The notes under the pieces: model-generated
Database searches by the model: none
Seen by the model: the letters and a program-made list of their open reading frames with translations, nothing else
What the model was told of the DNA's origin: nothing
DNA from: a virus
Virus record (IMG/VR): IMGVR_UViG_3300032238_000977
Location: 1-64,000 of that record
Length of the DNA stretch: 64,000 nt
Strand: one strand, 5' to 3'
Position numbers and translations under genes: made by a program
In this document: positions 1 through 64,000 of the stretch, piece after piece
Position numbering within the stretch: the stretch's first letter is position 1
How the letters are laid out: each line of letters opens with the position of its first letter

Positions 1-387
1 TAATGCAGAAGTTGCTGCATCGAATGTTGTTGAACCTGTTGGTTGTAATGCAGCACCATAAGAACCATATGGCGAGAATGTCCAAGTGGTTGGTGATACT
101 GCAGGTGCATAATATGGATTAGGTGATCCATTTTGAAGAGTAGGACTTCCAACTGCGGAAAAAGAACCAGCACTAAAAGTTTGATTACCAGTGACTAAGG
201 TAACACCAGTTCCATTGCCCGTAATAGTCCCATTAGTAAGTGTTCCTGTTTGAGATCCAATATTCCAACCAGATAATGAACCTCCTTCAAAATCTGTTCC
301 AGAGATCGTATCTGCAAATGCTGCTGTTGGCACTCCAAGTAAGAGCACAGACGCTGCAGCGAGCGCCTTTTGCGTGTAATTAGACAT
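1..387 (-). CDS. Secreted/outer-membrane Gly-Ser-Thr-rich protein, N-terminal part (runs off the window)
   Basis: Not in the ORF track. ATG at 387, open frame to base 1: MSNYTQKALAAASVLLLGVPTAAFA-DTISGTDFEGGSLSGWNIG..., Sec signal peptide with AFA cleavage site. Confidence 0.8.
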   Translation of the reverse strand, partial: MSNYTQKALAAASVLLLGVPTAAFADTISGTDFEGGSLSGWNIGSQTGTLTNGTITGNGTGVTLVTGNQTFSAGSFSAVGSPTLQNGSPNPYYAPAVSPTTWTFSPYGSYGAALQPTGSTTFDAATSAL

Positions 388-391
388 AAAA

Positions 392-465
392 ATTCCGTGA
401 CTTGATGTTTACTAACAAAAACAAAAGTATTGTTTAAGATTGAAGTATTCACCAAATCACGGAAT
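392..465 (-). promoter_or_regulatory. Long 5' leader hairpin occluding the ribosome-binding region
   Basis: ATTCCGTGATTTGGTG (465-450) pairs with CATCAAGTCACGGAAT (407-392), 16 bp with 2 G-U, ending 4 nt before the ATG. Confidence 0.55.
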
Positions 466-532
466 CGTGAATTGGACTATGTGGATTCAGACCAGTTAAG
501 ATCAGTGAATCAGTAATGATTGTTAATATTTA

Positions 533-1198
533 TTATCCCTTTTTCCAAGCATCACCTTCTGCCTTTCTTCTACGAGCTAGTCCTGCTTCTACATTAGATC
601 CAGGATTACGGTAGAGGTATAAAGCATCGGGAACTTTGTCCCACTCCTTATTCTTCAGTGTGCGTGTAATAGTGTTGAAGTTATCACCACCATAAAAACC
701 AGCGCCAAGATTATAAGCAAAGGAAAGAAGTGCTCCTCTTTTACCATCAGACATTTCACCCCAGTGTGGGATCTTACGAAGTGATGGAAGAAAGTGCTTC
801 TTACACTCATCAATCAATAGTTCATCTGCTTCTGCTTGAGTAATTTTGTCACCCAAATGAAATGGAGATCCATCTTTCTTACGGGTGCAACCCCAACCAA
901 TTGTGATTGGAAGATTACCTGAGAGTGGATCTGGATATGCATTCAATCTGCAACCTTCAAACTCTTTGATGAGTTTAAGTCCCATCATAGACATATCATC
1001 ACCACTAGTTACAGGAGCTGCAGCGGCAGGTGCTGCTACAGCACTATGCTTTTTTCCTCTAAAAATCTCAGCCCACTCTACATTATCTTCAAGATATTTT
1101 GCAGGTAGGTGATCTTCAATCCACTGAACACCCTTTACATGGTTAGGGTTCTTCTCATCATAAAACTTGAAGAAGTTGTGTAAATCTACTTTTGCCAT
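533..1198 (-). CDS. Phage lysozyme (GH24 endolysin) with an extra N-terminal domain
   Basis: LIKEFEG-x-RLNAYPD...TIGWG catalytic motif, SFAYNLG, GLARRRKAE. Start placed at MAKVDL (RBS AGGAG). Confidence 0.9.
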   Translation of the reverse strand: MAKVDLHNFFKFYDEKNPNHVKGVQWIEDHLPAKYLEDNVEWAEIFRGKKHSAVAAPAAAAPVTSGDDMSMMGLKLIKEFEGCRLNAYPDPLSGNLPITIGWGCTRKKDGSPFHLGDKITQAEADELLIDECKKHFLPSLRKIPHWGEMSDGKRGALLSFAYNLGAGFYGGDNFNTITRTLKNKEWDKVPDALYLYRNPGSNVEAGLARRRKAEGDAWKKG

Positions 1199-1212
1199 TG
1201 TTCTATCTCCTA

Positions 1213-1893
1213 TCAGTGAAAAATACGACCCCAACCATCGTTGCCGCCTGGGCACCAACGATGCTTAAGAACTGCTTTGGTGTAAATGGTCTTCTTACCA
1301 TTCTCTACTGGACCAGTATAGTTATCATTCAATGAACCATATGGGTCATTGATATAATAACCTTTACCATCTGGAGTAGTACCAATGACTACAACCATGT
1401 GCCCGCCAGTAGGTGCAGAAAGAGAACCCCTATGCAGAATACCAATAACAACAGGTTTTCCAGAAGATAAACTCTTATCAATATCAGAAAAAGAAAGATT
1501 GTAACTAAAGTGTGACTTAACACCATAGCCTTCAAGAACACGGGTTTGAACCGCATGATCTGTTGAATCGCCAATTGCGAATACTTTTTGAACATAGGCA
1601 TCATCGCCCTTGGATCCTTTTAACGTGCCTGGTTTAAGATATTCAAGACACATAGCACAACTAGAACTATTACAAGTACGGTGAGCATCTCTATAGTTAT
1701 CTACTTGATTGAAATAAGGAACTGCCAATACTGCGGGAGTAGGTGGTTTGGTTCTAAAAATTTGTACCCACTCTGTTTCAGAATCGTCCATATATTCAGC
1801 AGGAAGGTTATCCTCTAACCATTGAACTGCTGCTACGTGGTCTGCATTCTTGTCATCATAATACTTAAAAAAGTTATGAAGATCTAGGGTCAT
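1213..1893 (-). CDS. Peptidase C39-like cell-wall hydrolase with the same N-terminal domain as the lysozyme
   Basis: VPYFNQ...CNSSSCAM (Cys), GGHMVVVIG (His), INDPYG (Asp). Confidence 0.85.
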   Translation of the reverse strand: MTLDLHNFFKYYDDKNADHVAAVQWLEDNLPAEYMDDSETEWVQIFRTKPPTPAVLAVPYFNQVDNYRDAHRTCNSSSCAMCLEYLKPGTLKGSKGDDAYVQKVFAIGDSTDHAVQTRVLEGYGVKSHFSYNLSFSDIDKSLSSGKPVVIGILHRGSLSAPTGGHMVVVIGTTPDGKGYYINDPYGSLNDNYTGPVENGKKTIYTKAVLKHRWCPGGNDGWGRIFH

Positions 1894-1917
1894 TGGATAT
1901 TTTCTAAACACTGAAGA

Positions 1918-1925
1918 TATTTATA
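1918..1925 (-). promoter_or_regulatory. T4-type late promoter TATAAATA
   Basis: Exact gp55 consensus directly upstream of the lysis genes. Confidence 0.75.
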
Positions 1926-1950
1926 AAAAAAGCGCCTCTTTGGGCGCTTT
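1925..1950 (-). terminator. Intrinsic terminator after peroxiredoxin
   Basis: AAAGCGCC/GGCGCTTT hairpin followed by T-run on the minus strand. Confidence 0.75.
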
Positions 1951-1958
1951 GATTATCA

Positions 1959-2471
1959 TCAAGCAGTAACTTTGACCTTTTGATTTGCAGTTACATATTC
2001 AAGAACTTTATCTGGAGTAGTTTCAACGTAAGGATCATCTGCACAGTTATCCTCTTTACCAGGCTCAACAAATAGTTTTTCAACAAGGCAGTTATCAATA
2101 ACTGCAGCATAGCGCCAAGAACGATAAGCAAATCCAACGTTAAACTTTGAAACAAGCATGTTCATTCCCGAGGTAAATTCTCCATTTCCATCGGGGATCA
2201 ACTTAACTTTTTCAATTCCCAAAGATTTTCCCCAAGCATTCATAACAAAGGAATCATTTACAGAAACACAATAAATTGCATCAATTCCTTTTGAAATAAA
2301 TTCAGAATATTTTTCTTCAAATCCAGGAAGTTGATAAGCACTGCATGTTGGAGTAAATGCACCGGGAAGAGAAAAGAGAACAACTCTTTTAAGTTTAAAA
2401 AGTTCCTCTGCACTATGGGGAACAAATTCTCCACTTTCGCGGAACATTAAGTCTACTGATGGTACAAACAT
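1959..2471 (-). CDS. Peroxiredoxin (type II / Prx5-like)
   Basis: LPGAFTPTCS, SVNDSFVMNAW, RSWRYA motifs. Confidence 0.93.
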   Translation of the reverse strand: MFVPSVDLMFRESGEFVPHSAEELFKLKRVVLFSLPGAFTPTCSAYQLPGFEEKYSEFISKGIDAIYCVSVNDSFVMNAWGKSLGIEKVKLIPDGNGEFTSGMNMLVSKFNVGFAYRSWRYAAVIDNCLVEKLFVEPGKEDNCADDPYVETTPDKVLEYVTANQKVKVTA

Positions 2472-2478
2472 GATTTTG

Positions 2479-2565
2479 TCAATAAGTTTCAGAAAGTTGA
2501 TTTATGGAATGAAAAAGCAGTACGAAAAATGTAATACTAGTAAAAGTAAAAACTAGAGATGACAT
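2479..2565 (-). CDS. Small hydrophobic peptide, 28 aa
   Basis: MSSLVFTFTSITFFVLLFHSINQLSETY; start overlaps the hli stop (TGATG). Confidence 0.5.
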   Translation of the reverse strand: MSSLVFTFTSITFFVLLFHSINQLSETY

Positions 2566-2684
2566 CACCAAACTCCAGGAATAACTTGACCAGTGACTAA
2601 GTATGAACCAACTGCAGCAACAAATCCAATCATTGCTGCCCATCCATTAATACGTTCTGCCTTTTCAGTAAAAATTTTGTTCAT
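2565..2684 (-). CDS. hli: High-light-inducible protein, 39 aa
   Basis: MNKIFTEKAERINGWAAMIGFVAAVGSYLVTGQVIPGVW: AExxNGxxAMIGF chlorophyll-binding motif and TGQxIPG tail; below the ORF-track cutoff. Confidence 0.93.
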   Translation of the reverse strand: MNKIFTEKAERINGWAAMIGFVAAVGSYLVTGQVIPGVW

Positions 2685-2839
2685 TTGAAAAATCTCCTAA
2701 TGTCTTTTAAATACTTGATAATTTTTTGTAACCTTGTTTTTTTTGTTGTTTCGATTACTGGTTTTCTTTTTGGGTCTGCGGGAATAAATTTGATGTCTGC
2801 CCAGATTTCGGTAACCCTTTTAGAATCAAATGGATCCAT
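2681..2839 (-). CDS. Hypothetical basic protein, 52 aa
   Basis: MDPFDSKRVTEIWADIKF...RRFFK; ATGA overlap with hli. Confidence 0.55.
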   Translation of the reverse strand: MDPFDSKRVTEIWADIKFIPADPKRKPVIETTKKTRLQKIIKYLKDIRRFFK

Positions 2840-2850
2840 ATTTTTTTAAC

Positions 2851-3060
2851 TTAGAAGATTCCAAAGAACAGTTTACCAGTAAATGTATAAGAAATCAAGC
2901 CTGCTACAAAACCCATCATTGCCCAACGACCATTAGCAAGTTCTGCTCTTTCGTTGTGAGTCATCATACCATACTTGATAGCATCTTCATCGGAGATATA
3001 CATCTTAGGTTCACGAGCGAACATATTTTGTTGCCCGTACTCATTAGTCGTTACAGTCAT
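2851..3060 (-). CDS. hli: High-light-inducible protein
   Basis: AELANGRWAMMGF motif, TGKLFFGIF tail. Confidence 0.93.
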   Translation of the reverse strand: MTVTTNEYGQQNMFAREPKMYISDEDAIKYGMMTHNERAELANGRWAMMGFVAGLISYTFTGKLFFGIF

Positions 3061-3070
3061 TTTCCGTTTT

Positions 3071-3117
3071 GTTACGAAACATTACAACATTATATAGGAA
3101 ATGTAAAGGGGCGTCAA
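3071..3117 (-). promoter_or_regulatory. Sigma70 promoter of the hli operon with HLR1-like repeat
   Basis: TTGACG (3117-3112), 17 bp spacer, TATAAT (3094-3089); GTTACGAA-ac-ATTACAAC at 3071-3088. Confidence 0.7.
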
Positions 3118-3133
3118 GCACCCCCCCAACATA

Positions 3134-4096
3134 TCATTCCTTGATTTGATTTACAGCAGCTTGAGATTTTGCTTGAATACCATCCTTGAGAGGAACATAT
3201 CCAAGATCATCAGCAGATGCCTGCGCCTTATCACTCAACATATAATTGATTGCTTCCCTGATAGACGCTGCCTTCGAACCATTACCAGTCTTATAAGCAA
3301 GAACATAAGTCAGTGTTGCAATAGGATACGCACCTTTCGCAGCAGGATTTGGATCCTGTCCTGCAAGGTTCTTATCCAGAGCAATACCATTCAGTGCCTT
3401 AGAACCAGAGGCATAGTTAGGAAGAACAAACTCACCAGACTTGTTCTGAACTGCTGCTGCTTTCAGATTACCTTTCACAAAGGATTGGTTAAGATAACCA
3501 ATTGAACCAGGAGTTGTTGCAAGAACACCAGCAACACCATCATTACCTTTACCACCAATACCAACTTTCCAGTTGACGGATTTACCACTTCCAAGGTTCC
3601 ATTCTTTAGAGAATGCTTGAAGGGACTCAGTGAACGCAGCAGTGGTTCCAGAACCGTCAGAACGGTGTGCTACGACAATTTTACCAGCAGGGCATCCAAG
3701 TTCCTTCCAATTATCAATAGAACCCATAAAGACTGATACTGCTTGTTTCTGAGTGAGTTTCAGTTTGCAGGCAGGATTGTTATAGGCAATTGCAATCGTT
3801 CCACCAACGATGGGGATTTGAACCACACCACGGGAAACTTTAGCACGGTCCTTATCAGAGATAGGATCATCAGATGCTGCAAAGGTTACAGTTTCATCAA
3901 TGAATGCTTTACGACCAGCACCAGAACCAACAGGTTGATAATTTACTTTAGGACCACCCGACTTAGCAAGTTTACTAAACCAGAATTGGTAAATGGGTGC
4001 TGGGAATGTAGCGCCTGCAACATTAATGCGATCTGCTGCAAGTGTTGCAGTAGGTGCAAGAAAAATACTAGCAGCAAGAAGAGCTTTGAGTTTCAT
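3134..4096 (-). CDS. pstS: Phosphate-binding protein PstS
   Basis: AGATFPAPIY, GSGAG, HRSDGSGTT, YPIAT motifs; signal peptide. Confidence 0.97.
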   Translation of the reverse strand: MKLKALLAASIFLAPTATLAADRINVAGATFPAPIYQFWFSKLAKSGGPKVNYQPVGSGAGRKAFIDETVTFAASDDPISDKDRAKVSRGVVQIPIVGGTIAIAYNNPACKLKLTQKQAVSVFMGSIDNWKELGCPAGKIVVAHRSDGSGTTAAFTESLQAFSKEWNLGSGKSVNWKVGIGGKGNDGVAGVLATTPGSIGYLNQSFVKGNLKAAAVQNKSGEFVLPNYASGSKALNGIALDKNLAGQDPNPAAKGAYPIATLTYVLAYKTGNGSKAASIREAINYMLSDKAQASADDLGYVPLKDGIQAKSQAAVNQIKE

Positions 4097-4118
4097 AAAA
4101 ATAAGTAACTTCGTAAGA

Positions 4119-4151
4119 ATTATACTATGTGAAAGTTAAATTTGAGTTAAA
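4119..4151 (-). promoter_or_regulatory. Pho box plus -10 element upstream of pstS
   Basis: TTTAACTC-aaa-TTTAACTT (11-bp period, YTTAAYYW type) in place of a -35; TATAAT at 4124-4119. Confidence 0.75.
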
Positions 4152-4165
4152 TGTGTCCAAACACC

Positions 4166-4188
4166 AAAAATCCCCCTTGCGGGGGATA
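4166..4188 (-). terminator. Terminator after porin
   Basis: ATCCCCC/GGGGGAT hairpin followed by T-run. Confidence 0.7.
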
Positions 4189-4210
4189 AATGGTATCTAT
4201 GATTTAGATA

Positions 4211-5779
4211 TCAGAACTTAAAGGTTGTCTGAATCACACCACCCAAACCATTGAAGGTAGGTTGGTTAGCAGCATTCGTGGTTGAATTGCTTGCTCCAGA
4301 GGCATAGAACAGAGCAGGAGTAACTGAGATATTGTCAGATACTTGAACCTTGTAGAAGAACTCAGCAAGCCAAGGATCACTACCAGAAGCACCAGCAGAG
4401 TTTGCAGGTTGACCAAGAGCAATACCAGCAGCATTACCTTTCACAAAGGCATCATCCCACTGAAGACCAACCATCCAAGAGCGGGAAGATTGTGCTTGTT
4501 TCTGAGCAGTGGCACCAGGAGAAGTGGAGTTACCATTAACAAAGTTATAACCGTAACCTACGCTCACAGAAGGAATTGCTCCAGTGGTTTTGGGTTGCCA
4601 GTAAGCATTCAATGCTACAGCATTTGAATACTGACCAAGACCAAGAGCACTGCCAGCAACACTATTACCATCACGAACACCAGTTTGAGTAGTGCCATAA
4701 CGATAACCAGCAGCAACACCCCACTGAGTTGCTTTATAACCAAGTTGGGTCAGAATGTTGATACCAGACTCGGAATTGAATACACCATAGGAACTATCTG
4801 AACCTGATGCACCATTCTTACAACCAGCAGTACAAGTTGTATTGGAACTGTTTACGGCAGAACCATTCACAACGTAGTTAGCATTGAAGACAAATCCAGG
4901 TTTGCCTTTTGCTACAGGTTGTTTCCATTGTAGACCAACACCTTCACCAGTTGCTTTGTTGTAGACACCACCAGTACCACCAACAGCAAATACATCAAGA
5001 ATATTTGACTTGTATGCAGAAGGAATCCAAGCCATCTCAGTGTTACGAACCAAAGCACCAATGGTCAATTTGGTTGCTTGATTCTTACCAACAGGGAAGG
5101 TATAATAGAGGCGATCAATATAGACTGCATTATTCCAATCTTCTGCTTTATCAAGTTTGAAGATGTTGTTGGTTGAAGTACCGAAAGGATACTTAGAGAA
5201 ATTACCAGTACGAAGACGAGTACGAAGCAAATCTTGTCCAGTATATGAAGTGTCTAGGTTCAGACGAAGATCATAGTTAAAGGTTGTGTTTCCGTATTGT
5301 GGCAATCCAGGGATACCACCAAGAATCATACTTGCTTCACCATTTAGTTTGGTGGTAGTGGAGAATTGTTGTGCCTGAAGGGTACGAACTTTGTTCTCAA
5401 GTCCATCAACACGAGCAGTAAGAACGGTTAGTTCTGTGTCAAACTCAGCAAGAAGTTTGCGAAGTTCATCGGTGCTTTCAGTCACACGATCAAGGCAAGC
5501 ATTCAAAAGTGCCGCTGCCTCAAAACGAGTCAGTGCCTTACCGCCACGGAAAGTTCCGTTGGGATAACCAGCAACGCAACCATATTTCTCAACAAGATTG
5601 CTGAGTGCCTGGTATGCCCAATCCGTAGGACGAACATCAGACAATTGAGTGACGCTCGAAACCTGCTCTCCAGTTGAGTATTGATTGACTGCTGACATAT
5701 TAAGGTCTGCTGCTTGTGCAACAGCAGGAGCAATCATACCCAAAGCAACAGGTGCAAGCATCAGTTGTTTGATTTTCAT
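4211..5779 (-). CDS. Cyanobacterial outer-membrane porin (SLH domain plus OprB-like barrel, Som type)
   Basis: Signal peptide, SDVRPTDWAYQAL..YGCVAGYP SLH motif, coiled coil, FSTTTKL, C-terminal QTTFKF. Confidence 0.93.
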   Translation of the reverse strand: MKIKQLMLAPVALGMIAPAVAQAADLNMSAVNQYSTGEQVSSVTQLSDVRPTDWAYQALSNLVEKYGCVAGYPNGTFRGGKALTRFEAAALLNACLDRVTESTDELRKLLAEFDTELTVLTARVDGLENKVRTLQAQQFSTTTKLNGEASMILGGIPGLPQYGNTTFNYDLRLNLDTSYTGQDLLRTRLRTGNFSKYPFGTSTNNIFKLDKAEDWNNAVYIDRLYYTFPVGKNQATKLTIGALVRNTEMAWIPSAYKSNILDVFAVGGTGGVYNKATGEGVGLQWKQPVAKGKPGFVFNANYVVNGSAVNSSNTTCTAGCKNGASGSDSSYGVFNSESGINILTQLGYKATQWGVAAGYRYGTTQTGVRDGNSVAGSALGLGQYSNAVALNAYWQPKTTGAIPSVSVGYGYNFVNGNSTSPGATAQKQAQSSRSWMVGLQWDDAFVKGNAAGIALGQPANSAGASGSDPWLAEFFYKVQVSDNISVTPALFYASGASNSTTNAANQPTFNGLGGVIQTTFKF

Positions 5780-5851
5780 AAAGTTTGTTTTTTTGTACTA
5801 GACGACATTGTGAAGATTTACAACAAGGCAAATCTTCGTTATTTAGGGAGT

Positions 5852-5879
5852 CTTAAGTGATCCTTAAAATACTTTAACA
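5852..5879. promoter_or_regulatory. Pho-box-like tandem TTAA repeats upstream of porin
   Basis: YTTAA cores at 5853, 5864 and 5874 (11 and 10 bp apart). Confidence 0.4.
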
Positions 5880-5902
5880 GATTTCTAAACAATAGTCAAT
5901 AG

Positions 5903-6013
5903 TCAATTTGGAGTGGGAAGTTCAACATTTATACTATTAATAGCATTGTAAGCAATGTTTCCCCCAACAAAAACTAAAGGAACGCAGAGCAGAGCAAGAA
6001 GAATTACTTTCAT
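5903..6013 (-). CDS. Small membrane peptide, 36 aa
   Basis: MKVILLALLCVPLVFVGGNIAYNAINSINVELPTPN; ATGA overlap with the upstream ORF. Confidence 0.5.
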   Translation of the reverse strand: MKVILLALLCVPLVFVGGNIAYNAINSINVELPTPN

Positions 6014-6258
6014 TGATTTTTTTTAGAAAGAGAAAGAGCAAGACCAGTTGCAGCAGTTACGCCAGTAAGACCATAAAGACCACCCCAAAGACCAAGCCAA
6101 AGAGAATTGTTTCTGTGAATTTGAGAAACTTCGGGTGCTACTTTATGGTACTTATATGCAGCACCATATTCCTGCACATACCAAAGAAAACAGGCGCTAG
6201 TCGCAACGGTAGTAACAGTGACGGCAGACGCAAGATAGAACTCAAGAAGTTTTTTCAT
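6010..6258 (-). CDS. Hypothetical two-TM membrane protein
   Basis: Two hydrophobic segments; own promoter upstream. Confidence 0.65.
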   Translation of the reverse strand: MKKLLEFYLASAVTVTTVATSACFLWYVQEYGAAYKYHKVAPEVSQIHRNNSLWLGLWGGLYGLTGVTAATGLALSLSKKNQ

Positions 6259-6283
6259 GAAGTGGAAAATTGGTCATGAATAC

Positions 6284-6340
6284 ATTATAAGGTAAAAAAC
6301 GTAGATCAGACCTATCCAATGGACAGTTCATAAACTGTCT
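6284..6340 (-). promoter_or_regulatory. Promoter with 20-bp palindrome (copy 1)
   Basis: GGACAGTT-cata-AACTGTCT at 6321-6340, 31 bp upstream of TATAAT (6289-6284). Confidence 0.6.
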
Positions 6341-6343
6341 AGA

Positions 6344-7129
6344 TCAGTTGGGCGTTGCTTCAGTGATCCTTCCTAGATAAGGATCATAATCCATCAGACC
6401 AGATATATTTAACTGGGCACCAGTCTGCTGCCAGAAGTTTAAAAGTCCATCATGATTAGCTTTGTGAATAGCATCAATATGATCTGGATGGATGGAAGAA
6501 CCAAGTTCAATCCTATAAAGAAGCAATGGGATACTATAAGTATTTCCAGAATTGTAAATCAAATCGTCTGCAACGGGGCGTGGTTTAACTCCATTATCGA
6601 GACGGTACTTGTCACCTTTAACATGGAACTTAAGAAGTTTTTCTGCATGGTGGCGAGTAATCAAATAGCAAGCGGTTGAAAAATCATTCACAAATCTCTT
6701 GTGCAGTTTTACATGCAAACTACCTGTACAAATAATTGCAATCTGAACAACATCCCAATCATAAGGGATTTTTGAATAGAAATCATCCCAAGTAAAGTCC
6801 CAATACTTGACCAAATCCAAGTTACAATCATCTTCCATGATAATTGCATAAGGACTATTGGAGGTTTCATACCAATGCTTAATTGCTTTTAGGTGAGAAG
6901 TGATACAACCAATTTCACCAGAATTCATCATCTCAGGATATCTACCAGAAATAATATTACTTAGATCATCATCCCTACCGTCGTATGCTGAGATGCGAGT
7001 ATAGTTCTCAATTTCCCAATATTTAAATTGGTACTCCATATAATTTTTTCTATCAGGTTCCCCATCAAGATTAATGTAATAGATGGGTCCAATGTTTTTA
7101 AGTTTGTATGCAGATTTGTTCTTATCCAT
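6344..7129 (-). CDS. Glycosyltransferase family 25
   Basis: YYINLD...R, GEIGCITSH, IMEDD motifs. Confidence 0.85.
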   Translation of the reverse strand: MDKNKSAYKLKNIGPIYYINLDGEPDRKNYMEYQFKYWEIENYTRISAYDGRDDDLSNIISGRYPEMMNSGEIGCITSHLKAIKHWYETSNSPYAIIMEDDCNLDLVKYWDFTWDDFYSKIPYDWDVVQIAIICTGSLHVKLHKRFVNDFSTACYLITRHHAEKLLKFHVKGDKYRLDNGVKPRPVADDLIYNSGNTYSIPLLLYRIELGSSIHPDHIDAIHKANHDGLLNFWQQTGAQLNISGLMDYDPYLGRITEATPN

Positions 7130-7133
7130 TTTA

Positions 7134-7943
7134 TTAAAAATATTTTTTAAGATATGTTTGATTGGAATAATACTCCAGTAGTTGGTCCTTACTCATCTTT
7201 TGGATTTTTTCCCATTCTTGCATGTTAGATACCATGAAAGGATTATTGAACCAAGAATTTTCTCCTCTAGAGTGTTCTAAATGATAAACATAGTTTTCAA
7301 TCCTACCTACATTATATCCCAATGCAGTGAATCTGTAAAATCTTTCCTTATCTTCTGGAGCGTATGCTTTGAAATTTTCATTTTCCATTCCACCATCAAT
7401 ATAAACTTGGCGATTAAAAAATTGAGCCCATCCAAAATCAGAAGTATGAAGATTGGAATATTTCTCAAGATATTTAAAATCACATGTTTGTAAGAAATGG
7501 GAGACTATTTCATCTGTTGCCTTTACCTGCTGCTGATACATTCCCTGCCCATAAGGATAAATTACATCGTGGGTATGATGAAGAATTGATAGGTATGCTT
7601 CATGATACGAATCTAAGGGAAGTAAAACATCACAATCATAATTTACAACGATTTCTGTTTTTGCTTCAGCAATCATTTCATTCAGAACTTTCTGACGATG
7701 AAAGAGTGGTTCATTACTCTTCTCAAAAATATGAAAGATATGAGTATCAACATCATAAAAATCTTTTAGAACAGGAACAACATCTCTAATAAAAACAGAT
7801 TCAGAGTCTACCTCTTTGATAATGATGTTTGTATCAAAGTTGTCTATTAAAAATGCTGTTGTTGTAATAACATTACGCAACCTATCTTGAGATTCAATAC
7901 GAATTGGGATAATAAAAGTAGCTTCTGTTAGATCAAATTTCAT
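7134..7943 (-). CDS. GT-A glycosyltransferase (GT2/GT7-C like)
   Basis: FIIPIR..DRLRN, YDCD, GGMENENF..YAPED, YHLEH. Confidence 0.8.
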   Translation of the reverse strand: MKFDLTEATFIIPIRIESQDRLRNVITTTAFLIDNFDTNIIIKEVDSESVFIRDVVPVLKDFYDVDTHIFHIFEKSNEPLFHRQKVLNEMIAEAKTEIVVNYDCDVLLPLDSYHEAYLSILHHTHDVIYPYGQGMYQQQVKATDEIVSHFLQTCDFKYLEKYSNLHTSDFGWAQFFNRQVYIDGGMENENFKAYAPEDKERFYRFTALGYNVGRIENYVYHLEHSRGENSWFNNPFMVSNMQEWEKIQKMSKDQLLEYYSNQTYLKKYF

Positions 7944-8691
7944 CTGGATATCTTCTATCTTTAATAAAGTTACTATGCTTTTCGTAAATATACTCGATTT
8001 CTTTTGAATTTACCATCCAACTTCCTTCTTCATGATGAAAATAAGCATCATACTGTGAGTTTTGTTGACTACTAATTCTATCATCATGATCTCTATTAGC
8101 TACGAGAACTTCTGGAATAATATTAGGCATTCCATTTTTCCATCTCATTCTATGATAGAACTCGGTATCAAGAAAGAGTTTTAATTTTTCATCAAAATAA
8201 ACTTTTGATTTGTTCAAAAAAGAAACTACAGAGGGACTGCTTAAAAGATTTCTACCTTCAAGCATGTAATCAGTCCACCTTGGAAGTTTCTCTTCATAGA
8301 AATTCTTACCATCTTTAGTCCCACAAAATCCACTAAAAACCCATTTACATTCTTTGTTTTTATACTGCCTATAAATTATTTCTAAAGAATCTTTTCTAAC
8401 AAAAATATCATCAGAAAACATTATCTTAATAATTCTACCTGTACAATTATCTAAAGCAACATTAATATTTTCACAAGGAACAGATCCTGTGTATTTTACA
8501 TAAGTAAATTCAAAAAAATCAGAATACTCTTGACAGACATCCAATATCAAATCATTTTTACTTTGGTCAGATACAACAACTTCAAAATTTTGAAATGTTT
8601 GTTCCTTTAATGATTCTAGAAGTTCCCTCATCCAGAGAGGTCCATTTTCACCTCTATCATGTGCAGGTATTGCAATTGAAAATTCTTTCAT
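7933..8691 (-). CDS. Glycosyltransferase family 2
   Basis: SIAIP, QTFQNFEVVVSDQS, FSDD; TGATG coupling. Confidence 0.85.
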   Translation of the reverse strand: MKEFSIAIPAHDRGENGPLWMRELLESLKEQTFQNFEVVVSDQSKNDLILDVCQEYSDFFEFTYVKYTGSVPCENINVALDNCTGRIIKIMFSDDIFVRKDSLEIIYRQYKNKECKWVFSGFCGTKDGKNFYEEKLPRWTDYMLEGRNLLSSPSVVSFLNKSKVYFDEKLKLFLDTEFYHRMRWKNGMPNIIPEVLVANRDHDDRISSQQNSQYDAYFHHEEGSWMVNSKEIEYIYEKHSNFIKDRRYPDEI

Positions 8692-9482
8692 CAGATTCTT
8701 TCCCACCTTTCGGGGACAAGATCAGAATCATCCAATTCAGCCTTATCCCCGAACCAATTTTTAGGAGCGATTACTCTTTTAGAATTAGATAACCATGCTC
8801 CCCACCAAGAGAATGATGAATTAGCAACAATGTGATAATCACACATCGTCATCAAGCACAGATCAACTACATTACTATTGGATTCGGAAACAAGGAATCT
8901 ATCAGATTCAAAAATCTCTTGTGCTTTGCACCAACGAACATCGTCAGAAAAAATAACAACAGGAATATCAGCATTAAGTTTGGATAATGCCTCTTCATAA
9001 TATTCCATTGAACAAATGGGATGATAATCCTGTTTACCCAAATAGTCCCCTCTACGAATATGAAGAGAAATTGCTTCTGTTCCAAAGGAAAACATTTCCT
9101 TACATGGTTTTACAATTTCATCTTTAAAGGTGAAGTCTTTTTTAATTTCATCTTCAATGTGAGAAAAATATTTCTCGGATTGAAAAAATCCATAAAGATT
9201 AATATTATCCTCACAATTATCAAATAGTTCTTGATCAAAATTGAAACCTTTTTCTTGGATGTAAGGTGCGCCCAAAACTTTTACTTCTTTTACAGACTCA
9301 AGTTTAAAGGCATCAAAAAGTTGATGATCTTTTTCTTCGCCAGCTTTTGGTTCTACCCGAAAATCGCTTGGAGGAATGCACCATTCATATTCATGTTTTT
9401 CTGCAATTCCCTTCAGTGCAGCATACTGGAACATTTGATTTCCAAGTCTACCGTTTCTACCTAAGTGGTTATAACCAATCAT
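8691..9482 (-). CDS. Glycosyltransferase family 11 (alpha-1,2-fucosyltransferase-like)
   Basis: GRLGNQMFQYA, HIRRGDY, FSDD, NSSFSWWGAWL. Confidence 0.92.
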   Translation of the reverse strand: MIGYNHLGRNGRLGNQMFQYAALKGIAEKHEYEWCIPPSDFRVEPKAGEEKDHQLFDAFKLESVKEVKVLGAPYIQEKGFNFDQELFDNCEDNINLYGFFQSEKYFSHIEDEIKKDFTFKDEIVKPCKEMFSFGTEAISLHIRRGDYLGKQDYHPICSMEYYEEALSKLNADIPVVIFSDDVRWCKAQEIFESDRFLVSESNSNVVDLCLMTMCDYHIVANSSFSWWGAWLSNSKRVIAPKNWFGDKAELDDSDLVPERWERI

Positions 9483-9489
9483 AATTACC

Positions 9490-10161
9490 TCATCGAATAT
9501 CCTGAACAAAAAAATGAAAACCAAAAGTATCTACACCGTCATGATGTGGTGATATATGCCTTTCTTTTGAAAATTTAGCCGCAACTTCTATTGGAGCAAA
9601 CTTACATCCTTGCTCTTCATATATATGCCTATTATGTACACATATATTTCCATCTTCCGAAGTAGATCCATAATTAAAATGCTTATAGAAATCTCCTTGA
9701 TTAACTTCCCATTCAATATATGCATTCTTAGGAACATCAAGAAGTTTTTTACTTCTAAAAGAAAATCCACCATTACCGACAGAAATATGCTCACCAAAAG
9801 GAGTTATGAATGATGCTTCTTCCCATCTCCATGGGGCTCCGATGTAATCGTAGTTGAGCCATTCATTATCCCATTTCCACGGTCTAATAACATACCCATC
9901 CGGTTGAACAAGTAAACAATACTCAGTATCGATATGTTGAGTAAGATTATAGATGCAATAATAGTTGTAATCATGGATTGATTCTATCTTGTAACATTGC
10001 GAAAATTCAATCCCTCCAGGTAAATTTCCAGGATCTTCATGAGTGATCAATTTAGTTGCGCCAAAGTTAATTCCCTCCATACTTTTTTGGAGGGCATAGA
10101 CTGCTCCAGGAATATTATTTGATGAAATGCAGAATAAAGTTACATTTGGTAAGTTAATCAT
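9490..10161 (-). CDS. DUF5672-like putative glycosyltransferase
   Basis: LLVQPDG, YDYIGAPW, VGNGGFSFRSKK, FGFH. Confidence 0.75.
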   Translation of the reverse strand: MINLPNVTLFCISSNNIPGAVYALQKSMEGINFGATKLITHEDPGNLPGGIEFSQCYKIESIHDYNYYCIYNLTQHIDTEYCLLVQPDGYVIRPWKWDNEWLNYDYIGAPWRWEEASFITPFGEHISVGNGGFSFRSKKLLDVPKNAYIEWEVNQGDFYKHFNYGSTSEDGNICVHNRHIYEEQGCKFAPIEVAAKFSKERHISPHHDGVDTFGFHFFVQDIR

Positions 10162-10925
10162 TTTTTATTACGTTCAGATTCATTAATTTGTTCATAGTTA
10201 AATTTTAAATCTTTTCTAACCATAAAGATATTACCACCTTGTCCCCAAGGACAATCTTGTCCCCAAGGACCTCTAACCAAAAGTCCATGAAGATCTTCAT
10301 GGAATTCTTCATCAATTGGAGTTAAGAGAGGAAAGTTTTTATCTTCAATTGAAAAAGTATGACCAGGATCTTTCAGATAATAACAATCGTGTGTACTCTG
10401 ATATTGTTCAACTACACTCCAGACATTATAGTTGTCTAGATCAGGCCAACCTCTTCCATACTCAAATTGGATGTATTTGATATCTTTAATAATATCATAA
10501 TACTCTAGTATTTCTGGTTCAGATCCCTCAATATCAATTTTTAGATAATCAATTTTTCCAACAATATCACATTCTTCCATAACCTCATCAAACTTTCTAA
10601 TCTTTACTAGAGATAAATTACTTCCAGTGAATCTATGACGTTGAATGGATTCCATGCGTTCATCATATTCAACTTCTGCATTTTTATTAGAAAGTCCAAA
10701 AGCAAAAGTAGATATATTAAATTCTTTATCTTTGATACTTTCGTTCAATTTTTCTATAAAATATTCACTAGTATCAAAAAGATACATTTTAGTGGTTGGA
10801 CTGATTAATGCATATTCGTAGTTTTCTCTACAACCAATATCCACAAGAACATCAACGTCATCTTTGACTATTTCAAATATTTTTAATTCATAATAAACTT
10901 GTGTAACTAGGTCAGTTGAAGACAT
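10158..10925 (-). CDS. FkbM-family SAM methyltransferase
   Basis: VDIG, IDYLKIDIEGSE, IQFEY. Confidence 0.8.
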   Translation of the reverse strand: MSSTDLVTQVYYELKIFEIVKDDVDVLVDIGCRENYEYALISPTTKMYLFDTSEYFIEKLNESIKDKEFNISTFAFGLSNKNAEVEYDERMESIQRHRFTGSNLSLVKIRKFDEVMEECDIVGKIDYLKIDIEGSEPEILEYYDIIKDIKYIQFEYGRGWPDLDNYNVWSVVEQYQSTHDCYYLKDPGHTFSIEDKNFPLLTPIDEEFHEDLHGLLVRGPWGQDCPWGQGGNIFMVRKDLKFNYEQINESERNKK

Positions 10926-10942
10926 TTTTTTCCTCAAAAAAA

Positions 10943-11878
10943 TTAATACTTATAATCATAATTATCTCTTTCTTCTATACAAACTGAACTTGGATAAAGA
11001 TCTCCATCTTTATCCATCCACAACCATTTCTCATCAGAAACAATACTATCCCAAGGTCTCCACCAACCAGTAGACCTAGACCAATCAAACCAATACTTAG
11101 GAACTATAACATTTTTCAATTCATTATTAGTCCATATAGGCCAAAAGGCAAAAGTGGACGAAGATATAATTGCGTACTTACATGTATTTAAAATACTGTA
11201 ATCAATTGAAACTGGACCACCAGGATACTTATACCAAGAAATATTTCCCTGATATTGATCCTTTTCCTCCGAAATTGCAGATCCCACAACTTCAACTCCT
11301 GGAATCAATTTCCTAGCAGTATGAGGATCATCCGTAACGATAACAAATTTGATATTAGGATTATTATCTAACATATGCTTCATTGCATTTTGATAATATT
11401 CCGAAGGAAGCATAGAACCACCAGTTGTATAATCACCTCCACGAATTTGAATTACACAAATATCTTCAGAAGAATAATCCCTAACTTTATACTTATCATC
11501 ATAAGATAACCATTCACAAATTTTATCACGATAATCTTCAATATACTTCATTCTTTGAAAATCACCATTTAAATAGGTATTATCCTTAATAGTGAGAAGA
11601 TTTTCGTCAACATATCCAACTGGTCCTACTGGACCATGAACCCAATGCTCATGGTAATAAGAATCAATCCCTTCAGGAAAAACTTCCGGTACATCAGAAT
11701 CTGTTTCAATATTTAAATCAATATTCTTACCAAAATCAAAATTAAGAAAAGGTCCACGCCAACCCGGATGACTAATTGCATAATCATATCCAAGACGATC
11801 TGCAATAACTCTACAGGTAACCGCTCTCCAAATCTGGTTTCCAAGACCAGCATGTTGATGAATACTTACTGCTAACAT
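10943..11878 (-). CDS. Glycosyltransferase family 11-like
   Basis: GLGNQ, QIRGGDY, VTDD, SSSTFAFW. Confidence 0.8.
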   Translation of the reverse strand: MLAVSIHQHAGLGNQIWRAVTCRVIADRLGYDYAISHPGWRGPFLNFDFGKNIDLNIETDSDVPEVFPEGIDSYYHEHWVHGPVGPVGYVDENLLTIKDNTYLNGDFQRMKYIEDYRDKICEWLSYDDKYKVRDYSSEDICVIQIRGGDYTTGGSMLPSEYYQNAMKHMLDNNPNIKFVIVTDDPHTARKLIPGVEVVGSAISEEKDQYQGNISWYKYPGGPVSIDYSILNTCKYAIISSSTFAFWPIWTNNELKNVIVPKYWFDWSRSTGWWRPWDSIVSDEKWLWMDKDGDLYPSSVCIEERDNYDYKY

Positions 11879-11880
11879 GA

Positions 11881-12477
11881 TTAAATCCTATGATATTTGT
11901 TACTGTATTTTTTTCTAAGTATAGTTAAACCATTATTCCAAGGAAGAGTTGCCCACTCCCAGAACTGAGGATTAAGTTCTGCAACAGCCCGATAAGGACC
12001 ACCCCCAGCCCATTGCCCATCTTTTAAAGTTAAATCTGAATGATAAAATGGATCAGTATTTCCATACATTAAATCGTGAAGTAAGATAATACTACTAGGA
12101 CCTACCAATTCATCAAGAAGTTCTAATTGTTTTTTAACGTGAGGATATGAATGCCAATCATCAACGTAAACAATATCAATTTTTTTATCTTTAGGCCATT
12201 GCTCAAGAAACTCAATACTATCTTGTTTGCAGAAAGTATAATTTCCGTTATTTGGTCTAAACTCTGTAGGTGAATTAATATCCACCGACCATAGATGACC
12301 ATTATTTAATTTTGCTGCTTCATACAAAGGTTCTGTTGTATGCCCTTCTCTAACTCCAAGTTCAACATAAGTTTTACCTTTTGAAGCTAAAGCGATTGAA
12401 AAAATTGAAATAATATGTCGGTCAGAATCTAGACCTCCATGCAATGCTTTATTGCAAAAATTATTTAACGAGTTCAT
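11881..12477 (-). CDS. Class I SAM methyltransferase (Methyltransf_24-like)
   Basis: VELGVREG, SVDI, IVYVDDWHSY, LLHD. Confidence 0.8.
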   Translation of the reverse strand: MNSLNNFCNKALHGGLDSDRHIISIFSIALASKGKTYVELGVREGHTTEPLYEAAKLNNGHLWSVDINSPTEFRPNNGNYTFCKQDSIEFLEQWPKDKKIDIVYVDDWHSYPHVKKQLELLDELVGPSSIILLHDLMYGNTDPFYHSDLTLKDGQWAGGGPYRAVAELNPQFWEWATLPWNNGLTILRKKYSNKYHRI

Positions 12478-13417
12478 TTATGCTTGAATACTTATTTACA
12501 ATATTATCATAAAAATGAGGAAGGGTCAATCCGTTAAGATTCATAGACTTGACTTTTTGATAGAGATGATCATTTTCTATTAAAAGATTTTCATCTAAAT
12601 CTTCATATTGATCAACAAAAAGTATCGGATAATCTTTATACAATTCCTCCAAATATGGATGTCTCCGCATTACAGGAACTCTTCTAAGATATATTACTTC
12701 CCAATTTCTATGACAGTCTAGTGCATTACCAATTGGACATATTATAAATTTGTGATTTAAAATCTTTTTTAAAAAAGATTCATAATCAACTCTTTCCCTA
12801 TCAACTAGTGCCCATTTCTTATCTTCAAATATTTCATTAATACCAAGTCTTTCTTTTGGATTAGTATTAATGCTATGGTTTATGTATAAGAGATTTGATG
12901 GGTCAAAATCCTTATATTTTTTCATAACAAAATTGAGAATTTGATTCCTATTATCGGATGAATTCATTTGTCTTTGAAGTCCATACGGAGCAGGGATAAC
13001 TTTACCTCCCCAAGAAACTGCATTTGTAGCAGAAATACACCGTACATTATTCGGAATCAAATCAAATATAAATTCATCTATTGGAGTGTCTTCTAAATTT
13101 GTAAAGATTATGAAGTTCATGTCTTTAAAATTAGAACACAAATTTAAAAGATCGCTCGTCTCCATTAAAGATTGGACATATTTTTTATCTTCTGGTTTTA
13201 CATCTTTAATATCCCTTTTGTAAAGTCTGATATTATCGATAAAAAGAGTCATATAATTACGTCTCTTTTTTATCTCAAATAATTTACTTACAAATTCAAG
13301 ATTAGTTAAGTTTGCATCTTTCATAAAAGATGTGAAAATATTACCCCATTGCCCAGACTGGTCTCCGAAGGAATAATCACATAATTTGGAAAGTGCTACA
13401 CCTTCAATTAATTCCAT
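12461..13417 (-). CDS. Exostosin/GT47-like glycosyltransferase
   Basis: HKFIICPIGNALDCHRNWEVIYL..VPV motif. Confidence 0.6.
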   Translation of the reverse strand: MELIEGVALSKLCDYSFGDQSGQWGNIFTSFMKDANLTNLEFVSKLFEIKKRRNYMTLFIDNIRLYKRDIKDVKPEDKKYVQSLMETSDLLNLCSNFKDMNFIIFTNLEDTPIDEFIFDLIPNNVRCISATNAVSWGGKVIPAPYGLQRQMNSSDNRNQILNFVMKKYKDFDPSNLLYINHSINTNPKERLGINEIFEDKKWALVDRERVDYESFLKKILNHKFIICPIGNALDCHRNWEVIYLRRVPVMRRHPYLEELYKDYPILFVDQYEDLDENLLIENDHLYQKVKSMNLNGLTLPHFYDNIVNKYSSINELVK

Positions 13418-14268
13418 GGTTTAATAAACGAAGAATACTTTTCTTGATTATTCAAGATATATTCTGGAAAACTATCGTCCAAAGGAACTGTAGGATAAAC
13501 AACTCCCCTGTTCAATGGGTCCAATCCGTTTTCTATTTTTTCTTCGGCAGTATCAATTACATCAGGAACATTCATATGACAGTCTGCACAAGCAGAAAGT
13601 TTTGCTCTGAACTTTTCAGCGTCTCCAAAATAACTCCAATGCCATCCACCAGATTCTATTTTGTATGATGTTTCAACACTTTGCCTCAGTTGATCTGCAC
13701 TAATTTCTTTTAGATGTTTCCAAGAACATAGTCTACTACCAAACCAATTTTCTTGATAAAGAATATTTAATTTATAATAAAATGATCTTTGAAGGCAAGC
13801 GTAATGATTATTGGGATCAAACCAATCCAAATCTTCTAAAATATATGGATTAATAATTTCATCGGCATCGCTTACAATTACAATATCATCATCTGTTATT
13901 CCAGCTTTGATTAGACCATAAACAGTACAATCCCTAGCATAGATGTCTCGTTGGTATCTAAGTGGAATTTGATGAAAAGGTTGCCCACAATTAACATCAA
14001 TATTTTTGTATGGTGTATGATATTGCTTTTTCTCAATATAATCTGAAAAATCTGTTGGGATAGTTTCAGTGATATTGTGAATTATTTTATCATTAAATTT
14101 AGAAAATTTATCTTTATTTTCCAAATAGTAAAGTGGTTTCTCATTCCCACTGATTGTAAAAGGAGATTCAGTGAGAACAAAAAAATCAACTACATCATTT
14201 AAAATATTAAGTCTTAATTCTAGAAGTTCCAGTTCATTGAAAAATCTAAAAGTATCAAAAACTTTCAT
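13408..14268 (-). CDS. Glycosyltransferase family 17 (GnT-III-like)
   Basis: DTFRFFNELELLELRL, TISGNEKPL, VSDADEI, GGWHWSY. Confidence 0.85.
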   Translation of the reverse strand: MKVFDTFRFFNELELLELRLNILNDVVDFFVLTESPFTISGNEKPLYYLENKDKFSKFNDKIIHNITETIPTDFSDYIEKKQYHTPYKNIDVNCGQPFHQIPLRYQRDIYARDCTVYGLIKAGITDDDIVIVSDADEIINPYILEDLDWFDPNNHYACLQRSFYYKLNILYQENWFGSRLCSWKHLKEISADQLRQSVETSYKIESGGWHWSYFGDAEKFRAKLSACADCHMNVPDVIDTAEEKIENGLDPLNRGVVYPTVPLDDSFPEYILNNQEKYSSFIKPWN

Positions 14269-14269
14269 A

Positions 14270-14938
14270 TTAATCTCTTGCAATTACAATTAATCCATTA
14301 TTTTCTTCAGTCTCATAATTAATTTCCCATTCAGGATTTTCTTCCAAGAATTCGTCAATTGCTTTTTTGATTCCACCCTCGCCATCCAAACTGTCTCTAT
14401 TTGGATGGTTTACATCCATACTAGGATATCCTTCTCCCCTTTTACCATAAGTAAAAGTATCATGAAAGGCAATATACTTTCTTACTTTACCTGCATGAAG
14501 TTCTAGTTCTTTTTTAAGTTGATCGTAGCAATGCCATGTATCAATGAAAAGAAGATCAGTTTCTTCAATTTCAATTGTGAGAACATCTGCACCAATATAC
14601 TCACAGTTAACTCCCAGTTCTTTTGCTTTTTCAAAGATAGAAATTAATTGGTTAACTTCACTAACTAGATGTGGTTCTGGGTTTTCATACTGATAATCGT
14701 AAGAAATAAATTTTTTAGGATTTGCATAAAGGAATGCTCGTGTACTATTTCCTCCTCTAGCTCCCATTTCAGTTACATGCTCACAGTCTTGTGCATATTG
14801 ATACAATACTGGTAGATGTTGGTAAATGTCGGATACATAACACTCACATGCTTCATCATAAAGTTCTTTCAAACTAAATGGTTTTTCAATCTTAGGTTTT
14901 TTATTTTTTGGGGTATAGACAAGTATTTGTGGTTTCAT
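14270..14938 (-). CDS. Class I SAM methyltransferase (Methyltransf_24-like)
   Basis: TEMGARGGNST, LLFIDTWHCY, IAFHDT, NNGL. Confidence 0.8.
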   Translation of the reverse strand: MKPQILVYTPKNKKPKIEKPFSLKELYDEACECYVSDIYQHLPVLYQYAQDCEHVTEMGARGGNSTRAFLYANPKKFISYDYQYENPEPHLVSEVNQLISIFEKAKELGVNCEYIGADVLTIEIEETDLLFIDTWHCYDQLKKELELHAGKVRKYIAFHDTFTYGKRGEGYPSMDVNHPNRDSLDGEGGIKKAIDEFLEENPEWEINYETEENNGLIVIARD

Positions 14939-14941
14939 TTT

Positions 14942-15934
14942 TTACTCCTTCCAATAGTCATAGATTCCTTGATTAACTTCATAACTCATATTCTTAACCT
15001 TTCTGTTTGGTTCTTTCATAGCCCAAACAAAAACCTTTTCAATCAATTCTTCAAGATTCGTATTATCTTGAAATTGTAACATTGACTTAGCCTTTGTATG
15101 ATCACAATAAGCATGTTTAACTTCATGTCTGGGTTGTCCATGCTCGATAGGCACATCATACCCATATTTTCTTCCTATTTTTTGGACCGTTTCTGCAACT
15201 TCATTTAATGAGAAATGCTTATCTGCCCCAATATTAAAAATTTCTCCGTCATAATCTGTTAACAGTTTATCAAACGGTTCCATATAATATTTAATATCAG
15301 AAAAAGCTCGTGTCTGGTTACCGTCACCATACACCAAGATAGGTTGATTATTTAGAGTTTTGCGAATAAAAATTCCAATAACATTGCGATAACGATCCCA
15401 GATATTCTGATAGATTCCCAGAACATTGTGGGGGCGAACAATATTATATCTCAAACCAAATTGTTCGTGAGCAAGTTTTAAATCACACTCAACAGCATAT
15501 TTTGCTACGCCATAAGGATCAATTGGTTGTGGTCTTTTATCTTCGATAAAAGGTGGTTCTTGAGCACCATACACAGCCATACTAGATGTAAAAATCATTT
15601 TAGTATTATGATTAATACACTCATTAATTAAATTTGCTGAGCAAATAAGATTATTTCTGTAGTTGTAGTTCCTAATAAATGGGGATAATCCTTCAGCAGC
15701 ATAAGCTGCAAAATGAAGAAGAACATCTGGTTTATGCTCCTCAAACAATTCAACTATTTTTTTCCTCTTCTCTAGATTAAGTTTTACAAAAGTAAAGTTC
15801 TCACCCTTCGTTACGAAAGATTTGTATCCACCAGACAGATCATCTATTCCGATTACTTCATGACCCCTAGATAACAAGTGCCTAGTGTAATTTGCGCCAA
15901 GAAGACCAGCACATCCCGTTACAAATATTTTCAT
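14942..15934 (-). CDS. NAD-dependent nucleotide-sugar epimerase/dehydratase
   Basis: TGCAGLLG, TSSMAVYG, YGVAK (YxxxK). Confidence 0.92.
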   Translation of the reverse strand: MKIFVTGCAGLLGANYTRHLLSRGHEVIGIDDLSGGYKSFVTKGENFTFVKLNLEKRKKIVELFEEHKPDVLLHFAAYAAEGLSPFIRNYNYRNNLICSANLINECINHNTKMIFTSSMAVYGAQEPPFIEDKRPQPIDPYGVAKYAVECDLKLAHEQFGLRYNIVRPHNVLGIYQNIWDRYRNVIGIFIRKTLNNQPILVYGDGNQTRAFSDIKYYMEPFDKLLTDYDGEIFNIGADKHFSLNEVAETVQKIGRKYGYDVPIEHGQPRHEVKHAYCDHTKAKSMLQFQDNTNLEELIEKVFVWAMKEPNRKVKNMSYEVNQGIYDYWKE

Positions 15935-16770
15935 TATTCTAATCCATATTTAACAATAAATTTTCTTTGCTCTTCGGTATTATACCATCCACCACCCTCA
16001 TGTGGATGGATTTTGATATAATTATCTAATTCCATTTCATGGACCTTAACATCAGTACTATAAAATATACTATGGTTTAGATTTTCAGTCAATAGCAAAT
16101 CTGTTGTGTAAATATCAGTCACATTACTAGAGCACAATGCGGAAGCCATTGCAAATGTGCCTACTCCAGATAGACCAACATGTTTAGATCTCATAAATGT
16201 AGAAATATCTTCGGAATTGCTCAAATGCTGAATTTTAATTTTATCAATTTTTTCCAATTCTGAAATTAAAGGATTATTATTGTCTGGTTGAGTTACAATA
16301 ATAGTGTTCTTAAAAGATTCAATAAGTCTCAAATAAAATACTAGAGGATTTGGAATATAATTCGTAGGAGGTTCAAAAATCTTATGGTATAAATCACCAC
16401 TTCTTAAATGAATTACAATAGTATCATCATCAAAAGGATCTCCAACTTCAACATTTAAATTTGGAGAAATATAATCTTTACAAACTCTACGCATATTTGC
16501 GTAAAGATATTCCCTACTCAATCCAATTTCATTCCCACCTTCAAAGACATCAGTTGTAGAATTATACCATTGTTGCCATGCAAAAAATCTTCCAGGAGTT
16601 ATAGAATCTTGCTCCTGTTCTCCAAAAGAAATTTTAAATTTTTTAATTATTTCATGATCTAAAGTTTGTTCAAAATTTGTTTTTTTATGCTCAGCAAGCA
16701 TGATTGCGTTTGCTACCTGCTGAATATTATTTCCAAACTGACCGGACCAATGAGAAACTGTATAAGTCAT
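15934..16770 (-). CDS. Divergent GT11-like glycosyltransferase
   Basis: GQFGNNIQQ, HLRSGD, GTF motifs. Confidence 0.6.
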   Translation of the reverse strand: MTYTVSHWSGQFGNNIQQVANAIMLAEHKKTNFEQTLDHEIIKKFKISFGEQEQDSITPGRFFAWQQWYNSTTDVFEGGNEIGLSREYLYANMRRVCKDYISPNLNVEVGDPFDDDTIVIHLRSGDLYHKIFEPPTNYIPNPLVFYLRLIESFKNTIIVTQPDNNNPLISELEKIDKIKIQHLSNSEDISTFMRSKHVGLSGVGTFAMASALCSSNVTDIYTTDLLLTENLNHSIFYSTDVKVHEMELDNYIKIHPHEGGGWYNTEEQRKFIVKYGLE

Positions 16771-17438
16771 TCCTTACCTTTGATAAAAAGTTCAACGCAT
16801 TCAATAAAATGACTTTCAAAAGGTTTCCATTTTTCTTCAGGAACAATCTCAGGATCAACGTACCAATCTTCAAACGGATTGTTACCATTAGCCACATGGT
16901 AAGCAACTAATTTATATCCAAGATCTTGTAGCAGTTCTCTAGACTCTTTAACTACATCTTGATTTCCACCAGCATAAACATCAGTTTCAAATGTAATAAC
17001 ATTAAATCTATATTTTTTAAGATCAATTGCTTTAAGTGCTGCAAGCGTTTGTTTAGCAGGTTCAATGTCTACTTGTAGATAATCAATCCTATTTGGAAGA
17101 TTATATTTTTCAAAATACTCACTATAGTTTACAGTGGTTGCATCGCAGGTGATAATTGGATTTTTCCTCTCATCCTCAAACATTTTGTTGAGGAGTTTGT
17201 CTCTATCAAAAGAGACTCCAGTCCAATCAAATTCACTCTCTAAAACATAAGTATTATTATAATCTATTGGATAACTTGACCCAATTTCTACATATGTTCC
17301 GTTCCTTTTTCCATCAAGAACTGTGAGAACAAATAAATCTTGGTACGCCTGGGAATAAGTTCTTTTTAATTTATCAGAACCTTTGAAGGTATGAAGCAAT
17401 TCATCTTTATGAGCTTCATAATAAGTATTAATATTCAT
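16767..17438 (-). CDS. FkbM-like methyltransferase
   Basis: YSQAYQD, YVEIG, NNTY.LE...WTG, IDYLQVDIE, EDWY. Confidence 0.8.
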   Translation of the reverse strand: MNINTYYEAHKDELLHTFKGSDKLKRTYSQAYQDLFVLTVLDGKRNGTYVEIGSSYPIDYNNTYVLESEFDWTGVSFDRDKLLNKMFEDERKNPIITCDATTVNYSEYFEKYNLPNRIDYLQVDIEPAKQTLAALKAIDLKKYRFNVITFETDVYAGGNQDVVKESRELLQDLGYKLVAYHVANGNNPFEDWYVDPEIVPEEKWKPFESHFIECVELFIKGKE

Positions 17439-17482
17439 TCAAGATCTCCAAACAAAAATAATTAATTTAAAAATTATAGAAA

Positions 17483-17490
17483 TATTTATA
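17483..17490 (-). promoter_or_regulatory. Late promoter TATAAATA inside the glycan island
   Basis: Exact octamer over the ugd stop codon, ahead of the largest intergenic gap in the island. Confidence 0.5.
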
Positions 17491-18655
17491 GGTCGATATT
17501 AAGTATGTCTTCATCAATATCAGATTCAGATTCAAAAAATCTTACTCTGTCATAATATTTTTCATACATCTCATCTTTTACTTTATCAATAACTGTTTGA
17601 TTGTCTGTAATATAAACTTTATATCCAGCATCCAATAGCATAGTACAAAGTTTATATTGTTGGCTTTCCGTTATGATATCCGTACCCTTTTTATATGCAA
17701 TATGATCAAAATGGAAAGGAACCTTGTTTACATTTTGATCAACAAAGTAGTTAAACAAAAATTTAGAATGTTCTTCATTAAAGCTGTCCGTAGTCAGTCC
17801 AAGATTGTATTGTAACCCCAATTTTTTAGCATAAGCAGCAAAAGATCGATTATCTCTCGGTAAGCATGGACCACCAAATCCAAATCCATATTTCATATAT
17901 TTGCTACCAATCCTAGTATCTTCCCCAATTGCCTTCAGAACGGTAGAGATTTCATCTTCCATTCCAGCAAGAGTCATGAGTTCACCAACCATGTTAGCAT
18001 AACTAATTTTTGTAGTGAGGTAACAATTAACTGCTAGTTTTACAAGTTCTGCAGCAGTTGTACTCATATTATATACATGAGGTTCTGTTACTTGAATCTT
18101 GGAATAGATCTCACTTATCTTAAAAATGTTATCGCTACTTTTTTCAGAAGTTCCAACCAAAACCATATCAGCATGTTGAAGATCTTTGACTATAGATCCT
18201 TGTGCAATAAATTCTGGATTATAAAATACATCAATATTATATGGATTCAATTTCTGTTGAAATAATTCACAATCACCTGGATTTGTAGTACACCCTACAA
18301 CAAAAATTTTATCTTTAATGTTACTATTTGTAAGAGCAGACTGTTCAATATCAGATACTACTTTCCATACAGAACTAACGTCATAACTACCATCAGGTAA
18401 GGATGGAGTTGCTACAAGAGTATAGACGATATCACATTCCGAAATAACTTCCAGATTATTTGTTGTTGCTCTGAAATTTATTGCATTATCCAGAAGTTCT
18501 ACTACTTCAGGTTCTTCCGTAATGATTAGCCTTTCATTCAATTTTTTAACATAATCATCACGAATATCGGATACGAGAACGTCATATCCCGCCTTTTCTA
18601 GAAGAAGAGCAAAGCAAATGCCCAATCTTCCAGTTCCAATTACACCAATTTTCAT
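17486..18655 (-). CDS. ugd: UDP-glucose/GDP-mannose 6-dehydrogenase
   Basis: GTGRLG, VATP, YNPEFIAQG, AELVKL..N, GFGGPCLPRD. Confidence 0.9.
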   Translation of the reverse strand: MKIGVIGTGRLGICFALLLEKAGYDVLVSDIRDDYVKKLNERLIITEEPEVVELLDNAINFRATTNNLEVISECDIVYTLVATPSLPDGSYDVSSVWKVVSDIEQSALTNSNIKDKIFVVGCTTNPGDCELFQQKLNPYNIDVFYNPEFIAQGSIVKDLQHADMVLVGTSEKSSDNIFKISEIYSKIQVTEPHVYNMSTTAAELVKLAVNCYLTTKISYANMVGELMTLAGMEDEISTVLKAIGEDTRIGSKYMKYGFGFGGPCLPRDNRSFAAYAKKLGLQYNLGLTTDSFNEEHSKFLFNYFVDQNVNKVPFHFDHIAYKKGTDIITESQQYKLCTMLLDAGYKVYITDNQTVIDKVKDEMYEKYYDRVRFFESESDIDEDILNIDL

Positions 18656-19425
18656 TTTAGCTTTGCAGTAATTAGTAAGTGCCAACCAAGATTCTTTTCA
18701 AGAGTCCTGAACATTTCATCAGGCATAGATTCAAACCAAGGTTGTTTGAGGTATTCACCTTTCTTATAAGGTTCTATTTGATATGGAAAGATATGATCCT
18801 GTTCAATTGAAAGAACTTCATATCCTTCCAATAATTCTACCACATCTTGCTTTGTATACGTCTTTGCAATCGGACAACCATACTGTGCTTCTGGTTGATC
18901 TAAACCAGATTCAATCATATAATTTTTCCAAGAATCTTTTGCATAAAGCATAATTTTGAGAATACTATTCTCATTCATATACTTCTTAATCTCAGAAATA
19001 ATCTTTTCTGGATGGGGACTATGATGAATTACACCAAAAGAGTAAATTAAATCATAAGTTTCTACTGGGACAAAAGAGGAGAGTTCTTCGGCATTACCAG
19101 AATAAAACTCTCCAGTTTGTGCAAATACTTCAAATCGTTTTCTAGCAAGTTCAAGACTTGATTCGGAAAGTTCTACTCCAGTATAATCAGAACCAACAGC
19201 AGCAAAGTTAATTCCAACAGTTGCAAGTCCGCAACCAATTTCTAAAACTTTTTTACCTTCCCATTTTGGAAATTCAGTAAACTTAAGAATATGAGGTTCT
19301 GCCGTAAACTTTTTCCGTTCTACTTCATTAAAGTATTCTTTAGTTCCAATCTCTTTACTGGAATGTTTTACGTTACAAGGACGATCATTCCAAAACTTTT
19401 TTACGTCTTCAATTGTTGCAGTCAT
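18652..19425 (-). CDS. Class I SAM methyltransferase
   Basis: VLEIGCGL, YDLIYSFGVIHHS. Confidence 0.88.
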   Translation of the reverse strand: MTATIEDVKKFWNDRPCNVKHSSKEIGTKEYFNEVERKKFTAEPHILKFTEFPKWEGKKVLEIGCGLATVGINFAAVGSDYTGVELSESSLELARKRFEVFAQTGEFYSGNAEELSSFVPVETYDLIYSFGVIHHSPHPEKIISEIKKYMNENSILKIMLYAKDSWKNYMIESGLDQPEAQYGCPIAKTYTKQDVVELLEGYEVLSIEQDHIFPYQIEPYKKGEYLKQPWFESMPDEMFRTLEKNLGWHLLITAKLK

Positions 19426-20177
19426 AGTTTAAATGTAGGGATGGGTTCCATTTTATGTTTGTTTTGAGAGTTGAACTTTGCAAGAACTTCAACTGCTGGT
19501 CCAGTTCCATTTTCCATTGCTTCTTCAAGTTCGGTATAAGAAACTCCGATCTGATCTTCATCAGTTCTTCCGTCTTCCCAGAGACCATCTGTAGGTTGTG
19601 CATCAATGATACGTTGATCTACACCAAGATGCTTTCCAAGTTTCCATACTTCAGTTTTATAAAGATCGGCAATTGGAGCAATATCAACTCCACCGTCACC
19701 ATATTTAGTATAGAATCCTATACCATAATCTTCAACCTTATTACCAGTACCAACAACAATACCGCCAACAGAACCTGCAACCTGATACAAAGTAACCATA
19801 CGAATACGAGACTTTGTATTTGCAAGAGCAAGTTTATTAGAAACCATATCATTACCCAACCAGAATCCCAAGCTCTTGGTAAACTGCTCATAAGTGGAAG
19901 AGAGATCAACTTTTAGGGGAGTAACATTCTTATAACTATTAGAAAGAAATTCTCTATGAACTTCTGAAAGTTCTGCCTGAGAAAAAATTTGATTCAGAGG
20001 CATCGATAGGACATATGTTGGAAGTCCTGTCTCGGCACAAAGAGTTGATACAACTGAAGAATCAATACCTCCAGAAATACCAACAACCAAGGACTTAATA
20101 TTATTTGTCGTAGCGTAATCTTTAATCCAACCTACAACTCTTGTTTTTAATTCAGAATAATCAGTAATACGATTCAT
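19422..20177 (-). CDS. nadE: NH3-dependent NAD+ synthetase
   Basis: GISGGIDSS, NTKSRIRM, GTGNKVE, GFYTKYGDGGVD, LYKTEV, PTDGLW. Confidence 0.93.
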   Translation of the reverse strand: MNRITDYSELKTRVVGWIKDYATTNNIKSLVVGISGGIDSSVVSTLCAETGLPTYVLSMPLNQIFSQAELSEVHREFLSNSYKNVTPLKVDLSSTYEQFTKSLGFWLGNDMVSNKLALANTKSRIRMVTLYQVAGSVGGIVVGTGNKVEDYGIGFYTKYGDGGVDIAPIADLYKTEVWKLGKHLGVDQRIIDAQPTDGLWEDGRTDEDQIGVSYTELEEAMENGTGPAVEVLAKFNSQNKHKMEPIPTFKL

Positions 20178-21028
20178 AGTACAATCCAATTTTTGGGATA
20201 AAGATCTTTGGTATTTTTATCTGCATAAGCAGGTCCAAACCACATTTTTGGTGCAATCACTTTTTTATTTGGATTGGAAATCAACCATGCACCCCACCAG
20301 CTCATACTACTATTAGCAATAATAGCATGAGAACACAAAGACATCAAGCACAAATCGGAATATGGAGTATATGATCCATCATCATATTTTTCTTGAGGTT
20401 CTGAAATTAAAAACCTATCACTAGAGAAAAATTCTTGCTCTCTTACCCATTCAGGAGAATCAGAAAAAACAATTACAGGTTGATCATCATCAAACTCGGC
20501 AAGTGCCTTTTGATAATATTCGATTGGCTGAACAGGATGTTGATCCCCACATTGGGTATAACTCCATTTAAATCCACGAGGATCTGTAAGATTAGGATCG
20601 CCTCTGCGAACATGAAGCATAATGGGTTCTCCTTCTACAGAGTCTATCATCTCCTTACAAGGTTGCAAATGCTCATCATGAAAAGTAAATTCTTTACGAA
20701 TTTCATCTGAAATATTTTCAAAATACTTTTCAGATTGAAAGAATCCATGAAGACTTACGTTATCTGGACATTGCTCAAAGAGTTCTTCATCAAAATGAAA
20801 AAACCTTTCTCCAATGTATTTAAAATGCTCAATAAAATTTAAATTCTCTTCCTTTACAGATTCCAATTTAAAACAGTTATGAAGACTATAGTTTTCAATA
20901 CCTTTTTTATTAAACGGAGGAATACACCATTCATATCCACGATTTGCAGCAATTCCACGAATAGCAGCATACTCAAACATTTGATTTCCTAGTCTTCCTA
21001 GACTTCCAATCTGATTAAATGCTAACAT
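20174..21028 (-). CDS. Glycosyltransferase family 11
   Basis: GRLGNQMFEYA, HVRRGD, NSSMSWWGAWL. Confidence 0.92.
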   Translation of the reverse strand: MLAFNQIGSLGRLGNQMFEYAAIRGIAANRGYEWCIPPFNKKGIENYSLHNCFKLESVKEENLNFIEHFKYIGERFFHFDEELFEQCPDNVSLHGFFQSEKYFENISDEIRKEFTFHDEHLQPCKEMIDSVEGEPIMLHVRRGDPNLTDPRGFKWSYTQCGDQHPVQPIEYYQKALAEFDDDQPVIVFSDSPEWVREQEFFSSDRFLISEPQEKYDDGSYTPYSDLCLMSLCSHAIIANSSMSWWGAWLISNPNKKVIAPKMWFGPAYADKNTKDLYPKNWIVL

Positions 21029-21872
21029 AATCCTCCTTCATAGACTCAAATACTTTAGCAATACCTTGTTCGATAGTTGTTTTAGGGATCCACCATTTAG
21101 ATAGATACAAATCTGGGCGATTCTTTTTATCCATCTGAACACTATCTTTTTCAGTAGATGGTTGCAGTTTCACATCATACTTACCGATCAGATTAAATTG
21201 CCCAACTATCATATTTGCAATATGAATAATCTTAGTTGGATGGTAACTTGTAATATGAAGATTATCTTCTGAAGTAAAGTCAGTATAATTCTCCATAATG
21301 GATTCAAGTGCTTCACAACAATCTTCGGCATAAAGGAACTCACGTTCCTCTTCACCATCAGTAAGCATATCAATCACACCAGTCTCAAATCCTTTACGAA
21401 TAAAGTCTGTGATAACGTGTGCTTTCTCATGATCCTTCTCAATACCATAAACATTCCAGAACTTAACGATCAGTCCTTTGAGTGATTTAGTATACAGTTC
21501 ACCAACGTTCTTGAGAACTCCATATGGAGAGTAACTCATATTACTCATTTGAGATGAGGCAAAGATAAACCTTTTATTATACTTTTGAAGCAATCCAAAA
21601 GCATTTGCCATTAAACGAGCATTGTTATCAATAAATTTGAAAGTATGTTGATACTTCTTGAGATAACGTGATCCACCCACATCAAATGCAAGAAAGAATA
21701 CAAAGTCTGCAGTCTCAATTGCATTCTCAAGATATTGATTAGGAATAACAGTCATATCATGATTAGGAGTTTCCACCTTATCAAAATCAATAACTGTGTG
21801 ACCTTTACTGCGAAGATATTCTGAGAGATAGGCACCGATCTGCCCACTAGATCCTAAAATAGTAATTTTCAT
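21015..21872 (-). CDS. NAD-dependent epimerase/reductase (extended SDR)
   Basis: GSSGQIG, ASS, YGVLK, NVYG. Confidence 0.85.
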   Translation of the reverse strand: MKITILGSSGQIGAYLSEYLRSKGHTVIDFDKVETPNHDMTVIPNQYLENAIETADFVFFLAFDVGGSRYLKKYQHTFKFIDNNARLMANAFGLLQKYNKRFIFASSQMSNMSYSPYGVLKNVGELYTKSLKGLIVKFWNVYGIEKDHEKAHVITDFIRKGFETGVIDMLTDGEEEREFLYAEDCCEALESIMENYTDFTSEDNLHITSYHPTKIIHIANMIVGQFNLIGKYDVKLQPSTEKDSVQMDKKNRPDLYLSKWWIPKTTIEQGIAKVFESMKEDYVSI

Positions 21873-21877
21873 TTTAC

Positions 21878-22792
21878 TCAATTAAACAAACTGCGATAGA
21901 CTTCCCAATATTTCTTAGTTTCTTCTGGAAGATAATTTGTATAATTTTCCAAATCTTTAACCAAATTTAGTGTATTTCTATACCCAATAATTTCTTTCTC
22001 CAAGTTAGTAATAAGATCTTGAACATTTCTATCTTGATAGACTGAAGATCTATTATAAATTACAGAATTTGGAAAATAATGTTGCAGAATATACCCACCC
22101 CAAATATCATCCATTCTTCCAACATGAGGTAGGACAGAGTAATAAGGAATAACTTCACGGGACAAAAAAGTATTTTGACTGTTAAATGGTGCTATAAAAT
22201 TTGAACAATATGGTTTTGTTATCTCAGAATATTTTACAATTGGTTTAATAGAAAGTCTAGCCATTGCGTCAATATCAGGATCTCCATCCCACAAATCTGC
22301 TTGAACTAAAACTTTTCTTTTTATTTTTCCCTTATAGTCAACATTATGTCTTGTGGGTACATACTCTAATGGATAACCTCTGTGCCAAACTTGATTACTT
22401 TTGGTTACAGACAAAGGATCAAAAACATCATGCTTTGTTGGTTCATACAAATCACATTCGATTTCCTTTCCAACATATAAATCAGACCCCCAATCATCAT
22501 AAGGAATATTATCATCATCTACGGTTGCTATTACATCAGCACCCAAGTTATAAGCTTCAACAAAACCAACATTTCTTCTTTGAATGGATTTCCACCCAAT
22601 TACATCCGACAATTCTTTATACTTTTTTTCCTGATCATCTGGATGCAAATAAATGCAATTTAGTTTTTCATATTCTGAGTGTGGAGTTTTAGTATCTCCA
22701 ACAACGATTAAAGTCCAATCATTAAATTCGCAAAATTTATGAGTTGCTACAGTTGGACTATTAATCGTTGTTGTTACAATATATTTTTTCAT
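21878..22792 (-). CDS. STELLO-like / GT75-related glycosyltransferase
   Basis: IVTTTIN.PT, VVGDTKTP, RRNVGF, DDDN, HRGYP, DPDIDA, FNSQNT, RMDDIW. Confidence 0.75.
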   Translation of the reverse strand: MKKYIVTTTINSPTVATHKFCEFNDWTLIVVGDTKTPHSEYEKLNCIYLHPDDQEKKYKELSDVIGWKSIQRRNVGFVEAYNLGADVIATVDDDNIPYDDWGSDLYVGKEIECDLYEPTKHDVFDPLSVTKSNQVWHRGYPLEYVPTRHNVDYKGKIKRKVLVQADLWDGDPDIDAMARLSIKPIVKYSEITKPYCSNFIAPFNSQNTFLSREVIPYYSVLPHVGRMDDIWGGYILQHYFPNSVIYNRSSVYQDRNVQDLITNLEKEIIGYRNTLNLVKDLENYTNYLPEETKKYWEVYRSLFN

Positions 22793-23613
22793 TTTTTAAA
22801 TCCAATGTATTTTTCAACAAATTTTTCTGTTGTATATTCATTAATTGCTTTATTGTAAGCATTATCAATTAAATACTGGTAATTAGAATAATCCGCCAAA
22901 ATAGTGTTTAACTTTTCCTGGAGATCTTCTTCACTTTCGAAATAAACAAAGTCCTCATTTTCAACGAACCATTCCTCAATAACATTATACTTATCTTTCA
23001 GAACTAGCATTAATGTTCTTGAAAAAGCTGCTTCAAAAGTTCTACTTTTTAATTGAGGAGTTCCATAAGATAACATATTCTGGATGACTGATATTTTACT
23101 TTTGGAAACCAATTTTAATTTTTCAATGTAACTTACACCCAAATTAGTTTCCAATCCATTTTGTCTTTGAAAAGAGACGTAACGATAATTATACTGAGAA
23201 ATTATATTTGCTAATCTCCTAACATGGGGAATATTTACATATCCAGTATAAATTACATCATATAGTTTTTCAGTTTGTTCGGGAATGTATTTTGGGTTGA
23301 AAGGAAAAAATACATTTGTTCTTCCTTTTCTACCTGTTACATTCGGGCTAACAATGGTAAACGCATTATCAACATAAGGTAAATAATTATCCAAACCATA
23401 CGGATCAGAATATGTTCCATCAGGTTCTGGTTTTGCTTGTTCCTCTAGGCAAAGCAAATATTTTGGAACATTTGTAGGTTCTTTAATTGAAGGATCAGGT
23501 TCACATCCAATAAACAAAAGGCAATCATTTGCTTTATCAGAAAATTCTTCAAATCCAAACATTCTAACTGGATCGTCAGGATAATTTCCCCGAAAATTAG
23601 GAATGACTTTCAT
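22789..23613 (-). CDS. GT-B glycosyltransferase (CgeB / Glyco_trans_1_2-like)
   Basis: SKISV, LKSRTFEAA, EWF.ENEDFVYF, YT C-terminal motif. Confidence 0.75.
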   Translation of the reverse strand: MKVIPNFRGNYPDDPVRMFGFEEFSDKANDCLLFIGCEPDPSIKEPTNVPKYLLCLEEQAKPEPDGTYSDPYGLDNYLPYVDNAFTIVSPNVTGRKGRTNVFFPFNPKYIPEQTEKLYDVIYTGYVNIPHVRRLANIISQYNYRYVSFQRQNGLETNLGVSYIEKLKLVSKSKISVIQNMLSYGTPQLKSRTFEAAFSRTLMLVLKDKYNVIEEWFVENEDFVYFESEEDLQEKLNTILADYSNYQYLIDNAYNKAINEYTTEKFVEKYIGFKK

Positions 23614-23625
23614 AATTATATAAAA

Positions 23626-24675
23626 TTATTTTGAATTTTTAATTTGATCAGAAATCCAAGTATAAGTCTTGCGAATTCCTTCTTCTAATGTTTGTTGATA
23701 ATCCCAACCCAGTTTTTCTCGGATGAGATCATTATTGGAGTTACGTCCACGAACACCAAGAGGTCCATCAATATGATTTTTCTCTACAGTCTTTGCAGAT
23801 ACTTTAGCAGCAGTATCAACCAATTGATTGATAGTAACCATTTCCTCAGATCCAATATTCACTGGTCCAATGAAGTCGGAATCCATCATTCTGCGTGTTG
23901 CTTCGATGCATTCATCAATATACAGGAAGGAACGAGTTTGTAGGCCATCTCCCCACACTTCTATGGTTCCACCTTCCTCTGGAAGGTAGGCAACTTTACG
24001 ACAGATTGCTGCTGGTGCCTTCTCTCTTCCACCTTCCCACGTCCCTTCAGGACCGAAGATATTGTGGTAACGAGCAACACGCACGGGAATATTGTAGTTA
24101 CGGTTATAAGCGAAATAAAGACGCTCACTAAAAAGTTTCTCCCAACCATATTCGGAATCTGGGTTTGCTGGATATGCGGATTCTTCACGACAGTCGGGAT
24201 TATCGGGATCAAGTTGATTATGTTCTGGATACATACACGCAGATCCAGAATAGAAAATCTTAGTCTTATTAATTCCAGTCCTCTCATTCATTTTATGTTG
24301 CTCTTCAAGAACATTCAGATTGATAGAAACTGAATTATGCATGATGTCTGCATCGTTCTCACCAGTGAAAACAAATCCAGCACCGCCCATATCAGCAGCA
24401 AACTGATAGATCTCATCAAATGTTTGAATATAACGATAAGGAACTGAATTATAGAAGTTTCCTTGGTCGCCTTTAAATTCAAGAACACGACGAACAAAAT
24501 CTACGTCTCTAAGATCTCCCTGAATAAATTCATGCGCTTCAGTGGGAGAATACTCAGGTCTCTTAAGGTCTACACCACGTACCCAATATCCTTCGGAACG
24601 TAGTCTTTTAACCATATGACTTCCGATAAAGCCACCCGCACCAAGAACAAGTGCAGTCTTAGTATATTGACTCAT
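23626..24675 (-). CDS. GDP-mannose 3,5-epimerase-like SDR
   Basis: GAGGFIG, AADMGGAGF, SACMYP, YGWEKL, EKAPAAICRK, GVRGRNS: GME signatures. Confidence 0.85.
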   Translation of the reverse strand: MSQYTKTALVLGAGGFIGSHMVKRLRSEGYWVRGVDLKRPEYSPTEAHEFIQGDLRDVDFVRRVLEFKGDQGNFYNSVPYRYIQTFDEIYQFAADMGGAGFVFTGENDADIMHNSVSINLNVLEEQHKMNERTGINKTKIFYSGSACMYPEHNQLDPDNPDCREESAYPANPDSEYGWEKLFSERLYFAYNRNYNIPVRVARYHNIFGPEGTWEGGREKAPAAICRKVAYLPEEGGTIEVWGDGLQTRSFLYIDECIEATRRMMDSDFIGPVNIGSEEMVTINQLVDTAAKVSAKTVEKNHIDGPLGVRGRNSNNDLIREKLGWDYQQTLEEGIRKTYTWISDQIKNSK

Positions 24676-24708
24676 TTTTTGATCAAAAATAATAATCTCA
24701 TATTATAT

Positions 24709-24737
24709 ATTATACTAAAAAAGGAGAGTTTATGCAA
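24709..24737 (-). promoter_or_regulatory. Sigma70 promoter of the glycan island
   Basis: TTGCAT, 17 bp spacer, TATAAT; embedded in the terminator hairpin. Confidence 0.65.
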
Positions 24738-24746
24738 CTCTCCTCT
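24717..24746 (-). terminator. Intrinsic terminator closing the pseudoknot RNA
   Basis: AGGAGAGTT/AACTCTCCT hairpin followed by T-run. Confidence 0.75.
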
Positions 24747-24751
24747 AGGTC

Positions 24752-24941
24752 TTTCAGGCTCGCCACCAATTCTTTAACTGGAAATTGGAAACCAGGCGGG
24801 GAGAGTATCCCATCCGCACCACCAGTTTTTTAAAGAAACTGGAAACTTTTAAGAGGGTCATATGACTCCACCAGTACTTTTAAAGTCTCTCCGTGACTTC
24901 GAGGGGGTCCCGACCAGTACTTTTTAAGTCTCTCCGTGACT
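24752..24941 (-). ncRNA. Tandem-pseudoknot RNA of the cyanophage wcaG/manA motif type
   Basis: Four units each ending in UGGY(G/C); GGUGCGGAUGGG..CCCGCC and UGGCGAGCC segments; lies upstream of a nucleotide-sugar epimerase. Confidence 0.7.
24870..24941. repeat. 29-bp direct repeat, two copies
   Basis: ACCAGTACTTTTWAAGTCTCTCCGTGACT at 24870-24898 and 24913-24941, 28/29 identical. Confidence 0.95.
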
Positions 24942-25188
24942 ATTGATCCCAAAATTCTTCACTGTCTTTTACATAACAAGGAACCCTATCTGGATCTAAC
25001 CATTTTGCATACTCAATATCTTCCATTGCGGTAGAACATTGCATAGCATTGTCAAATAGATAGATATCATTCCATCGTTTAGTGTATTCGTTTTGTTTTT
25101 GCATACGGTAATCAAGTTTACCGTTGATTTCAAGAATACCTGCTTCAATAAAACGATATCCTTCACGTTCCAAGATAACCTTGGTCAT
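24940..25188 (-). CDS. Hypothetical cyanophage protein
   Basis: ORF with ATGA coupling and GAGG RBS. Confidence 0.75.
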   Translation of the reverse strand: MTKVILEREGYRFIEAGILEINGKLDYRMQKQNEYTKRWNDIYLFDNAMQCSTAMEDIEYAKWLDPDRVPCYVKDSEEFWDQ

Positions 25189-25400
25189 ACAACCTCACTA
25201 GTTTCAAGATCACTATAAACATATTCCATGAGCATTTCATAATCATCCAGAGGATCACCAGAGAATACTACACCCTCATTTGCATAATAACGACGAACCT
25301 TTTTGTAGAGTTTCGGATTCTTTACATCAAGGTAGAATTCTCCATTTGCTGCACCACGAAGAGTGGGAATATCTTTCTTGAATTTTACTGCGAGAGTCAT
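25185..25400 (-). CDS. Hypothetical cyanophage protein
   Basis: Start MTLAVK downstream of a sigma70 promoter. Confidence 0.75.
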   Translation of the reverse strand: MTLAVKFKKDIPTLRGAANGEFYLDVKNPKLYKKVRRYYANEGVVFSGDPLDDYEMLMEYVYSDLETSEVV

Positions 25401-25422
25401 TGTTTTGAATGTTGACCTTGTT

Positions 25423-25474
25423 ATTATAGGAAAATAATGTTTGTGCGTCAAGTAGGACAATTTTAAAACTGTCC
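25423..25474 (-). promoter_or_regulatory. Sigma70 promoter with 20-bp palindrome (copy 2)
   Basis: TTGACG, 17 bp spacer, TATAAT; GGACAATT-ttaa-AACTGTCC at 25455-25474. Confidence 0.7.
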
Positions 25475-25475
25475 A

Positions 25476-25548
25476 TGCCCCTTGCGTGGATCGAACACGC
25501 CTCAGCCGAATTATGAGTTCGGTGCATTCACCAGATTGCTAAAAGGGC
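25476..25548 (-). tRNA. tRNA with CAU anticodon (Met or Ile2)
   Basis: Cloverleaf, anticodon arm CCGAA-CT-CAT-AA-TTCGG, T-loop TTCGATC, A73. Confidence 0.9.
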
Positions 25549-25577
25549 ATTCGCTATTCGCAAATAGCGAATAGCAA

Positions 25578-25665
25578 TACGAGTGGGTGGATTCGAACCA
25601 CCTCAAAGCCGCTAATCTGGCGGAAAGAGTTTATAAGACTCCTCTGACTACCAAGTCTCACTCGC
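25578..25665 (-). tRNA. Non-canonical tRNA-Ile(UAU) with long variable arm
   Basis: GCGAGTG/CACTCGT acceptor, GGAGT-CT-TAT-AA-ACTCT, GGTGG-TTCGAAT-CCACC. Confidence 0.8.
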
Positions 25666-25713
25666 ACGAAAGTTGCCTTGAGGCAACTTATAAGACCTAT
25701 ATGTGGTCTTAAA

Positions 25714-25929
25714 TCACGAACCTTCTTCGTGATCAGTGTGGATGCGTATAAGTTCCTCATCCGAATAATCCGAAGAATCTGAAGAATCCACTATGTAATC
25801 GTAATTGGTTGTTCTTACAATAACCACTTCATTATTATCATTGTATATTTGAAATGACTCTCCAGATTCGACTCTTTCCAAGAGTTCATCAAATCTTTTT
25901 TGAAATTCTTCAACTGTAAACTTTTCCAT
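25714..25929 (-). CDS. Phd/YefM antitoxin-like small protein
   Basis: MEKFTVEEFQKRFDELLERVESGESFQI pattern plus acidic tail. Confidence 0.55.
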   Translation of the reverse strand: MEKFTVEEFQKRFDELLERVESGESFQIYNDNNEVVIVRTTNYDYIVDSSDSSDYSDEELIRIHTDHEEGS

Positions 25930-26503
25930 TAGATTCGGAGACGAGTCGTTTAAATTCGATGAGATAATCATACAGCAAATCAAATTCGTAGTCAACCCCA
26001 GCATCCATCGTAATAGAAATTTTAATATTTGATGGATCCAAATACCTTTCAAGCAACCAAACTTTATAATATGATCTAAAAAATTTAGATACAATTTTAA
26101 AGTCTAATAATTTGAAAAAATCTGCCTCAAGATCATCTGAAGATTTTTTGCTTGGATGATATACATTTATTTTATAATAGTCTTCAGAAAACCACTTCAT
26201 GTGAGATCTGACTATTTTACAATGTTCTTCGAGATCAAAATCTTGATTATTATAATAATGCATTGAAAATAAATTTAATATATTTTCAACATATACTGCA
26301 TTATATTCTGCAATATCATTCGGCATTATTTTAAAGTTCCACTCCATGTCTGGAATAAATCCACATATGAAGTGGGTTATATCATGAGAAGGTTTTGTCG
26401 GAGGTGGTTTAGGGGACGAAAAAGATTCTTGATATTCTTTATGAAGAATTTTATAATAAACCTTTCCGTTTTCCCATGACCATTCTATTTTTTGTAAACT
26501 CAT
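25910..26503 (-). CDS. Hypothetical protein
   Basis: 197-aa ORF with HDITH motif. Confidence 0.7.
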   Translation of the reverse strand: MSLQKIEWSWENGKVYYKILHKEYQESFSSPKPPPTKPSHDITHFICGFIPDMEWNFKIMPNDIAEYNAVYVENILNLFSMHYYNNQDFDLEEHCKIVRSHMKWFSEDYYKINVYHPSKKSSDDLEADFFKLLDFKIVSKFFRSYYKVWLLERYLDPSNIKISITMDAGVDYEFDLLYDYLIEFKRLVSESNGKVYS

Positions 26504-26513
26504 AATTTTTCAA

Positions 26514-26585
26514 TCGGGGCGACAGGGATCGAACCTGTGACCTCTGGTTCCCAAAACCAGCATTCTACCGCTGAACTACGCCCCG
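26514..26585 (-). tRNA. tRNA-Pro(UGG)
   Basis: CGGGGCG acceptor, CTGGT-TT-TGG-GA-ACCAG. Confidence 0.95.
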
Positions 26586-26590
26586 TAAAT

Positions 26591-26851
26591 TCACTCTACA
26601 AATTCTACCACAGGACCATTACCTTTGGCAACTACATCTTCTAAAAGATATTTTTGAACTTCGTCAAATGTTTCAAAAATTTTTTTATCATTTTCAAATT
26701 CTACCCACCAACATACATCATTTTCTGTAGGTGAATTAAGTTCTTCATCATTTTTAGGAATGGCTTCAATTATCATATGAGTATTTACACCATGCTTTTT
26801 TTCAGCCTGCATAATGGTATACATTAGAGGCAAATCAGAAATATATCTCAT
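26591..26851 (-). CDS. Hypothetical protein
   Basis: 86-aa acidic ORF on the coding strand. Confidence 0.6.
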   Translation of the reverse strand: MRYISDLPLMYTIMQAEKKHGVNTHMIIEAIPKNDEELNSPTENDVCWWVEFENDKKIFETFDEVQKYLLEDVVAKGNGPVVEFVE

Positions 26852-26959
26852 TTCAATAATTTAAATTTTTTACTTATTTCTATGTATAAGAATTATACCT
26901 ATAATTTCTGGAATAATCAATACCAAACCAGATCGGGATTGCTGCTAAAACTTCTAACA

Positions 26960-27154
26960 TCAAACTCCTCTCCAGTTCTTATATTCATAATGAAAGTATT
27001 GATCTATAGTATTATCCAGAGGGGCATCAACTTCCCATTGTGCCCATTCTTTACAAAACTGTTTAATGTATCCGTCGTTTAAGACACTTCTACCATATGA
27101 TCTCACAAAACAAGTCATCGCAAAATGATATCTTTGTTTAGTTTGCGTAAGCAT
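26960..27154 (-). CDS. Hypothetical cyanophage protein
   Basis: 64-aa ORF in a run of small genes. Confidence 0.65.
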   Translation of the reverse strand: MLTQTKQRYHFAMTCFVRSYGRSVLNDGYIKQFCKEWAQWEVDAPLDNTIDQYFHYEYKNWRGV

Positions 27155-27227
27155 GGGTCAACCCCCAATATACAAAAATTCCAACAAAACTAAAAATAGA
27201 CACTGCGGCAAAAATAGTGTTAGTCAT
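27138..27227 (-). CDS. Small membrane peptide, 29 aa
   Basis: MTNTIFAAVSIFSFVGIFVYWGLTHAYAN. Confidence 0.55.
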   Translation of the reverse strand: MTNTIFAAVSIFSFVGIFVYWGLTHAYAN

Positions 27228-27230
27228 CTT

Positions 27231-27437
27231 CTAGTTCAAAGTAATTTTAAGAAATGGAAGTAGAGGTGGAATAACTCCAACTAACCTTAAAAGTCCTTCA
27301 GCAAATAAAGAAAGAACCACCCAACCGACGCACATACTAATGATAGAAGCATTGCGGTTATGTCTTCTGATAGCAGCATCAATCATCTCCTGCACTTCTG
27401 TGCGAGTTACATAATCATCATCAAACGGTTCCATCAT
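27231..27437 (-). CDS. Hypothetical membrane protein
   Basis: EVQEMIDAAIRRHNRNAS plus a TM helix; GGAGG RBS. Confidence 0.75.
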   Translation of the reverse strand: MMEPFDDDYVTRTEVQEMIDAAIRRHNRNASIISMCVGWVVLSLFAEGLLRLVGVIPPLLPFLKITLN

Positions 27438-27583
27438 TTCCCACCTCCAAGAAATTTTTCCAAAGGATCTTTTCTTGTTTTAACTATTTCACATGCTCTC
27501 ATGTAAAACATATTTTCCATATTTCCAGACTTTTCAAATGTTTTTTTTATCTTCACCCAATTGTCGTAGGTGTGCTGATCCAT
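27434..27583 (-). CDS. Hypothetical cyanophage protein
   Basis: MDQHTYDNWVKIK...FYMRACEI. Confidence 0.7.
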   Translation of the reverse strand: MDQHTYDNWVKIKKTFEKSGNMENMFYMRACEIVKTRKDPLEKFLGGGK

Positions 27584-27696
27584 TTGATTTTTAGATTGGA
27601 TACTATTATATAATAGTCTCCAATACCAAGAAGTCAACATATGTGTTCATACCATAACACTGATAAAGAAATTGTTAAATTCGTAACTAATTTAAA

Positions 27697-27782
27697 AGGA
27701 AGATCAGGGATTCGAACCCTGGAACGCTACTAACGTTAATAGTTTTCAAGACTATCGCCATCAACCACTCGGCCAATCTTCC
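27697..27782 (-). tRNA. tRNA-Ser(UGA)
   Basis: ATAGT-CT-TGA-AA-ACTAT, long variable arm; discriminator is U rather than the usual G. Confidence 0.93.
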
Positions 27783-27793
27783 AATAAAAATCC

Positions 27794-28045
27794 TTAACGG
27801 ACTTCAAAATCTAAACGTCTTACTTTACGTTGACGCCTTGCTTCTTGATAAGCAAGATCTTCATTTGTAAGAACTCCAGATTTTGTTTTGGTATCTATTG
27901 AGTTTAACATAACAACCCGAGATAAGTCAACTGCAGAGATTTTGTCTCCTCTTATCATAGTCATATTAGGACACCCACAAGTAATACTTTTTGATGGATG
28001 TCCAATCATTTCTTTATTGCAATCTTTACATCTTATTGAAATCAT
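27794..28045 (-). CDS. Zn-ribbon hypothetical protein
   Basis: CKDC...CGC. Confidence 0.75.
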   Translation of the reverse strand: MISIRCKDCNKEMIGHPSKSITCGCPNMTMIRGDKISAVDLSRVVMLNSIDTKTKSGVLTNEDLAYQEARRQRKVRRLDFEVR

Positions 28046-28060
28046 TGTCCTTTACCCTAA

Positions 28061-28495
28061 TCACTGTAAATGAGATCTTAACATCCAAACAAACTTACCA
28101 TGGGATTCCATTAAATCCTGAACCAGATTAGCAGTTGCATATTGCTTTTGATCTTCCGATTCTTCCGAAATCTCTTTCATTAATTCACAAAACTTTTCGT
28201 TATTCTCAAGAAGTTCTTGAAGAATTTCTTTTGCTCCTGTTGAACTAGCCGCTTCTTTAATTTGCGTCACTTCAAGCATTCTTGAAAGAGAACTCAATGG
28301 TTTTACGTTTAAGTATCTCATATGCTCAGAAAGACGATCAATCTCTTCAAACATAGTTTCATACTGTCCACCAAAAAGTTGATGTAGTTGAGTGAAATCT
28401 GATCCAACTACATTCCAGTGAAATGCCCAAGTTTTATGAAATAAGACAAAAAGTGATGACTGAGCATCACTCAAGAGTTTATAAAGTTTTTCCAT
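28061..28495 (-). CDS. dps: Dps ferritin-like DNA-protection protein
   Basis: FHWNVVG..F..LH, IDRLSEH, K..WMLRS; late promoter TAAATA at 28517-28512. Confidence 0.92.
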   Translation of the reverse strand: MEKLYKLLSDAQSSLFVLFHKTWAFHWNVVGSDFTQLHQLFGGQYETMFEEIDRLSEHMRYLNVKPLSSLSRMLEVTQIKEAASSTGAKEILQELLENNEKFCELMKEISEESEDQKQYATANLVQDLMESHGKFVWMLRSHLQ

Positions 28496-28523
28496 TATAC
28501 TCTTTTTTGAGTATTTATGCAAG

Positions 28524-28595
28524 TGGGCGATACTGGATTCGAACCAGTGACCATCTCCGTGTAAAGGAGGTGCGCTACCGCTGCGCTAATCGCCC
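28524..28595 (-). tRNA. tRNA-Val(UAC)
   Basis: Cloverleaf, CTCC-TT-TAC-AC-GGAG. Confidence 0.93.
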
Positions 28596-28600
28596 TTAAA

Positions 28601-28663
28601 TGGATGGTAGGTATTCCCACTCGGATGTTAAGAAGGTGATTAACCGTTAACCCCGACCATCCA
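28601..28663 (-). ncRNA. Candidate structured RNA between tRNA-Asn and tRNA-Val
   Basis: 8-bp closing stem TGGATGGT/ACCATCCA with two internal arms. Confidence 0.5.
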
Positions 28664-28664
28664 A

Positions 28665-28736
28665 CTCCCCCGGCAAGATTCGAACTTGCGACCTGGAAAT
28701 TAACAGTTTCTCGCGCTACCGCTGCGCCACAGGGGA
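28665..28736 (-). tRNA. tRNA-Asn(GUU)
   Basis: GAAA-CT-GTT-AA-TTTC, G73. Confidence 0.94.
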
Positions 28737-28740
28737 ATAA

Positions 28741-28810
28741 AGGAAGTTACTGGACTTACACCAGTTACGAGGGCATTGTCTGCTTGTCTTGATTCTTTGA
28801 CTTAACTTCC
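28741..28810 (-). ncRNA. tRNA-like RNA lacking a normal anticodon arm
   Basis: GGAAGTT/AACTTCC acceptor, ACTGG-TGTAAGT-CCAGT T-arm, GTC/GAC D-stem, only a 3-bp/5-nt middle arm. Confidence 0.65.
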
Positions 28811-28812
28811 GC

Positions 28813-28867
28813 GATGGGGCAAGTGTGATATACCTCATAAGGATATAACAGGGACTTACCCTCTATC
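28813..28867 (-). ncRNA. Candidate hairpin RNA
   Basis: GGGTAAGT/ACTTGCCC lower stem, CCCT bulge, upper stem capped by CCT-TATG-AGG. Confidence 0.45.
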
Positions 28868-28894
28868 ATTTTATATATGGAGATAAACTCCAAG

Positions 28895-28968
28895 CGTCTT
28901 GGGAGGGACTCGAACCCCCGACCAACTCATTAGAAGTGAGATGCTCTATCCAACTGAGCTACCAAGAC
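28895..28968 (-). tRNA. tRNA-Arg(UCU)
   Basis: CTCA-CT-TCT-AA-TGAG, A20 in the D-loop. Confidence 0.94.
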
Positions 28969-28972
28969 ATAA

Positions 28973-29040
28973 GTAGGTTCCTATCGCCGCCACTCCTGAA
29001 CCTACCGAAGGAGAGTGTCGCAGTTGATTTCTCAACTCTG
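28973..29040 (-). ncRNA. Hairpin plus H-type pseudoknot leader
   Basis: AGTTGA-GAAA-TCAACT; CACTCT/GGAGTG crossed by GTAGGTTC/GAACCTAC. Confidence 0.55.
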
Positions 29041-29042
29041 AT

Positions 29043-29071
29043 ATTATACCAGTCCTTATGAAACTGGTCAA
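29043..29071 (-). promoter_or_regulatory. Sigma70 promoter inside the tRNA cluster
   Basis: TTGACC, 17 bp spacer, TATAAT. Confidence 0.8.
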
Positions 29072-29074
29072 GTG

Positions 29075-29154
29075 TGCCGTGTGGTTGTGAATCTAAATCA
29101 AACCTTTTTGATAAGTGCCCCACTGGATCTTATCTAAAGTTTTGAACCACGGCA
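29075..29154 (-). ncRNA. Candidate long irregular hairpin RNA
   Basis: Nested TGCCGT/ACGGCA, GGTT/AACC, CTTT/AAAG and GATAAG/CTTATC stems. Confidence 0.5.
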
Positions 29155-29156
29155 AG

Positions 29157-29230
29157 TGGGAAATCCTGGACTCGAACCAGGCACCTCACGATTATCAGTC
29201 GTGCGCTCTAACCAACTGAGCTAATCTCCC
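29157..29230 (-). tRNA. tRNA-Ile(GAU)
   Basis: CACGA-CT-GAT-AA-TCGTG. Confidence 0.96.
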
Positions 29231-29233
29231 ACA

Positions 29234-29322
29234 CGGAGGATGTTGGATTTGAACCAACGGAGACCCGTAAAGATCTCAAGAACTTAGCAGGTTCCCGCTT
29301 TAAGCCACTCAGCCAATCCTCC
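29234..29322 (-). tRNA. tRNA-Ser(GCU)
   Basis: GGAAC-CT-GCT-AA-GTTCT, long variable arm, G73. Confidence 0.95.
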
Positions 29323-29324
29323 AA

Positions 29325-29397
29325 TGGGTCAAGTGAGACTCGAACTCACGACTTACAGGTTAAAAGCCCGCTACTCTACCAACTGAGTTATTGACCC
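29325..29397 (-). tRNA. tRNA-Lys(UUU)
   Basis: GCGGG-CT-TTT-AA-CCTGT. Confidence 0.95.
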
Positions 29398-29401
29398 AAA
29401 G

Positions 29402-29483
29402 TGGGCAGGGAGGGATTTGAACCCCCGTAGGCAGAGCCAGCGGATTTACAGTCCGCCTCCATTAACCACTCGGACACCTACCC
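29402..29483 (-). tRNA. tRNA-Tyr(GUA)
   Basis: GCGGA-CT-GTA-AA-TCCGC, type II variable arm. Confidence 0.95.
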
Positions 29484-29492
29484 ATAAAACTT

Positions 29493-29550
29493 AAAGGCAG
29501 GTGCGGTATCTCCTTTCGGTGCCCATGCTCCTTTTACTTTCCTTGCCTTC
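29493..29550 (-). ncRNA. Candidate structured leader of the tRNA operon
   Basis: AAGGCA/TGCCTT closing stem, purine-rich internal loop, GAAA-capped hairpin. Confidence 0.45.
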
Positions 29551-29559
29551 AATGAGTTT

Positions 29560-29588
29560 ATTGTATCACTCCTTAGGGCAGTCGTCAA
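29560..29588 (-). promoter_or_regulatory. Sigma70 promoter of the tRNA operon
   Basis: TTGACG, 17 bp spacer, TACAAT. Confidence 0.75.
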
Positions 29589-29779
29589 CCTGCTGTTGCT
29601 TCCTTACGAGCAGTCTTTTCAGCGGTGATTTCGTTACGACGAACTTTTACAAGTTTGGAAATTTCTTGAAGTGCTTTACGAGCACGAGTTCCTGCAGATC
29701 CATTACCTGCGACGAACTTTTCATCTTCAACTTGCCAAGCTGCAACTGCATCTGTGAGTTGTTGTACTGTTTCCGACAT
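29585..29779 (-). CDS. Histone H1-like protein (Hc1 family)
   Basis: GNGSAGTRARKALQEISKL..R motif; AAGGA RBS. Confidence 0.75.
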   Translation of the reverse strand: MSETVQQLTDAVAAWQVEDEKFVAGNGSAGTRARKALQEISKLVKVRRNEITAEKTARKEATAG

Positions 29780-29818
29780 AATAATTCCTTTAATATAGGT
29801 ATGTGTTTATATATGTAA

Positions 29819-29844
29819 GAAAGGGGGGGGACAATCTCCCCCCT
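29819..29844 (-). terminator. Terminator hairpin
   Basis: G-run/C-run stem followed by TTT. Confidence 0.6.
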
Positions 29845-29850
29845 AACTAA

Positions 29851-30486
29851 TCAGACTTCTACTTGAACTAGTCGAGAAGCATAATCATGGGCATAAGATG
29901 TGCGAGCACCATGATGCCCCCAACCAATCCAACTGTACGCATAGTCCATGTAAGAGTAGATAGACTTTCCAGGTTTTTTCATTCTATCTTCAATATTCTT
30001 CCATTGAACTTCATTTGTGAGATAACGAAGTTGCGTTTGAAGTGCTGATGGCGAACCACCAAACTTCTTAGCGAAATCACCCAATCCATAATAACGATTA
30101 GCAGATGTCCATTGAATCAAACCATAACCGCCGTAGCAGTTGCGGTATGACGTTATACTACCACCTTCGCAAACACTAGATTGGAATGTTGATTCCTGTT
30201 TAATGTTGCCCATGATGGTAGCAAGGGCGTTTTTATCTCTAATTCCAATGTCCTGGAAATAATCCAGGGCTACATTTTCATTTTCATTACACCCTTTACA
30301 AATTAACCTTTTATCTTTTGGTTTTTCGGGAGCAACCTCTTTGGTCGCTGTCGTTGTATCAAACTCCCTAATAACAGAAAATGGTGGAGGACCACTCAAT
30401 AGAGGAGGAAATACTACAGGCAGTGTTGCCGTACTGGTTGTAACCGATGCCAAGAGAGGCAAGGCTACTGTAAAGAAATTTTGCAT
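29851..30486 (-). CDS. Phage tail-lysozyme-family (Phage_lysozyme2-like) muralytic protein with hydrophobic N-terminus
   Basis: ALATIMGNIKQES, GYGLIQWT..R. Confidence 0.8.
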   Translation of the reverse strand: MQNFFTVALPLLASVTTSTATLPVVFPPLLSGPPPFSVIREFDTTTATKEVAPEKPKDKRLICKGCNENENVALDYFQDIGIRDKNALATIMGNIKQESTFQSSVCEGGSITSYRNCYGGYGLIQWTSANRYYGLGDFAKKFGGSPSALQTQLRYLTNEVQWKNIEDRMKKPGKSIYSYMDYAYSWIGWGHHGARTSYAHDYASRLVQVEV

Positions 30487-30646
30487 TAAGTTTAATAGAA
30501 TTCGACATCCGTATAGAAGAGGGGTGCACCCAACTCTCGAAGGGCATCTTCCACGGCTCTAGGTTTCAATCACCTTCTCATTACGAGAAAACCCACCAAG
30601 GTGGGTCTTTTCATTATAAGTGATTATTTAGAAAAAGTAAAGAGGG

Positions 30647-30847
30647 TTAATCAAAATGGTAATAATCATCAACCTTTTCCAAACTCATAATTTCTAATTG
30701 ATCTTCTGTTTCATCAAGATAAATCCATTCATAAAATTCCTGAGAGATAGCATCCGCATTTCCCCGATTATCAGATGCTGTTTGATGCAACTTTTCAATT
30801 GCCCATTCACGAACATGACCAACAATATCTTCAGTCTGTGTTTCCAT
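30647..30847 (-). CDS. Hypothetical acidic protein
   Basis: METQTEDIVGHVREWAIEK...; the longer ORF call is an overlap extension. Confidence 0.65.
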   Translation of the reverse strand: METQTEDIVGHVREWAIEKLHQTASDNRGNADAISQEFYEWIYLDETEDQLEIMSLEKVDDYYHFD

Positions 30848-31274
30848 AATAATCTTTTCGGAAGTACCTATTGAGGATGTTGCTATTGTAGTACCTCGGG
30901 GTTCCTTCGTCAAGGGATTCTGTAAGGACATTGTTGAAGAAGAGTTGTCGCGTCTCTTCGAAGTTTGTTTTGCCTTTTGTTTTATGTAATGAAATAATAG
31001 TTCTTGTAAAATTCTCTTTACCAAATTTTTCAACATCATTTTTTAGTTCTGGACATGATCCATAATACTTTTTCCAATCAGACTCTGATTTAACTTTTCT
31101 AGATTTTCCCTTCGGTGTGCGGAAAGACCAGAAATATTTTCTACCAATATAGTCCCTACCAGTTGCAGTGCAATGAATATGGTAAACAAAACCAAAATAA
31201 TCTTGAATATCACATGAACGAAACACTTCTCCATCATACGTCCAAGGGTTTTCATAGTCAATATCTATATTCAT
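30831..31274 (-). CDS. GIY-YIG endonuclease (T4 endonuclease II/DenA-like)
   Basis: FGFVY...YIGRK, YYGS, YYNSNI. Confidence 0.8.
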   Translation of the reverse strand: MNIDIDYENPWTYDGEVFRSCDIQDYFGFVYHIHCTATGRDYIGRKYFWSFRTPKGKSRKVKSESDWKKYYGSCPELKNDVEKFGKENFTRTIISLHKTKGKTNFEETRQLFFNNVLTESLDEGTPRYYNSNILNRYFRKDYYGNTD

Positions 31275-31419
31275 CTAGTATATCAAGGACTTCGTTCAGA
31301 TATTTATGGGTTAGACCTTTCATGTCCATATCATGATGAATATACTCGTTGTTCAATTGGTGTTTTAATTTCAACACACGCACTTTCATTTCACCTTTAG
31401 TCAGTTGATTTTTAGACAT
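31258..31419 (-). CDS. Hypothetical protein, 53 aa
   Basis: MSKNQLTKGEMKVRVLKLKHQL...LNEVLDILDEYRY. Confidence 0.6.
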   Translation of the reverse strand: MSKNQLTKGEMKVRVLKLKHQLNNEYIHHDMDMKGLTHKYLNEVLDILDEYRY

Positions 31420-31447
31420 AAAAAAGAGGAGGGTAAACCTCCTCTAT

Positions 31448-31609
31448 CTATACAACATCATTATGTTTTTTTCCTAGCCATTCGGTTTCATAATCATAAT
31501 CACCAAACATAAACTCATCCAACTCTGCAGCATCTTTATATGCATTTAGGATTTCTTGTTCACACCACTCATCATAATTTGAATCCTGAGAAAGTATTTT
31601 TGGTAACAT
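31448..31609 (-). CDS. Hypothetical acidic protein, 53 aa, overlapping the nrdB 3' end
   Basis: MLPKILSQDSNYDEWCEQEILNAYKDAAELDEFMFGDYDY... Confidence 0.5.
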   Translation of the reverse strand: MLPKILSQDSNYDEWCEQEILNAYKDAAELDEFMFGDYDYETEWLGKKHNDVV

Positions 31610-32756
31610 CTTGTTTGATTCCACCAACGACGTATGATTCTACCTCAGTTTCCTGCGGAGCAACCTGAAGACCTTTAGAAGAGATCCAGTGCTGAGTCCA
31701 AGGTAACGGATTATTATTTGCTGAGATATCGTACTGTGGTTTCAGTCCTATTCCTTTTAGTCTGCGGTTTGCAATCCATTCAACATATTGTTGTAACAAT
31801 TTGTCGTTAAGTCCAATCATACTACCGTCTTTGAACAAATAATCTGCCCATTTCTTTTCTTCATTCACTGCACGATCAAACATTTTATAAACCCACTCTT
31901 CTTCTTCTTTAGCAATTTGCTTCATCTCTGGATCATCCCCATCACGCCACTTATTCAAAATATTTTGAGTAATTGCTAAGTGTTGGTTTTCGTCTCTTGC
32001 AATGAGAGAGATGATCTTAGCTGATCCTTCCATAAGCTTAAGTTCACCAAAGGCGAAAGAGCAAGCAAAACTAACGTAGAACCGAATACCTTCAAGAATG
32101 TTAACGTTTGCAACTGCTCTGTAGAGTTTTCGTTTAACGTCATTGAGTGTTTCCTTTGTGTTTGGGACTCCTTCAAGACTATACATCCATTCATTGGATG
32201 TACCATAATTTTGGGCTGATTGAATAAAGTCATCATACGACTCAGTTACGCTTCTAGCACGTTCTAGAATACGCTCGTCGGTAATGATAGTATCAAACAC
32301 CTCACTTGGGTCTGAATAGACGTTTTTAATAATATAAGTGTACGAACGTGAGTGAATCATTTCCATAAATCCCCACACTTCCATACATGCCTCTAATTCA
32401 GGTAGAGAGCAATAGGGAATAAAGGCCATACCAGGACCACGACCCTGAATAGAATCAAGCATAATCTGATACTTCAAATTGGAAGTGTAGATGTGCTTTT
32501 GTTCTGGACGAAGTGTTTGATAATCTCCACGATCCTTCTGGAGAGATACCTCTTCAGGTCTCCAGAAGTAACCAAGTTGTTGAGTTGTTAGTTTGTCGAA
32601 GACTGGATATTTGTACGAATCGTATCTTTGAACTCCAAGAGGTTTTCCAAAAAACATTGGTTGCTTTTTGGTATCAACTTTTTCAGTATTAAAAACCGTC
32701 ATTCCTTTGACTCGGGATTCTTCCGTTGAAGAAATTTTAAACTGCACAGGATTCAC
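31572..32756 (-). CDS. nrdB: Ribonucleotide reductase class Ia beta subunit
   Basis: FWRPEEV, EMIHSRSY, EGIRFY, DENQH, APQETE. Confidence 0.98.
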   Translation of the reverse strand: MNPVQFKISSTEESRVKGMTVFNTEKVDTKKQPMFFGKPLGVQRYDSYKYPVFDKLTTQQLGYFWRPEEVSLQKDRGDYQTLRPEQKHIYTSNLKYQIMLDSIQGRGPGMAFIPYCSLPELEACMEVWGFMEMIHSRSYTYIIKNVYSDPSEVFDTIITDERILERARSVTESYDDFIQSAQNYGTSNEWMYSLEGVPNTKETLNDVKRKLYRAVANVNILEGIRFYVSFACSFAFGELKLMEGSAKIISLIARDENQHLAITQNILNKWRDGDDPEMKQIAKEEEEWVYKMFDRAVNEEKKWADYLFKDGSMIGLNDKLLQQYVEWIANRRLKGIGLKPQYDISANNNPLPWTQHWISSKGLQVAPQETEVESYVVGGIKQDVTKNTFSGFKL

Positions 32757-35037
32757 ACTCCCCCTCCTCTACTGAACTTAACTCATCAATTAAACTTTCC
32801 AATTCGGATTTTTTATCTTCAATTACCTCATCAGTTTTGATATCATAAGTATTTTGGTAATAAGATGTTTTCCATCCGTACTTGTATGTAGTCAAGAAGT
32901 CATTAGCCATTACACTAATAGGAATTTCATTATCCGTGTAATGTTCCGGATTATAGGACCAGTTTCCAGAAATCGCTTGATCGAAGAACTTTTGCATAAC
33001 TGCAACAATATTAATGTACCCATTATTGCTAGGCATATCCCACAGCAACGTATAATTGTTCTTAAGTGTTTGGTACTGGGGAACAATTTGCTTAAGTGGA
33101 CCCTTCTTCGACTTCTTAATGGACAAGTATCCGCGAGGTGGTTCGATACCGTTGGTTGCATTTGACACAACGGAACTGCTCTCTGAAGGCATTTGTGCGG
33201 ACAATGTGCTGTGTCGCAAACCATGTGCCTGAATTTCGGCACGTAAAGTCTCCCAATCATGTTGATATGAAATAGAGGAAATTTCGTCTACATCTTTTTT
33301 ATAAGTATCGATAGGAAGTATTCCATCTGCATATTTTGTACGTCCAAAATTAATACAATGTCCCTTTTCCTTAGCTAACTGATTAGATGCTTTGAGAAGA
33401 TAATATTGAAAAGACTCAGATAGACCGTGAACGGCGTCCCACGCCACCTGAGAGTCGTATTTGCACCCCAGTTTCGCCAAATAGTGAGCAAGACCGATAA
33501 ACCCTACTCCAAGCGAACGACGCGCCTTGGTGGCGATTTCTGCCGCTACTACGGGGTATTTCTGATAGTCGATCAACTCTTCAAGTCCACGAACCGTAAG
33601 ATCACAAAGTTCCTCAAGTTCATCATCAGATTTTACTTTACCAACATTGATTGCAGAAAGAATGCAAAGAGCAATTTCTCCACTAGTATCATCGATGTGC
33701 TGAATAGGATGAGTAGGAAGAGTAATTTCCTGACATAAATTACTCATCTCAATTTTATCTTTAAATGATGAATGAGAATTGCAATGGTCAATATTCATGA
33801 TATAGATACGACCCGTCTCAGCACGTTCTTTGAGGAGGTTAAAAATGAGTTCTTGCGCCTTAACACTTTTCGACGGAATGGACGAATTGTTCTCATATTC
33901 AACGTATAAATCGTCAAACTTGTCTGTTCCAAAAGAATCGTAAAGTCCAGGGACATCATGTGGGGAGAAAAGAGTGATTTCACCGTCTTGAATAAACCTT
34001 TCATAGAACAACTTGCTAATTTGAATAGAGTAATCCAGTTTACGGACACGATTATCTTCAGTTCCCTTGTTGTTCTTGAGAACTAGAATGTCTTGGATTT
34101 CTTGGTGCCAGATTGGGAAGTGTACTGTTGCGCTTCCACCTCTGATGCCATTCTGTGTACAGCATCGGACAGTTGCCTCAAACTTCTTGAGGAATGGGAC
34201 AACCCCAGTATGAGCAACTTCTCCGCCTCTGATCTTGCTGTTGATACCACGGATTCTGCCTGCGTTGATACCGATTCCCGCCCTTTGAGCAACATAGCGC
34301 ATAATAGCCAGGTCGCTACTACCGATACTATCGAGGGTGTCATCAACATCAACAAGAACACAACTAGCAAATTGTCTAAGTGGCGTCCGTACTCCCGCCA
34401 TGATGGGCGTTGGAATGTTGATTTTGTGTTTTGAGATTGCGTCATAGTACCTCCTGACGTATGACATTCTTGTTTCTTTAGAATAATCCGCAAAAATAGT
34501 CAAAGCAATCATCATGTACATAAATTGTGGAGTCTCATACACCCCACCAGTGCTTCTATCCTGCACAAGGTATTTGTCAACAACTTGACGTAGACCTGCA
34601 TAAGTGAACAGATAGTCACGATCATGATCAATATATGAATCTGCTTTATCAATTTCTTCCTTCGAATACTTATTATAAATTTCAACATCATACACTTCCT
34701 CACCAACACATTTGTAAATGTGCTGCTCAAGGGCAGGCAATTCCTTCATCTTACCATACAACTGCTTTCTTACGGCAAAAAGAAGCAAACGAGCAGCCAC
34801 AAATTGATAATTAGGATGATCAAGATCGATCAAATCAGAAGCAGAACGAATCAAAATCTCCTGAATTTCTGCAGTTGTAATTCCATCATAAAACTGAATA
34901 CCAGAAGTCATCTCAACTTGACTTGCAGAAACTCCAGCAAGACCTTTACAAGCCTCATCAACCATTAGATGCATTTTATCAAGGTCAAGGGATTCAATTC
35001 TCCCGTCTCTCTTTTTTACTTTTGTACCGTTGCTCAT
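32737..35037 (-). CDS. nrdA: Ribonucleotide reductase class Ia alpha subunit
   Basis: ATP cone, QFASC, SNLCQEI, SYY, C-terminal CESC. Confidence 0.98.
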   Translation of the reverse strand: MSNGTKVKKRDGRIESLDLDKMHLMVDEACKGLAGVSASQVEMTSGIQFYDGITTAEIQEILIRSASDLIDLDHPNYQFVAARLLLFAVRKQLYGKMKELPALEQHIYKCVGEEVYDVEIYNKYSKEEIDKADSYIDHDRDYLFTYAGLRQVVDKYLVQDRSTGGVYETPQFMYMMIALTIFADYSKETRMSYVRRYYDAISKHKINIPTPIMAGVRTPLRQFASCVLVDVDDTLDSIGSSDLAIMRYVAQRAGIGINAGRIRGINSKIRGGEVAHTGVVPFLKKFEATVRCCTQNGIRGGSATVHFPIWHQEIQDILVLKNNKGTEDNRVRKLDYSIQISKLFYERFIQDGEITLFSPHDVPGLYDSFGTDKFDDLYVEYENNSSIPSKSVKAQELIFNLLKERAETGRIYIMNIDHCNSHSSFKDKIEMSNLCQEITLPTHPIQHIDDTSGEIALCILSAINVGKVKSDDELEELCDLTVRGLEELIDYQKYPVVAAEIATKARRSLGVGFIGLAHYLAKLGCKYDSQVAWDAVHGLSESFQYYLLKASNQLAKEKGHCINFGRTKYADGILPIDTYKKDVDEISSISYQHDWETLRAEIQAHGLRHSTLSAQMPSESSSVVSNATNGIEPPRGYLSIKKSKKGPLKQIVPQYQTLKNNYTLLWDMPSNNGYINIVAVMQKFFDQAISGNWSYNPEHYTDNEIPISVMANDFLTTYKYGWKTSYYQNTYDIKTDEVIEDKKSELESLIDELSSVEEGECESCAV

Positions 35038-36005
35038 ATCTTTTTCCAAGTAGTAAATTTAAGTTTTGCTTCTAATCCAGAATAAGTATTTAATTCTATC
35101 ACGGACTGTACATCAAGTCCAGATAATACCATTTCATTAATATCCTTTTCTTTTATAGTTGATGGCCAGATGACGACTCTTTCACCTCTAGAGATGGTAG
35201 ATTCGATTCGGGAGACAATTTGTGAATTTCTTGGTTCGTTATCGTATATCCAAACAGGATTGTTAATCCCCCACTCACTAATATCAGCATCAGCTCCGCA
35301 CATAGCAATCGCATTGCGAATAAACGTACTATCGAAAGGTCCTTCTGTAACATAAACTGTTTCGTCTTTTTTAAGGTCATCAATTCCATAGATTTTCGGA
35401 GCATTCTCCTCCAACATTATAGTAATGTATTTTACTTTTGATTCTTGAAGTAAAGACCTCCCTTGATATCCAACAAATCTATTTTGATAAAACAAAGGAA
35501 TAATAATCCTTGGTTCATCTCTATTTACGTTTTCAAATGTTGGTTGAAGAGAATTAGTCCACTCCTTAAATTTTTCAGCGTAATAATAGTTATCTGGGTT
35601 TAACTTTCTATTTTCAAGATACTTCCTAGCGTCAGAATTTGAAGACACTTTTGGAAGATCTAATTTTGGTTTAAACTTTGGAGTATTAAAATTAAATTTT
35701 GGTTCTTCAACTACAAAGTTTTTACCTGTTTTACCCTCTTTAAATTTTTCAAATGCATATTGCTTGTACATCTCACTATCTACTTTTTTAAGTAGATTGT
35801 TAAAAGATATATTTGTACCACAATTATGACACTTAAAATTAATGTTATTTTTTACTTGATAAAGATACCCTCTTGCTTTATTTTTACTTCTTTCAGAATC
35901 TCCACAAATAGGGCATCTAAAATTGTAAAGATTATCTTTAATTCTTTTAAATTTTTGAAGTCTGATAGAAATCAAATTGATGTATTTAACATCAACAAAA
36001 TCCAT
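35034..36005 (-). CDS. DNA primase (T4 gp61)
   Basis: FRCPICGDS, CHNC, EGPFD, DNEPRN TOPRIM. Confidence 0.95.
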   Translation of the reverse strand: MDFVDVKYINLISIRLQKFKRIKDNLYNFRCPICGDSERSKNKARGYLYQVKNNINFKCHNCGTNISFNNLLKKVDSEMYKQYAFEKFKEGKTGKNFVVEEPKFNFNTPKFKPKLDLPKVSSNSDARKYLENRKLNPDNYYYAEKFKEWTNSLQPTFENVNRDEPRIIIPLFYQNRFVGYQGRSLLQESKVKYITIMLEENAPKIYGIDDLKKDETVYVTEGPFDSTFIRNAIAMCGADADISEWGINNPVWIYDNEPRNSQIVSRIESTISRGERVVIWPSTIKEKDINEMVLSGLDVQSVIELNTYSGLEAKLKFTTWKKI

Positions 36006-36029
36006 AATATTGTTGTAGACAGTCCTGTA

Positions 36030-36057
36030 ATTATACCAGACTACCTCTGCTTGTCAA
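36030..36057 (-). promoter_or_regulatory. Sigma70 promoter of primase-nrdAB
   Basis: TTGACA, 16 bp spacer, TATAAT. Confidence 0.75.
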
Positions 36058-36194
36058 GACATAAAACCGTTATAATTCCCGTCCATTTTATAACGGAATT
36101 TGTAAGTTTATGTAGAGAGTAGTTGGTAGGTTTCTTTTTAGTTTTCATGAGGCAACAATGTGTGCCCAATCTCATACTATTTATTATATGGATC

Positions 36195-36620
36195 TTATTT
36201 CGATCTTTCTATTGAAAGTGCAGGTATTGGTTTGGGGTCCAAGAAAGAACTTACTGTTGGAGCAATTCCAATTAAAAACGCAACTATCGCAAGTGCTCCA
36301 ACTGCTTTCCATTTAAACTGTGATATCTCTTCTACTTTCTCTTCTACTTTTTCTATTCTTTCTCCAAGTTCTTTACTAATTGCATCATGCTGTTCCTTCG
36401 AAGACTTTTTGATATCTTCAATCATTGATACAATTAAATTGTCTGTTCTATTGCACTGTTCAATCTTTTCATTATGAACAGCTAGCATTTGACTAATATT
36501 TTGACTTGTCTCACCAATCTTTTGAATTGCAGTATCAATCCTTTCCATCATCTGCTCATACGCAGTAATACGCTCTTCGAGTATTGCTATTTTTGTTTCC
36601 GCAGATGATGATTGGAACAT
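36195..36620 (-). CDS. Coiled-coil protein with C-terminal TM helix
   Basis: Heptad pattern followed by WKAVGALAIVAFLIG. Confidence 0.8.
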   Translation of the reverse strand: MFQSSSAETKIAILEERITAYEQMMERIDTAIQKIGETSQNISQMLAVHNEKIEQCNRTDNLIVSMIEDIKKSSKEQHDAISKELGERIEKVEEKVEEISQFKWKAVGALAIVAFLIGIAPTVSSFLDPKPIPALSIERSK

Positions 36621-36621
36621 T

Positions 36622-36870
36622 TTACTTCTTTGTTCGATTTCTTAAGTAATCCATCCATTTTTTTCTGGAATCTTTTCCACCCTTTGCATATCTCTTCCGC
36701 ACAGATCCCATTTTAGGATCAAACCCAGCGGTAGGACCTGGATCAAAACCCTGAGCACTTCCACCAAATCCAGCCTTACCAGCAGTGCTAGCAGTACTCA
36801 TTGTTGGGACACCATCTTCTTTCAGATGCCTAAAGGCTTCTATTATTCTATCAAGTTTCGTTTTGTCCAT
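36622..36870 (-). CDS. Hypothetical late protein
   Basis: ORF in late operon; LKE motif. Confidence 0.7.
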   Translation of the reverse strand: MDKTKLDRIIEAFRHLKEDGVPTMSTASTAGKAGFGGSAQGFDPGPTAGFDPKMGSVRKRYAKGGKDSRKKWMDYLRNRTKK

Positions 36871-37243
36871 GGAAGATTTTTTGCAATTCCTTTAAGCAGA
36901 CCAGATCAACTTTTATATCATGAATATAGCACTTTGGGTACTCTGGCAATTTACCCAGAAACATCACAAATGTTTTCATTATTTCCCAAAGATCTTTTTC
37001 TATTTTATAAAAAAGCATTGGGGTCGTCGCATCACCAAATATATTATAAAGAATAATAAAATGATTGAGAAGGAGGTGAGTTTTTAACTTACCAGTATTT
37101 TTATATCTTTTCAAAAGTCTTTTAATATACTTAAAATGATTCAAGTCCTTCTCAAAGTCTTCTTTAGTGACTGCTTGAGGATTTTCATAATTTTTAATAG
37201 CGAACAAGAGGAAATTATCCTCATTCAATTCATTAAATATCAT
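36851..37243 (-). CDS. Conserved T4-like hypothetical protein
   Basis: ELNEDNFLLFAIKNYENP..FKYIKRLL..LLNH. Confidence 0.85.
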   Translation of the reverse strand: MIFNELNEDNFLLFAIKNYENPQAVTKEDFEKDLNHFKYIKRLLKRYKNTGKLKTHLLLNHFIILYNIFGDATTPMLFYKIEKDLWEIMKTFVMFLGKLPEYPKCYIHDIKVDLVCLKELQKIFHGQNET

Positions 37244-37249
37244 ATTCTA

Positions 37250-38281
37250 TCAAACAACTGTTAATGTAGTAGTTCCAATACCAACAGATCCGGTAATTCC
37301 CGCGCCGCCAATATTGCGAATAAGAATATCACCAAATTGCGAAGTAAATGAACTAGTTACTCCAGCACCATTTGAACCATCAGTGATTACACCAACAAAT
37401 CCTTTACTCATATCAATTTTAAGAGTGGTAGCATTTGTACGAGTACTAAATGTTACGGTAGAACCCACTCCTAGGGATGCATTTGAAGTACTTCCTGCAC
37501 CAATCTGAATGTAAGTAGATGCGACAGAGACTACAGGAGCATTAGTAATTTTAATTCCAGTAGTAGTATTTACTGTGACGGAACTGCCGATAGAAACTCC
37601 ACTTACAGAGTCAATGTAAATTGTCGTTGCTCCTACACCAGCAGCATTTCCAGTAGTAACTGCTGTTGTTAAGAAATTAACATTAGCTGATAAAACAGTG
37701 CTTGGTGAAGTGAATGCAAATGCTACTCTATTGGTAATTTGTCCATTAAAATTGGTATAAACATTAGGAGAACCATGAGTAGCTGCTGCTCCTACCCAAC
37801 CATACTGAGTACCACCATTGGATGGAGAATACGCAATAACTGCAGTGCTTTCATTTCCATTCGCATCAAAAGTACGAATACGAACAGTTGATCCAGTTCC
37901 GGCAAATACCAACTCGTTGAAAACAACATGAACATATCCCGTTGTACCCGCGCCAATACGAGTTGTTCCACCACCACCAACTGAGATTGGAGATGCTTCA
38001 TTTGGATCTTCAAAGAAAACTGCAACTGGACCAGCAGTTCCTAGTCCAGTACCTCCAAGAGTATTACTATTCAATCCAGTAACATCAACCAAAATTTCAT
38101 CAAAATAGCGATTTGAAAGTCCAGAATTAACTTTAGTTTTATATCTTCTCTGAATCCAACCACGAACATCAGCAAAGCAATTCCAAGGAGTGTTGTTTCT
38201 ATCGTTTTCAGATAGATGCTTTGGAATAGCGTAATTATTAGCCGCAGTTTCAGTAGTTGTGGAAATTCCCCAGAGTGCCAT
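37250..38281 (-). CDS. Putative virion structural protein (Gly/Thr/Ser-rich)
   Basis: MALWG start, beta-rich composition, late promoter TATAAATA at 38321-38314. Confidence 0.7.
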   Translation of the reverse strand: MALWGISTTTETAANNYAIPKHLSENDRNNTPWNCFADVRGWIQRRYKTKVNSGLSNRYFDEILVDVTGLNSNTLGGTGLGTAGPVAVFFEDPNEASPISVGGGGTTRIGAGTTGYVHVVFNELVFAGTGSTVRIRTFDANGNESTAVIAYSPSNGGTQYGWVGAAATHGSPNVYTNFNGQITNRVAFAFTSPSTVLSANVNFLTTAVTTGNAAGVGATTIYIDSVSGVSIGSSVTVNTTTGIKITNAPVVSVASTYIQIGAGSTSNASLGVGSTVTFSTRTNATTLKIDMSKGFVGVITDGSNGAGVTSSFTSQFGDILIRNIGGAGITGSVGIGTTTLTVV

Positions 38282-38369
38282 CCTTTTTACCTTTATTAAT
38301 TTAATCGTAGAAATATTTATAAAAAATGGGGAGTAGACTCCCCTCATATAATATTAAATTTTTATTTAC

Positions 38370-38549
38370 TTATGAAGTTAAATCTTTTGCACCTTTATTC
38401 TTTAACTGAGATTGAACTTGCAAAAGAATTAGTGAAAGAATGCCGTTTGACTTAACCTTTGGGTTTGCTCCTAGTGCTTCAGAAATAGCAAATAAAACTG
38501 TTGCAATTAGAGCTTGATTAGCAAGGCACCATGCGATAATAGCGGACAT
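38370..38549 (-). CDS. Small membrane protein, holin candidate
   Basis: MSAIIAWCLANQALIATVLFAISEALGANPKVKSNGILSLILLQVQSQLKNKGAKDLTS; GGAGG RBS; late promoter at 38586-38580. Confidence 0.6.
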   Translation of the reverse strand: MSAIIAWCLANQALIATVLFAISEALGANPKVKSNGILSLILLQVQSQLKNKGAKDLTS

Positions 38550-38587
38550 AATAACCTCCTTGTGAACAGTATCTTATTATATTTAGA

Positions 38588-40780
38588 TCAATCAAACCTT
38601 GAAGACATATTATCTCTTCCTTGCTGACGTGCTACACGACGGTTCTTAACAATTTGTTCTGGTGAACGTCTTTCTGAACCATACTCACCAGCAGCAGGTG
38701 GTTTTTGTCCAGGAACTTTGCCCTTTCCTCTTGGTTGAATAGGACCACCGGCACCCATTCTACCAGCACCCATAACCTTATGCATGTGGCGCATTACCTT
38801 TGAATTGGAATCGTTTCCACCCATAGTCCCACCTTTAGTTACTGATTTACCAGTCTTATAATCCTTACCAGTCTCCTTCTCATAACGATTAAGTTCATCA
38901 ATATGCTCAACTTCTTCAGCATTTAAAGGAAGTTTACCTTGTTTTTGAAGATTAAGTTTTTGACGCTGAAGCATTTGTTGCTTCTGCTGCATTGTTTTCA
39001 AATTTGCAAGTTTTTGCTTCTCAGCAGCATTTGTTACTTGTCTTTTTTGAATATCATCTTGTTTAGCAGTTGTACCAGAAGGAGGTGTGGTTTCTCTACC
39101 GGGCATTTGCCCTACCGCTTCAGCAACTCTTTTTGCTTGCTTTGTTGCGGTTGCATACATTACTTCTTTACCACGACCAGGATATCTTTTTTCAAAGTCA
39201 CCTGCACTCTTCTTCATTGACTTTACAATCTCTTCCCTCTTTTTGGTTTCAGCAGAAGTCAGAGTCTTTTCATCAAGTTCAAACTCTTCTTTACTGAGTT
39301 CTGCTGCTCTTCTTGCTGCTTTATTTCCAGTTCCACCATAAGATCTAGACTTAACTGGATTTTTAGCAATTGTTGGAGTAGCAGGAGTTCCACTAAGATT
39401 TTCTACATTAGCACGACTGATATGTTTAATTGCAGCAACAGAGGCACCTTGCCCAGATTTTGCTCTACCAGAAGGAGTAGAACGCTTAGCAATCATTTCT
39501 GCTGCTTTTGCTTTACCCTTTTCGCTGGTGATTGCTTCATCAAGTTCAAGTTCTTCTTTGTTAAGTTTTTTTGCTCTCATAGCAGCAGCTTTTGCAAGTG
39601 TTCTTTGTCTTGCAGCATCTTGCTCATCTTTTGGTATAGAAGTTACAGCACCAAGTTTTTCTGCAGGTTTTCCAGGAACTGCAGACTCTCCCATTGCTTT
39701 TTGCTTACGGAGTTTCTTAGGATTCTTAGTCTTATCTGCAGAGTAAGTATTTTCATCACGATCATCATCAGGATCTACAGCAGAACGATGTCTTGCTGCT
39801 CTATCATCATCACTCATGTTTGCTCTGCCTGATTTTGCCTCATCTGGAGAATACTTGTTACCAGTGTTGTACCATTCCTTACCCACATGACCTCTCTTCT
39901 CAGCATCAACAGAAGCAGCACGTCTTACATTCTTCTTACGATTTGATTTGAAGTCTTTCATACTCATGCCTTCTTCAATTTCAACCATTTCAATAAGTTG
40001 ACCACCAATCGCTTCAATTGCCTCATTCATTTTGGGGTGAACATTAATTTTATTGTTAATGTTCTTTTCTACAATTTTTTTATCAGATTTTTCTTTTTCA
40101 ATTTTATCAACGATCTCATAAAGATCCTCTCTCCAATTTGAGAAATTTTCTTTAGTTACTCTCTTTCCAATAGCAGCACCACGAACTTTTCTACGATTCA
40201 AAAGATACTTATCATTCTTATCATGATCCCCATCATTATCAATATCCTTATCTTCATGACCAACAGGATCTAAACCCTTACCGGAAGTCACAGATGCAGT
40301 TTGCTTTCCCCTTTTCCTTTCACCTTCATATGGAGTACCATACTTAGTCATTTCTACCGAAGAAATATTTGAATTGCTGCGAAGTTGATTAATCTTTTCT
40401 CTAGTAGCCATACGAACATATGACTTACCAGAATTTTTATCAGTTACACGAACCTGAAACTTTTTCTCTTCTACTTCTTCGGTTACTTTCTCTTCACCAA
40501 GTTTTGATTTAACTTCAGACTTTTCAGGACCAGTCATGGTCGTATGCGACATGTACTGTCCATATGCTTGCTGAACTGGGATCTCTTCTCTTCTTGCACG
40601 ATATCTAATATCATAAACTGCTTGACGAATTCTTTTTGCAGATCCATCGGATGCATCACCTTCCTTCTTTTCCCCACCACCGACCGGTGGTTTCTCTTTA
40701 GCAATATTTTTGCCCAATTGTGGTTTAAGAACTTCTTGCACGTAAACTGCAGAAATTTCATTTAGAGGATTTATGGCCAT
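38588..40780 (-). CDS. Large low-complexity late protein, probable processed internal head protein
   Basis: Basic segments separated by repeated (L/I/V)xE sites. Confidence 0.7.
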   Translation of the reverse strand: MAINPLNEISAVYVQEVLKPQLGKNIAKEKPPVGGGEKKEGDASDGSAKRIRQAVYDIRYRARREEIPVQQAYGQYMSHTTMTGPEKSEVKSKLGEEKVTEEVEEKKFQVRVTDKNSGKSYVRMATREKINQLRSNSNISSVEMTKYGTPYEGERKRGKQTASVTSGKGLDPVGHEDKDIDNDGDHDKNDKYLLNRRKVRGAAIGKRVTKENFSNWREDLYEIVDKIEKEKSDKKIVEKNINNKINVHPKMNEAIEAIGGQLIEMVEIEEGMSMKDFKSNRKKNVRRAASVDAEKRGHVGKEWYNTGNKYSPDEAKSGRANMSDDDRAARHRSAVDPDDDRDENTYSADKTKNPKKLRKQKAMGESAVPGKPAEKLGAVTSIPKDEQDAARQRTLAKAAAMRAKKLNKEELELDEAITSEKGKAKAAEMIAKRSTPSGRAKSGQGASVAAIKHISRANVENLSGTPATPTIAKNPVKSRSYGGTGNKAARRAAELSKEEFELDEKTLTSAETKKREEIVKSMKKSAGDFEKRYPGRGKEVMYATATKQAKRVAEAVGQMPGRETTPPSGTTAKQDDIQKRQVTNAAEKQKLANLKTMQQKQQMLQRQKLNLQKQGKLPLNAEEVEHIDELNRYEKETGKDYKTGKSVTKGGTMGGNDSNSKVMRHMHKVMGAGRMGAGGPIQPRGKGKVPGQKPPAAGEYGSERRSPEQIVKNRRVARQQGRDNMSSRFD

Positions 40781-40789
40781 TGCAATACT

Positions 40790-42034
40790 TTACTTTTTAT
40801 TTGCCTTATACTTATTTATGAAATTAATACCATACGCCTTTTGTTTTGGTGCTAGATTTTCTTTTCCAGTACCAACAGATCCTTGAGTCATTTTTGCATA
40901 ATGTTTAAAAGCACCTAAAGTACCAACAAGAGTATTTGGATGTTTTTTATCTCTCATTGGACTATCCATTTTAACTTCAGTATATTCCATCACATCTTTA
41001 ATCCAAGATTTGAACATAATATTATCTTCAGTAACGCAGATAAGGTAATTAGTTCCTCTACGGATAATTTTACCAATTAATCCAGTATTTAAATTTTCAA
41101 CTAAATGTCCAATTTGAAATATTTTTTGCGAGACATAATTTTCCCTCAAATTAATCCAATCAAATTTTGGAGCGATCTCCCACAAACTCCATCCTTCTTT
41201 AATACCCATCGATTTGCGAATAGTATTATAAATTTGTTTTGCGGAGTTATCGTCTAAAGTTCCAGGAACACCAGATCTAAAGGTTTTGTAATCACCTTCT
41301 GCTGCTGCCTTACGGAGTTTAGATGCAGACATTCCCTCCACACCCTCGGCATCAGGATCTCTTTCTCCTGCAGAAACCACATTTAAATCTTTAAAATCAT
41401 AAAGTTCTCCATTATACTGTGTTGCGAGTTTTTCAAATTCTGCCTGACGATCAGAACCGACTACAATATTAACTCCAGAATATCCATCTGCATGTGCTTG
41501 CTTCAATACATCAAAAATTGTTTTTGAGTTTGCATCATTCACAATTCTTTCGCCATGCTTTGGATACATCTGGCGCATGATTGAAATTTTAGTATCAGGA
41601 TCTAATGGATTCTTCTTTTTATCATTAGATCTTGATGGATAGATTTTGTATTCACCCTTTCCAGCAACATTAGCAACTTTATCTAAAAGTTTTTCGTGCC
41701 CAGTTGTTGGAGGATTGAATCTCCCAAATGCGACAGTTAAAGTTCCTTTATCTTTTTTTGGTTCTTCTGTAGGAGGTTGCTCTTGTCGAGGAGGTTGAAC
41801 TTGAGTTGCAACTGGTTGCTGATTTGCGGCAGTTCTATCCTGTGGAGGATCTTGTTTTCCAGGAACCTGATTTTTGTTATAAAACTTTAATTTACCACCT
41901 TCAGTTTTTGCTACAAACTCACCATTTTTATCGTACCATCCTCCATGACCATCGCCAACCAACCCAAGCCTTTTTGCCTGCATTACGGATTGGGAAGATT
42001 GCGCCTCAGATAAAAATTTTGAAAAACTTTTCAT
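40790..42034 (-). CDS. Cytidyltransferase-like (HIGH-superfamily) nucleotidyltransferase with capsid-targeting-like leader
   Basis: FGRFNPPTTGH, VGSDR, MSASKLR; N-terminus MKSFSKFLSE. Confidence 0.85.
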   Translation of the reverse strand: MKSFSKFLSEAQSSQSVMQAKRLGLVGDGHGGWYDKNGEFVAKTEGGKLKFYNKNQVPGKQDPPQDRTAANQQPVATQVQPPRQEQPPTEEPKKDKGTLTVAFGRFNPPTTGHEKLLDKVANVAGKGEYKIYPSRSNDKKKNPLDPDTKISIMRQMYPKHGERIVNDANSKTIFDVLKQAHADGYSGVNIVVGSDRQAEFEKLATQYNGELYDFKDLNVVSAGERDPDAEGVEGMSASKLRKAAAEGDYKTFRSGVPGTLDDNSAKQIYNTIRKSMGIKEGWSLWEIAPKFDWINLRENYVSQKIFQIGHLVENLNTGLIGKIIRRGTNYLICVTEDNIMFKSWIKDVMEYTEVKMDSPMRDKKHPNTLVGTLGAFKHYAKMTQGSVGTGKENLAPKQKAYGINFINKYKANKK

Positions 42035-42060
42035 GTTTTACTTTAATATACAAATATTTA

Positions 42061-42891
42061 TTAAGCGCGTACATCAAACCTAAAAGCAACAGAAGAAATC
42101 CCATCTCTAGACTTTGCTCTAATATCTATCTTGGTTTTTTTCACCATCAATTTAATATATGCACTATCAATCTCACCAAACTTTGCCGGAGAAAGCATAT
42201 AGTTAGCAGTAGCATCAGCATTTGGACCAAAATAGTTTTTTCCCGTTAAAGCTTCTTCAATTAAACAATAAAGAAATTGAGGATCGGACTCCAAGTAATC
42301 AAATAACTCTTTAATTAATACTAGTTTATTTTCAGAAATCCACTTTGTATAATTTTTATCGTCTTTTATTTTACCCTTAGAATCAACAAGATCTTTTACA
42401 ATATTTGGTTTTCTTTCTCTAGCTTTGGACAAATTTTTTTCAGTTAAAAGTTTAGTAGGTGTAGAAGAAATTTTACTTATCAATGCCGAAAGGTTTTTTC
42501 CTCTTTGCCCTGGACAATGAGCAGCAGTTTCCGCCATTGCTTTTGCTGTATTTGGACCTTCTGCACTAGATAATTGAATAGGTCCTTTCATTTTTACTGA
42601 GCATCTAATAGTATTTCTATTATTTTCTTTAAATACAACATCAGTTTTTGGTTCTGGATCGCCAGCAATATTAAGTTCATCACTGTGATATGCATGTGCA
42701 AGTAATTCTGGATTTTTCTCCTCTACCAGATCAACACACTGTTTTGCTTGAATTCCTATGGGTCCAGTATACTGTTTTAAATTAAGATTTTTTTGCATTC
42801 TTTTTTGGATTTCCGTATAAGGAACTCCCCCACGAACCAAAGATTCATACACTATAGCCCACTCTAATTGGACACCTCTACCTTGCGCCAT
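42061..42891 (-). CDS. PD-(D/E)xK nuclease-like protein
   Basis: EPKTDV...CSVK motif; late promoter at 42916-42910. Confidence 0.5.
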   Translation of the reverse strand: MAQGRGVQLEWAIVYESLVRGGVPYTEIQKRMQKNLNLKQYTGPIGIQAKQCVDLVEEKNPELLAHAYHSDELNIAGDPEPKTDVVFKENNRNTIRCSVKMKGPIQLSSAEGPNTAKAMAETAAHCPGQRGKNLSALISKISSTPTKLLTEKNLSKARERKPNIVKDLVDSKGKIKDDKNYTKWISENKLVLIKELFDYLESDPQFLYCLIEEALTGKNYFGPNADATANYMLSPAKFGEIDSAYIKLMVKKTKIDIRAKSRDGISSVAFRFDVRA

Positions 42892-42919
42892 ATATGAATA
42901 CTTTTTAAGTATTTAGACA

Positions 42920-42992
42920 TGGAGAATAGGGGACTCGAACCCCTCACCCCCGCCGTGCAAAGGCGGTGCTCTACCAAATGAGCTAATTCCCC
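42920..42992 (-). tRNA. tRNA-Ala(UGC)
   Basis: CCGCC-TT-TGC-AC-GGCGG, G3-U70. Confidence 0.96.
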
Positions 42993-43009
42993 AAAAAACC
43001 CCTTACGGG

Positions 43010-43189
43010 TCAAACGCCAAGTACAGCGCCAATATTATCATCAAGGTCTTGAATCACTGAGCGAATATCAATAACGCGCTCTGGAGTATGCTCAAGTCCA
43101 TATCCTTTTTGTGCGTCAAAAAGAACTTGACGTACCACTGCAGCAGTACGGACATCCATTTTAATTGTTACTTTTTTTTCTTTAGTCAT
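43010..43189 (-). CDS. Hypothetical protein, 59 aa
   Basis: MTKEKKVTIKMDVRTAAVVRQVLF...; ATGA overlap with mazG. Confidence 0.65.
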   Translation of the reverse strand: MTKEKKVTIKMDVRTAAVVRQVLFDAQKGYGLEHTPERVIDIRSVIQDLDDNIGAVLGV

Positions 43190-43590
43190 AGGTCTCCCTC
43201 AACACGATTTTCAGAACGTTCGATAGTAAAAGCACCTTCAGGATAACGAGCACTCAGTTTCTCAAAGTTCATTTGAATTACTTCTTCAAGTGAAATATCA
43301 AGACCAATACATGCCTGAGAAACATACCACATAATATCTCCAAGTTCACGTTTTAGGTGAAACAAATTTTCTTGGTTTACTGGTTTACCTTGAAAAATAA
43401 TTTTTTTTACAATTTCAGTAAACTCACCTGCTTCAGCAGACATTCCTACAGCAGCAGTAAGCAGTCGCTCGGTATGAAATCCTTGGATCTCAAGTTCCTG
43501 AAGACGGTCTTGAAAATCACTATATTGTTTACTGGGGTTTGAAGTGGTTGTATCGACAAACTCAACATACTTATTAAGATCAATAGTCAT
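43186..43590 (-). CDS. mazG: MazG-like NTP pyrophosphohydrolase
   Basis: EAGEFTE, ELGDIMWY, N..KL..RYP. Confidence 0.93.
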   Translation of the reverse strand: MTIDLNKYVEFVDTTTSNPSKQYSDFQDRLQELEIQGFHTERLLTAAVGMSAEAGEFTEIVKKIIFQGKPVNQENLFHLKRELGDIMWYVSQACIGLDISLEEVIQMNFEKLSARYPEGAFTIERSENRVEGDL

Positions 43591-44972
43591 TAAAATTTAA
43601 ATCCCTCGAATGATTTTTTAGGTTTTTTGTCTTCATACTCATTATACTCATCATCCTGCCCAGAGTCAAGTATGTCTTTTTGAGCAGACTGTTCTACATC
43701 ATACAATCTCATTTTGGCACGATCAATTCCAACAACAAATCTCTTATTCATTGTAGGATCATTATAACGATTCTTCAATTGTTTTACAAGAATTTGTCCC
43801 AACCCCTCCAACTCTTCAGTGCTAATAAGGGCAAACATAAGATCAGCAGTAGCAGGGAGACCAAAGGATTCAGAAGTATCAGTAAGTTCAACATCAGAAC
43901 TACCAAAACCTGAACGAGTGGTCTGAGTAGCGGAGACAATTGGGACATTAAACTCGACGGCGAGCCCCCTAAGTTCTTCAGCAATTGACTTAACCAACGT
44001 ATATGAGTTGATATTACTGCTTCCTTTATGCCTAGAGGAAGCACAAATATTAAGGTAATCAATGAAAATAATATCAGGTCTAAATGACTTCTTAAGTGCA
44101 AGTTCATTGAGAAGTGCTTTAAAGTGACCACTATGCGCTGATGCAGTAGGATACTCCTTAATTATAAGAGTTCCTTGTGTTTTTTTTGTGATATTATTGA
44201 CTTTATTTTCAAATAATTGTTTTGGGAGGTCTGCAATATCTTGGATGGGAACGTTGAGAAGGTTCGCATCAATTCTTTCTGCAATTCGCTCTTCCGCCAT
44301 CTCAAGAGTGATATAGAGAACGTTCCTACCTTGCAGTAAGACGGCACTAGCCACATGACACATGAATAGCGATTTCCCAACGCCCGTCCCAGCGAGAGCG
44401 ATATTGAGAGTCTTATTAGGGAGACCACCTTTTGTGATCTTATTGAAGTATTCCAGATCAAATTCGATCTTATCCTCTTTCTTATGATATGTATCATATC
44501 TTAATTCATAATCTAATAAGTAATCGTGCCCAATGTGTGTATCAAAACTTACTGCTAGGGCATCCGAAAGAATTGTTGGGATACTATCCCTACCCTTTTT
44601 AGAGTCCTTTCCATCTGCAATATGAATAGATTCCATGAGTGCTAAGTAAATAGCACGATCACGGCACCATTTTTCCGTGGTGGAGACTAACCATTTAAAT
44701 TCAACTGGAACATTTTCCAAAGAAGAAACTAAATGAGAAATTTCTTTAAAGGAAGACTCATTAATATCTCTCCTTTTTTCAATCTCAATTAACAAAACCT
44801 CATTAGTAGCCAATTGATTATAATCTTGAATAAATTTAAGAATTTCCTCAAAAACTACTTTCTGATTGAAATCTTCGAAGTATTCATTTTTAATAAAAGG
44901 TATTACCTTTCTAGTATATTCTTCATTGTATAAAAGATTTCTCAGAACTAAAAATTCAATCTTATCCATCAT
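43590..44972 (-). CDS. Replicative DNA helicase (T4 gp41)
   Basis: AGTGVGKS, LEMAEE, IDYLNIC, QLKNRY. Confidence 0.96.
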   Translation of the reverse strand: MMDKIEFLVLRNLLYNEEYTRKVIPFIKNEYFEDFNQKVVFEEILKFIQDYNQLATNEVLLIEIEKRRDINESSFKEISHLVSSLENVPVEFKWLVSTTEKWCRDRAIYLALMESIHIADGKDSKKGRDSIPTILSDALAVSFDTHIGHDYLLDYELRYDTYHKKEDKIEFDLEYFNKITKGGLPNKTLNIALAGTGVGKSLFMCHVASAVLLQGRNVLYITLEMAEERIAERIDANLLNVPIQDIADLPKQLFENKVNNITKKTQGTLIIKEYPTASAHSGHFKALLNELALKKSFRPDIIFIDYLNICASSRHKGSSNINSYTLVKSIAEELRGLAVEFNVPIVSATQTTRSGFGSSDVELTDTSESFGLPATADLMFALISTEELEGLGQILVKQLKNRYNDPTMNKRFVVGIDRAKMRLYDVEQSAQKDILDSGQDDEYNEYEDKKPKKSFEGFKF

Positions 44973-45526
44973 TTATAATGCAAATAAGTACTTAACAAAT
45001 ATTTTGGACCACTAATTGGTTTTTCACCTCTATGGGGAAACAACCAAACAGGTGGAAAAATTACCAATTTTCCTTTTTCTGGTTTAATTTCAAGATCCTT
45101 GAAAACTGTTTTACCACCTTCATCAACATCATTCAAATACCAGAAAAAAGATAAGAATCTTCTAGAAGATTCATGATCAGTAACATCAACATGAGTATCA
45201 AAAAAATCATTATCATCATTTAGATATCTTTTTATTCTAAATTGCTCAAATGCATTTTTTTCTGGAAAACATCTTTTATCAATATATTTGTAATATGCTT
45301 TCTTATACTCAAGAGTTTTTTTTACGATATAGTCATGAACATTATTAAGTTCTTCAGATTCTTTTGATAATTTTGTTAAATTTATCTGGGTAAAATTAGG
45401 GACTCCATCATTATCAATTCTTTCTTGATAATCAATCAGAGGATCGAATACATTTATCAAGTAATCACAAATATCTGGTTCTAAAGAATTTTCATAAATT
45501 TTGATAAAATCATTGAGTTCATCCAT
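44969..45526 (-). CDS. 2OG-Fe(II) oxygenase
   Basis: [17 protein letters not shown]. Confidence 0.88.
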
Positions 45527-46520
45527 AACTAAACTCTTTTTTAGCAATCGCATCAAGTTTTTGCATTACTTCTTCAGTAAAGTATTCTTCGGGATTAGCA
45601 AGAATTTGTTTTGCGTAGATTTTTTTACCGTCCATTTCATATCTACCAGCAACGTTCTTCCACATTCCACCAATCTCACCTAGTTCCAGAAGACCATAAT
45701 ACTTATCAAGACCACGTTCATCATAGTAAAGACGAACTTCAACTTGTTGATTCTCCTTACTCAGACGTGATTTAGCAGTCTTAGCTTTGATAATATTACC
45801 GACCACTTCTGTTCCATCCTTTTCTTTCTTTTTGCTGAGATAAATGATCGTAGATGCTGCGTACTTGAGTCCGCTCCCTCCACCCATTTCCTTAGTTGGT
45901 ACGTAAGCTCCGATAACATCATAGGTGTGATTAGTAACTATCATTGGAATATTTGCTTGACCAAGTTTCAAGGTAAGCATACGGAATGCACCCTTGATAA
46001 GTTGTGATTTGGTCATATCACGAACTTCTTTATCATTCAATGCATCATTGATCTCTTTGCTGGTAGAAAGCATTCCTAAAGAATCTAGCACAAACATGCA
46101 AGGATTACGCTCTCCCTCAGGTTTTTTCATATACAAGTCTACCGCCTTGAGCGCCTTTCCGCGAAACTCTTCAACAGTAACAACATTAACAACCACCAGA
46201 CGAGTAGTATCAATTCCACGAGATTCTAAAAGAGATTTAGTAATAGCAGCTTCAGTATCAAAATAGAGACAATAACCATCGGGATTATTATCGAGGAAAT
46301 TCTTAACAACGGCGAGGCTGAAGAAAGTCTTTCCAGTAGAAGACTCTCCAGCAATAGCAGTAATCTTATTCCCAGATACACCACCAAACACACTACCTGA
46401 AACCAGTGCATTAAAGATATACGAACCCGTATCAACATAACTTTCAGTCTCATCAATATCGGAGGCAAGTTGTGTATAATCTCCTCCAATTTCTTTTACA
46501 ATATCTTTAAGAAAATCCAT
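45519..46520 (-). CDS. uvsX: RecA-like recombinase
   Basis: [19 protein letters not shown]. Confidence 0.96.
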
Positions 46521-46684
46521 CAGCAAACCATCCCGTATTCTTCACGAAGTATTTTTTTATAAGGTAAACCTTGTTCTTTAAGTTCCCTAACCAATTTGAG
46601 TTTATGATAAAGGGCAGCATCACCACCAAATCCAAGTGCCTTCACAATTGTATCTAGTTCTTTTTCGTTAATAGGCAAATCCAT
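46520..46684 (-). CDS. Hypothetical protein, 54 aa
   Basis: [32 protein letters not shown]...; TGATG coupling. Confidence 0.7.
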
Positions 46685-46848
46685 CAATAACCTCTAGAAT
46701 CTTTAGTCTCCATACAAGTAACCCAATCATAACATCTTTTTATTTGATTTGCAAACCAAGTTGCTTTACTCTCATCTTCAAAATCTTTAGACATTTTATT
46801 AATTTTTCCGTCATAAGTTTCATACCAAAAAACAGTATAGTTTCTCAT
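46684..46848 (-). CDS. Hypothetical protein, 54 aa
   Basis: MRNYTVFWYETYDGK...; coupled at both ends. Confidence 0.6.
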   Translation of the reverse strand: MRNYTVFWYETYDGKINKMSKDFEDESKATWFANQIKRCYDWVTCMETKDSRGY

Positions 46849-49340
46849 GAGAAAAAATCCTCTAAACTAATTTTCTTTTCAACCGACCATCCAATAGAAT
46901 CCAAAATAATTTTAAGAGGTTCTAAAAATGCCTTCTCAAATTGAGTATCATAATCAATATACTTATTAAGTCCAAGTTCTTTTGGAAAATCTTGAATAAA
47001 TGCAATAACATTTTCTTGAATAATATTTGGCTTTTTCAAGAAAATAAATTTAACCTTTTCACCATTAGCAATAAGAGAATACTTATTAGTCAGTTTTTTC
47101 TCTTTAATATGATGATTGAAAAGAAGTGCTCCTCGAACATGAATAGGTGTTCCTTTTGCATAAATTGTAGATGATGCTGTATATTTACGGACATCTGATG
47201 CTGTTCTTGGGAAAGCAATTTCTTCGGGAGTGAGTTTTTTAAACATTTCACGACTCTTATCGATAAAATTAATTACATCATCTTCAGTCCCACTCAGCAT
47301 CAATTTAAGACCATCCTTAATCATCTGACGACAAGGAGCTGGAGTAGAAGATTTGACTGCTTCAATACCCATCATCTTGAGTTTAGGTTCTTCATAACGA
47401 ACACCTTCACTATCCCAGACATTCAAGATATAACGTTTCTTAGCAGTCCATATTCCACGATCAGCAATATTCTCACGCTTCATGATCATTTTCTGATCAT
47501 ATGCATTTACATACTCAGCCAATTCTTGGTAAGAACTCTCAATATACTTTTCAAGTTCCATCTGACAGACCTTATCAAGGAACGAAACAATGCTCTCAGT
47601 AGTTTTCTCTCTTCCCTTGAATACAGTTTCAACCAAAGGACCCATATTAAGATAAATGGAATCAGTATCTGAAGCAATAACATAATCAAAATCTTCCGTT
47701 TTAAAAACTTTATTGAAGTACTTATTCATTTTTTCTTCAATCCATCTGATTGCAACCTGGCCAGATAAGGTGATTGCCTCAGCATTTGCTAGTTTGTAAT
47801 AACGGAAATACTGATTACCAATAGCGCCATAAGCGGAGTTAAGTTGAATCTTTCTCGCCATTTGAATGTTGTTGCAGCGAGCAATCTCTTTCTCTAGATC
47901 TTTTGTTTTTTTCTTTTCATACTCTTGCTTTGCAGCAAGCATTTTATTTTTATAGATGGTGCGATCCTTATAAATTTTTTCCATTAGTTCTGGAAGGAAT
48001 CCACGAACATCTTTACGGTACATTGCACCATTTGCACAGACCGCATAATCCTTATATTCATCAAAATCAATCTCTCGATTCAAAATCCTATCGACAGAAG
48101 ATGTTGGATGACGCTGATCCAAAAGAGTTTCTGGAGAAATATTATACATCATAATTAGATGTGGATATAGAGAGTTGAGGTCGAAATTTACAACCCAATC
48201 ATATACACCAGGCTTTGGTTCTTTTACATAAGCACCAGCATATTTTTCATTTTTAACTGACCGTTCTTTTGGGGGGATGACGATATTCCTTTTCTTCAAA
48301 TAATTGTATATGATGTTATCCCACATACGAACTTGATAAAAAATATCTCCATAATTGACTTTAGCGTCATACGCCATCGTGATGGCGAGTTCAATCAGTT
48401 TCATCTTGTCTTCCAAACGGTCAACAAGTTCCACGTCCTTAATATTATACTCTACGAACTTCTGCCATCCTTTAGTATAAAAGTCCTTAAAGGTATCAAA
48501 CTCTGAGTGGTCAAGTTTCTTCTGACCAAGTTCCACATTTGCAATATGATCTAGGCGATAAGATTCTTGAGCTTTATATGTAAATTTTTTATATAGATCA
48601 AGGTAATCTAGTTGAGTGATTCCACCAACATCATATGCAATTTGCTTTCTACCATTTACAAAGATTTCACCCTGAGTCACAAGACCCCAAGGAGAAAATC
48701 TTTTCATTTGCTTTTCACCAAGAATCCTACTCAATCTACCACAAATGTAAGGAACGTCATAAAATTGAATATTCCATCCAGTAATAACTTCAGGAATATT
48801 TGCGTCCCAATAATCAATAAAATTTGAAAGGAGATGATGCTCACCTGAACATTGAATATAAGTTACATTTTGGTTATCATTTCTAAATGACTTAACTCCC
48901 CATGTAATAATCTTCTTAGTTGTGTAATCCTGAATTGTAATTGCAAGTATTTCTTCTGCACAAGACTCCACATCCGGAAATCCATTTTCTGAAGCAACCT
49001 CAATATCAATTGTTGATAGTTTAATTTTACTAATATCAAATTTAATTTCATCTTCTGGGTACTTATCCGATATGTATTGTGATACATATCGGTCGTTTCC
49101 ATGGATTTTAAATCCGTCTACGTTCTCATATTTTTTATAAAATTCTCTACAATCACGGACCATACCCGGATTAATTGGTTCTACACTTTCACCTTCCAGG
49201 GTTTTATATTTTGTTTCTTTTTTAGATGGAACAAATAAAGTAGGACAATATTCCTCTTTAAACATTACATGCTTACCATTTTCATAACCACGGACGAGAA
49301 ATTGATTCCCGATCATTTGCACATTGGTATAAAATCTCAT
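46845..49340 (-). CDS. Family B DNA polymerase (T4 gp43)
   Basis: DIEV exonuclease motif, DLNSLYPH, KIQLNSAYG, SDTDS. Confidence 0.98.
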   Translation of the reverse strand: MRFYTNVQMIGNQFLVRGYENGKHVMFKEEYCPTLFVPSKKETKYKTLEGESVEPINPGMVRDCREFYKKYENVDGFKIHGNDRYVSQYISDKYPEDEIKFDISKIKLSTIDIEVASENGFPDVESCAEEILAITIQDYTTKKIITWGVKSFRNDNQNVTYIQCSGEHHLLSNFIDYWDANIPEVITGWNIQFYDVPYICGRLSRILGEKQMKRFSPWGLVTQGEIFVNGRKQIAYDVGGITQLDYLDLYKKFTYKAQESYRLDHIANVELGQKKLDHSEFDTFKDFYTKGWQKFVEYNIKDVELVDRLEDKMKLIELAITMAYDAKVNYGDIFYQVRMWDNIIYNYLKKRNIVIPPKERSVKNEKYAGAYVKEPKPGVYDWVVNFDLNSLYPHLIMMYNISPETLLDQRHPTSSVDRILNREIDFDEYKDYAVCANGAMYRKDVRGFLPELMEKIYKDRTIYKNKMLAAKQEYEKKKTKDLEKEIARCNNIQMARKIQLNSAYGAIGNQYFRYYKLANAEAITLSGQVAIRWIEEKMNKYFNKVFKTEDFDYVIASDTDSIYLNMGPLVETVFKGREKTTESIVSFLDKVCQMELEKYIESSYQELAEYVNAYDQKMIMKRENIADRGIWTAKKRYILNVWDSEGVRYEEPKLKMMGIEAVKSSTPAPCRQMIKDGLKLMLSGTEDDVINFIDKSREMFKKLTPEEIAFPRTASDVRKYTASSTIYAKGTPIHVRGALLFNHHIKEKKLTNKYSLIANGEKVKFIFLKKPNIIQENVIAFIQDFPKELGLNKYIDYDTQFEKAFLEPLKIILDSIGWSVEKKISLEDFFS

Positions 49341-49606
49341 TATTTCAAAATATCCTCATAAGATTTCAATAATTTAGAATTTGGTTGTGTAATAGTTAAA
49401 ATTTTATCAGAATGAATCATAAAAGTATTTTGGTCAGTATATTCAACCAACCAAGGTTCTAAAGTAAGAGTGGAACCAATTTCATTTTTAACAACAAATG
49501 GTTCTACCAATTTACAATCTGGTTCACCAAGTTCAGATCCACATTCTTCAATTTGACTGATCAGAACTGACTGATTCAGTAAAATCAACATCTTGATGTT
49601 CTTCAT
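49340..49606 (-). CDS. Hypothetical beta-barrel (Sm-like) protein
   Basis: ELGEPDCKLVEP, LEPW; distant paralog of the upstream ORF. Confidence 0.7.
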   Translation of the reverse strand: MKNIKMLILLNQSVLISQIEECGSELGEPDCKLVEPFVVKNEIGSTLTLEPWLVEYTDQNTFMIHSDKILTITQPNSKLLKSYEDILK

Positions 49607-49931
49607 TACTTTCTCCTTTTCCATTTTTTAATACATCCTTTTCATACATTTGAAATAAACTGTCTACTGGATCTACGATACTAAGAACCCAATCTAAATT
49701 TACTGGAATATTTTCCGTTTTGGTTAAAGGAATCCAAGGATACAGTTCAATATCCAAAGATGTTTTTCCTTTAATATCAGAAGGTTTAGTACTTTTAATC
49801 CTAATACCACATGGTTTGTTAAAAATATACCCAACCACTTTACGATCTTCCTCAGTTTCACCAAGCACCATTTCTTGGATACGAGTGATAATATTTTCAC
49901 CCGTTTTTAATATTACTAGTTTTGTAGTCAT
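49548..49931 (-). CDS. Hypothetical beta-barrel (Sm-like) protein
   Basis: KLVILKTGENII, LYPWIPL, DWV. Confidence 0.75.
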   Translation of the reverse strand: MTTKLVILKTGENIITRIQEMVLGETEEDRKVVGYIFNKPCGIRIKSTKPSDIKGKTSLDIELYPWIPLTKTENIPVNLDWVLSIVDPVDSLFQMYEKDVLKNGKGESNEEHQDVDFTESVSSDQSN

Positions 49932-50028
49932 TGCACTAAAATACCTCCATATAGTATAGCAAGAAAAAAAAGAGGAGTCAACCTAGATTTTGCCAGGTGC
50001 TCCTCGCGGCGACAATATTCAAAAGTAT

Positions 50029-50463
50029 TTATAGATAATCTTTACGTTTATGGTAATCTGGAACAATTCTACCAAGAGTCACAGTTAAAAGCCCATCCTC
50101 AAAATCAACTGATCGTACTTCCGTATCATCAGAGAGTGTCCACGCTCTCTTAAAACTCCGTTGAGCCAAACCCTTGTGGATATAGTTGGACTCCGTTTCT
50201 TTATCCTCTTTTTGGCCTTCCACAAAGAGTTTACCATCTTGAGTGTAGACATAAACCTCCTTCTTTTTGAATCCGGCAAGAGCAAGTTCTAGTCGTGATT
50301 CGACATTGCTAACTTGAACAAGATTATATGGAGGATAGTTTGTTGTAGTTTCATGCAAATTAAATATGCGATCAAAATACTCATCCATTCCGATAGTATT
50401 GCGAGTGATCTTATCCATTAAGCGATCTAAATCCGCAGCATTATATTTCATAAGGTTAGTCAT
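50029..50463 (-). CDS. Small heat-shock protein Hsp20
   Basis: NYPPYNL, LALAGF, HKGLAQRSF, FEDGLL; AAGGAG RBS. Confidence 0.95.
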   Translation of the reverse strand: MTNLMKYNAADLDRLMDKITRNTIGMDEYFDRIFNLHETTTNYPPYNLVQVSNVESRLELALAGFKKKEVYVYTQDGKLFVEGQKEDKETESNYIHKGLAQRSFKRAWTLSDDTEVRSVDFEDGLLTVTLGRIVPDYHKRKDYL

Positions 50464-50626
50464 TATAGTAGCTCCTTTAAAGCGAGTTTGTGTTTTGTGG
50501 ACCCTTGCGGCATCCATTATTAATTATACAAGAAACGAAAAAAAGAGGAGGGGTAAAAACCCAACCTCTTTTTAGGGTGTTCCGACTTTTGTAGAGACCG
50601 CACGAAAAGAGTCTCAACAATATTTA

Positions 50627-51067
50627 TCACAAATCTTCTTCTTTTTTCTTCTTAGAACCAATATTATACTTGGTTTCTAACGCCCATTCATTTTTTTCTT
50701 TATAAGAAAGAACTTTAATTTGATTGAGAGGAGCAATGTCTTGAATTTTTTTCAGTTCAACAACCGTAATCAGACCCCAATCAGCAAGAAGTTGGGCAAT
50801 ACGATTACGACGTTGAACATCATTCACAGTCAGATTTGCATGTTTACCATCCAAGGCAAACAGCTCTTTAAAGTGAGTAATGTAATATCTACCCTGCTTA
50901 TGTAGAATGTGACAAGATTGATATATCTTTTTTTCCTTTCTGGATGCTACTCCAATACGAGTCAAAGTTTCTCTAACTTTTAAAAAGTCGTCTGGTTCAT
51001 TAAGAATAACCTCCACCATCATATCAGGAGACCAGTTTACTTGAGGTTCAATTGTTTGGTTAGTCAT
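50627..51067 (-). CDS. regA: Translational repressor RegA
   Basis: DDFLKVRETLTRIGVA, QSCHILHKQG, HFKELFALDG. Confidence 0.97.
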   Translation of the reverse strand: MTNQTIEPQVNWSPDMMVEVILNEPDDFLKVRETLTRIGVASRKEKKIYQSCHILHKQGRYYITHFKELFALDGKHANLTVNDVQRRNRIAQLLADWGLITVVELKKIQDIAPLNQIKVLSYKEKNEWALETKYNIGSKKKKEEDL

Positions 51068-51450
51068 TTTGTTCCGCCAGTTTCAAGTCGTTTTTTAATA
51101 AAATCTAATTGTTCTTTATTTAGAATCTTCAAAGCTTGAGATGCCTTCTCATTACTATATCCATAGTATTGTTTAACACATTCTAAATCTTTGATTTTAT
51201 CCTTTCGGAGCCAAGGAGAAAATCTCTTACGCTTCCTAAGACTATTTAGATAAAACAAATATTGCATATCTTTTGTAAGGTGATGATTAATATTCATCTC
51301 ATTAGCAAAAAGAATACAGTCAATATTTCCAGATAAACATCTGTTAATAATATATGGTGGATAATTTTTTATCGAATCTGAAGATTCTTCTACAAAATTC
51401 TCTTTAGTAAAATTAATAGAGTTTAACCAATCCTTAAGTTCATAAGTCAT
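51064..51450 (-). CDS. Clamp loader small subunit (T4 gp62)
   Basis: RKRFSPW, YYGYSNEKA. Confidence 0.92.
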   Translation of the reverse strand: MTYELKDWLNSINFTKENFVEESSDSIKNYPPYIINRCLSGNIDCILFANEMNINHHLTKDMQYLFYLNSLRKRKRFSPWLRKDKIKDLECVKQYYGYSNEKASQALKILNKEQLDFIKKRLETGGTK

Positions 51451-52508
51451 CGAATAATCTCCAAATCACTTCCCAGTTTCCAAAGTTCTAACTCAGTTCT
51501 TAGACGATTTTCATTCTTCAGTTTTTCATATCTTTTACTTGCCTTCTTTTTCCACCAAGAAATTACATCATCGGGTTCATATCCAAACTCAGAAATATAA
51601 TATCTTTTCTTTTCAGTTAAAGATTTAGCATATTCAATTGACTGCTTAAACTCATTCAACTTTGAAGTATCCTGAAGAGAATTTGTAATGATTGAAATCA
51701 TCTTTGTTTGTATTTTTAACTTTTTAGATGATTTATCTGCAGATATGAGACGCTCCCCACCATTGGCTTTATTATTAAACCACCAAAACATTTCACGAAA
51801 ATAATCATCGTGAAAAAGAGGTAGAAACTTACTTTCAGTATCTCCAATGTGTCGAATATAAGGTTTAAGACCATCGTACATTGATATACCCTTTGTCGTT
51901 CCGTACAAGGATGTTGTTTCAAAATAACGGAGATTCGTTCCGTACTTATTATCAAAATCCCTTTTTAATTTGTTTGAAGAAGCTAGTAAAGCAAGTAATT
52001 TTCCACCAAGATAATTGTATCCGAAGGGTTGTACTGGGACAATATTAAATCCCATAACAAATTCTTTATTGATTGTAGATAAAGAAAGAACTTCTCCAAA
52101 ATAATCATTTCTTGGTTTTGAATTAATAGTTGGAGATCCAAACCTAACTACGCCAATAATCTTTTTTGTACTTTCTTCTGTTACTATCCACTTCAAAGTT
52201 CTTCCAGGAATTGCTTCTTCAATTGCATTTGAAGCAGTCTCGTTTAATATTTCCGAATATAAATCTTGATTGTATTTTGATGCTGGTTTGGGACTAGTAT
52301 CCACCTCATGAATCTGGAAATCCATTTCATTCGGATGAATATTAAAATTGGAAAAAATTTCATACTCTGGACCAAACAACTTACCAGAAGCATTGGTAAG
52401 TCTACTAGACTTTACAAATCTCAAATAATCATCAATTCGATTAAATCTTGAATAATAGTTTATAAATTGATCCGCAGCCCACACAGCATCTTCATTTGAA
52501 AGACTCAT
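51447..52508 (-). CDS. DUF4338 (DruA-related) protein
   Basis: PGR.L, GSP....PR, VPVQPFGYNYLGGKLLALL, ETTSLYG. Confidence 0.75.
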   Translation of the reverse strand: MSLSNEDAVWAADQFINYYSRFNRIDDYLRFVKSSRLTNASGKLFGPEYEIFSNFNIHPNEMDFQIHEVDTSPKPASKYNQDLYSEILNETASNAIEEAIPGRTLKWIVTEESTKKIIGVVRFGSPTINSKPRNDYFGEVLSLSTINKEFVMGFNIVPVQPFGYNYLGGKLLALLASSNKLKRDFDNKYGTNLRYFETTSLYGTTKGISMYDGLKPYIRHIGDTESKFLPLFHDDYFREMFWWFNNKANGGERLISADKSSKKLKIQTKMISIITNSLQDTSKLNEFKQSIEYAKSLTEKKRYYISEFGYEPDDVISWWKKKASKRYEKLKNENRLRTELELWKLGSDLEIIR

Positions 52509-53449
52509 TTGAATTCACATTCACACATAACTTCAGTAAGGGCAGCAAGAAGATTTATTTCCTGGTCAGCCACGAACGCACATTGGTATTGATACTTAGC
52601 AATAACAAGAACGGCAGCAGGGATAGATGTGGGTGAAAGATGGTCAAAAGTGGCGTCATAAACCCTGCGAAGTAGACTAGAAGCATCGTTGTCCAAGTTG
52701 GAGACCACCCACTTTCGGACCTCAGTAAAGTTCTTATCCTTGAGATTTTTAACCAGTTCATTTACAGAGATGTCCGAGAAAGATGCAAGAATACCTGAGT
52801 CAATCTTCCCCCCCACCGAATACCTTTGACATTCGTTGAGGACTCTTCGCCAATCTGGAAAGTGTTTGTTAATGATTTCTGCAAGAACTTTTTCATCATA
52901 TTCAATTTTTTCCTTGTCCAAGATTTCTTGGAGTCTTTTGAAGAACGCACCCGCAAGATGCGCTCTTTCCTTACCTTTGATACCAAACTCAACGACAGCA
53001 CACCTGGAATGGAGCGGCTCAATGATTTTATTTTTATAGTTGCAGGTAAAGATGAATCTGCAGTTGTTAGCAAACTCCTCAATAGACGCCCGTAGTAAGA
53101 GTTGTACATCGTTGGTTGTGTTATCTGCCTCATCAATGATGATGACTTTGTGTTTAGCAGTTGACGAAAGCGATACGGTCGAAGCGAAGTTCTTTGCATT
53201 GTTTCTGACAGTATCGAGGAATCTACCCTCATCGGATCCATTAATAACATAAACATCTACTCCCAATTCATTACATAATGCCTTTGCTACTGTAGTTTTA
53301 CCGACCCCAGGAGGACCAGCAAGAAGCATATTTGAAATTTCACCTCTATTTAGAAAGTCACTAAAAGTTTTTTTAATATTCTCAGGAAGAATACAATCTT
53401 CAATTGTCTTTGGGCGATATTTTTCAACCCACAAAAATTCATCACGCAT
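52505..53449 (-). CDS. Clamp loader large subunit (T4 gp44)
   Basis: WVEKYRP, GPPGVGKT, IDEAD, SRC. Confidence 0.97.
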   Translation of the reverse strand: MRDEFLWVEKYRPKTIEDCILPENIKKTFSDFLNRGEISNMLLAGPPGVGKTTVAKALCNELGVDVYVINGSDEGRFLDTVRNNAKNFASTVSLSSTAKHKVIIIDEADNTTNDVQLLLRASIEEFANNCRFIFTCNYKNKIIEPLHSRCAVVEFGIKGKERAHLAGAFFKRLQEILDKEKIEYDEKVLAEIINKHFPDWRRVLNECQRYSVGGKIDSGILASFSDISVNELVKNLKDKNFTEVRKWVVSNLDNDASSLLRRVYDATFDHLSPTSIPAAVLVIAKYQYQCAFVADQEINLLAALTEVMCECEFK

Positions 53450-53451
53450 AA

Positions 53452-53598
53452 TCAAATAGGTTGAGGACCACCAACAATAATAGCAGAAGGAATCTGAACT
53501 TGAGCAATTTTCTTTGCTTGAGATTGACTATCTGCATCGACAACAACTTCCAAGTAACGTCCGTCACGTGGAAGTTTATATTTTACACAATATTTCAT
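53452..53598 (-). CDS. Hypothetical protein, 48 aa
   Basis: MKYCVKYKLPRDGRYLEVVVDADSQSQAKKIAQ...; ATGA overlap. Confidence 0.6.
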   Translation of the reverse strand: MKYCVKYKLPRDGRYLEVVVDADSQSQAKKIAQVQIPSAIIVGGPQPI

Positions 53599-54260
53599 CT
53601 AAATTTAGAATCGGGTTCAAGAGCAATATAATACGTCAAATCTGAGGTTTGACTCTTAAATCTAGAAAGAAGTTTTTCCGAAATTACAACTTCATATGTT
53701 CCAGGAAGAATTTTAATATTTTCTACCTTAAAGTTAAAAACAAATTCGTTGTCGGTTTCACCAACAATAATTGAAAACTCATTAGAAGAATCATTCTTCT
53801 TATCACGAACTACCAATTTAATTACACCATTTTCACCAACGGCAGAAAGATCAGAAATCTGATATACTGCTGCAGCTTTTTTAAGTTTATCAATTTGTTG
53901 GGTATTGATAACGAAACAAACATCTTCACTCGGAAGATTAATCTGTTTATCAGGAGGAGTAACAATTACGTTAGGATCTGCAAAGAAATACTTTGAGCGT
54001 TCTTTACCGTCCCTAATAATTGTATAACTATCATTCTCAAAATCCAATTCTGGATTATCATTGATAGAAAGTGCATTCAAAAATTGAGTAAGATCGTAGA
54101 TCCCAAAATCTTTAGGAAATTCTTCTTCAACTGTTGCTTCCGCAAGAATGTTCTTCATCACAGAAATTGTGCGGATTGTTTTCCCAGATTTAAATAAAAT
54201 TGACTGGTTAATTGAGGAAAAATTTTTAAGTACAGAGATGGTCTTTTCAGAAAATTTCAT
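53595..54260 (-). CDS. Sliding clamp (T4 gp45)
   Basis: LKNFSSINQSI, FGIYDL, YYIALE; an alternative GTG start lies at 54278. Confidence 0.95.
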   Translation of the reverse strand: MKFSEKTISVLKNFSSINQSILFKSGKTIRTISVMKNILAEATVEEEFPKDFGIYDLTQFLNALSINDNPELDFENDSYTIIRDGKERSKYFFADPNVIVTPPDKQINLPSEDVCFVINTQQIDKLKKAAAVYQISDLSAVGENGVIKLVVRDKKNDSSNEFSIIVGETDNEFVFNFKVENIKILPGTYEVVISEKLLSRFKSQTSDLTYYIALEPDSKFR

Positions 54261-54274
54261 AGTTTTTTTTAGTT

Positions 54275-54649
54275 TCACTTGTTTTCAACGAGATTAAGAT
54301 GATTAATCAAAAGAATAGTATAGTGCAGTACTTTGAATAAGTCGGCACGAGGAGTTCCTTTTGTATCATAACGATCAGTGTACTTAGTGATATTACCAGC
54401 ACAAAATCCTTCACGACGATTGTGCTTAATCTTATCGAGGGTTTGTTCAGTTCCACCACCAGTACGATCAACATAATGTTGACTATAAGTACCAGAAATG
54501 TACTGTTCAAGTTGTTTCAGGATTTTATCTTCGTTGTATTTCCAGAAACCATTAGCATTTGCATTTTCGTTCATAGTAACAGGGGTTTTTTCAATTACAA
54601 TTTTATCTTCACTATTAAGAGACATAGTGAATTGATTATACTCGTTCAT
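54275..54649 (-). CDS. Conserved T4-like hypothetical protein (DUF3310-like)
   Basis: TYSQHY, FCAGNITKY..RY..K, DLFKVLHY. Confidence 0.7.
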   Translation of the reverse strand: MNEYNQFTMSLNSEDKIVIEKTPVTMNENANANGFWKYNEDKILKQLEQYISGTYSQHYVDRTGGGTEQTLDKIKHNRREGFCAGNITKYTDRYDTKGTPRADLFKVLHYTILLINHLNLVENK

Positions 54650-54686
54650 AATAAGGGGGAAGTCACATTAACCTCCCCCAATTATA

Positions 54687-55817
54687 TCAGAAAGAAGCGG
54701 GTTGGTCAATATTAGGATTGATATCCACTTGTTCAATAGGCATCTGGAAGTCAACATCAACCTTGTCGTACAGTTCCAAGAACGACTGTTTGGTCTCCTC
54801 ATCAAAGCGGTTCACACACACTTGAATTGCCTTTGCCTTGTCTTGGAAGATGCTGTAGGCGCGGATGATATGGACCAGACGACGGGTAGAGATGATTTCC
54901 TCAATACCACCATCATAGAAGGTCTTGCGGATGATATCTGCCCAATCAGTAAGACGCTTGCAGAAGTCACGGTCTTCCACGCCAAGGTCCAGGGCAACGC
55001 CTTCCAGGATCTTCTGCTCGATAGCAGGAGCAGGATAGGACTGCTCAAGGGTTACGGGGAAACGCTCAAGGAATGCTTCGTTAAGAACGTTAGTACCGAT
55101 GAATCGCCCATCATCAGAACCCTTACCTTTTGTATTAGCAGTAGCTACAATGTTGAAACCAACAGCAGGTTTCACAAACTTACCAATTTTTTTCAGGAAG
55201 ACACCTTTACCTTCCAGGATGGACTGGAGGCACAGAATCTTGTTAGAGGCAAGGTCAATCTCATCCAGAAGCAGGACAGCACCACGTTCCAGTGCTTCTA
55301 CAACGGGACCATTATGCCAGACAGTTTCACCATTCACAAGACGGAAACCTCCGATTAGATCATCCTCATCAGTTTCGATAGTGATATTTACACGGATGAG
55401 TTCACGCTTAAGTTGGGCACACGCTTGCTCAACAGAGAACGTTTTACCGTTACCCGACAGACCCGTGATAAACGCAGGGTAAAAAATATTGGACTGAATA
55501 ATTTTTTTAATATCACCAAAGTTACCAAACTTGACGAAGGTATCATCTTTATCGGGAATAAGGTTTTGTTCCACGGCAGGAAGAGCGGGAGGTGCTTGAT
55601 AAGAACGTTCGATTTCTTGAACACGCTCCTGAGTAACTTCAAGATTCCAACGACCACGGGAAGTTTTAAACTTATCAAGGCGACGGGTCACCGTCTGATA
55701 ATTCAGACTACGGGAAGCGCAGAAACCCTTGATATCACCGGCACTCAGTTCAGAACCGAACAGAGATTGAAGTTCAGCAATCAGTTGATCGTCAGTCACA
55801 GAAATCTTGCGGGGCAT
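54687..55817 (-). CDS. cobS: MoxR/CobS-like AAA+ ATPase
   Basis: GLSGNGKT, LLLDEID, ATANTKG, NEAFLERF, STRRL. Confidence 0.9.
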   Translation of the reverse strand: MPRKISVTDDQLIAELQSLFGSELSAGDIKGFCASRSLNYQTVTRRLDKFKTSRGRWNLEVTQERVQEIERSYQAPPALPAVEQNLIPDKDDTFVKFGNFGDIKKIIQSNIFYPAFITGLSGNGKTFSVEQACAQLKRELIRVNITIETDEDDLIGGFRLVNGETVWHNGPVVEALERGAVLLLDEIDLASNKILCLQSILEGKGVFLKKIGKFVKPAVGFNIVATANTKGKGSDDGRFIGTNVLNEAFLERFPVTLEQSYPAPAIEQKILEGVALDLGVEDRDFCKRLTDWADIIRKTFYDGGIEEIISTRRLVHIIRAYSIFQDKAKAIQVCVNRFDEETKQSFLELYDKVDVDFQMPIEQVDINPNIDQPASF

Positions 55818-55850
55818 AATGTAGTTAGGTGGTTTTGTTTAACTGAAGTA

Positions 55851-55908
55851 ATTATAGCAGCAAAAAGGGGGTCTTGAGGACCCCCAGTGGTCAGTTCACT
55901 AACTGGTT
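55851..55908 (-). promoter_or_regulatory. Promoter with hairpin and 20-bp palindrome (copy 3)
   Basis: TATAAT 55856-55851; GGGGGTC/GACCCCC; GGTCAGTT-cact-AACTGGTT at 55889-55908. Confidence 0.6.
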
Positions 55909-56085
55909 TCTCAACTGCTCCAAATACTCTTGAGAAGCAATTTTTGGTTTATATCCAGGATAAAACATTTTAACAAGAGTTCCAACTCCCATAGCAGTGA
56001 TAGCACTATCACACTTTACCCAAACTTCTTGAGTATCATACTTAACAACGTGATCATATGGAAATTTATCAAGTTTTTTAGACAT
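55891..56085 (-). CDS. Hypothetical protein
   Basis: Small ORF on the coding strand. Confidence 0.65.
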   Translation of the reverse strand: MSKKLDKFPYDHVVKYDTQEVWVKCDSAITAMGVGTLVKMFYPGYKPKIASQEYLEQLRNQLVN

Positions 56086-56086
56086 T

Positions 56087-57196
56087 TCAATCCTCAACTG
56101 TAAATGTTTTGTTTTTTACTTTAGTATCAAATTCACCAGTTCTTCCTGGTTTCATTTTACCAATTTTAACATTCTTACCCTTTCCAGGCCAAGAAGTTTT
56201 TGATGTTCCTTTAAGAGTTGCACTTCCACCACCCTTACGTTGAATCAAAACAGAATCTTGATCGTACTTTTTACCCAATTTTTCAATTGCTTTTTTAAAC
56301 TGCCTTTTTCCTTTTTTACCAGGAGTAATGACGTGAGATTTTTCAGCAACTTTTTTCTCCTGAGAAGTCCCTGGGTTCTCAGTATATCTACCTTTTACTT
56401 TAGTAGGTCCTGGAAGACCAGCACCTCTTACATCTTTTTCAAGTTGTTTTGAACGTGCTTTATTCTCTGACTTTGATTTGTCTCCACGTTGGGCAGACAT
56501 AATAGCCATCCCACCTTTTTCAGATTTGGACTTAATTCTATTCAAGGATGTTTCTTGAATAGAATTGCATTCTAGCATAAATTGCTTAAATGATTTACCT
56601 TCCTCTAGTTTTGCCATTTGTACTCCTGTTTTTGGATTTCTTTCACCCATACCAAGTTTTTTATATATTCTACCTCTTTGCTCTGCACCTTCATCATCAC
56701 TTCTCTTTCTTTTTTTCCCCGATGAACTAATAGCAGTAGGAGTATTGGTAGCAACACCCTTACGCTCTTTCATCTTATCTTTTACATCTTTCAAAGCTCC
56801 GACAAATTGTCTTGCCCTTTGCCCTGGTTCTTTTACCTTAGACTTTGGAGAACCCACAGTAATATCATGCACTTCAGAATCTTTTTTAGCTCCAGTTTTA
56901 TGAAACTGTTTTTTCAATTCTTTAGCATCAACCTTTTCACCCTCTTTATGTTTTTGTTTTGATGTATGAGCAGCATAATCTGCAGGAGACTTATGAGTTC
57001 TTACCCAAACAGGAACATCCTTCCCACTTTTTTCCACCTTTGGATCTTGAATAGGACCCTTCTTTCTAAATCCAGCACGAGCAACATCTTTTCTAGCAGC
57101 ACCTTCGGATCCGGGAATAGGCATTGTACCTGATTTGCCGGATCCTTTCATTTTAAGTAAAGTCCTTTCATCAAGGATTTCTTCCTGAAACTGCAT
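56087..57196 (-). CDS. Basic late protein, probable internal head protein
   Basis: ILDE and internal KSFKQFMLE / IQE motifs, LGKKYDQDSVL domain; TAAATA upstream. Confidence 0.7.
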   Translation of the reverse strand: MQFQEEILDERTLLKMKGSGKSGTMPIPGSEGAARKDVARAGFRKKGPIQDPKVEKSGKDVPVWVRTHKSPADYAAHTSKQKHKEGEKVDAKELKKQFHKTGAKKDSEVHDITVGSPKSKVKEPGQRARQFVGALKDVKDKMKERKGVATNTPTAISSSGKKRKRSDDEGAEQRGRIYKKLGMGERNPKTGVQMAKLEEGKSFKQFMLECNSIQETSLNRIKSKSEKGGMAIMSAQRGDKSKSENKARSKQLEKDVRGAGLPGPTKVKGRYTENPGTSQEKKVAEKSHVITPGKKGKRQFKKAIEKLGKKYDQDSVLIQRKGGGSATLKGTSKTSWPGKGKNVKIGKMKPGRTGEFDTKVKNKTFTVED

Positions 57197-57222
57197 CTTT
57201 ATATTACTTTTTATTTATTTAT

Positions 57223-59373
57223 TTAAGCAACAAGATCCATAAACTCTCCCAAAACCCGCTTGTTCATCTTTTTAGATTTCAGACTCTTTACAAAAGCAGA
57301 TTTAATTTGTGCTTTGGTTGCACATTCATGAACATCAAACTCAGCATCTTGAGATAAAGCAGTTGCAGAAAGACCAAAGTAAGAATGATACCCAGATTTT
57401 TTGATAGAGATTGCTTTTTCCTTTTTCCAAGTAGACATTACTTTTTCATAATCAGGACCATAGCATCCACAGTAACGGCGGATAAAACTTCCAGCATCAC
57501 GACTTTCAAGAACACGGATACCAATGAAGTTAATATAAGCAAATTTATCTCGGAGATTGCAAAGAAGAACATCAGTAAATTTCCACCACTCACCATCAAG
57601 AGAATAAGTGTTACCAGTCTTGCGATCACGAAGGAAAGCATTAGAACCAATGTGAGAAACGCCAATAAAAGGACCTTCTTCCCAGTTACGTTGAACTTCA
57701 CGATGATACTTTGGAGACTGAGATTCACCATCAGTAAGAATCACACATTGAACTTTTTGCAGTTTGTTTTCGCTCCGAAACTTTGGAAGAATTTGATGAA
57801 GAGTAATCAGAGTCTCATTCAATGGAGTTCCAGAAAGATTCAAACCCAAAGGAATATTATAACTACAATTATACGAACGACTAAAAGCTGCAGAAAGACG
57901 AAAAATGTTTTTCATTTGCTCATCTAGAGTTTTGCCATTTACTTTACTAGTCAGAAGATTCATCAAAGAAAACCATTCACCGACTTGAACAAGTCCATCA
58001 CGTTTTTCATAAGAAAGTTCGCGGAAATTTGCTTTACCATCTTCATCATAGGAAACCAAAGGATAATCAGTAGTAAAAGCATAAACCTCAAAAGGAATCG
58101 AAACTTTCTTACAGAACCAAACAAGGTTGAAAAGTTGCTTTACCGTATCCAACATCACATCCCCCATTGAACCAGACCAGTCCAGAATGAATACCAGACC
58201 GTGATTCTTGCCGTCTGCAAGTGTTGTGACCTTGCGGAACAGGTCTTCATTGTATTTGTAGGTGTGCAGTTTAGAGCAGTCTAGAACACCTGTACGCGCC
58301 GTCGTCGCACGTGCATAACTATCTGCTGCCTTACGGCACTCAAACTCTTTTACCAGATAATTAACTTCCTTCTGAGCAGAACGCTTGAACTGATTGAACT
58401 GAGTATCAACATTCCCAAAAATTTCGTCATGAGTGTACCCAGTACGCTCAAGATAATCTTTCCAAGTTTCCTTACACTTATCATGAATTTCTGCATTTGG
58501 AACGATTACTTTTTTCAAATCAAGTTTAGGAAGTTCAATATAAACATTCTCATAACCACTAGTATTAACCAAGTCTTTTAGAGATTCTTCCAAAGAATCC
58601 ATAGTTTTAACTTCAGGTTCTTCATTCTCATCACCACCCACGGGAGAGTTAGTAGATTTCAGTTGCTCCGAAGATTCGCTGGAAGCAGAACCATCAGAAC
58701 CATCAGATTCGGGTTGGTCGTTCTCACCTTCTCGTTGATCGGAGAAGTCAGAAGCAGGTTGTTGATTAGCACCACTTTGTTGAGACTCAAGATTATCAAT
58801 TTGAGTCTTAGTTTCTTCTTGCTTTTTTTGTTTACAATACTTATAGAGTGCTTCTGCAGCGATCAGAACATCAGCAAAGGTTTCGGTATCGGCAATCAGG
58901 TTGATGATTTCAGTTTCTTCGCCACGCTCAACAGGAATATCTACAAAATTACCAACCTTGAACCACAGGTTAGCACGGTCAGCAAGGTTATAAGTTTCCA
59001 GTTTATCATCACCAATCTGAAAGAAATCTTGGTCAGCAAGTTCCTTATAACCGTTGAAGAAAGTCTTAGCAAGACCAGCATAACGACGCTTCATCAGTTT
59101 CTCGATGCGAGCATCTTCCACCACATTCACAAACTGCGGGGGAATCTTGTGCTCCTTCAACCAGTCTTCATCAGGCGTAAAAAGTGCATGACCAACCTCA
59201 TGTCCTACCAGAAGGTCATAGACTGTATTGCTTGCCTTCTCCCACAGAGGCAGCGTCAGCACACGAGTATGAACATTAAAACAGGCAGTCTCTACTTTCT
59301 TATGCTCAACCACAAGATCTTCAGTAGCAAGCAGTTTAGCCAGTTGTGACTTGATTTCGTGGCGGACAGTCAT
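57223..59373 (-). CDS. CobT-like vWA protein with N-terminal HExxH metallopeptidase-like domain
   Basis: HEVGH, EDARIE, acidic linker, DWSGS MIDAS, GTPL, LTDGE. Confidence 0.85.
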   Translation of the reverse strand: MTVRHEIKSQLAKLLATEDLVVEHKKVETACFNVHTRVLTLPLWEKASNTVYDLLVGHEVGHALFTPDEDWLKEHKIPPQFVNVVEDARIEKLMKRRYAGLAKTFFNGYKELADQDFFQIGDDKLETYNLADRANLWFKVGNFVDIPVERGEETEIINLIADTETFADVLIAAEALYKYCKQKKQEETKTQIDNLESQQSGANQQPASDFSDQREGENDQPESDGSDGSASSESSEQLKSTNSPVGGDENEEPEVKTMDSLEESLKDLVNTSGYENVYIELPKLDLKKVIVPNAEIHDKCKETWKDYLERTGYTHDEIFGNVDTQFNQFKRSAQKEVNYLVKEFECRKAADSYARATTARTGVLDCSKLHTYKYNEDLFRKVTTLADGKNHGLVFILDWSGSMGDVMLDTVKQLFNLVWFCKKVSIPFEVYAFTTDYPLVSYDEDGKANFRELSYEKRDGLVQVGEWFSLMNLLTSKVNGKTLDEQMKNIFRLSAAFSRSYNCSYNIPLGLNLSGTPLNETLITLHQILPKFRSENKLQKVQCVILTDGESQSPKYHREVQRNWEEGPFIGVSHIGSNAFLRDRKTGNTYSLDGEWWKFTDVLLCNLRDKFAYINFIGIRVLESRDAGSFIRRYCGCYGPDYEKVMSTWKKEKAISIKKSGYHSYFGLSATALSQDAEFDVHECATKAQIKSAFVKSLKSKKMNKRVLGEFMDLVA

Positions 59374-59394
59374 AGGTTTGGTGCGTATTGACCT

Positions 59395-59450
59395 ATTATA
59401 CAAAAAAAGGAGGTCTTGCGACCCCCCAGTGGACAGTTTAGAAAGTGTCC
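59395..59450 (-). promoter_or_regulatory. Promoter with hairpin and 20-bp palindrome (copy 4)
   Basis: TATAAT 59400-59395; GGACAGTT-taga-AAGTGTCC at 59431-59450. Confidence 0.65.
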
Positions 59451-60011
59451 TCAATCTTTAGGCATTCTAGCACCAGTATGATGTCTTACAACACCAGCAG
59501 AATCAGTATAAGTTGCTCTTTCTGGTCTAGGAGATACATAACCTACACCAGGAACAGAACCAGTTTGTCCTTTTGCTCTTGCTTCATTTCTTGCTTGTGC
59601 TCTTTGTGCCGCTCTACGACGATTTCTATCGTATGCTGCATCTTCACCAATAACTTCATCAATGATACTATTTCTCCACTCTTCACTCATATTCGCCATA
59701 ATAGCAAGAGATGCCTTATTTGTATCTGCATAACCTTCGGCAACCAAATATTCAATTATATAATCAAAAAGATCACCTTCAAATTCTTCTCTATTCAATC
59801 TCTTTGCTGCTTGTGCTTTATAAAGACGCGCAGCTTGTGCAGCCTTAGCAGCAGCACCTTCTTTATCACCAGTAACAGAAAGTTTACCACGCTTTATATC
59901 TGCAGCTTTTGATGCTTTCAATGCAAGATCAGGAGAAATTTCATCAAGTTGTTGAGTTTCCACTGACTTTAAATATGCTTCTTGAAGATTAATAAGATCT
60001 CTAACGTCCAT
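59451..60011 (-). CDS. Late protein, probable internal head protein
   Basis: LQEAY, QLDE and IIDE sites; TATAAATA at 60045-60038. Confidence 0.7.
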   Translation of the reverse strand: MDVRDLINLQEAYLKSVETQQLDEISPDLALKASKAADIKRGKLSVTGDKEGAAAKAAQAARLYKAQAAKRLNREEFEGDLFDYIIEYLVAEGYADTNKASLAIMANMSEEWRNSIIDEVIGEDAAYDRNRRRAAQRAQARNEARAKGQTGSVPGVGYVSPRPERATYTDSAGVVRHHTGARMPKD

Positions 60012-60040
60012 TTTTTTTTCTTAATCTATTATAATAATAT

Positions 60041-60181
60041 TTATAAAAAAGAAGCGTCTCGTTGATCAACGAGACGCTTCTTGAGTGCTTGGCGACGTGC
60101 CTTTGCTTGTCGGAGTGCCTGCGGTTTGAGTTTTCGCTTCTGCTCCTTTTTAGAATGGTGCATCCAGTTTGGAGTGTTCAT
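60041..60181 (-). CDS. Small basic protein, 46 aa
   Basis: MNTPNWMHHSKKEQKRKLKPQALRQAKARRQALKKRL... Confidence 0.6.
   Translation of the reverse strand: MNTPNWMHHSKKEQKRKLKPQALRQAKARRQALKKRLVDQRDASFL
60045..60081 (-). terminator. Intrinsic terminator
   Basis: Perfect inverted repeat AGAAGCGTCTCGTTGA/TCAACGAGACGCTTCT followed by T-run. Confidence 0.75.
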
Positions 60182-60893
60182 TGATCGTATCCAGAATGTT
60201 GATGGTGGGAAACCACCCAATACTAGTTAGTATTTTAACATCTGCTGCATTGTCCCGTCTCTCTCCAGGGGTCAGTTCCTTAACTGGCAGGTGACCCTGA
60301 CCAAATGCTTCTGCTAAATCAGAAACCTTTACAGATTTTCCAGTCCCAACTGAGACTGGTCCAGTTACATCACTCAAAGCAAGATATCGAATAGCACGAC
60401 AAACATCCTTAACATGAATCCAGTCTCTTTTGTGATTTGTTATATAAGTTGCTTTTTTATCTTTAAGCAAATCATACATCATGTTACCACGACCGCCAGG
60501 ACCATAGACTGTGGTAAATCTCATACCAACAGAGTTTGGTGGGGCCATTACCTCATTAATCCATTTAGTCATTGCATATGGATTAGTCCAATAATCCTCT
60601 TCTACAGTGCTTGAAGAGGCATACAAAAGGCGTGTATTTGTTTCTCTACACCAATCAAATATCTTTTTAGTTTTGAGAACATTGTTTTCGTAATACTTTT
60701 CTGGATTCTCTTGACTGTCTCTAATATCAGCAAAAGCAGCAAGATGAATTACAAGGTTAAAATCTCCTCCAGAAAAATCACCAATATCATAAGGCAAATC
60801 CATACCAACAACTAAGTTGTTATGAGTCTCTACCCAATCATTAAAAACATGTTTTCCAATAAAACCTTTATGTCCAGTAATTAAGACTTTCAT
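60150..60893 (-). CDS. NAD-dependent epimerase/dehydratase
   Basis: TGHKGFIG, HLAA, YASSS, YAMTK. Confidence 0.9.
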   Translation of the reverse strand: MKVLITGHKGFIGKHVFNDWVETHNNLVVGMDLPYDIGDFSGGDFNLVIHLAAFADIRDSQENPEKYYENNVLKTKKIFDWCRETNTRLLYASSSTVEEDYWTNPYAMTKWINEVMAPPNSVGMRFTTVYGPGGRGNMMYDLLKDKKATYITNHKRDWIHVKDVCRAIRYLALSDVTGPVSVGTGKSVKVSDLAEAFGQGHLPVKELTPGERRDNAADVKILTSIGWFPTINILDTINEHSKLDAPF

Positions 60894-62599
60894 ACAATTC
60901 TACTAAATCCTTTAATTTTATCAAATTTAATTACGTTATCAAATTTATCATGCAAAGATTCTTTATGGGAAATAACAAAGATATTTGCATCTTTAATTAC
61001 ATATTTAATAATTTTTAGAAAATCATCAGTTCCAAATCCATCAAGAGAAGAATCAAACACTTCATCCATAATAAGGAGATTGGTATTTACTGAATTTTTA
61101 AATTTAGCAACTTCCCTCCAAGTAAAGAGAAGAGCCAAGTCTATTCTCATTTTTTCCCCTTCACTAAAAGAAGCATAGGAAAAATCTTCATGAATTGGGG
61201 ACTGGACGGTTTCGTTAAATTCATCATCAAGAGTAAAGTTAATGTAAAAGTCCATCATCTGAAGATAACGGTTTACTTGCTGATTTATCAGCGGCAAGTA
61301 CTTCTTAATGATTTTGGATTTTACTCCACCGTCTTTAAGTAAACTATACGCAAAATCGTAATAGTTGATTAAGTCTTTTTTAGAAGCGAGTTCGTCGTAT
61401 GTAGTTTTTAGGTTCTCTTTAAAAGATTCTAACTTCTCATGTTCAGAATTTCGGTTTGCAAGGTTCTCGGTAAGAACTTGAATTTCATGTTCAAGATTTC
61501 GGATTTGTCTTTGTAATCCGTTAATCTTAATATTGTTTTGAGAAATGCCATTCGTTAGTTTCGAAATCTCCTTAGACAGAGTATTGAATTGACGCTCTCG
61601 CTTCTCTTCCTCTTTAATTGCCTCCTCCAGTTCTTTATAACCAGATTGCAACTCCTTTGCTTTATTTTGAGCGTCATTAATCTTATTTATTCTAAACTCG
61701 TCCTCAATCTCCTGTGTGCAGGTAGGACAAACCGTATTTTCAGTGAAGAACTTATGCTCTTTGGTAATCGTAGATACCTTTTGTGAGATTTTACCTTTTA
61801 GATTTCCCAACTTACGAAGTTTTTCTGCATACCCAATTAATTGATCTTGCTCGCAGATATACTCACGAAGAGGATCTTCCAGAGAAGAGTTTTCTTTTAT
61901 ATGATCATCAACTTCTAAATTTAATTCAGATATCTTTTCTTTACTTGCATTAATATTAGCATTACCACGATTCTCAAGTTCTTCAATGAAATTACTTTGC
62001 ATTTCAACTTTTTCTATAATGGATTGCTTTTTCAAATCCAAAGTTCTAAGTTGTTCTTTTGCAGATCTTATTTTCTCTTTAATGAGATTATTCATTGAAG
62101 AGAAAATCTTAATATCTAATAGATCTTCAATAACTTCTCTTCGATGAGCAGCAGGAAGTTGCATAAAGGGAACAAATGCACTTGAACCCAAAATTACAAT
62201 TTGTGTAAAAGATTTATAGTTCATTTTAAGAACATTTTGCTCCAACCATTTTTGCTGATCCAAAGCTGCAGAAGACTGATCTAAAGGAGATCCGTTTCTA
62301 TAGATTTCAAAAATAGCAGGTTTTATTCCACGAACAACTTTCCACTCAGTTTTTCCAATAGAAAATTCAACCTCAACAACACAATCCTTTTCATTTGCAG
62401 TATTGATAAGTTGGGGTTTGTTAATTTTACGAAATGGTTTCCCAAACAAAGAAAAGGTAAGGGCATCCAGAACAGTACTCTTACCTGCACCGTTTGTTCC
62501 AATAATCAAATTCGTTGTTTTATTTACGAATTCAATTTCACTAAAGTGGTTTCCCGTTGAAAGAAAATTTTTCCAACGAATATTACGAAATAAAATCAT
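60890..62599 (-). CDS. Recombination nuclease ATPase subunit (T4 gp46, Rad50-like)
   Basis: GTNGAGKS, CPTC hook, FSEGE, MDEVFD. Confidence 0.97.
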   Translation of the reverse strand: MILFRNIRWKNFLSTGNHFSEIEFVNKTTNLIIGTNGAGKSTVLDALTFSLFGKPFRKINKPQLINTANEKDCVVEVEFSIGKTEWKVVRGIKPAIFEIYRNGSPLDQSSAALDQQKWLEQNVLKMNYKSFTQIVILGSSAFVPFMQLPAAHRREVIEDLLDIKIFSSMNNLIKEKIRSAKEQLRTLDLKKQSIIEKVEMQSNFIEELENRGNANINASKEKISELNLEVDDHIKENSSLEDPLREYICEQDQLIGYAEKLRKLGNLKGKISQKVSTITKEHKFFTENTVCPTCTQEIEDEFRINKINDAQNKAKELQSGYKELEEAIKEEEKRERQFNTLSKEISKLTNGISQNNIKINGLQRQIRNLEHEIQVLTENLANRNSEHEKLESFKENLKTTYDELASKKDLINYYDFAYSLLKDGGVKSKIIKKYLPLINQQVNRYLQMMDFYINFTLDDEFNETVQSPIHEDFSYASFSEGEKMRIDLALLFTWREVAKFKNSVNTNLLIMDEVFDSSLDGFGTDDFLKIIKYVIKDANIFVISHKESLHDKFDNVIKFDKIKGFSRIV

Positions 62600-62855
62600 T
62601 TGTTTCTGGTGGAATTACAATGTCGTTTTCAGTTATTATTGTATATTGGTAATTGTGTACTTCACATGCTTTAATTAGCAATTCATCATCTACTTCCAAA
62701 ACTTTCATTGTTGGAAATTCTTTTTCCTCCAACATCATAGCATATCTTGCCGCGTCATCTTCTTCAACAAAAAGATAGATAATCTCTTCCCCATCTTCAT
62801 TTTCTACGGAATATGCACCCTTCTCTTCGTTTCCATCAACTGTAAGGATATACAT
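62583..62855 (-). CDS. Conserved cyanophage hypothetical protein
   Basis: GAYSV, F.EEDDA.RYA, VIPP. Confidence 0.8.
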   Translation of the reverse strand: MYILTVDGNEEKGAYSVENEDGEEIIYLFVEEDDAARYAMMLEEKEFPTMKVLEVDDELLIKACEVHNYQYTIITENDIVIPPETNDFIS

Positions 62856-62857
62856 TT

Positions 62858-63898
62858 TTATGCCATCTCACAAGCTTCTTTATAGATTTCAGATATAATT
62901 TTTTGAATTACCGATTTATCCAAATTAACCTCAGACTCTTCAATATATCTATTAAGAATAGAAATAGTATCTTCGGATTCAAATCCTTCAAATTCATCAT
63001 CATCTATGATTTGAAAATTTTCAACAATTTTCAATTCAGCAACATTTGCTGCATACAATTTATCGATAAATTTTTCAAACTGTTTGGTATCGGATTTTTT
63101 TCTAACTATAACTTTTACTATTTTTTCTTCATATTCTCTTGTATCGAAAAGTTGAGGATTTGTATCCTCATAATAAATGTTATAGAACATCCTGAACGGA
63201 TTGTTTACGGGAACATGTTCTAAAGTATCTGTATCAAATAGAGTAAATCCGCGATCATCATTCACATCATTCCAATAAATCTCATACGGATTACCCAAAT
63301 AGAAAATTTTTCCATCATTAGAACGAGTATGATAATGACCAGAAAATACTTTTTCAAATTTATTAAAAATTTTGGTTTCCATACCATGATCCATAACATG
63401 GCCTCTATGAGAGTTAAACCCATTAAGTTCCAAATGCCCCATTGCAACGGAAGATTTGGTATTCTCAATCATTTTTAAAGTTTTTTTTTCATTTTCTTGG
63501 TTAATCCAAGGAATAAAAAGTACTTTTAATTTATCAACTAAAACCTCAGTTGGGTCGGAAATAATTTCAACATTATCATACTCACGAAGAAGAAGATCCA
63601 CAGCATTTACTTCGTTTGTATTTTTATAATACGAATCGTGATTTCCAACAATTAAATGCAATTTAATTCCCCTCTTCTTAAGAGGGTCAAAAATATTATC
63701 TTTAGACCAAGCAAGGGCTGAAAAATCAATTCCTTTTCTACTATCAAAAGCATCACCCATATGAATAACAGTTTTAATTTCCTCCTTATCTAAGGTAGGA
63801 AAAAATACATTATGGTAAAACTTTTTAAAATAATCATGAAAAAGTTTAGAATTTTTCCTTGCCCCATAATGGGTGTCACTTATAATACCAATCTTCAT
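62858..63898 (-). CDS. Recombination nuclease subunit (T4 gp47, Mre11-like)
   Basis: DTHYG, GDAFD, GNHD, GHYH. Confidence 0.97.
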   Translation of the reverse strand: MKIGIISDTHYGARKNSKLFHDYFKKFYHNVFFPTLDKEEIKTVIHMGDAFDSRKGIDFSALAWSKDNIFDPLKKRGIKLHLIVGNHDSYYKNTNEVNAVDLLLREYDNVEIISDPTEVLVDKLKVLFIPWINQENEKKTLKMIENTKSSVAMGHLELNGFNSHRGHVMDHGMETKIFNKFEKVFSGHYHTRSNDGKIFYLGNPYEIYWNDVNDDRGFTLFDTDTLEHVPVNNPFRMFYNIYYEDTNPQLFDTREYEEKIVKVIVRKKSDTKQFEKFIDKLYAANVAELKIVENFQIIDDDEFEGFESEDTISILNRYIEESEVNLDKSVIQKIISEIYKEACEMA

Positions 63899-63903
63899 AA
63901 TTA

Positions 63904-64000
63904 TCAGTATCTTATCTTGCTATGAACAGCATCTTTAATACTATTATAGTCGCTGTAGTTGGATCCGTCAATAAGGTTGTTGTCCACAAAAACCTCATCG
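63904..64000 (-). CDS. Late-transcription sigma factor (T4 gp55), C-terminal fragment
   Basis: ...DEVFVD...SDYNSIKDAVHSKIRY*; syntenic position upstream of gp47. Confidence 0.7.
   Translation of the reverse strand, partial: DEVFVDNNLIDGSNYSDYNSIKDAVHSKIRY

What the first reader, a model, noticed from the sequence alone, without database searches (positions are those of the whole stretch)
24709..24941. Four-unit tandem pseudoknot RNA closed by a terminator that hides the next promoter
Seen (minus strand): two copies of AGUC-ACGGAGA-GACU-(A-rich)-CUGGU, then two H-type pseudoknots, AAAG-UUUCCAGUUU-CUUU-AAAAAACUGG and CUGG-UUUCCAAUUU-CCAG-UUAAAGAAUUGG, each followed by UGGYG. Both stems covary between these two copies. 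Known: the wcaG/manA motifs of cyanophages have this context and unknown function; the short-stem, A-rich-linker pseudoknot resembles preQ1-I aptamers; pseudoknot repeats plus a terminator is the type III antitoxin layout. Because the glycan operon has its own promoter inside the terminator, the RNA may be a free multivalent sponge or antitoxin mimic rather than a 5' UTR switch (inference).
Basis: partly seen in the sequence, partly recalled or inferred. Interest (0 to 1): 0.72.

Follow-up and report, generated by a model that had tools for sequence, protein, structure and literature searches.

The report
Four-module cyanophage wcaG RNA array
The stretch is the known but unexplained cyanophage "wcaG RNA" preceded by two copies of an uncatalogued small knotted module, and the four-module chain ends at a terminator that carries the promoter of the sugar genes behind it, so it is probably not a simple leader switch.

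Summary
On the minus strand, 24941-24761 holds four units of one design: a small pseudoknot, a single-stranded UGGY, then a G-rich hairpin.

- **Units 3 and 4 are known.** With the hairpin between them they are a full-length wcaG RNA (Rfam RF01761, 99.4 bits against a cut-off of 42).
- **Units 1 and 2 are not catalogued.** They are a different pseudoknot class with no Rfam match. In about 200 related phage loci this class fills the same array slots as wcaG-type hairpins, and its stem and one cross pair covary without exception.
- **The array varies between phages.** It usually has 4-5 units, often with small ORFs lodged between them. The window carries the compact A-A-B-B form.
- **The terminator carries a promoter.** A terminator follows in 120 of 140 distinct arrays. 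Its stem covaries freely, while the TTG at its top and a TATAAT 17 nt later stay fixed. This is a PeSL-like terminator/promoter.

Function is still unproven. My best guess (about 0.4) is a terminator-insulated RNA that offers UGGY docking sites to a common partner, possibly tRNA 3' ends. A read-through switch (about 0.3) is not excluded. The type III antitoxin and preQ1-I readings are not supported. Earlier agents of this scan found the same array type on other genomes.

The parts
24940..25188 (-). Upstream 82-aa ORF (gp206-like, no Pfam family). Its UAG stop overlaps the first stem of unit A1.
   Evidence: ORF list, no Pfam hit. 356 relatives in IMG/VR, most followed directly by an A-type unit. 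Annotated 'similar to gp206' in S-SKS1.
24911..24941 (-). Unit A1: stem AGUC/GACU (24941-24938 with 24930-24927), loop ACGGAGA, A-rich linker, cross pair C24936:G24920, tail UGGU (24916-24913).
   Evidence: Sequence, repeat family D1. Alignment A1: stem 100% paired with compensatory changes, cross pair 98 of 98 (CG 75, UA 23). No Rfam hit.
24900..24912 (-). Hairpin HP1 (CGGG-ACCCC-CUCG) between units A1 and A2.
   Evidence: Sequence. A G-rich/C-rich hairpin stands at this slot in relatives. Pairing was read from the sequence only and not tested by covariation.
24868..24898 (-). Unit A2: second copy of the A-type unit, tail UGGU at 24873-24870.
   Evidence: The MFE fold shows the hairpin.
24855..24869 (-). 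Hairpin HP2 (GGAGUC-AUAU-GACCC), the conserved element just 5' of wcaG in most relatives.
   Evidence: It is conserved in sequence and shows no compensatory changes.
24752..24850 (-). wcaG RNA (RF01761). Unit B1 is 24849-24817, central hairpin HP3 is 24817-24795, unit B2 is 24795-24761, and the match runs on through the conserved 3' flank (GAGCCUGAAA) to 24752.
   Evidence: cmscan 99.4 bits, E 5e-20, model positions 1-98 of 98. Helices and both pseudoknots covary.
24717..24746 (-). Intrinsic-terminator-like hairpin (11 bp, loop GCAUA) and U run.
   Evidence: Terminator scan, MFE fold. Present in 120 of 140 distinct arrays, with 71 different 5' arms.
24709..24737 (-). Sigma-70-type promoter built into the terminator: -35 TTGCAT (24737-24732), 17-nt spacer, -10 TATAAT (24714-24709).
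   Evidence: Sequence. TATAAT is exact in 89 of 120 relatives and TTG stays at the stem top while the stems vary. It is the only strong composite of this design in the window. The generic scan missed it because the -35 matches only 3 of 6.
23626..24675 (-). First gene of the glycan operon: NAD-dependent epimerase/dehydratase, 349 aa.
   Evidence: Pfam PF01370 at 7.8e-37 and PF16363. Glycosyltransferases and a second epimerase follow.

Best explanation
What it is (shown). The stretch is a four-module non-coding RNA array of a T4-like cyanophage. Each module is a small H-type pseudoknot, then a single-stranded UGGY, then a G-rich hairpin. Modules 3 and 4, with the hairpin between them, are the known wcaG motif. 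Modules 1 and 2 belong to a second, uncatalogued pseudoknot class (A-type) that fills the same array slots as wcaG-type hairpins in relatives.

How it is transcribed (inferred from sequence). No terminator-like site or ORF gap precedes the array, so it is taken to be transcribed as the 3' end of the upstream unit of tRNA genes and small ORFs. It stops at its own intrinsic terminator. The terminator's top and 3' flank carry the promoter of the glycan operon, so most glycan mRNAs would not contain the array.

How it most likely works (inferred). The pseudoknots are interchangeable scaffolds. The working part is the invariant UGGY held between two helices, repeated four times. That makes the RNA a multivalent docking platform for one common partner, not a ligand-sensing leader. 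The best candidate partner is the single-stranded NCCA 3' end of tRNAs, as in T-box discriminators and RNase P. A protein is equally possible.
For: - Identity: wcaG at 99.4 bits.
- Modularity: three pseudoknot classes (A, B, C) with different loops occupy the same slots and all end in UGGY followed by a G-rich hairpin. In one locus (L178) an A unit stands in place of B1 directly in front of the wcaG central hairpin.
- Structure: all helices and cross pairs covary, while U-G-G of the tail is invariant in alignments A1 and A2.
- Variable arrays: 3-6 units, with ORFs lodged between them. The window's A-A-B-B form recurs in 22 of 128.
- Insulation: 120 of 140 distinct arrays end in a hairpin plus U run 10-25 nt after the last tail. 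TATAAT is exact in 89 of them, and TTG stays at the stem top while the stems vary.
- tRNA link: arrays lie in tRNA-rich regions, and in some loci a tRNA gene touches a unit. In the window, the unit 1 and unit 2 tails are 8-nt complements of the CCA-completed 3' ends of the phage's own tRNA-Pro and tRNA-Ala. The summed match is 27 against 21.8 in shuffles, P = 0.026.
Against: - No transcript ends, binding data or partner are known.
- About 70% of arrays precede nucleotide-sugar or glycan genes, and a terminator sits just behind the last module. Both are classic features of a cis-acting switch.
- In the 20 arrays without a terminator, some are followed directly by an ORF start and so lie in a true 5' leader; others are followed by further units or a tRNA gene.
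- The tRNA complementarity is marginal: P = 0.056 against purine-rich controls. Beyond the first 4 nt it would have to open the acceptor stem. UGGU and UGGC match the commonest tRNA ends anyway.
- Upstream and downstream neighbours are about equally conserved, so synteny does not say which side the RNA belongs to.
Confidence: 0.4

Rival explanations
1. Cis-acting read-through switch. The wcaG part, perhaps helped by the extra modules, binds a small molecule or an uncharged tRNA. That decides whether the terminator 10-25 nt behind it forms, and so sets how much upstream transcription runs on into the glycan operon. The built-in promoter supplies a basal level.
For: - Weinberg et al. 2010 rated wcaG a probable cis-regulator and riboswitch candidate (PMC2864571).
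- Of 135 downstream ORFs, 60 are epimerase/dehydratases, 22 are cytidylyltransferase-like and 4 are RfbA-like, with further families that look glycan-related by their N-terminal sequence.
- A terminator follows in 86% of arrays.
- The C-rich 3' strand of the central hairpin can pair with the purine-rich 5' arm of the terminator. Matched pairs give -10.56 and mismatched pairs -10.18 kcal/mol, with 1 of 200 shuffles as low.
- In some arrays that lack a terminator, the motif abuts an ORF start.
Against: - Terminator stems change freely (71 different arms) with no matching change in the conserved motif. The complementarity is generic for any G-rich arm, and the matched excess is only 0.4 kcal/mol and confounded by relatedness.
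- A conserved promoter downstream of the motif gives mRNAs that lack it.
- Three pseudoknot classes with different loops share only UGGY, which argues against one small-molecule pocket.
- Modules also stand in front of, or inside the ends of, unrelated small ORFs.
- Downstream genes also include hli, 2OG-Fe(II) oxygenase-like and unknown genes.
Confidence: 0.3
2. RNA punctuation for stability or processing. The compact pseudoknots with A-rich loops at ORF ends block exonucleases or guide endonuclease cuts. This turns the long early transcript of tRNAs and small ORFs into stable pieces.
For: - Units sit at or across the stop codons of upstream ORFs, and in some loci directly after tRNA genes.
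- They are repeated between small ORFs.
- The last unit lies just 5' of the 3' end set by the terminator.
Against: Nothing explains the invariant UGGY tail or the conserved GG in A-type loops. No processing sites are known. The metatranscriptome contigs gave no usable ends.
Confidence: 0.12
3. Processive antitermination RNA of the HK022 put or Bacillus EAR type. The folded array modifies the RNA polymerase that made it, so that it reads through the following terminator and those inside the long glycan operon.
For: The layout is a structured RNA, then a terminator, then a long polysaccharide operon. From my own knowledge, not checked here: EAR acts in a polysaccharide (eps) operon and put sites precede terminators.
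Against: There is no sequence or Rfam similarity to put or EAR. The built-in promoter makes most operon transcripts independent of the array. Modules are also scattered among small ORFs.
Confidence: 0.08
4. Mainly a DNA-level feature. The conserved modules and the terminator/promoter act as recombination linkers, like PeSLs, that shuffle small ORFs in the hyperplastic region. The RNA folds would be secondary.
For: ORFs of at least four families are found inserted between units in different combinations, and compact ORF-free versions also exist. PeSLs of T4-type phages are proposed to work this way (PMC2839356, PMC4122927).
Against: Compensatory changes in every helix and in the cross pairs show selection on RNA pairing, not only on DNA identity. 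Only one such composite element lies in this 64-kb window.
Confidence: 0.05
5. Type III antitoxin or antitoxin mimic: pseudoknot repeats that neutralise a ToxN-like endoribonuclease of the host.
For: Only the general look: tandem pseudoknot units followed by a terminator.
Against: - The units are heterogeneous. Two are 97% alike; the others differ in class.
- The gene behind the terminator is an epimerase.
- No antitoxin RNA family matched at E up to 10.
- No ToxN domain was found in the 78-kb record, but the control of that search was silent, so this is weak.
Confidence: 0.02

Closest known systems
wcaG RNA motif (Rfam RF01761; Weinberg et al. 2010, PMC2864571)
   Same: 24752-24850 is a full-length, high-scoring member, with the same three hairpins, the same hosts (T4-like cyanophages) and the same kind of downstream genes (nucleotide-sugar enzymes).
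   Different: - The published 98-nt model covers only the last two modules.
- Here, and in about 200 relatives, it is the 3' end of a longer array that includes a second pseudoknot class absent from Rfam.
- The structure line of the Rfam model shows the loop-to-5'-flank pseudoknots as unpaired, yet they covary. I could not see the paper's figure, so I do not know whether its drawing includes them.
- A terminator with a built-in promoter separates it from the genes it was thought to control.
PeSL, promoter-early stem-loop cassettes of T4-type phages (Arbiol et al. 2010, PMC2839356; Comeau et al. 2014, PMC4122927)
   Same: An intergenic composite of a stem-loop terminator and a sigma-70-like early promoter in a hyperplastic region of a T4-like phage. 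The 5' arm is G-rich and the 3' arm C-rich. Small ORFs come and go beside it.
   Different: PeSLs are described as many dispersed copies in coliphage and vibriophage genomes. Here one specific version, with its -35 at the top of the stem, is tied to the 3' end of wcaG arrays, and it is the only strong copy in the window. That paper does not mention cyanophages.
T-box riboswitch discriminator and the RNase P L15 loop (RNAs that pair with tRNA NCCA ends); from my own knowledge
   Same: A single-stranded UGGN next to a helix. N here is U or C, matching the A or G discriminator bases.
   Different: There is no Stem I or specifier loop and no T-box Rfam hit. There are four sites, not one. tRNA binding has not been shown. 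Complementarity beyond 4 nt is only marginally above chance.
preQ1-I riboswitch aptamer
   Same: The topology: a short stem, an A-rich linker, and a 3' segment that pairs with the loop.
   Different: No match to the preQ1-I model even at E up to 10. There is no queuosine gene context, and the conserved nucleotides differ.

Membership tests
wcaG RNA (RF01761) | Covariance-model score at or above the gathering score (42 bits) over the full model | tested here: met
   99.4 bits, model positions 1-98 of 98, at 24752-24850 on the minus strand.
wcaG RNA (RF01761) | Two similar hairpins and a central hairpin supported by covariation | tested here: met
   Helices 97.1%, 95.7% and 99.7% paired on 107 sequences. 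The two outer hairpins have many compensatory changes (6 and 5 pairs); the central hairpin has one.
wcaG RNA (RF01761) | Lies upstream of exopolysaccharide or high-light genes in cyanophages or marine DNA | tested here: met
   An epimerase/glycosyltransferase operon lies downstream. About 70% of 135 relatives have glycan genes there.
Transcriptional riboswitch (general) | Aptamer followed by an intrinsic terminator | tested here: met
   Terminator at 24746-24720, and in 120 of 140 relatives.
Transcriptional riboswitch (general) | A conserved alternative pairing (anti-terminator) that excludes the terminator | tested here: inconclusive
   There is generic G-rich/C-rich complementarity. Matched pairs give -10.56 and mismatched pairs -10.18 kcal/mol, with 1 of 200 shuffles as low. 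The effect is small and confounded by relatedness.
Transcriptional riboswitch (general) | Ligand binding | not testable with these tools
   No ligand is reported in the papers found.
PeSL (promoter-early stem-loop) | Sigma-70-like -35 and -10 boxes combined with a stable intergenic stem-loop in a T4-like phage | tested here: met
   TTGCAT, 17 nt, TATAAT around an 11-bp stem. The boxes are conserved and the stems vary in relatives.
PeSL (promoter-early stem-loop) | Many dispersed copies flanking ORFans in the hyperplastic regions | tested here: not met
   Only one strong composite of this design was found in the 64-kb window.
preQ1-I riboswitch | Match to the family's covariance model | tested here: not met
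   No preQ1-I hit at E up to 10. The only preQ1-type hit is a chance preQ1-II match (E 0.96) on the other strand, in the AT-rich promoter region.
Type III toxin-antitoxin antitoxin (ToxI-like) | Array of near-identical direct repeats | tested here: not met
   Only two units are near-identical (97%). The other two belong to a different class and have different stem sequences.
Type III toxin-antitoxin antitoxin (ToxI-like) | A toxin endoribonuclease gene directly downstream of the terminator | tested here: not met
   The downstream gene is an NAD-dependent epimerase. No ToxN domain was found in the record, but that search's control was silent.
T-box riboswitch | Stem I with a specifier loop and a T-box antiterminator; match to the family model | tested here: not met
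   No T-box hit at E up to 10. Only the UGGN element is shared.

The most novel reading that the evidence does not exclude
The wcaG array is a phage-encoded multivalent docking RNA for the NCCA 3' ends of tRNAs. Each UGGY, clamped between a pseudoknot and a hairpin, pairs with the end of an uncharged tRNA. It would work either as a T-box-like sensor that sets read-through into the glycan operon or as a sponge that holds or protects tRNAs during infection. That would be the first such device in a virus, and in cyanobacteria, where to my knowledge T-boxes are not found.
Probability: 0.15. Interest if true: 0.85.

Novelty: new variant of a known kind. Interest (0 to 1): 0.55.

Why it matters
wcaG has been listed as an orphan riboswitch candidate since 2010. 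In the cyanophage papers I found it is still annotated as a cis-regulator of exopolysaccharide genes, with no test of that role.

Three results change what should be tested.
- The 98-nt motif is only the end of a modular chain.
- Pseudoknots of different classes are interchangeable in that chain, while the UGGY tails are fixed.
- A conserved terminator with a built-in promoter usually cuts the chain off from the sugar genes.

The experiments to do therefore use whole arrays, tail mutants and trans partners such as tRNA ends or proteins, not just ligand screens on the 98-nt piece. The result also gives a defined second module class (A-type) that could be added to RNA family databases.

Tried and rejected
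- **RNA evidence.** Twenty-four metatranscriptome runs hold only 5-9% of the sampled words. I laid four of them. They gave short contigs of relatives, not of this phage. Two contigs from one study stop at 24717 in the terminator's U run, while contigs from two other studies cross the terminator. These are contigs without strand or ends, and DNA carry-over is possible, so they say nothing about expression, 3' ends or read-through.
- **Leader-peptide attenuation.** UGG-CGN-GCN-UGA after unit B2 looked like Trp-Arg-Ala-stop with synonymous changes. I rejected this. The stop is kept in only 89 of 140 arrays, 85 of 140 have no in-frame ATG, the other two frames are just as open, and indels in the central hairpin shift the frame.
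- **Translation start in HP2** (GGAG, 5 nt, AUG). In many relatives the AUG is replaced by CUG, UUG, ACG or AAG.
- **Stop-codon read-through or frameshift signal.** The position of the upstream stop relative to the unit varies: in the first stem, before it, or in the A-rich linker.
- **A third wcaG-type hairpin (B0) in relatives.** It shows no pseudoknot support: 1.33 of 4 pairs, the same as shuffles. It overlaps the end of a membrane-protein ORF.
- **Whole-array fold energy.** It is not unusual (z = -1.08). This is expected, because the folding program ignores pseudoknots.
- **ToxN search of the record.** No hit, but the control genomes were silent too, so it is uninformative.
- **First attempt to place tRNA ends by script.** It mis-set several acceptor boundaries. 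I redid it with boundaries taken from the Rfam hits.

Full report
**1. What is there.** On the minus strand, the 82-codon ORF 24940-25188 ends in a UAG that overlaps the first stem of a structured stretch. That stretch runs to the start of an epimerase gene (ATG at 24675). I read four units of one grammar: a small pseudoknot, a single-stranded UGGY, then a G-rich hairpin.
- A1, 24941-24911, then HP1.
- A2, 24898-24868, then HP2.
- B1, 24849-24817, then HP3.
- B2, 24795-24761, then a short linker and a terminator-like hairpin at 24746-24720 with a U run.

A1 and A2 are 29-nt direct repeats, 97% identical and 43 nt apart.

**2. Half of it is a known RNA.** cmscan places a full-length wcaG RNA (RF01761) at 24752-24850 with 99.4 bits against a gathering score of 42. 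B1, HP3 and B2 are that motif. Weinberg et al. 2010 described it from marine metagenomes and T4-like cyanophages as a riboswitch candidate upstream of exopolysaccharide or high-light genes (PMC2864571). Later papers only annotate it. I found no ligand, no transcript mapping and no mention of a longer array. The upstream half (24851-24941) matches no Rfam family even at E up to 10.

**3. Relatives.**
- blastn against phage genomes found the region in 309 records, nearly all Synechococcus or Prochlorococcus myoviruses.
- Five annotated loci (Bellamy, SynMITS9220M01, S-SZBM1, S-SKS1, S-SRM01) all carry wcaG.
- I collected 80 IMG/VR loci through the upstream protein and 120 through a wcaG core pattern that does not depend on the flanks.
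- Together these gave 140 distinct wcaG instances.

**4. The wcaG pseudoknots are real.** I used an alignment of 107 distinct wcaG sequences (A2) and a structure that includes the two loop-to-5'-flank pseudoknots.
- 94.1% of cells are paired, against 79.9% in shuffles (0 of 500 shuffles reach it) and at most 55% when partners are slid by one to three columns.
- The B2 pseudoknot is 98.4% paired. It changes on both sides at two of its four pairs: UA 79, CG 21, AU 4 at one, and GC 78, UA 14, AU 12 at the other.
- The two inner pairs of the B1 pseudoknot are 92% paired.
- An independent script gave the same picture.

The structure line of the Rfam model shows these nucleotides as unpaired. I could not see the published drawing.

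**5. The upstream units are a second module class.** Ninety-nine distinct copies align without trouble (A1).
- The 4-bp stem is 100% paired, with compensatory changes at all four pairs.
- The second loop base pairs with a purine four bases before the tail in 98 of 98 sequences (CG 75, UA 23, no exception).
- A subclass with a longer linker adds a further covarying pair (49 of 49 by my count of the table) around an invariant bulged GG.

The window's two copies belong to the short subclass. For them only the hairpin and that one cross pair are supported. GG in the loop and C-UGGU after the linker are invariant.

**6. Modules are interchangeable and arrays vary.**
- A-type units, wcaG-type (B) units and a third type (C, with a perfect 5-bp second stem) occupy the same slots.
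- In one locus an A unit stands directly in front of the wcaG central hairpin. In three loci a C unit does. Elsewhere an A unit replaces the hairpin that precedes HP2.
- All types end in UGGY followed by a G-rich hairpin.
- Of 128 arrays with enough flank, 70 have four units and 32 have five. These are counts from a rough script, and a few distant 'B' calls may be chance.
- The commonest forms have a small ORF between units. The window's ORF-free A-A-B-B form occurs 22 times.
- The ORF nearest upstream is a small membrane protein (55), the gp206-like protein (25), a coiled-coil protein (19) or another small protein (12).

**7. The terminator with a promoter inside.**
- 120 of 140 arrays have a hairpin plus U run that starts 10-25 nt after the last tail.
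- The stems differ (71 distinct 5' arms).
- The TTG at the stem top and loop, and a hexamer 17 nt downstream that is exactly TATAAT in 89 cases, stay fixed.

Composite terminator/promoter cassettes (PeSLs) are known in other T4-type phages, where both activities were shown (PMC2839356, PMC4122927). In this window it is the only strong element of that design, so it looks like a fixed partner of the array and not a dispersed repeat.

**8. Switch or not.**

For a cis-acting switch:
- About 70% of downstream first genes are nucleotide-sugar or glycan enzymes (the window's operon).
- The terminator lies just behind the motif.
- Some arrays without a terminator abut an ORF start.
- The C-rich strand of HP3 can pair with the purine-rich terminator arm.

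Against it:
- That complementarity is generic. Matched pairs give -10.56 and mismatched pairs -10.18 kcal/mol.
- Terminator stems drift with no matching change in the motif.
- The built-in promoter makes mRNAs that lack the motif.
- Three pseudoknot classes share only the tail, which is hard to square with one small-molecule pocket.
- Modules are also spread among unrelated small ORFs.

I rate the insulated docking-RNA reading slightly higher (0.4) than the switch (0.3).

**9. The tRNA lead.**
- A 4-nt UGGN next to a helix is how T-box leaders and RNase P pair with tRNA NCCA ends (my own knowledge).
- The array lies at the end of a block of tRNA genes (12 in the window).
- Earlier agents of this scan proposed the same partner on other genomes.

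I tested it here with the window's own tRNAs. None of them encodes CCA.
- The A1 tail matches the CCA-completed end of tRNA-Pro over 8 nt.
- The A2 tail matches tRNA-Ala over 8 nt.
- B1 matches 6 nt and B2 matches 5 nt.
- The sum is 27 against 21.8 in shuffles (P = 0.026), or P = 0.056 against purine-rich controls.

That is marginal. Pairing beyond 4 nt would have to open the acceptor stem. It stays a lead, at about 0.15.

**10. Rejected readings.** preQ1-I and type III antitoxin membership fail their defining tests. A leader peptide, an HP2 start codon and a read-through signal are not conserved. The metatranscriptome contigs were uninformative.

**11. Verdict.** The core is already known (wcaG). 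Beyond the literature I could search, three things are new: the modular array with a second, covariation-supported module class, the interchangeable scaffolds with fixed UGGY tails, and the conserved terminator/promoter boundary. This scan has reported the same array type before on other genomes.

Noticed in passing
window 24672-24701 (-): A 9-codon mini-ORF (AUG at 24701) starts about where the built-in promoter should initiate. It ends in a UGA that overlaps the epimerase start as AUGA (24675-24672). Similar short ORFs ending in AUGA stand before the same gene in at least one relative (L016).
   Followed up: partly
L048, L080, L110, L181 (relatives): A third module class (C) stands in place of wcaG hairpin B1: GUCC-UCGUCGGAU-GGAC, an A/U-rich linker, then GCCGAC-UGGUG. 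Its second pseudoknot stem is a perfect 5 bp (GUCGG/CCGAC). The heptamer CGGAUGG is shared by the C-type loops, many A-type loops and the wcaG central hairpin.
   Followed up: partly
L092, L129, L153, L171 (relatives): In these loci the terminator/promoter is replaced by a G/C hairpin with TTGAC in its loop, followed directly by a tRNA gene. L111, L126, L143 and L178 carry an extra fifth wcaG-type unit after B2.
   Followed up: no
window 25475-29483 and 42919-42993 (-): Twelve tRNA genes lie on the same strand as the array, and none encodes CCA. The nearest (tRNA-Met, tRNA-Ile) lie about 550 nt upstream of the array, with only two small ORFs between.
   Followed up: partly
window 19422-20189 (-): An NAD synthase (PF02540, 5e-48) closes the run of epimerase and glycosyltransferase genes, which is an unusual companion for a glycan operon.
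   Followed up: no
window 24747-24761 (-) and relatives: The linker after the last tail comes in two main forms, GAGCCUGA and GUGCAUGA. They differ at two positions that look like third codon positions, but the coding reading failed. The pattern is unexplained.
   Followed up: yes

Follow-up and report, generated by a model that had tools for sequence, protein, structure and literature searches.

What lies between the tRNA genes of an uncultured cyanophage, and does it serve the tRNAs or travel with them? The stretch analysed here (the window) covers 64,000 nucleotides of IMG/VR virus record IMGVR_UViG_3300032238_000977. An earlier note, made from the letters alone, had proposed that the gaps in its tRNA block are filled by small structured RNAs, and this is borne out: six non-tRNA modules, here called A, B1, B2, C1, C2 and D, lie on the minus strand among seven tRNA genes (Table 1). 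The folded intervals first picked out in that note agree within 1 to 5 nt with the conserved units that were derived from homologues.

Layout of the tRNA block

The best explanation of the block is that it represents two back-to-back early transcription units of a freshwater-type T4-like cyanomyovirus. The first unit would run from promoter P1 through D and tRNA-Tyr-Lys-Ser-Ile to C1, and the second from promoter P2 through C2, tRNA-Arg, B2, B1, tRNA-Asn, A and tRNA-Val into a dps-like gene. Both promoters had been described as perfect sigma70 sites; they are indeed present, but each is only near consensus. The -35 box of P1 overlaps the stop codon of an Hc1-like gene, and P1 is unchanged in the relative L077, though a different leader stands behind it there. 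Both promoters are kept in homologues, and the pattern TTGAC-N-TAnnnT occurs upstream of C2 in 86 of 124 copies. Promoter-like sites as such are not in excess, with five in 2 kb versus 3.6 +/- 2.0 in shuffled sequence. A third candidate, TTGCAT-17-TATAAT upstream of the dps-like gene, was set aside because of a poor -35 box, a -10 box that overlaps the probable ATG, and its absence from the promoter-scan list. Genes for GIY-YIG homing endonucleases are found near the locus in the window, as they are in T4.

Table 1. Features of the tRNA block, listed in the direction of predicted transcription after two summary rows.
Feature	Position	Strand	Remarks
Seven tRNA genes (Val, Asn, Arg, Ile, Ser, Lys, Tyr)	28523-29483	minus	ARAGORN and Rfam agree
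Gaps	28596-28663, 28738-28893, 28969-29155, 29484-29559	minus	Gaps of the tRNA block
Promoter P1	29560-29588	minus	TTGACG-17-TACAAT; sigma70-type; 10/12 consensus matches
D	29492-29551	minus	Starts 1-3 nt from predicted transcript start; ends ~8 nt before tRNA-Tyr
tRNA-Tyr(GTA), tRNA-Lys(TTT), tRNA-Ser(GCT), tRNA-Ile(GAT)	29156-29483	minus	ARAGORN, Rfam; spacing 0-2 nt
C1	29075-29153	minus	Begins 2-3 nt after tRNA-Ile; three-helix fold
Promoter P2	29043-29071	minus	TTGACC-17-TATAAT, TG upstream; sigma70-type; 11/12 consensus matches
C2	28969-29042	minus	5'-terminal GAAA hairpin (29036-29023), then H-type pseudoknot
tRNA-Arg(TCT)	28894-28968	minus	ARAGORN, Rfam
Spacer before B2	28868-28893	minus	Hairpin GGAG-UUUAU-CUCC, then AUAUAUAAAAU; same segment precedes B2 in many loci
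B2	28813-28867	minus	8-bp outer stem, internal loop, inner hairpin with variable loop; 3' end CCAUC
B1	28741-28810	minus	tRNA-shaped RNA without anticodon loop (predicted fold)
tRNA-Asn(GTT)	28664-28737	minus	ARAGORN, Rfam
A	28598-28663	minus	tRNA-Asn trailer; 6-7-bp closing stem, long hairpin
tRNA-Val(TAC)	28523-28595	minus	ARAGORN; followed by Dps/ferritin-like gene (28061-28498)

Six unrelated, independently folding RNAs

The six modules are unrelated, independently folding RNAs, each a single-copy member of its own family, and comparison across relatives places them under selection for RNA structure on the tRNA strand. Folding energies alone are moderately better than those of shuffles (z = -2.1, -2.1, -2.7, -1.4, -3.1 and -0.7 for the six modules) and unconvincing, and it is the comparative evidence that carries the case. 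Copies of all six are found in further viral or metagenome contigs, one per contig and always co-oriented with the tRNAs, and compensatory base changes were observed in five of them (C2, B2, C1, D and A). Each module is also single-copy in the window's 78-kb contig, which represents ~38% of the genome. When loci containing tRNAs were scored for C1, C2, B2, D and three neighbouring motifs, all 445 of 445 copies were co-oriented with the tRNAs of their locus. Small ORFs of 36-54 aa overlap the gaps, but they are not credible: length changes in the loops and in the variable hairpin of D are not multiples of three. This agrees with the earlier note, which saw no believable ORF in the folds. Nor does any Rfam 15 family match the modules: none was matched at gathering score anywhere in the window, within the six intervals at E up to 10 in a scan of 28400-29800, or at E up to 1 in 15 homologous loci. 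The scan of 28400-29800 gave one sub-threshold YrlA match of 17.5 bits, which is centred on tRNA-Arg and extends into C2.

In C2, the pseudoknot is formed by S1 (29017-29012 with 28996-28991) and S2 (29005-28998 with 28980-28973), the linkers CCUU.. and GCGGCGAUAG are invariant, and the 3' end falls 4 nt before tRNA-Arg. Across 109 unique C2 sequences, 99.8% of 1526 cells are paired, compared with at most 50% in slid controls, and both sides have changed in 9 of 14 pairs. Homologues of B2 were found at at least 119 IMG/VR loci, and among 42 unique cores 99.7% of cells are paired, with both sides changed in 4 pairs. G.U pairs are frequent (76 cells in B2), so the fold exists only on the tRNA-sense strand. 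Some copies of B2 read CUGAUGAG, and a hammerhead was considered for this reason and rejected: the stretch is the variable loop of the inner hairpin, whose variants include CCUUAUGAGG, CCUUGAGG and CCUCGAGG, and the hammerhead models of Rfam do not match B2. C1 folds into a closing stem of 6 bp, a long-range stem and a hairpin, also of 6 bp, whose 13-nt loop AUCCAGUGGGGCA is invariant. C1 is represented by ~66 true copies out of 74 IMG/VR loci; in its 36 unique sequences 97.1% of cells are paired, with slid controls at or below 39%, and both sides have changed in 10 of 19 pairs. For B2 and C1, none of 500 shuffles reached a paired fraction as high, and slid controls remained at or below 56%.

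Module D, with homologues at 86 IMG/VR loci, is made of two coaxial helices and a hairpin of variable length. Its closing helix H1 is followed by a 12-nt purine-rich strand and by helix H2, which contains an invariant A.A mismatch, and the variable position holds a short GAAA hairpin in the window copy. Both helices covary, including in copies from Ralstonia, Cobetia and Vibrio phages.

B1 and A are the two modules with a tRNA-like outline. B1 is predicted to pair into an acceptor-like stem of 7 bp, D-like and T-like arms of 3 and 5 bp, the latter with the loop UGUAAGU, and between these arms a collapsed anticodon arm (GCA-GACAA-UGC). It occurs at 56 IMG/VR loci and is near-invariant while its flanks vary, and the copy in locus L402 keeps the acceptor stem despite several changes. 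In A, a second hairpin of 5 bp is stacked against the 3' strand of the closing stem. Homologues of A were found at one IMG/VR locus and on 10 metagenome contigs, all directly after tRNA-Asn and with four different downstream neighbours, and the closing stem has passed from A-U to G-C through a G.U intermediate. ARAGORN (default, -ps80 and mitochondrial settings) did not call B1 or A as a tRNA on the minus strand, and the RF00005 tRNA model was silent on both. Under relaxed settings (-ps, -ps80, mitochondrial) the candidates of ARAGORN all lay on the plus strand, opposite the tRNAs, and were discarded as spurious. When A, B1 and D were compared with GenBank phages by BLASTN, no cyanophage homologue appeared, and homologues came only from IMG/VR or metagenome contigs. 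Among cultured phages, B2 occurs in S-SRM01, S-CREM1, S-RIM8 and S-SZBM1, C1 in S-RIM32 and DSL-LC03, and C2 in S-SKS1 and P-SSM2.

The modules adjoin tRNA ends within a few nucleotides in 60-80% of copies. Counting only copies far enough from the end of their locus, C2 and B2 lie directly 5' of a tRNA in 82/129 and 85/137 copies, respectively, and C1 lies directly 3' of one in 54/68. B1 directly precedes tRNA-Asn in 21 of 35 contexts. The downstream neighbours of C2 and D are diverse (tRNA-Arg, tRNA-Pro, purM, hypothetical genes or a second promoter); for C2, tRNA-Arg(TCT) is the preferred gene, in 53 of 115 contexts. In a separate tally of unique contexts, the tRNAs that follow B2 have nine types of anticodon. 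Between about one third and two fifths of the copies of C2, B2 and D do not adjoin a tRNA, so processing of tRNAs cannot alone account for their ends.

Exchange of modules between orthologous slots

The modules are cassettes that are interchanged between orthologous slots, a finding that is new here. The same promoter and the same tRNA-Tyr enclose D in the window and an abiF RNA in L077, while the same two promoters enclose C2 in phage S-SKS1 and locus L088 and D in locus L319. Likewise, the order abiF, tRNA-Arg, B2, tRNA-Asn in S-SRM01 compares with C2, tRNA-Arg, B2 in the window. The abiF RNA (RF03085) scored above its gathering threshold in all 16 of the 16 relatives tested, 4-7 nt before a tRNA, with 37.5-55.7 bits at the orthologous slots against a threshold of 37 bits. 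Its preferred downstream gene is the same as that of C2, with tRNA-Arg(TCT) following it in 45 of 63 contexts. In related cyanophages, then, abiF fills the same promoter-to-tRNA slots as D and C2, although none of the six modules resembles it.

Early promoters joined to structured elements have a precedent in the PeSL cassettes of T4-type phages, which Arbiol, Comeau and Krisch reportedly described in 2010 as an early promoter plus a stem-loop repeated many times per genome. These are said to sit in variable regions and to be linked to modular shuffling. The window modules differ in being single-copy and in having complex folds with covariation, whereas PeSLs are simple stem-loops.

Another parallel in position comes from T4, where tRNA-Arg is followed immediately by RNAC and RNAD, two stable transcripts whose role is unknown (PMC3014915, PMC9697503); in the RefSeq annotation, rnaD begins 1 nt after tRNA-Arg. 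Like the window modules, these are non-tRNA RNAs on the tRNA strand that abut a tRNA inside the tRNA cluster of a T4-type myovirus. RNAC (species 1) and RNAD (species 2), however, close the cluster and have lengths of 119 and 139 nt, whereas the six modules are 55-80 nt long and spread between the tRNAs, with two of them promoter-proximal. The T4 RNAs are also known to accumulate as stable RNA, whereas the release of the modules as small RNAs is predicted. Against the T4 tRNA region, neither nhmmer profiles of B2, C1, C2 and D nor blastn-short with all six elements gave a match inside rnaC or rnaD. By these comparisons, the modules resemble the T4 situation but do not appear homologous to it. 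To call the locus an undescribed system was too strong, as RNAC and RNAD had already shown that the tRNA cluster of a T4-type phage can encode stable RNAs other than tRNAs.

Cargo, transcript ends and defence

The six modules are real small RNAs of still unproven function. The reading that we favour, at about even confidence, is that they are cargo: small RNAs that share a transcript with the tRNAs, are cut out of it by RNase P and RNase Z, and act in trans. Cleavage would fall at the 5' end of the following tRNA (RNase P) and behind the discriminator base of the preceding one (RNase Z), and the released RNAs would each act on a protein or RNA partner of their own. Such release, already suggested in the earlier note, fits the anatomy of modules that abut tRNAs on the tRNA strand, and we infer it from that anatomy. 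The invariant loops and linkers, together with single copy number and co-orientation, make the modules look cargo-like rather than like generic spacers. RNA-library contigs from four studies cover B1 with tRNA-Asn, B2, C1 and D, and one of 71 nt is the B2 element alone; this is a weak hint of expression, as the contigs come from relatives, may contain DNA and, being assembled, do not show ends or strand. At 88% likeness or more, such contigs left A and C2 uncovered, which proves nothing. Among sequencing runs, those of DNA point to freshwater and other metagenomes.

It is tentatively possible, with clearly less weight than the cargo reading, that the modules are cis-acting furniture, guarding pre-tRNAs or early transcripts against RNase E/J and 3' exonucleases of the host or preventing tRNA misfolding, and functionless once cut off. 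5'-terminal stem-loops stabilise bacterial RNAs, and part of the layout is accounted for just as well by a protective role at transcript ends. Predicted transcript starts lie within 1-3 nt of the beginnings of D and C2, a promoter precedes C2 in 76/129 and B2 in 45/137 copies, C1 is the 3' end of the first unit with a promoter next in 37/68 copies, and different modules fill the same slot as if any stable fold would suffice. A generic shield, however, needs no invariant 10-13-nt loops or linkers kept across distant phages, and the modules occur once per contig and not at every transcript end. Three modules, B2, B1 and A, lie inside the second transcript, a leader would be lost through RNase P from the very tRNA that it supposedly protects, and the slot-mate abiF has a known trans-acting protein partner.

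It is improbable that the modules lack a function of their own and persist by hitch-hiking, as decayed tRNA genes or as selfish recombination cassettes. The tRNA shape of B1 and A, the movement of modules between contexts and the homing endonucleases nearby would fit such an origin, but compensatory changes preserve folds that are not those of a tRNA, B1 stays near-invariant at its 56 loci between changing flanks, and four of the six modules have no cloverleaf at all.

Still less probable is that small self-cleaving ribozymes, which would generate tRNA ends, are among the modules. HDV-like theta ribozymes sit at the 3' ends of gut-phage tRNAs with a proposed role in tRNA maturation (PMC10879173), and C1 and A, small structured RNAs that start 2-3 nt after a tRNA 3' end (inside a limit of +/-5 nt), occupy that same position; C2, moreover, is a compact pseudoknot with invariant linkers. 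Yet neither C1 nor A has an HDV-like fold, and the searches described above matched no Rfam 15 ribozyme family in the window or in the 15 relatives. The 5' end of C1 pairs with its extreme 3' end, which on inspection makes an HDV-like P1/P2 order impossible, and its supported helices do not form a nested double pseudoknot (P1, P1.1, P2, P3) with a catalytic C in J4/2. For tRNA processing, moreover, the RNase P and RNase Z of the host are enough. As improbable as a ribozyme is a riboswitch or attenuator in C2 or D, sensing a metabolite or protein and controlling transcription into downstream tRNAs or genes: both are promoter-proximal with aptamer-like conservation, the D hairpin varies in length and C2 stands upstream of purM in P-SSM2, but the downstream genes share no function, some copies precede a second promoter, no expression platform or terminator follows, and C2 and D swap with unrelated modules in the same slot.

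If the modules are cargo, the most specific guess is that some of them would be decoys or antidotes for host RNA-binding defence proteins, a plausible role. AbiF, an abortive-infection toxin, is neutralised when the abiF motif binds it directly (bioRxiv 10.1101/2025.04.15.648962), an antitoxin activity shown in Clostridioides difficile and not for a phage-borne copy. The decoy idea of the earlier note gains indirect support from the slots that C2 and D share with this motif, but the version aimed at anticodon nucleases is unsupported, as no module has an anticodon loop. Neither the abiF motif (at 37 bits or more) nor an Abi_2 gene was found in the window's 78-kb contig, and the case for decoys is thus one of position. 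A strict D pattern, searched in one genome per species for 185,579 species, gave just five matches, all in MAG contigs and two of them on contigs with tRNA arrays, so that no host-encoded counterpart for D to mimic was detected. A bolder and rather unlikely extension is that the tRNA operons of cyanomyoviruses serve as a chassis on which interchangeable anti-defence RNAs are expressed and processed, and that these RNAs neutralise RNA-binding toxins of the host. The first recognisable cargo would then be the abiF-motif antitoxin mimic, each of the six modules would represent a new antidote or decoy directed at a defence system, and the neighbouring tRNA, in many cases tRNA-Arg(UCU), might make up for one that the toxin destroys.

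RNAC and RNAD of T4 have gone unexplained for some fifty years, and cyanophages carry a whole toolkit of such RNAs: at least six families at this locus, each with clear structural selection and one reaching into proteobacterial phages. Several of these are new candidate families for RNA databases. If they act in cis, they would be new RNA stability or processing elements of abundant ocean and lake viruses, and their exchange of positions with an RNA antitoxin motif gives the testable idea that tRNA operons may deliver anti-defence RNAs.

Layout of the tRNA block and its source contig

All features of the block are carried on the minus strand, and ARAGORN and Rfam agreed on its seven tRNAs (Tyr, Lys, Ser, Ile, Arg, Asn, and Val), none of whose genes encodes CCA. 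The six folded intervals that an earlier note had picked out in the tRNA gaps coincide, within a few bases, with conserved units that we call modules A, B1, B2, C1, C2, and D. Each is single-copy in the 78-kb contig; two of them stand at the 5' ends of predicted transcripts, and the remaining four directly abut tRNA ends.

Features of the tRNA block, listed from P1 in RNA 5'-to-3' order
Feature	Position	Strand	Remarks
P1 promoter	29588-29560	minus	TTGACG-17-TACAAT
Module D	29551-29492	minus	between P1 and tRNA-Tyr
tRNA-Tyr, Lys, Ser, Ile	between D and C1	minus	ARAGORN + Rfam
Module C1	29153-29075	minus	between tRNA-Ile and P2
P2 promoter	29071-29043	minus	TTGACC-17-TATAAT; between C1 and C2
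Module C2	29042-28969	minus	between P2 and tRNA-Arg
tRNA-Arg	between C2 and short hairpin	minus	ARAGORN + Rfam
Short hairpin	28893-28868	minus	between tRNA-Arg and B2
Module B2	28867-28813	minus	between short hairpin and B1
Module B1	28810-28741	minus	between B2 and tRNA-Asn
tRNA-Asn	between B1 and A	minus	ARAGORN + Rfam
Module A	28663-28598	minus	between tRNA-Asn and tRNA-Val
tRNA-Val, then dps-like gene	after A; 3'-most in block	minus	ARAGORN + Rfam (tRNA)

The parent IMG/VR record is 78 kb, with an estimated completeness of ~38%. We judge the source virus to be a T4-like cyanomyovirus because it carries a wcaG RNA, the BLAST matches of the tRNA block are mostly to Synechococcus phages, and the neighboring genes are Hc1 histone-like, Dps/ferritin-like, SegE-type GIY-YIG endonuclease, and RNR-beta. 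A GDP-mannose dehydratase/epimerase-like gene (23626-24675) follows downstream of the wcaG RNA (24752-24850, minus; 99.4 bits), an arrangement already known. The Hc1 histone-H1-like gene (29585-29779, 64 aa) has its stop codon inside the P1 -35 box (ggTTGAcg), and a "histone H1" gene likewise sits just 5' of the tRNA block of S-SRM01. A terminator-like site at 29825-29843 (minus), made up of a G6/C7 hairpin and then a T-rich tail, lies immediately 5' of the Hc1-like gene and would part the tRNA units from upstream transcription. The SegE-type homing endonuclease gene (30831-31274, minus) adjoins the RNR small-subunit gene (31572-32756); T4 carries segB within its tRNA cluster. ARAGORN also called a 90-nt tRNA-Ile(TAT) at 25577-25666 (minus), perhaps an atypical tRNA or one with an intron, which the Rfam tRNA model did not report at gathering score.

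Conservation and covariation of the modules

Single-sequence folding energies gave z-scores of -0.7 to -3.1; on thermodynamics alone the folds are only partly beyond chance, and comparative evidence decides. We scanned IMG/VR with short degenerate patterns derived from the first BLAST matches in cultured cyanophages, recovering at least 119 loci each for C2 and B2, 86 for D, 74 for C1 (~66 of them true copies), 56 for B1, and 1 for A, to which a metagenome scan added 10 contigs.

In C2, a hairpin at the 5' terminus leads into an H-type pseudoknot; across 109 distinct sequences 99.8% of cells are paired, and 9 of 14 pairs have changed on both sides. When the partner was shifted by 1-3 columns, pairing fell to 18-50%. 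B2 (99.7% pairing) is a hairpin interrupted by an internal loop, and its outer stem shows five pair types at one pair and three each at two others, with 4 pairs changed on both sides. C1 comprises three helices and a loop of 13 nt that does not vary (97% pairing; 10 of 19 pairs changed on both sides). In D, a 12-nt purine-rich strand joins two coaxial helices; the module also has an A.A mismatch that is always kept and a hairpin of 11 to 46 nt, and its pairs switch both from C:G to A:U and from A:U to C:G. The closing stem of A is kept through an A-U to G-C change, and B1 hardly varies; its acceptor-like stem survives several changes in L402, the single divergent copy. G.U pairs are numerous in the module helices, and the folds therefore exist on the tRNA-sense strand only; the modules are RNA-level, not DNA-level, features. 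The conservation and covariation to which the earlier note looked are thus both present, since homologues recur and compensatory changes occur in C2, B2, C1, D, and A, and the six RNA folds are under selection on the tRNA strand.

The D switches include copies in Ralstonia phage RSP15 (L447:590-680, after tRNA-Leu), Cobetia phage Carin-5 (L448:590-690, behind a TATAAT box), and Vibrio phage 1.121.O (L449:590-690), so this family extends beyond cyanophages.

Within the six module intervals Rfam 15 gave no match, whether the cutoff was the gathering score or E up to 10, and it gave none for the modules of 15 homologous loci at E up to 1; the Rfam hits that the earlier note said would remove the novelty did not appear. 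A sub-threshold YrlA match (17.5 bits) overlapped C2 and was centered on tRNA-Arg. B1 and A are tRNA-shaped, yet every tRNA detector applied missed them. Some of these modules may be among the 8,495 candidate structured RNAs that a 2023 survey of IMG/VR predicted (PMC10690425).

Placement and cassette exchange

All module copies in tRNA-bearing loci have the orientation of the tRNAs (143 copies of B2, 100 of C2, 72 of C1, and 58 of D), and the window is the sole locus of ~460 examined with more than four module types. Of 68 scorable C1 copies, 54 lie directly 3' of a tRNA; what comes next is a promoter for 37 copies and a tRNA for 27. Of 129 C2 copies, 76 have a promoter next upstream and 82 a tRNA next downstream; counted separately over 115 unique contexts, C2 stands before tRNA-Arg(TCT) in 53 and tRNA-Pro(TGG) in 13. 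The tRNAs 3' of B2 comprise nine anticodon types; B1 lies before tRNA-Asn and A behind it. Roughly one-third to two-fifths of C2, B2, and D copies have no adjacent tRNA and are sited before ORFs, other modules, or a second promoter.

In 26 copies (many loci, e.g., L205, L295, and L316), B2 is followed by a recurrent element beginning GTAGGAAGTGCAA, which is absent from the window. The tRNA-Asn(GTT) just 3' of B1 in L288, L291, L442, and L445 has an aberrant 5' half (CCCATCGACCGAGCAAGCGAACGGGC...), whereas that of the window is canonical. A permuted tmRNA of cyanobacterial type is present in one viral contig (L310:367-622, minus; RF01851, 79.4 bits), and in several loci D lies just 5' of the conserved sequence opening permuted tmRNA.

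The modules behave as exchangeable single-copy cassettes, a new point; in three cases a module is replaced while its flanks are unchanged. P1 and tRNA-Tyr are identical in the window and L077, but the slot between them holds D in the window and, in L077, the Rfam abiF RNA (44.8 bits; gathering score, 37). The two promoters around C2 in S-SKS1 and L088 are identical in sequence to those around D in L319. S-SRM01 reads abiF, tRNA-Arg, hairpin+B2, tRNA-Asn where the window reads C2, tRNA-Arg, hairpin+B2, B1, tRNA-Asn. In each of the 16 relatives that we tested, the abiF motif exceeded the threshold and lay 4-7 nt 5' of a tRNA; 45 of 63 unique contexts place it before tRNA-Arg(TCT), the tRNA that C2 also prefers. 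C2 and abiF occur together in just 3 loci, B2 and abiF in 64.

The abiF RNA (RF03085) is a common tRNA leader in cyanomyovirus contigs (L002:1384-1420, L004:1560-1596, L077:944-980, and 14 other loci); in 44 of 49 abiF loci, the 90 nt downstream of the motif contain no start of an ORF of at least 40 aa, and the window's 78-kb contig has neither the motif nor an Abi_2 gene. One prior report found the motif in a cyanophage, S-CREM1, without an assigned function (PMC9964418). In Clostridioides difficile it is an RNA antitoxin that binds and neutralizes the AbiF toxin (bioRxiv 10.1101/2025.04.15.648962), and in cyanomyoviruses it is possibly a phage-borne antitoxin mimic.

Expression and possible roles

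Contigs from four RNA libraries, all from relatives, cover tRNAs, B1 joined to tRNA-Asn, B2, C1, and D, and one of 71 nt is exactly element B2; as ends, strand, and level cannot be read from such contigs and DNA may be included, they are a weak hint of module expression. From established tRNA biology, RNase P would make one cut at the 5' end of every tRNA and RNase Z another after the discriminator base of each of these CCA-less tRNAs, and both cuts together would free D, C2, B2+B1, C1, and A as small RNAs. Because the loops are invariant, each module is single-copy, and slots are held in common with abiF, we give about even chances to a role in trans for the freed RNAs, with specific targets that may be host defense proteins. 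The main rival is that the modules serve only in cis, shielding the ends of transcripts; this would suit D and C2 at 5' ends and C1 at a 3' end, but it does not fit the invariant loops or the internal modules, and we consider it less probable than action in trans. That the modules are ribozymes, riboswitches, or relics is unlikely.

In kind, the phenomenon is that of T4 RNAC and RNAD, unexplained stable RNAs within a T4-type tRNA cluster (PMC3014915, PMC9697503). The window's families, however, are unrelated to the T4 RNAs (B2, C1, C2, and D profiles had no match in the T4 tRNA region holding rnaC and rnaD), and six of them lie within 1 kb; what is new is the six families themselves.

What the first reader, a model, noticed from the sequence alone, without database searches (positions are those of the whole stretch)
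28741..28810. Anticodon-less tRNA mimic
Seen: perfect 7-bp acceptor stem stacked directly on a perfect 5-bp T-stem with a 7-nt loop (UGUAAGU), a 2-nt linker and a 3-bp D-stem, but the anticodon arm is reduced to GCA-GACAA-UGC. A decayed pseudogene would not be expected to keep 12 of 12 Watson-Crick pairs in the top half. Inference: a substrate for RNase P, RNase Z and the CCA-adding enzyme that mimics the tRNA top half. It could titrate tRNA-targeting toxins or synthetases, or act like a YrlA-type RNA.
Basis: partly seen in the sequence, partly recalled or inferred. Interest (0 to 1): 0.7.

Follow-up and report, generated by a model that had tools for sequence, protein, structure and literature searches.

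The report
Non-decoding tRNA look-alike in cyanophage
Inside its tRNA gene cluster this cyanobacterial virus carries a strongly conserved 70-base tRNA-shaped RNA whose codon-reading arm is replaced by a tiny hairpin with a fixed GACAA loop. It is probably a working non-decoding RNA, not a broken tRNA, but what it binds is unknown.

Summary
On the minus strand, 28810-28741 folds as described: a 7-bp acceptor stem, a 3-bp D stem, a GCA-GACAA-UGC mini-arm and a 5-bp T stem with loop UGUAAGU. ARAGORN and the Rfam tRNA model do not call it.

It is not a decayed tRNA. The same 70 nt recurs in about 130 places in viral and metagenome contigs, in only 19 versions. The element is 96% identical between copies; its flanks are 57-74% identical. 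One version has three compensatory acceptor pairs.

It is a diverged subtype ("A") of a wider cyanomyovirus family ("B"), which is unannotated in the ten isolate records that hold it, among them S-PM2, S-RIM8 and S-CREM1. Type B has canonical D and T loops and the same mini-arm. Its stems covary strongly, and its loop is always GACAA or, rarely, GAUAA. GACAA is also the phage P22 boxB pentaloop, which folds like a GNRA tetraloop.

Types A and B never co-occur. A tRNA usually starts 3-5 nt downstream of either type. The type-B signature is almost absent from cellular genomes.

Most likely it is cut out with the tRNAs and uses the GACAA arm to bind an unknown partner. A YrlA/Ro role is not supported. 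Evidence of expression is weak.

This scan reached the same reading earlier on another genome (e1-5403509).

The parts
28741..28810 (-). 70-nt tRNA-shaped RNA ('type A'); RNA position p equals window coordinate 28811 - p
   Evidence: Sequence and fold. The whole element recurs in about 130 places in 19 versions. Model R1 scores it 102 bits; the next hit in the window scores 14.8.
28804..28810 (-). Acceptor 5' strand GGAAGUU, which pairs with 28742-28748 (AACUUCC)
   Evidence: 7 of 7 Watson-Crick pairs. In the L190/L197 version, pairs 5-7 change on both sides (G-C to A-U, U-A to C-G, U-A to G-C). Pairs 1 and 2 show G-C to G-U changes.
28786..28801 (-). D arm: GUC / AAAGAAUCAA / GAC. It lacks the G18G19 doublet and has G-A instead.
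   Evidence: The stem is invariant in all type-A copies, and GUC/GAC is shared with type B. Loop positions 19 (U/A) and 21 (A/G) vary.
28773..28783 (-). Mini-arm GCA-GACAA-UGC in place of the anticodon arm; the loop GACAA lies at 28776-28780
   Evidence: Invariant in type A. In type B all three stem pairs change on both sides with 100% pairing, while the loop stays GACAA or GAUAA. GACAA is the P22 boxB pentaloop, GNRA-like with the C looped out (PMC12550061).
28766..28772 (-). 7-nt variable region CCUCGUA
   Evidence: This is the main variable stretch of the element: CCUUUGA, CCUUCGA, CUUUUGA, CCCUUGA, CCUCUUA and others.
28749..28765 (-). T arm ACUGG-UGUAAGU-CCAGU. U54, A57 and A58 are kept; positions 55-56 read G-U instead of U-C.
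   Evidence: Invariant in every type-A copy, including those found with a probe that does not touch this arm. U56 could pair with the A that follows the single D-loop G. S-SZBM1's type B shows the same double change, GG to GA together with UUC to UUU.
28741..28741 (-). Discriminator-position base (U). No CCA is encoded. A 4-nt spacer (28737-28740) separates it from tRNA-Asn as Rfam places it.
   Evidence: This base varies between copies (U, C or A).
28664..28737 (-). tRNA-Asn(gtt), immediately downstream
   Evidence: ARAGORN and Rfam. tRNA-Asn is the downstream neighbour in 49 of 64 type-A copies.
28813..28867 (-). Conserved hairpin element directly upstream
   Evidence: 85-90% identical to stretches in S-SRM01, S-CREM1, S-SZBM1 and S-RIM8, where a tRNA follows it, directly except in S-SZBM1 (about 50 nt between). 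Its core pattern is found in at least 119 viral contigs.
28894..28968 (-). tRNA-Arg(tct), first gene of the likely transcription unit
29043..29071 (-). Promoter-like site TTGACC-17-TATAAT with an upstream TG
   Evidence: Consensus scan, 11 of 12 matches. This is a pattern match only, not shown to function.

Best explanation
The element is a functional, non-decoding, tRNA-shaped small RNA of T4-like cyanophages. It is the diverged 'type A' form of a family that keeps the tRNA L-shape (a 12-bp acceptor/T stack, a D stem and an elbow) but replaces the anticodon arm with a short stem capped by an invariant GACAA pentaloop. Inferred steps: (1) It is transcribed with tRNA-Arg, tRNA-Asn and tRNA-Val from the promoter-like site at 29071-29043. 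(2) The host's tRNA-processing enzymes release it: RNase P cuts at its 5' end and at the 5' end of the next tRNA, 4 nt away, and the 3' end is then trimmed and given CCA. (3) The tRNA body provides folding, stability and release, while the GNRA-like GACAA arm is the working surface that binds a still unknown protein or RNA of phage or host. It cannot read codons, and it is probably not charged by a specific synthetase, because its discriminator base varies.
For: Purifying selection. A 19-mer and a separate 25-mer probe retrieve almost the same 64-69 viral contigs, and the 25-mer retrieves 66 metagenome contigs. That gives 130 instances in 19 versions, with the D stem, mini-arm and T arm invariant. 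Mean pairwise identity is 96% for the element and 57-74% for 80-nt flanks.

RNA-level constraint. The L190/L197 version has three compensatory acceptor pairs. In type B (26 distinct sequences) 96.6% of cells are paired and 11 of 19 pairs change on both sides; 0 of 500 shuffles reach the observed pairing or covariation score, and slid controls pair at only 30-46%. An extra pair across a bulged A also covaries: GC 19, CG 6, AU 1.

Invariant loop. It is GACAA, with GAUAA as the only variant, in both types. The variable base is the one that is looped out in the GNRA-like P22 boxB pentaloop (PMC12550061).

Elbow kept. S-SZBM1's type B changes D-loop GG to GA together with T-loop UUC to UUU. Type A has the same G-A and G-U letters at those places.

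Equivalence of the types. They share GUC...GAC-A-R-GCA-GACAA-UGC. They never co-occur: 62 A-only and 45 B-only loci, and two complete type-A genomes lack type B.

tRNA-like placement. A tRNA starts 3-5 nt downstream in 41 of 63 type-A copies and 3-7 nt downstream in 20 of 43 type-B copies. A promoter-like site lies upstream.

Phage-specific. The type-B signature occurs in only 3 small or MAG contigs among 185,579 species genomes.

RNA libraries. Contigs from three studies span the element, two of them together with tRNA-Asn.
Against: Nothing here shows a discrete processed RNA, a CCA end or any partner. The RNA-library contigs could come from DNA carry-over or from unprocessed precursor. Within type A the D, mini and T stems never vary, so their pairing rests on the fold and on homology to type B. 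The type-A acceptor covariation comes from a single sequence version. Homology of A and B rests on about 25 shared nucleotides, synteny and mutual exclusion; exchange of the mini-arm as a module cannot be excluded. Type A lacks U8, G18G19 and U55-C56, so recognition by RNase P and other tRNA enzymes may be weaker than for a tRNA. The GNRA-like fold of GACAA is taken from another RNA (P22 boxB), where the stem is longer.
Confidence: 0.6

Rival explanations
1. It is a decoy for a tRNA-binding factor. The tRNA top half (acceptor, T arm and elbow) titrates a host tRNA-targeting defence nuclease or toxin, a synthetase or a modification enzyme. The stable capped mini-arm simply makes it uncleavable.
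For: It lies in a phage tRNA array, and the 12-bp acceptor/T stack is intact and conserved. Type B has fully canonical D and T loops.
Against: If only the top half mattered, the mini-arm loop would be free to vary among stable caps, yet it is invariant in about 180 copies. Type A has lost the canonical elbow letters and U8 that many tRNA-binding enzymes read, while keeping the mini-arm. Anticodon nucleases need the anticodon loop, which is absent. The discriminator base varies, which argues against mimicry of a specific synthetase substrate.
Confidence: 0.15
2. It is only a processing or structural spacer: a tRNA-like 'punctuation mark' that guides RNase P/Z cleavage of the polycistronic tRNA transcript and has no role of its own afterwards.
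For: It sits between structured spacers and tRNAs, with tRNA-like spacing.
Against: The neighbouring tRNA-Asn carries its own RNase P site only 4 nt away, and related phages join the upstream hairpin directly to a tRNA without this element. Punctuation would not demand near-invariance of 70 nt, loops included.
Confidence: 0.08
3. It is an unusual decoding or amino-acid-donor tRNA, for example a doublet or frameshift reader with a 5-nt loop, or an anticodon-independent substrate of a synthetase.
For: ARAGORN forces some type-B copies into tRNA-Leu(caa), tRNA-His(atg) or 'tRNA-?(ca)' calls. Type B has the overall length of a tRNA. One metagenome copy has G3·U70.
Against: There is no 7-nt loop, no U33 and no position-37 purine context. 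The stem under the loop covaries as a 3-4 bp helix closing a 5-nt loop. The discriminator varies (U, C or A in type A; A, U or C in type B). The Rfam tRNA model does not match type A at E <= 10.
Confidence: 0.04
4. It is a decaying tRNA pseudogene, a recent deletion in an ordinary tRNA such as the tRNA-Ala that occupies this slot in related phages.
For: In S-CREM1, S-SZBM1 and S-RIM8 the upstream hairpin is followed by tRNA-Ala, and in S-SZBM1 and S-RIM8 tRNA-Asn comes next. In this window the element lies between the hairpin and tRNA-Asn.
Against: It is 96% conserved across copies against 57-74% for the flanks. Acceptor changes are compensatory. No homologue has an intact anticodon arm. Among 793 unique ARAGORN tRNAs from the loci its best local match is type B, not tRNA-Ala.
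Confidence: 0.02
5. It is a YrlA-like RNA that works with a Ro60/Rsr protein.
For: YrlA RNAs also carry a tRNA-like domain without an anticodon arm (general knowledge).
Against: The YrlA model (RF02553) gives no match at the element at E <= 10. No TROVE domain is found in this record, in two complete type-A virus genomes or in S-PM2. The element has no long Ro-binding helix.
Confidence: 0.03

Closest known systems
Unannotated cyanomyovirus tRNA-like RNA with a GACAA mini-arm ('type B'), present in S-PM2, S-RIM8 (isolate record KX349286), S-RIM32, S-CREM1, S-SZBM1, DSL-LC03 and many IMG/VR contigs
   Same: Acceptor/T stack, GUC...GAC D stem, A/G linker and a 3-bp stem with a GACAA loop. It lies inside the tRNA cluster with a tRNA a few nt downstream. 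The two types are mutually exclusive.
   Different: Type B has canonical U8, a G18G19 D loop and a UUCGAUU T loop, a C1-G72 acceptor, a bulged A with a fourth covarying pair, and a 9-nt variable region. Type A has A8, a G-A D loop, a UGUAAGU T loop, a GGAAGUU acceptor and a 7-nt variable region. Type A is absent from all 50,697 isolate phage records.
Phage T4 stable RNAs, species 1 and 2 (rnaC, rnaD), encoded in the T4 tRNA gene cluster (own knowledge)
   Same: Small non-tRNA RNAs of unknown function encoded among the tRNA genes of a T4-like phage. They are matured by the tRNA-processing enzymes.
   Different: The T4 RNAs are longer (roughly 120-140 nt) and not cloverleaf-shaped. blastn finds no phage-record match to the element better than E = 0.1. 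Any relation is one of kind, not of family.
P22 boxB RNA (N-utilisation hairpin), PDB 1A4T
   Same: The pentaloop letters GACAA on a short stem are identical. In boxB the loop folds like a GNRA tetraloop with the C looped out and is read by an arginine-rich peptide (PMC12550061). Here the only loop variant changes that same C to U.
   Different: boxB is a free 5-bp hairpin in a nut site of an mRNA leader and acts in antitermination. Here the hairpin is grafted into a tRNA body. No N-like protein or boxA was looked for or found.
Other tRNA-like non-decoding RNAs: mascRNA, the YrlA tRNA-like domain, the tmRNA tRNA-like domain, viral 3' tRNA-like structures
   Same: They keep the acceptor/T top half, which tRNA enzymes recognise, and have a reduced or replaced anticodon arm.
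   Different: None of these Rfam models matches the element. No Ro gene is present. The element has no mRNA-like domain and no 3'-UTR context.
Engineered 'tRNA scaffold' for RNA expression (own knowledge: Ponchon and Dardel 2007)
   Same: A tRNA body whose anticodon arm is replaced by a foreign hairpin, so that the cell folds, processes and stabilises it.
   Different: That is a laboratory design. This would be a natural counterpart, and that is not proven.

Membership tests
Canonical tRNA (Rfam RF00005) | 7-bp acceptor stem stacked on a 5-bp T stem with a 7-nt T loop | tested here: met
   Fold and sequence. 12 of 12 pairs are Watson-Crick.
Canonical tRNA (Rfam RF00005) | 5-bp anticodon stem with a 7-nt loop carrying U33 and an anticodon | tested here: not met
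   The arm is a 3-bp stem with a 5-nt loop, GACAA. The same arm is kept in all homologues.
Canonical tRNA (Rfam RF00005) | Conserved core letters U8, G18G19 and U54-U55-C56 | tested here: not met
   Position 8 is A, the D loop is AAAGAAUCAA and the T loop is UGUAAGU. Only U54, A57 and A58 are kept.
Canonical tRNA (Rfam RF00005) | Recognised by tRNA finders | tested here: not met
   ARAGORN makes no call. RF00005 gives no match at gathering score or at E <= 10.
Cyanophage GACAA-arm tRNA-like family (unnamed) | tRNA-like acceptor/T stack, GUC/GAC D stem and a short stem closing a GAYAA pentaloop | tested here: met
   The 5' half aligns in register with type B; GUC, GAC and the loop letters G, A, A, A (all but the third base) are invariant. 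A descriptor scan finds only types A and B with this architecture.
Cyanophage GACAA-arm tRNA-like family (unnamed) | Located inside a cyanomyovirus tRNA cluster, with a tRNA a few nt downstream | tested here: met
Cyanophage GACAA-arm tRNA-like family (unnamed) | Canonical D and T loops, as in type B | tested here: not met
   Type A differs in both loops, so it is filed as a diverged subtype.
YrlA / Y RNA-like (RF02553) | Match to the YrlA covariance model | tested here: not met
   No match overlaps 28741-28810 at E <= 10. The weak YrlA hits lie on real tRNAs.
YrlA / Y RNA-like (RF02553) | Ro60/Rsr (TROVE) protein encoded with it | tested here: not met
   PF05731 is absent from this record (38% complete), from two complete and two partial type-A virus genomes and from S-PM2. 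A host Rsr was not examined.
T4 species 1/2 stable RNAs | Non-tRNA small RNA encoded within a T4-like phage tRNA cluster | tested here: met
   The window is a T4-like cyanomyovirus.
T4 species 1/2 stable RNAs | Sequence or structure homology to rnaC/rnaD | tested here: not met
   blastn of the element against 50,697 phage records gives only four chance-level hits, none in a T4-like phage.
T4 species 1/2 stable RNAs | Accumulates as a stable processed RNA | not testable with these tools
   Only contigs from RNA libraries were available.
boxB (P22-type) N-binding hairpin | GACAA pentaloop closing a short helix | tested here: met
   Sequence. The loop identity and its GNRA-like fold are taken from PMC12550061.
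boxB (P22-type) N-binding hairpin | Part of a nut site, with a cognate N protein | not tested
   The context is a tRNA body, not an mRNA leader. No search for arginine-rich-motif proteins was made.

The most novel reading that the evidence does not exclude
The family is a natural 'tRNA scaffold'. The phage borrows the host's tRNA-processing and stabilising machinery to produce a small RNA whose only working part is a boxB-like GACAA pentaloop hairpin. That hairpin captures or recruits a specific arginine-rich or other RNA-binding protein, or docks on a host RNA such as the ribosome or RNase P, to redirect host functions during infection. This would be a new class of phage regulatory RNA hidden in tRNA arrays.
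Probability: 0.3. Interest if true: 0.8.

Novelty: new variant of a known kind. Interest (0 to 1): 0.6.

Why it matters
Phage tRNA arrays are usually read only as codon-usage or anti-defence supplies. This work shows that cyanophage arrays also carry a conserved, covarying, phage-specific RNA that looks like a tRNA but cannot decode. It is missed by Rfam 15, and ARAGORN either misses it or miscalls it (type B is called tRNA-Leu(caa), tRNA-His(atg) or 'tRNA-?'). So tRNA counts for these phages are partly wrong, and a probable regulatory RNA has gone unannotated, even in the model phage S-PM2. If the GACAA arm is a binding module, this is a natural version of the engineered tRNA scaffold. It would also give a tractable way into the old unanswered question of what the non-tRNA RNAs in T4-like tRNA clusters do.

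Tried and rejected
- Rfam at E <= 10 over 25300-29700 gave nothing at the element. The mascRNA, YrlA and tymovirus tRNA-like-structure hits all lie on real tRNAs.
- blastn of the element against isolate phages gave only four chance-level hits.
- Decayed tRNA-Ala was considered because of synteny. It was rejected on conservation and on the lack of similarity to any tRNA isotype.
- Origin of type B from tRNA-Glu or tRNA-His was considered. The D arm resembles both, but whole-length similarity is low, so the question is left open.
- A D-loop/variable-region pairing (UCGA with UUGA) was suggested by the linkage of position 21 with the variable region. The A-variant and the L190 version do not fit it, so it may be only shared ancestry.
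- A loop-to-variable-region pseudoknot in type B (CAA with UUG) is not kept in the GUG/CAC subgroup.
- Five contigs matched the 19-mer inside an unrelated pair of direct repeats (L159, L164, L166, L175, L186). Only 14 nt lie outside the repeat, so this is a chance match and not a CRISPR array.
- Literature searches found no description of this RNA. The S-CREM1 paper lists only the Rfam families abiF, wcaG, manA and glnA.
- Parts of the stretch without cover in the RNA-library contigs carry no weight.
- A search for a protein partner among the neighbouring genes found only Dps-like ferritin, an Hc1 histone-like protein, tail lysozyme and proteins of unknown function.

Full report
**Setting.** The window belongs to a 78-kb IMG/VR virus record. 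It is a T4-like cyanomyovirus. A wcaG RNA lies at 24752-24850, and the best DNA matches are Synechococcus phages of the Kyanoviridae. Eleven of the window's twelve tRNA genes form a cluster on the minus strand between 25475 and 29483. Around the finding the order is: Tyr-Lys-Ser-Ile, a 187-nt gap, Arg (28968-28894), an 83-nt gap, the element (28810-28741), 4 nt, Asn (28736-28665 by Rfam), a 68-nt gap, Val.

**Observation.** Read on the minus strand, the 70 nt are GGAAGUU AA GUC AAAGAAUCAA GAC AA GCA GACAA UGC CCUCGUA ACUGG UGUAAGU CCAGU AACUUCC U.
- This cloverleaf is both the minimum-free-energy fold and the centroid: -16.5 kcal/mol, z = -2.6, with 4 of 200 shuffles folding as well. The opposite strand gives z = -1.0.
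- ARAGORN does not call it.
- No Rfam family, including tRNA, YrlA and mascRNA, matches it, even at E <= 10.
- No ORF of 50 aa or more overlaps it.

The fold statistic alone is modest.

**Conservation.**
- An exact 19-mer from the T arm occurs in 69 IMG/VR contigs. About 65 of them carry the whole element.
- A second probe of 25 nt, taken from the D loop and mini-arm and not touching the T arm or acceptor, retrieves almost the same set plus one new contig, L190. Choice of probe therefore does not explain the uniformity.
- The same 25-mer finds 66 JGI metagenome contigs.
- Together these give 130 instances in 19 versions. Some of these contigs are the same assemblies held in both collections.
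- The D stem, mini-arm and T arm never change. Variation is confined to D-loop positions 19 and 21, the third loop base (C or U), the variable region, G-C to G-U changes in acceptor pairs 1 and 2, and the discriminator.
- Over 39 distinct contexts the element is 96% identical on average, while 80-nt flanking blocks are 57-74% identical.
- The neighbours differ between contigs. Upstream lies either a 39-nt spacer after tRNA-Gly or the hairpin element. Downstream lies Asn, Val or another tRNA. The element is kept as a module while its surroundings are shuffled.
- The L190/L197 version replaces acceptor pairs 5-7 by three different Watson-Crick pairs. This points to selection on RNA pairing rather than on the DNA sequence.

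**A wider family.**
- A covariance model built from the element found weaker hits in other cyanophage loci. A descriptor scan then defined a second type, B: CCUCUGG UA GUCU AUUGGUAA GGAC AG GCA GACAA UGC ACUUGGAAA CUAGG UUCGAUU CCUAG A CAGAGG.
- Type B has canonical U8, G18G19 and UUCGAUU letters, and the same mini-arm as type A.
- Across 26 distinct type-B sequences, 96.6% of cells form standard pairs and 11 of 19 pairs change on both sides. No shuffle reaches the observed pairing or covariation score, and slid controls pair at 30-46%.
- The three mini-stem pairs take the forms GCA/UGC, GCG/CGC, GUG/CAC, CCC/GGG, CCA/UGG and CCU/AGG, with 100% pairing.
- A fourth pair across an invariant bulged A also covaries: GC 19, CG 6, AU 1.
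- The loop is always GACAA, except for GAUAA in a few copies of both types.
- Type B is present but unannotated in S-PM2, S-RIM8 (isolate record KX349286), S-RIM32, S-CREM1, S-SZBM1 and DSL-LC03. ARAGORN labels some copies tRNA-Leu(caa), tRNA-His(atg) or 'tRNA-?(ca)'.
- Type A has no match in 50,697 isolate phage records.

**Relation between types A and B.**
- MAFFT aligns the 5' halves in register, with GUC, GAC and four of the five loop letters (G, A, A, A) invariant.
- Both types lie in the same part of the tRNA cluster.
- No locus holds both: 62 loci have A only and 45 have B only. Two complete type-A virus genomes (284 kb and 223 kb) have no type B.
- I read type A as a diverged replacement of type B. 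Acquisition of the mini-arm by recombination cannot be excluded.
- S-SZBM1's type B changes D-loop GG to GA together with T-loop UUC to UUU. This is the pattern expected for a compensatory change of the G19:C56 elbow pair.
- Type A has the same G-A and G-U letters at those places, so its odd loops are compatible with a kept L-shape. This is an inference.

**The mini-arm.** GACAA is the pentaloop of phage P22 boxB. In the solved N-peptide complex (PDB 1A4T) it adopts a GNRA-like fold with the cytosine looped out and contacted by the peptide (PMC12550061). In this family the only tolerated loop change is at that cytosine. An invariant loop on a covarying stem is the signature of a recognition site, not of a structural cap, since a cap could drift among stable tetraloops.

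**Processing context.**
- A tRNA starts 3-5 nt downstream in 41 of 63 type-A copies, and 3-7 nt downstream in 20 of 43 type-B copies. This is the same spacing as between true tRNAs in this cluster.
- A near-consensus promoter-like site (TTGACC-17-TATAAT, with an upstream TG) lies at 29071-29043, before tRNA-Arg.
- Release by RNase P, 3' trimming and CCA addition follow from what is known of bacterial tRNA operons. They are not shown here.
- Contigs from metatranscriptome libraries of three studies cover the element: X15 (28665-28810) and X16 (28664-28810) together with tRNA-Asn, and X17 (28734-28799) alone. DNA carry-over cannot be excluded, so this is only a weak hint.

**Distribution.** The type-B signature occurs in only three contigs among 185,579 species genomes: a 27-kb contig of an Acidimicrobiaceae MAG, a 515-nt contig of a Vulcanococcus MAG and a 413-nt contig filed under Clostridium. 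All three look like phage DNA. The family appears to be phage-specific. DNA runs that hold the window's cluster are freshwater and other environmental metagenomes.

**Rivals.**
- A top-half decoy for tRNA enzymes or toxins does not explain the invariant loop, nor the loss of canonical core letters in type A.
- Pure processing punctuation does not require 70 invariant nucleotides.
- Decoding is excluded by the arm geometry. Specific aminoacylation is unlikely because the discriminator varies.
- A pseudogene is excluded by conservation and covariation.
- The YrlA/Ro idea fails the covariance-model test and the TROVE test.

**Known or new.** Rfam 15 has no such family. The papers I could search do not describe it. 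Non-decoding tRNA-like RNAs, and non-tRNA RNAs in T4 tRNA clusters, are known kinds, so this is a new variant of a known kind. An earlier follow-up of this scan reached the same reading on another genome (e1-5403509). I had stated my own reading before I saw that note.

- the identity of the loop with the P22 boxB pentaloop;
- the bulged-A fourth pair;
- the 19:56 elbow covariation;
- the mutual exclusion of types A and B on complete genomes;
- the spacing statistics;
- the near-absence from cellular genomes;
- the RNA-library contigs.

Noticed in passing
window 28813-28867 (-), within the 83-nt gap 28811-28893: A conserved long hairpin (GAGGGUAAGU...GUUAUAUCC...GGUAUAUCAC ACUUGCCC) lies upstream of the element. 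It is 85-90% identical in S-SRM01, S-CREM1, S-SZBM1 and S-RIM8, where a tRNA follows it (directly, except in S-SZBM1). Its core pattern is in at least 119 IMG/VR contigs. The outer stem shows compensatory changes by eye. It has no Rfam match. The fold gives z = -3.3.
   Followed up: partly
window 28596-28663 (-): A 68-nt element between tRNA-Asn and tRNA-Val is closed by a 7-8 bp terminal helix (z = -2.1). Relatives lack it: Asn and Val abut in L014, and an RNA-library contig joins 28596 to 28665. It therefore behaves as an insertion.
   Followed up: partly
window 29075-29155 (-): An 80-nt spacer after tRNA-Ile (GCCGUGGUUCA...CACACGGCAC) has complementary ends. It is also present in S-RIM8 (L004, about 1105-1190) and in an RNA-library contig (X16).
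   Followed up: no
L014 2513-2551; L003 about 1019-1060: A 39-nt conserved spacer (UUGGUAGUCGCUAGGCAGAUAGCAUAGAAAGACGCCAAA) precedes type A in most contigs and also occurs in S-SZBM1. Its 5' part resembles the start of type B (UGGUAGUC...GGCAGA). It could be a remnant or a separate small hairpin.
   Followed up: no
window 25577-25666 (-): ARAGORN calls a 90-nt 'tRNA-Ile(tat)' with the anticodon at position 32. Rfam scores it only as a weak tRNA-Sec match (35 bits, below the cut-off). L190 has a similar 90-nt call. It is an unusually long tRNA or something else.
   Followed up: no
L004 1046-1119, L187 2503-2575 and other type-B loci: ARAGORN labels type-B RNAs as tRNA-Leu(caa), tRNA-His(atg), tRNA-Val(aac) or tRNA-?(ca). 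Published tRNA counts and codon arguments for some cyanophages may include these non-decoding RNAs.
   Followed up: partly
window 28061-28522 (-) and 29585-29779 (-): The tRNA block containing the element is flanked by a Dps/ferritin-like protein (Pfam Ferritin, E = 4e-22) and a 64-aa Hc1 histone H1-like protein (E = 2e-14). S-SRM01 also has a 'histone H1' gene next to its tRNA-Arg.
   Followed up: no
L238 824-893: One metagenome copy of type A has G at position 3, which gives a G3·U70 pair, the alanine identity element. It is a single sequence and could be an error.
   Followed up: no
L159, L164, L166, L175, L186: Five viral contigs share a pair of roughly 27-nt direct repeats (GUAACCGAYUUGAAAUAGUAGUCGGCU) 74 nt apart. 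They matched the 19-mer probe by chance. There are only two copies, so this is not an array.
   Followed up: partly
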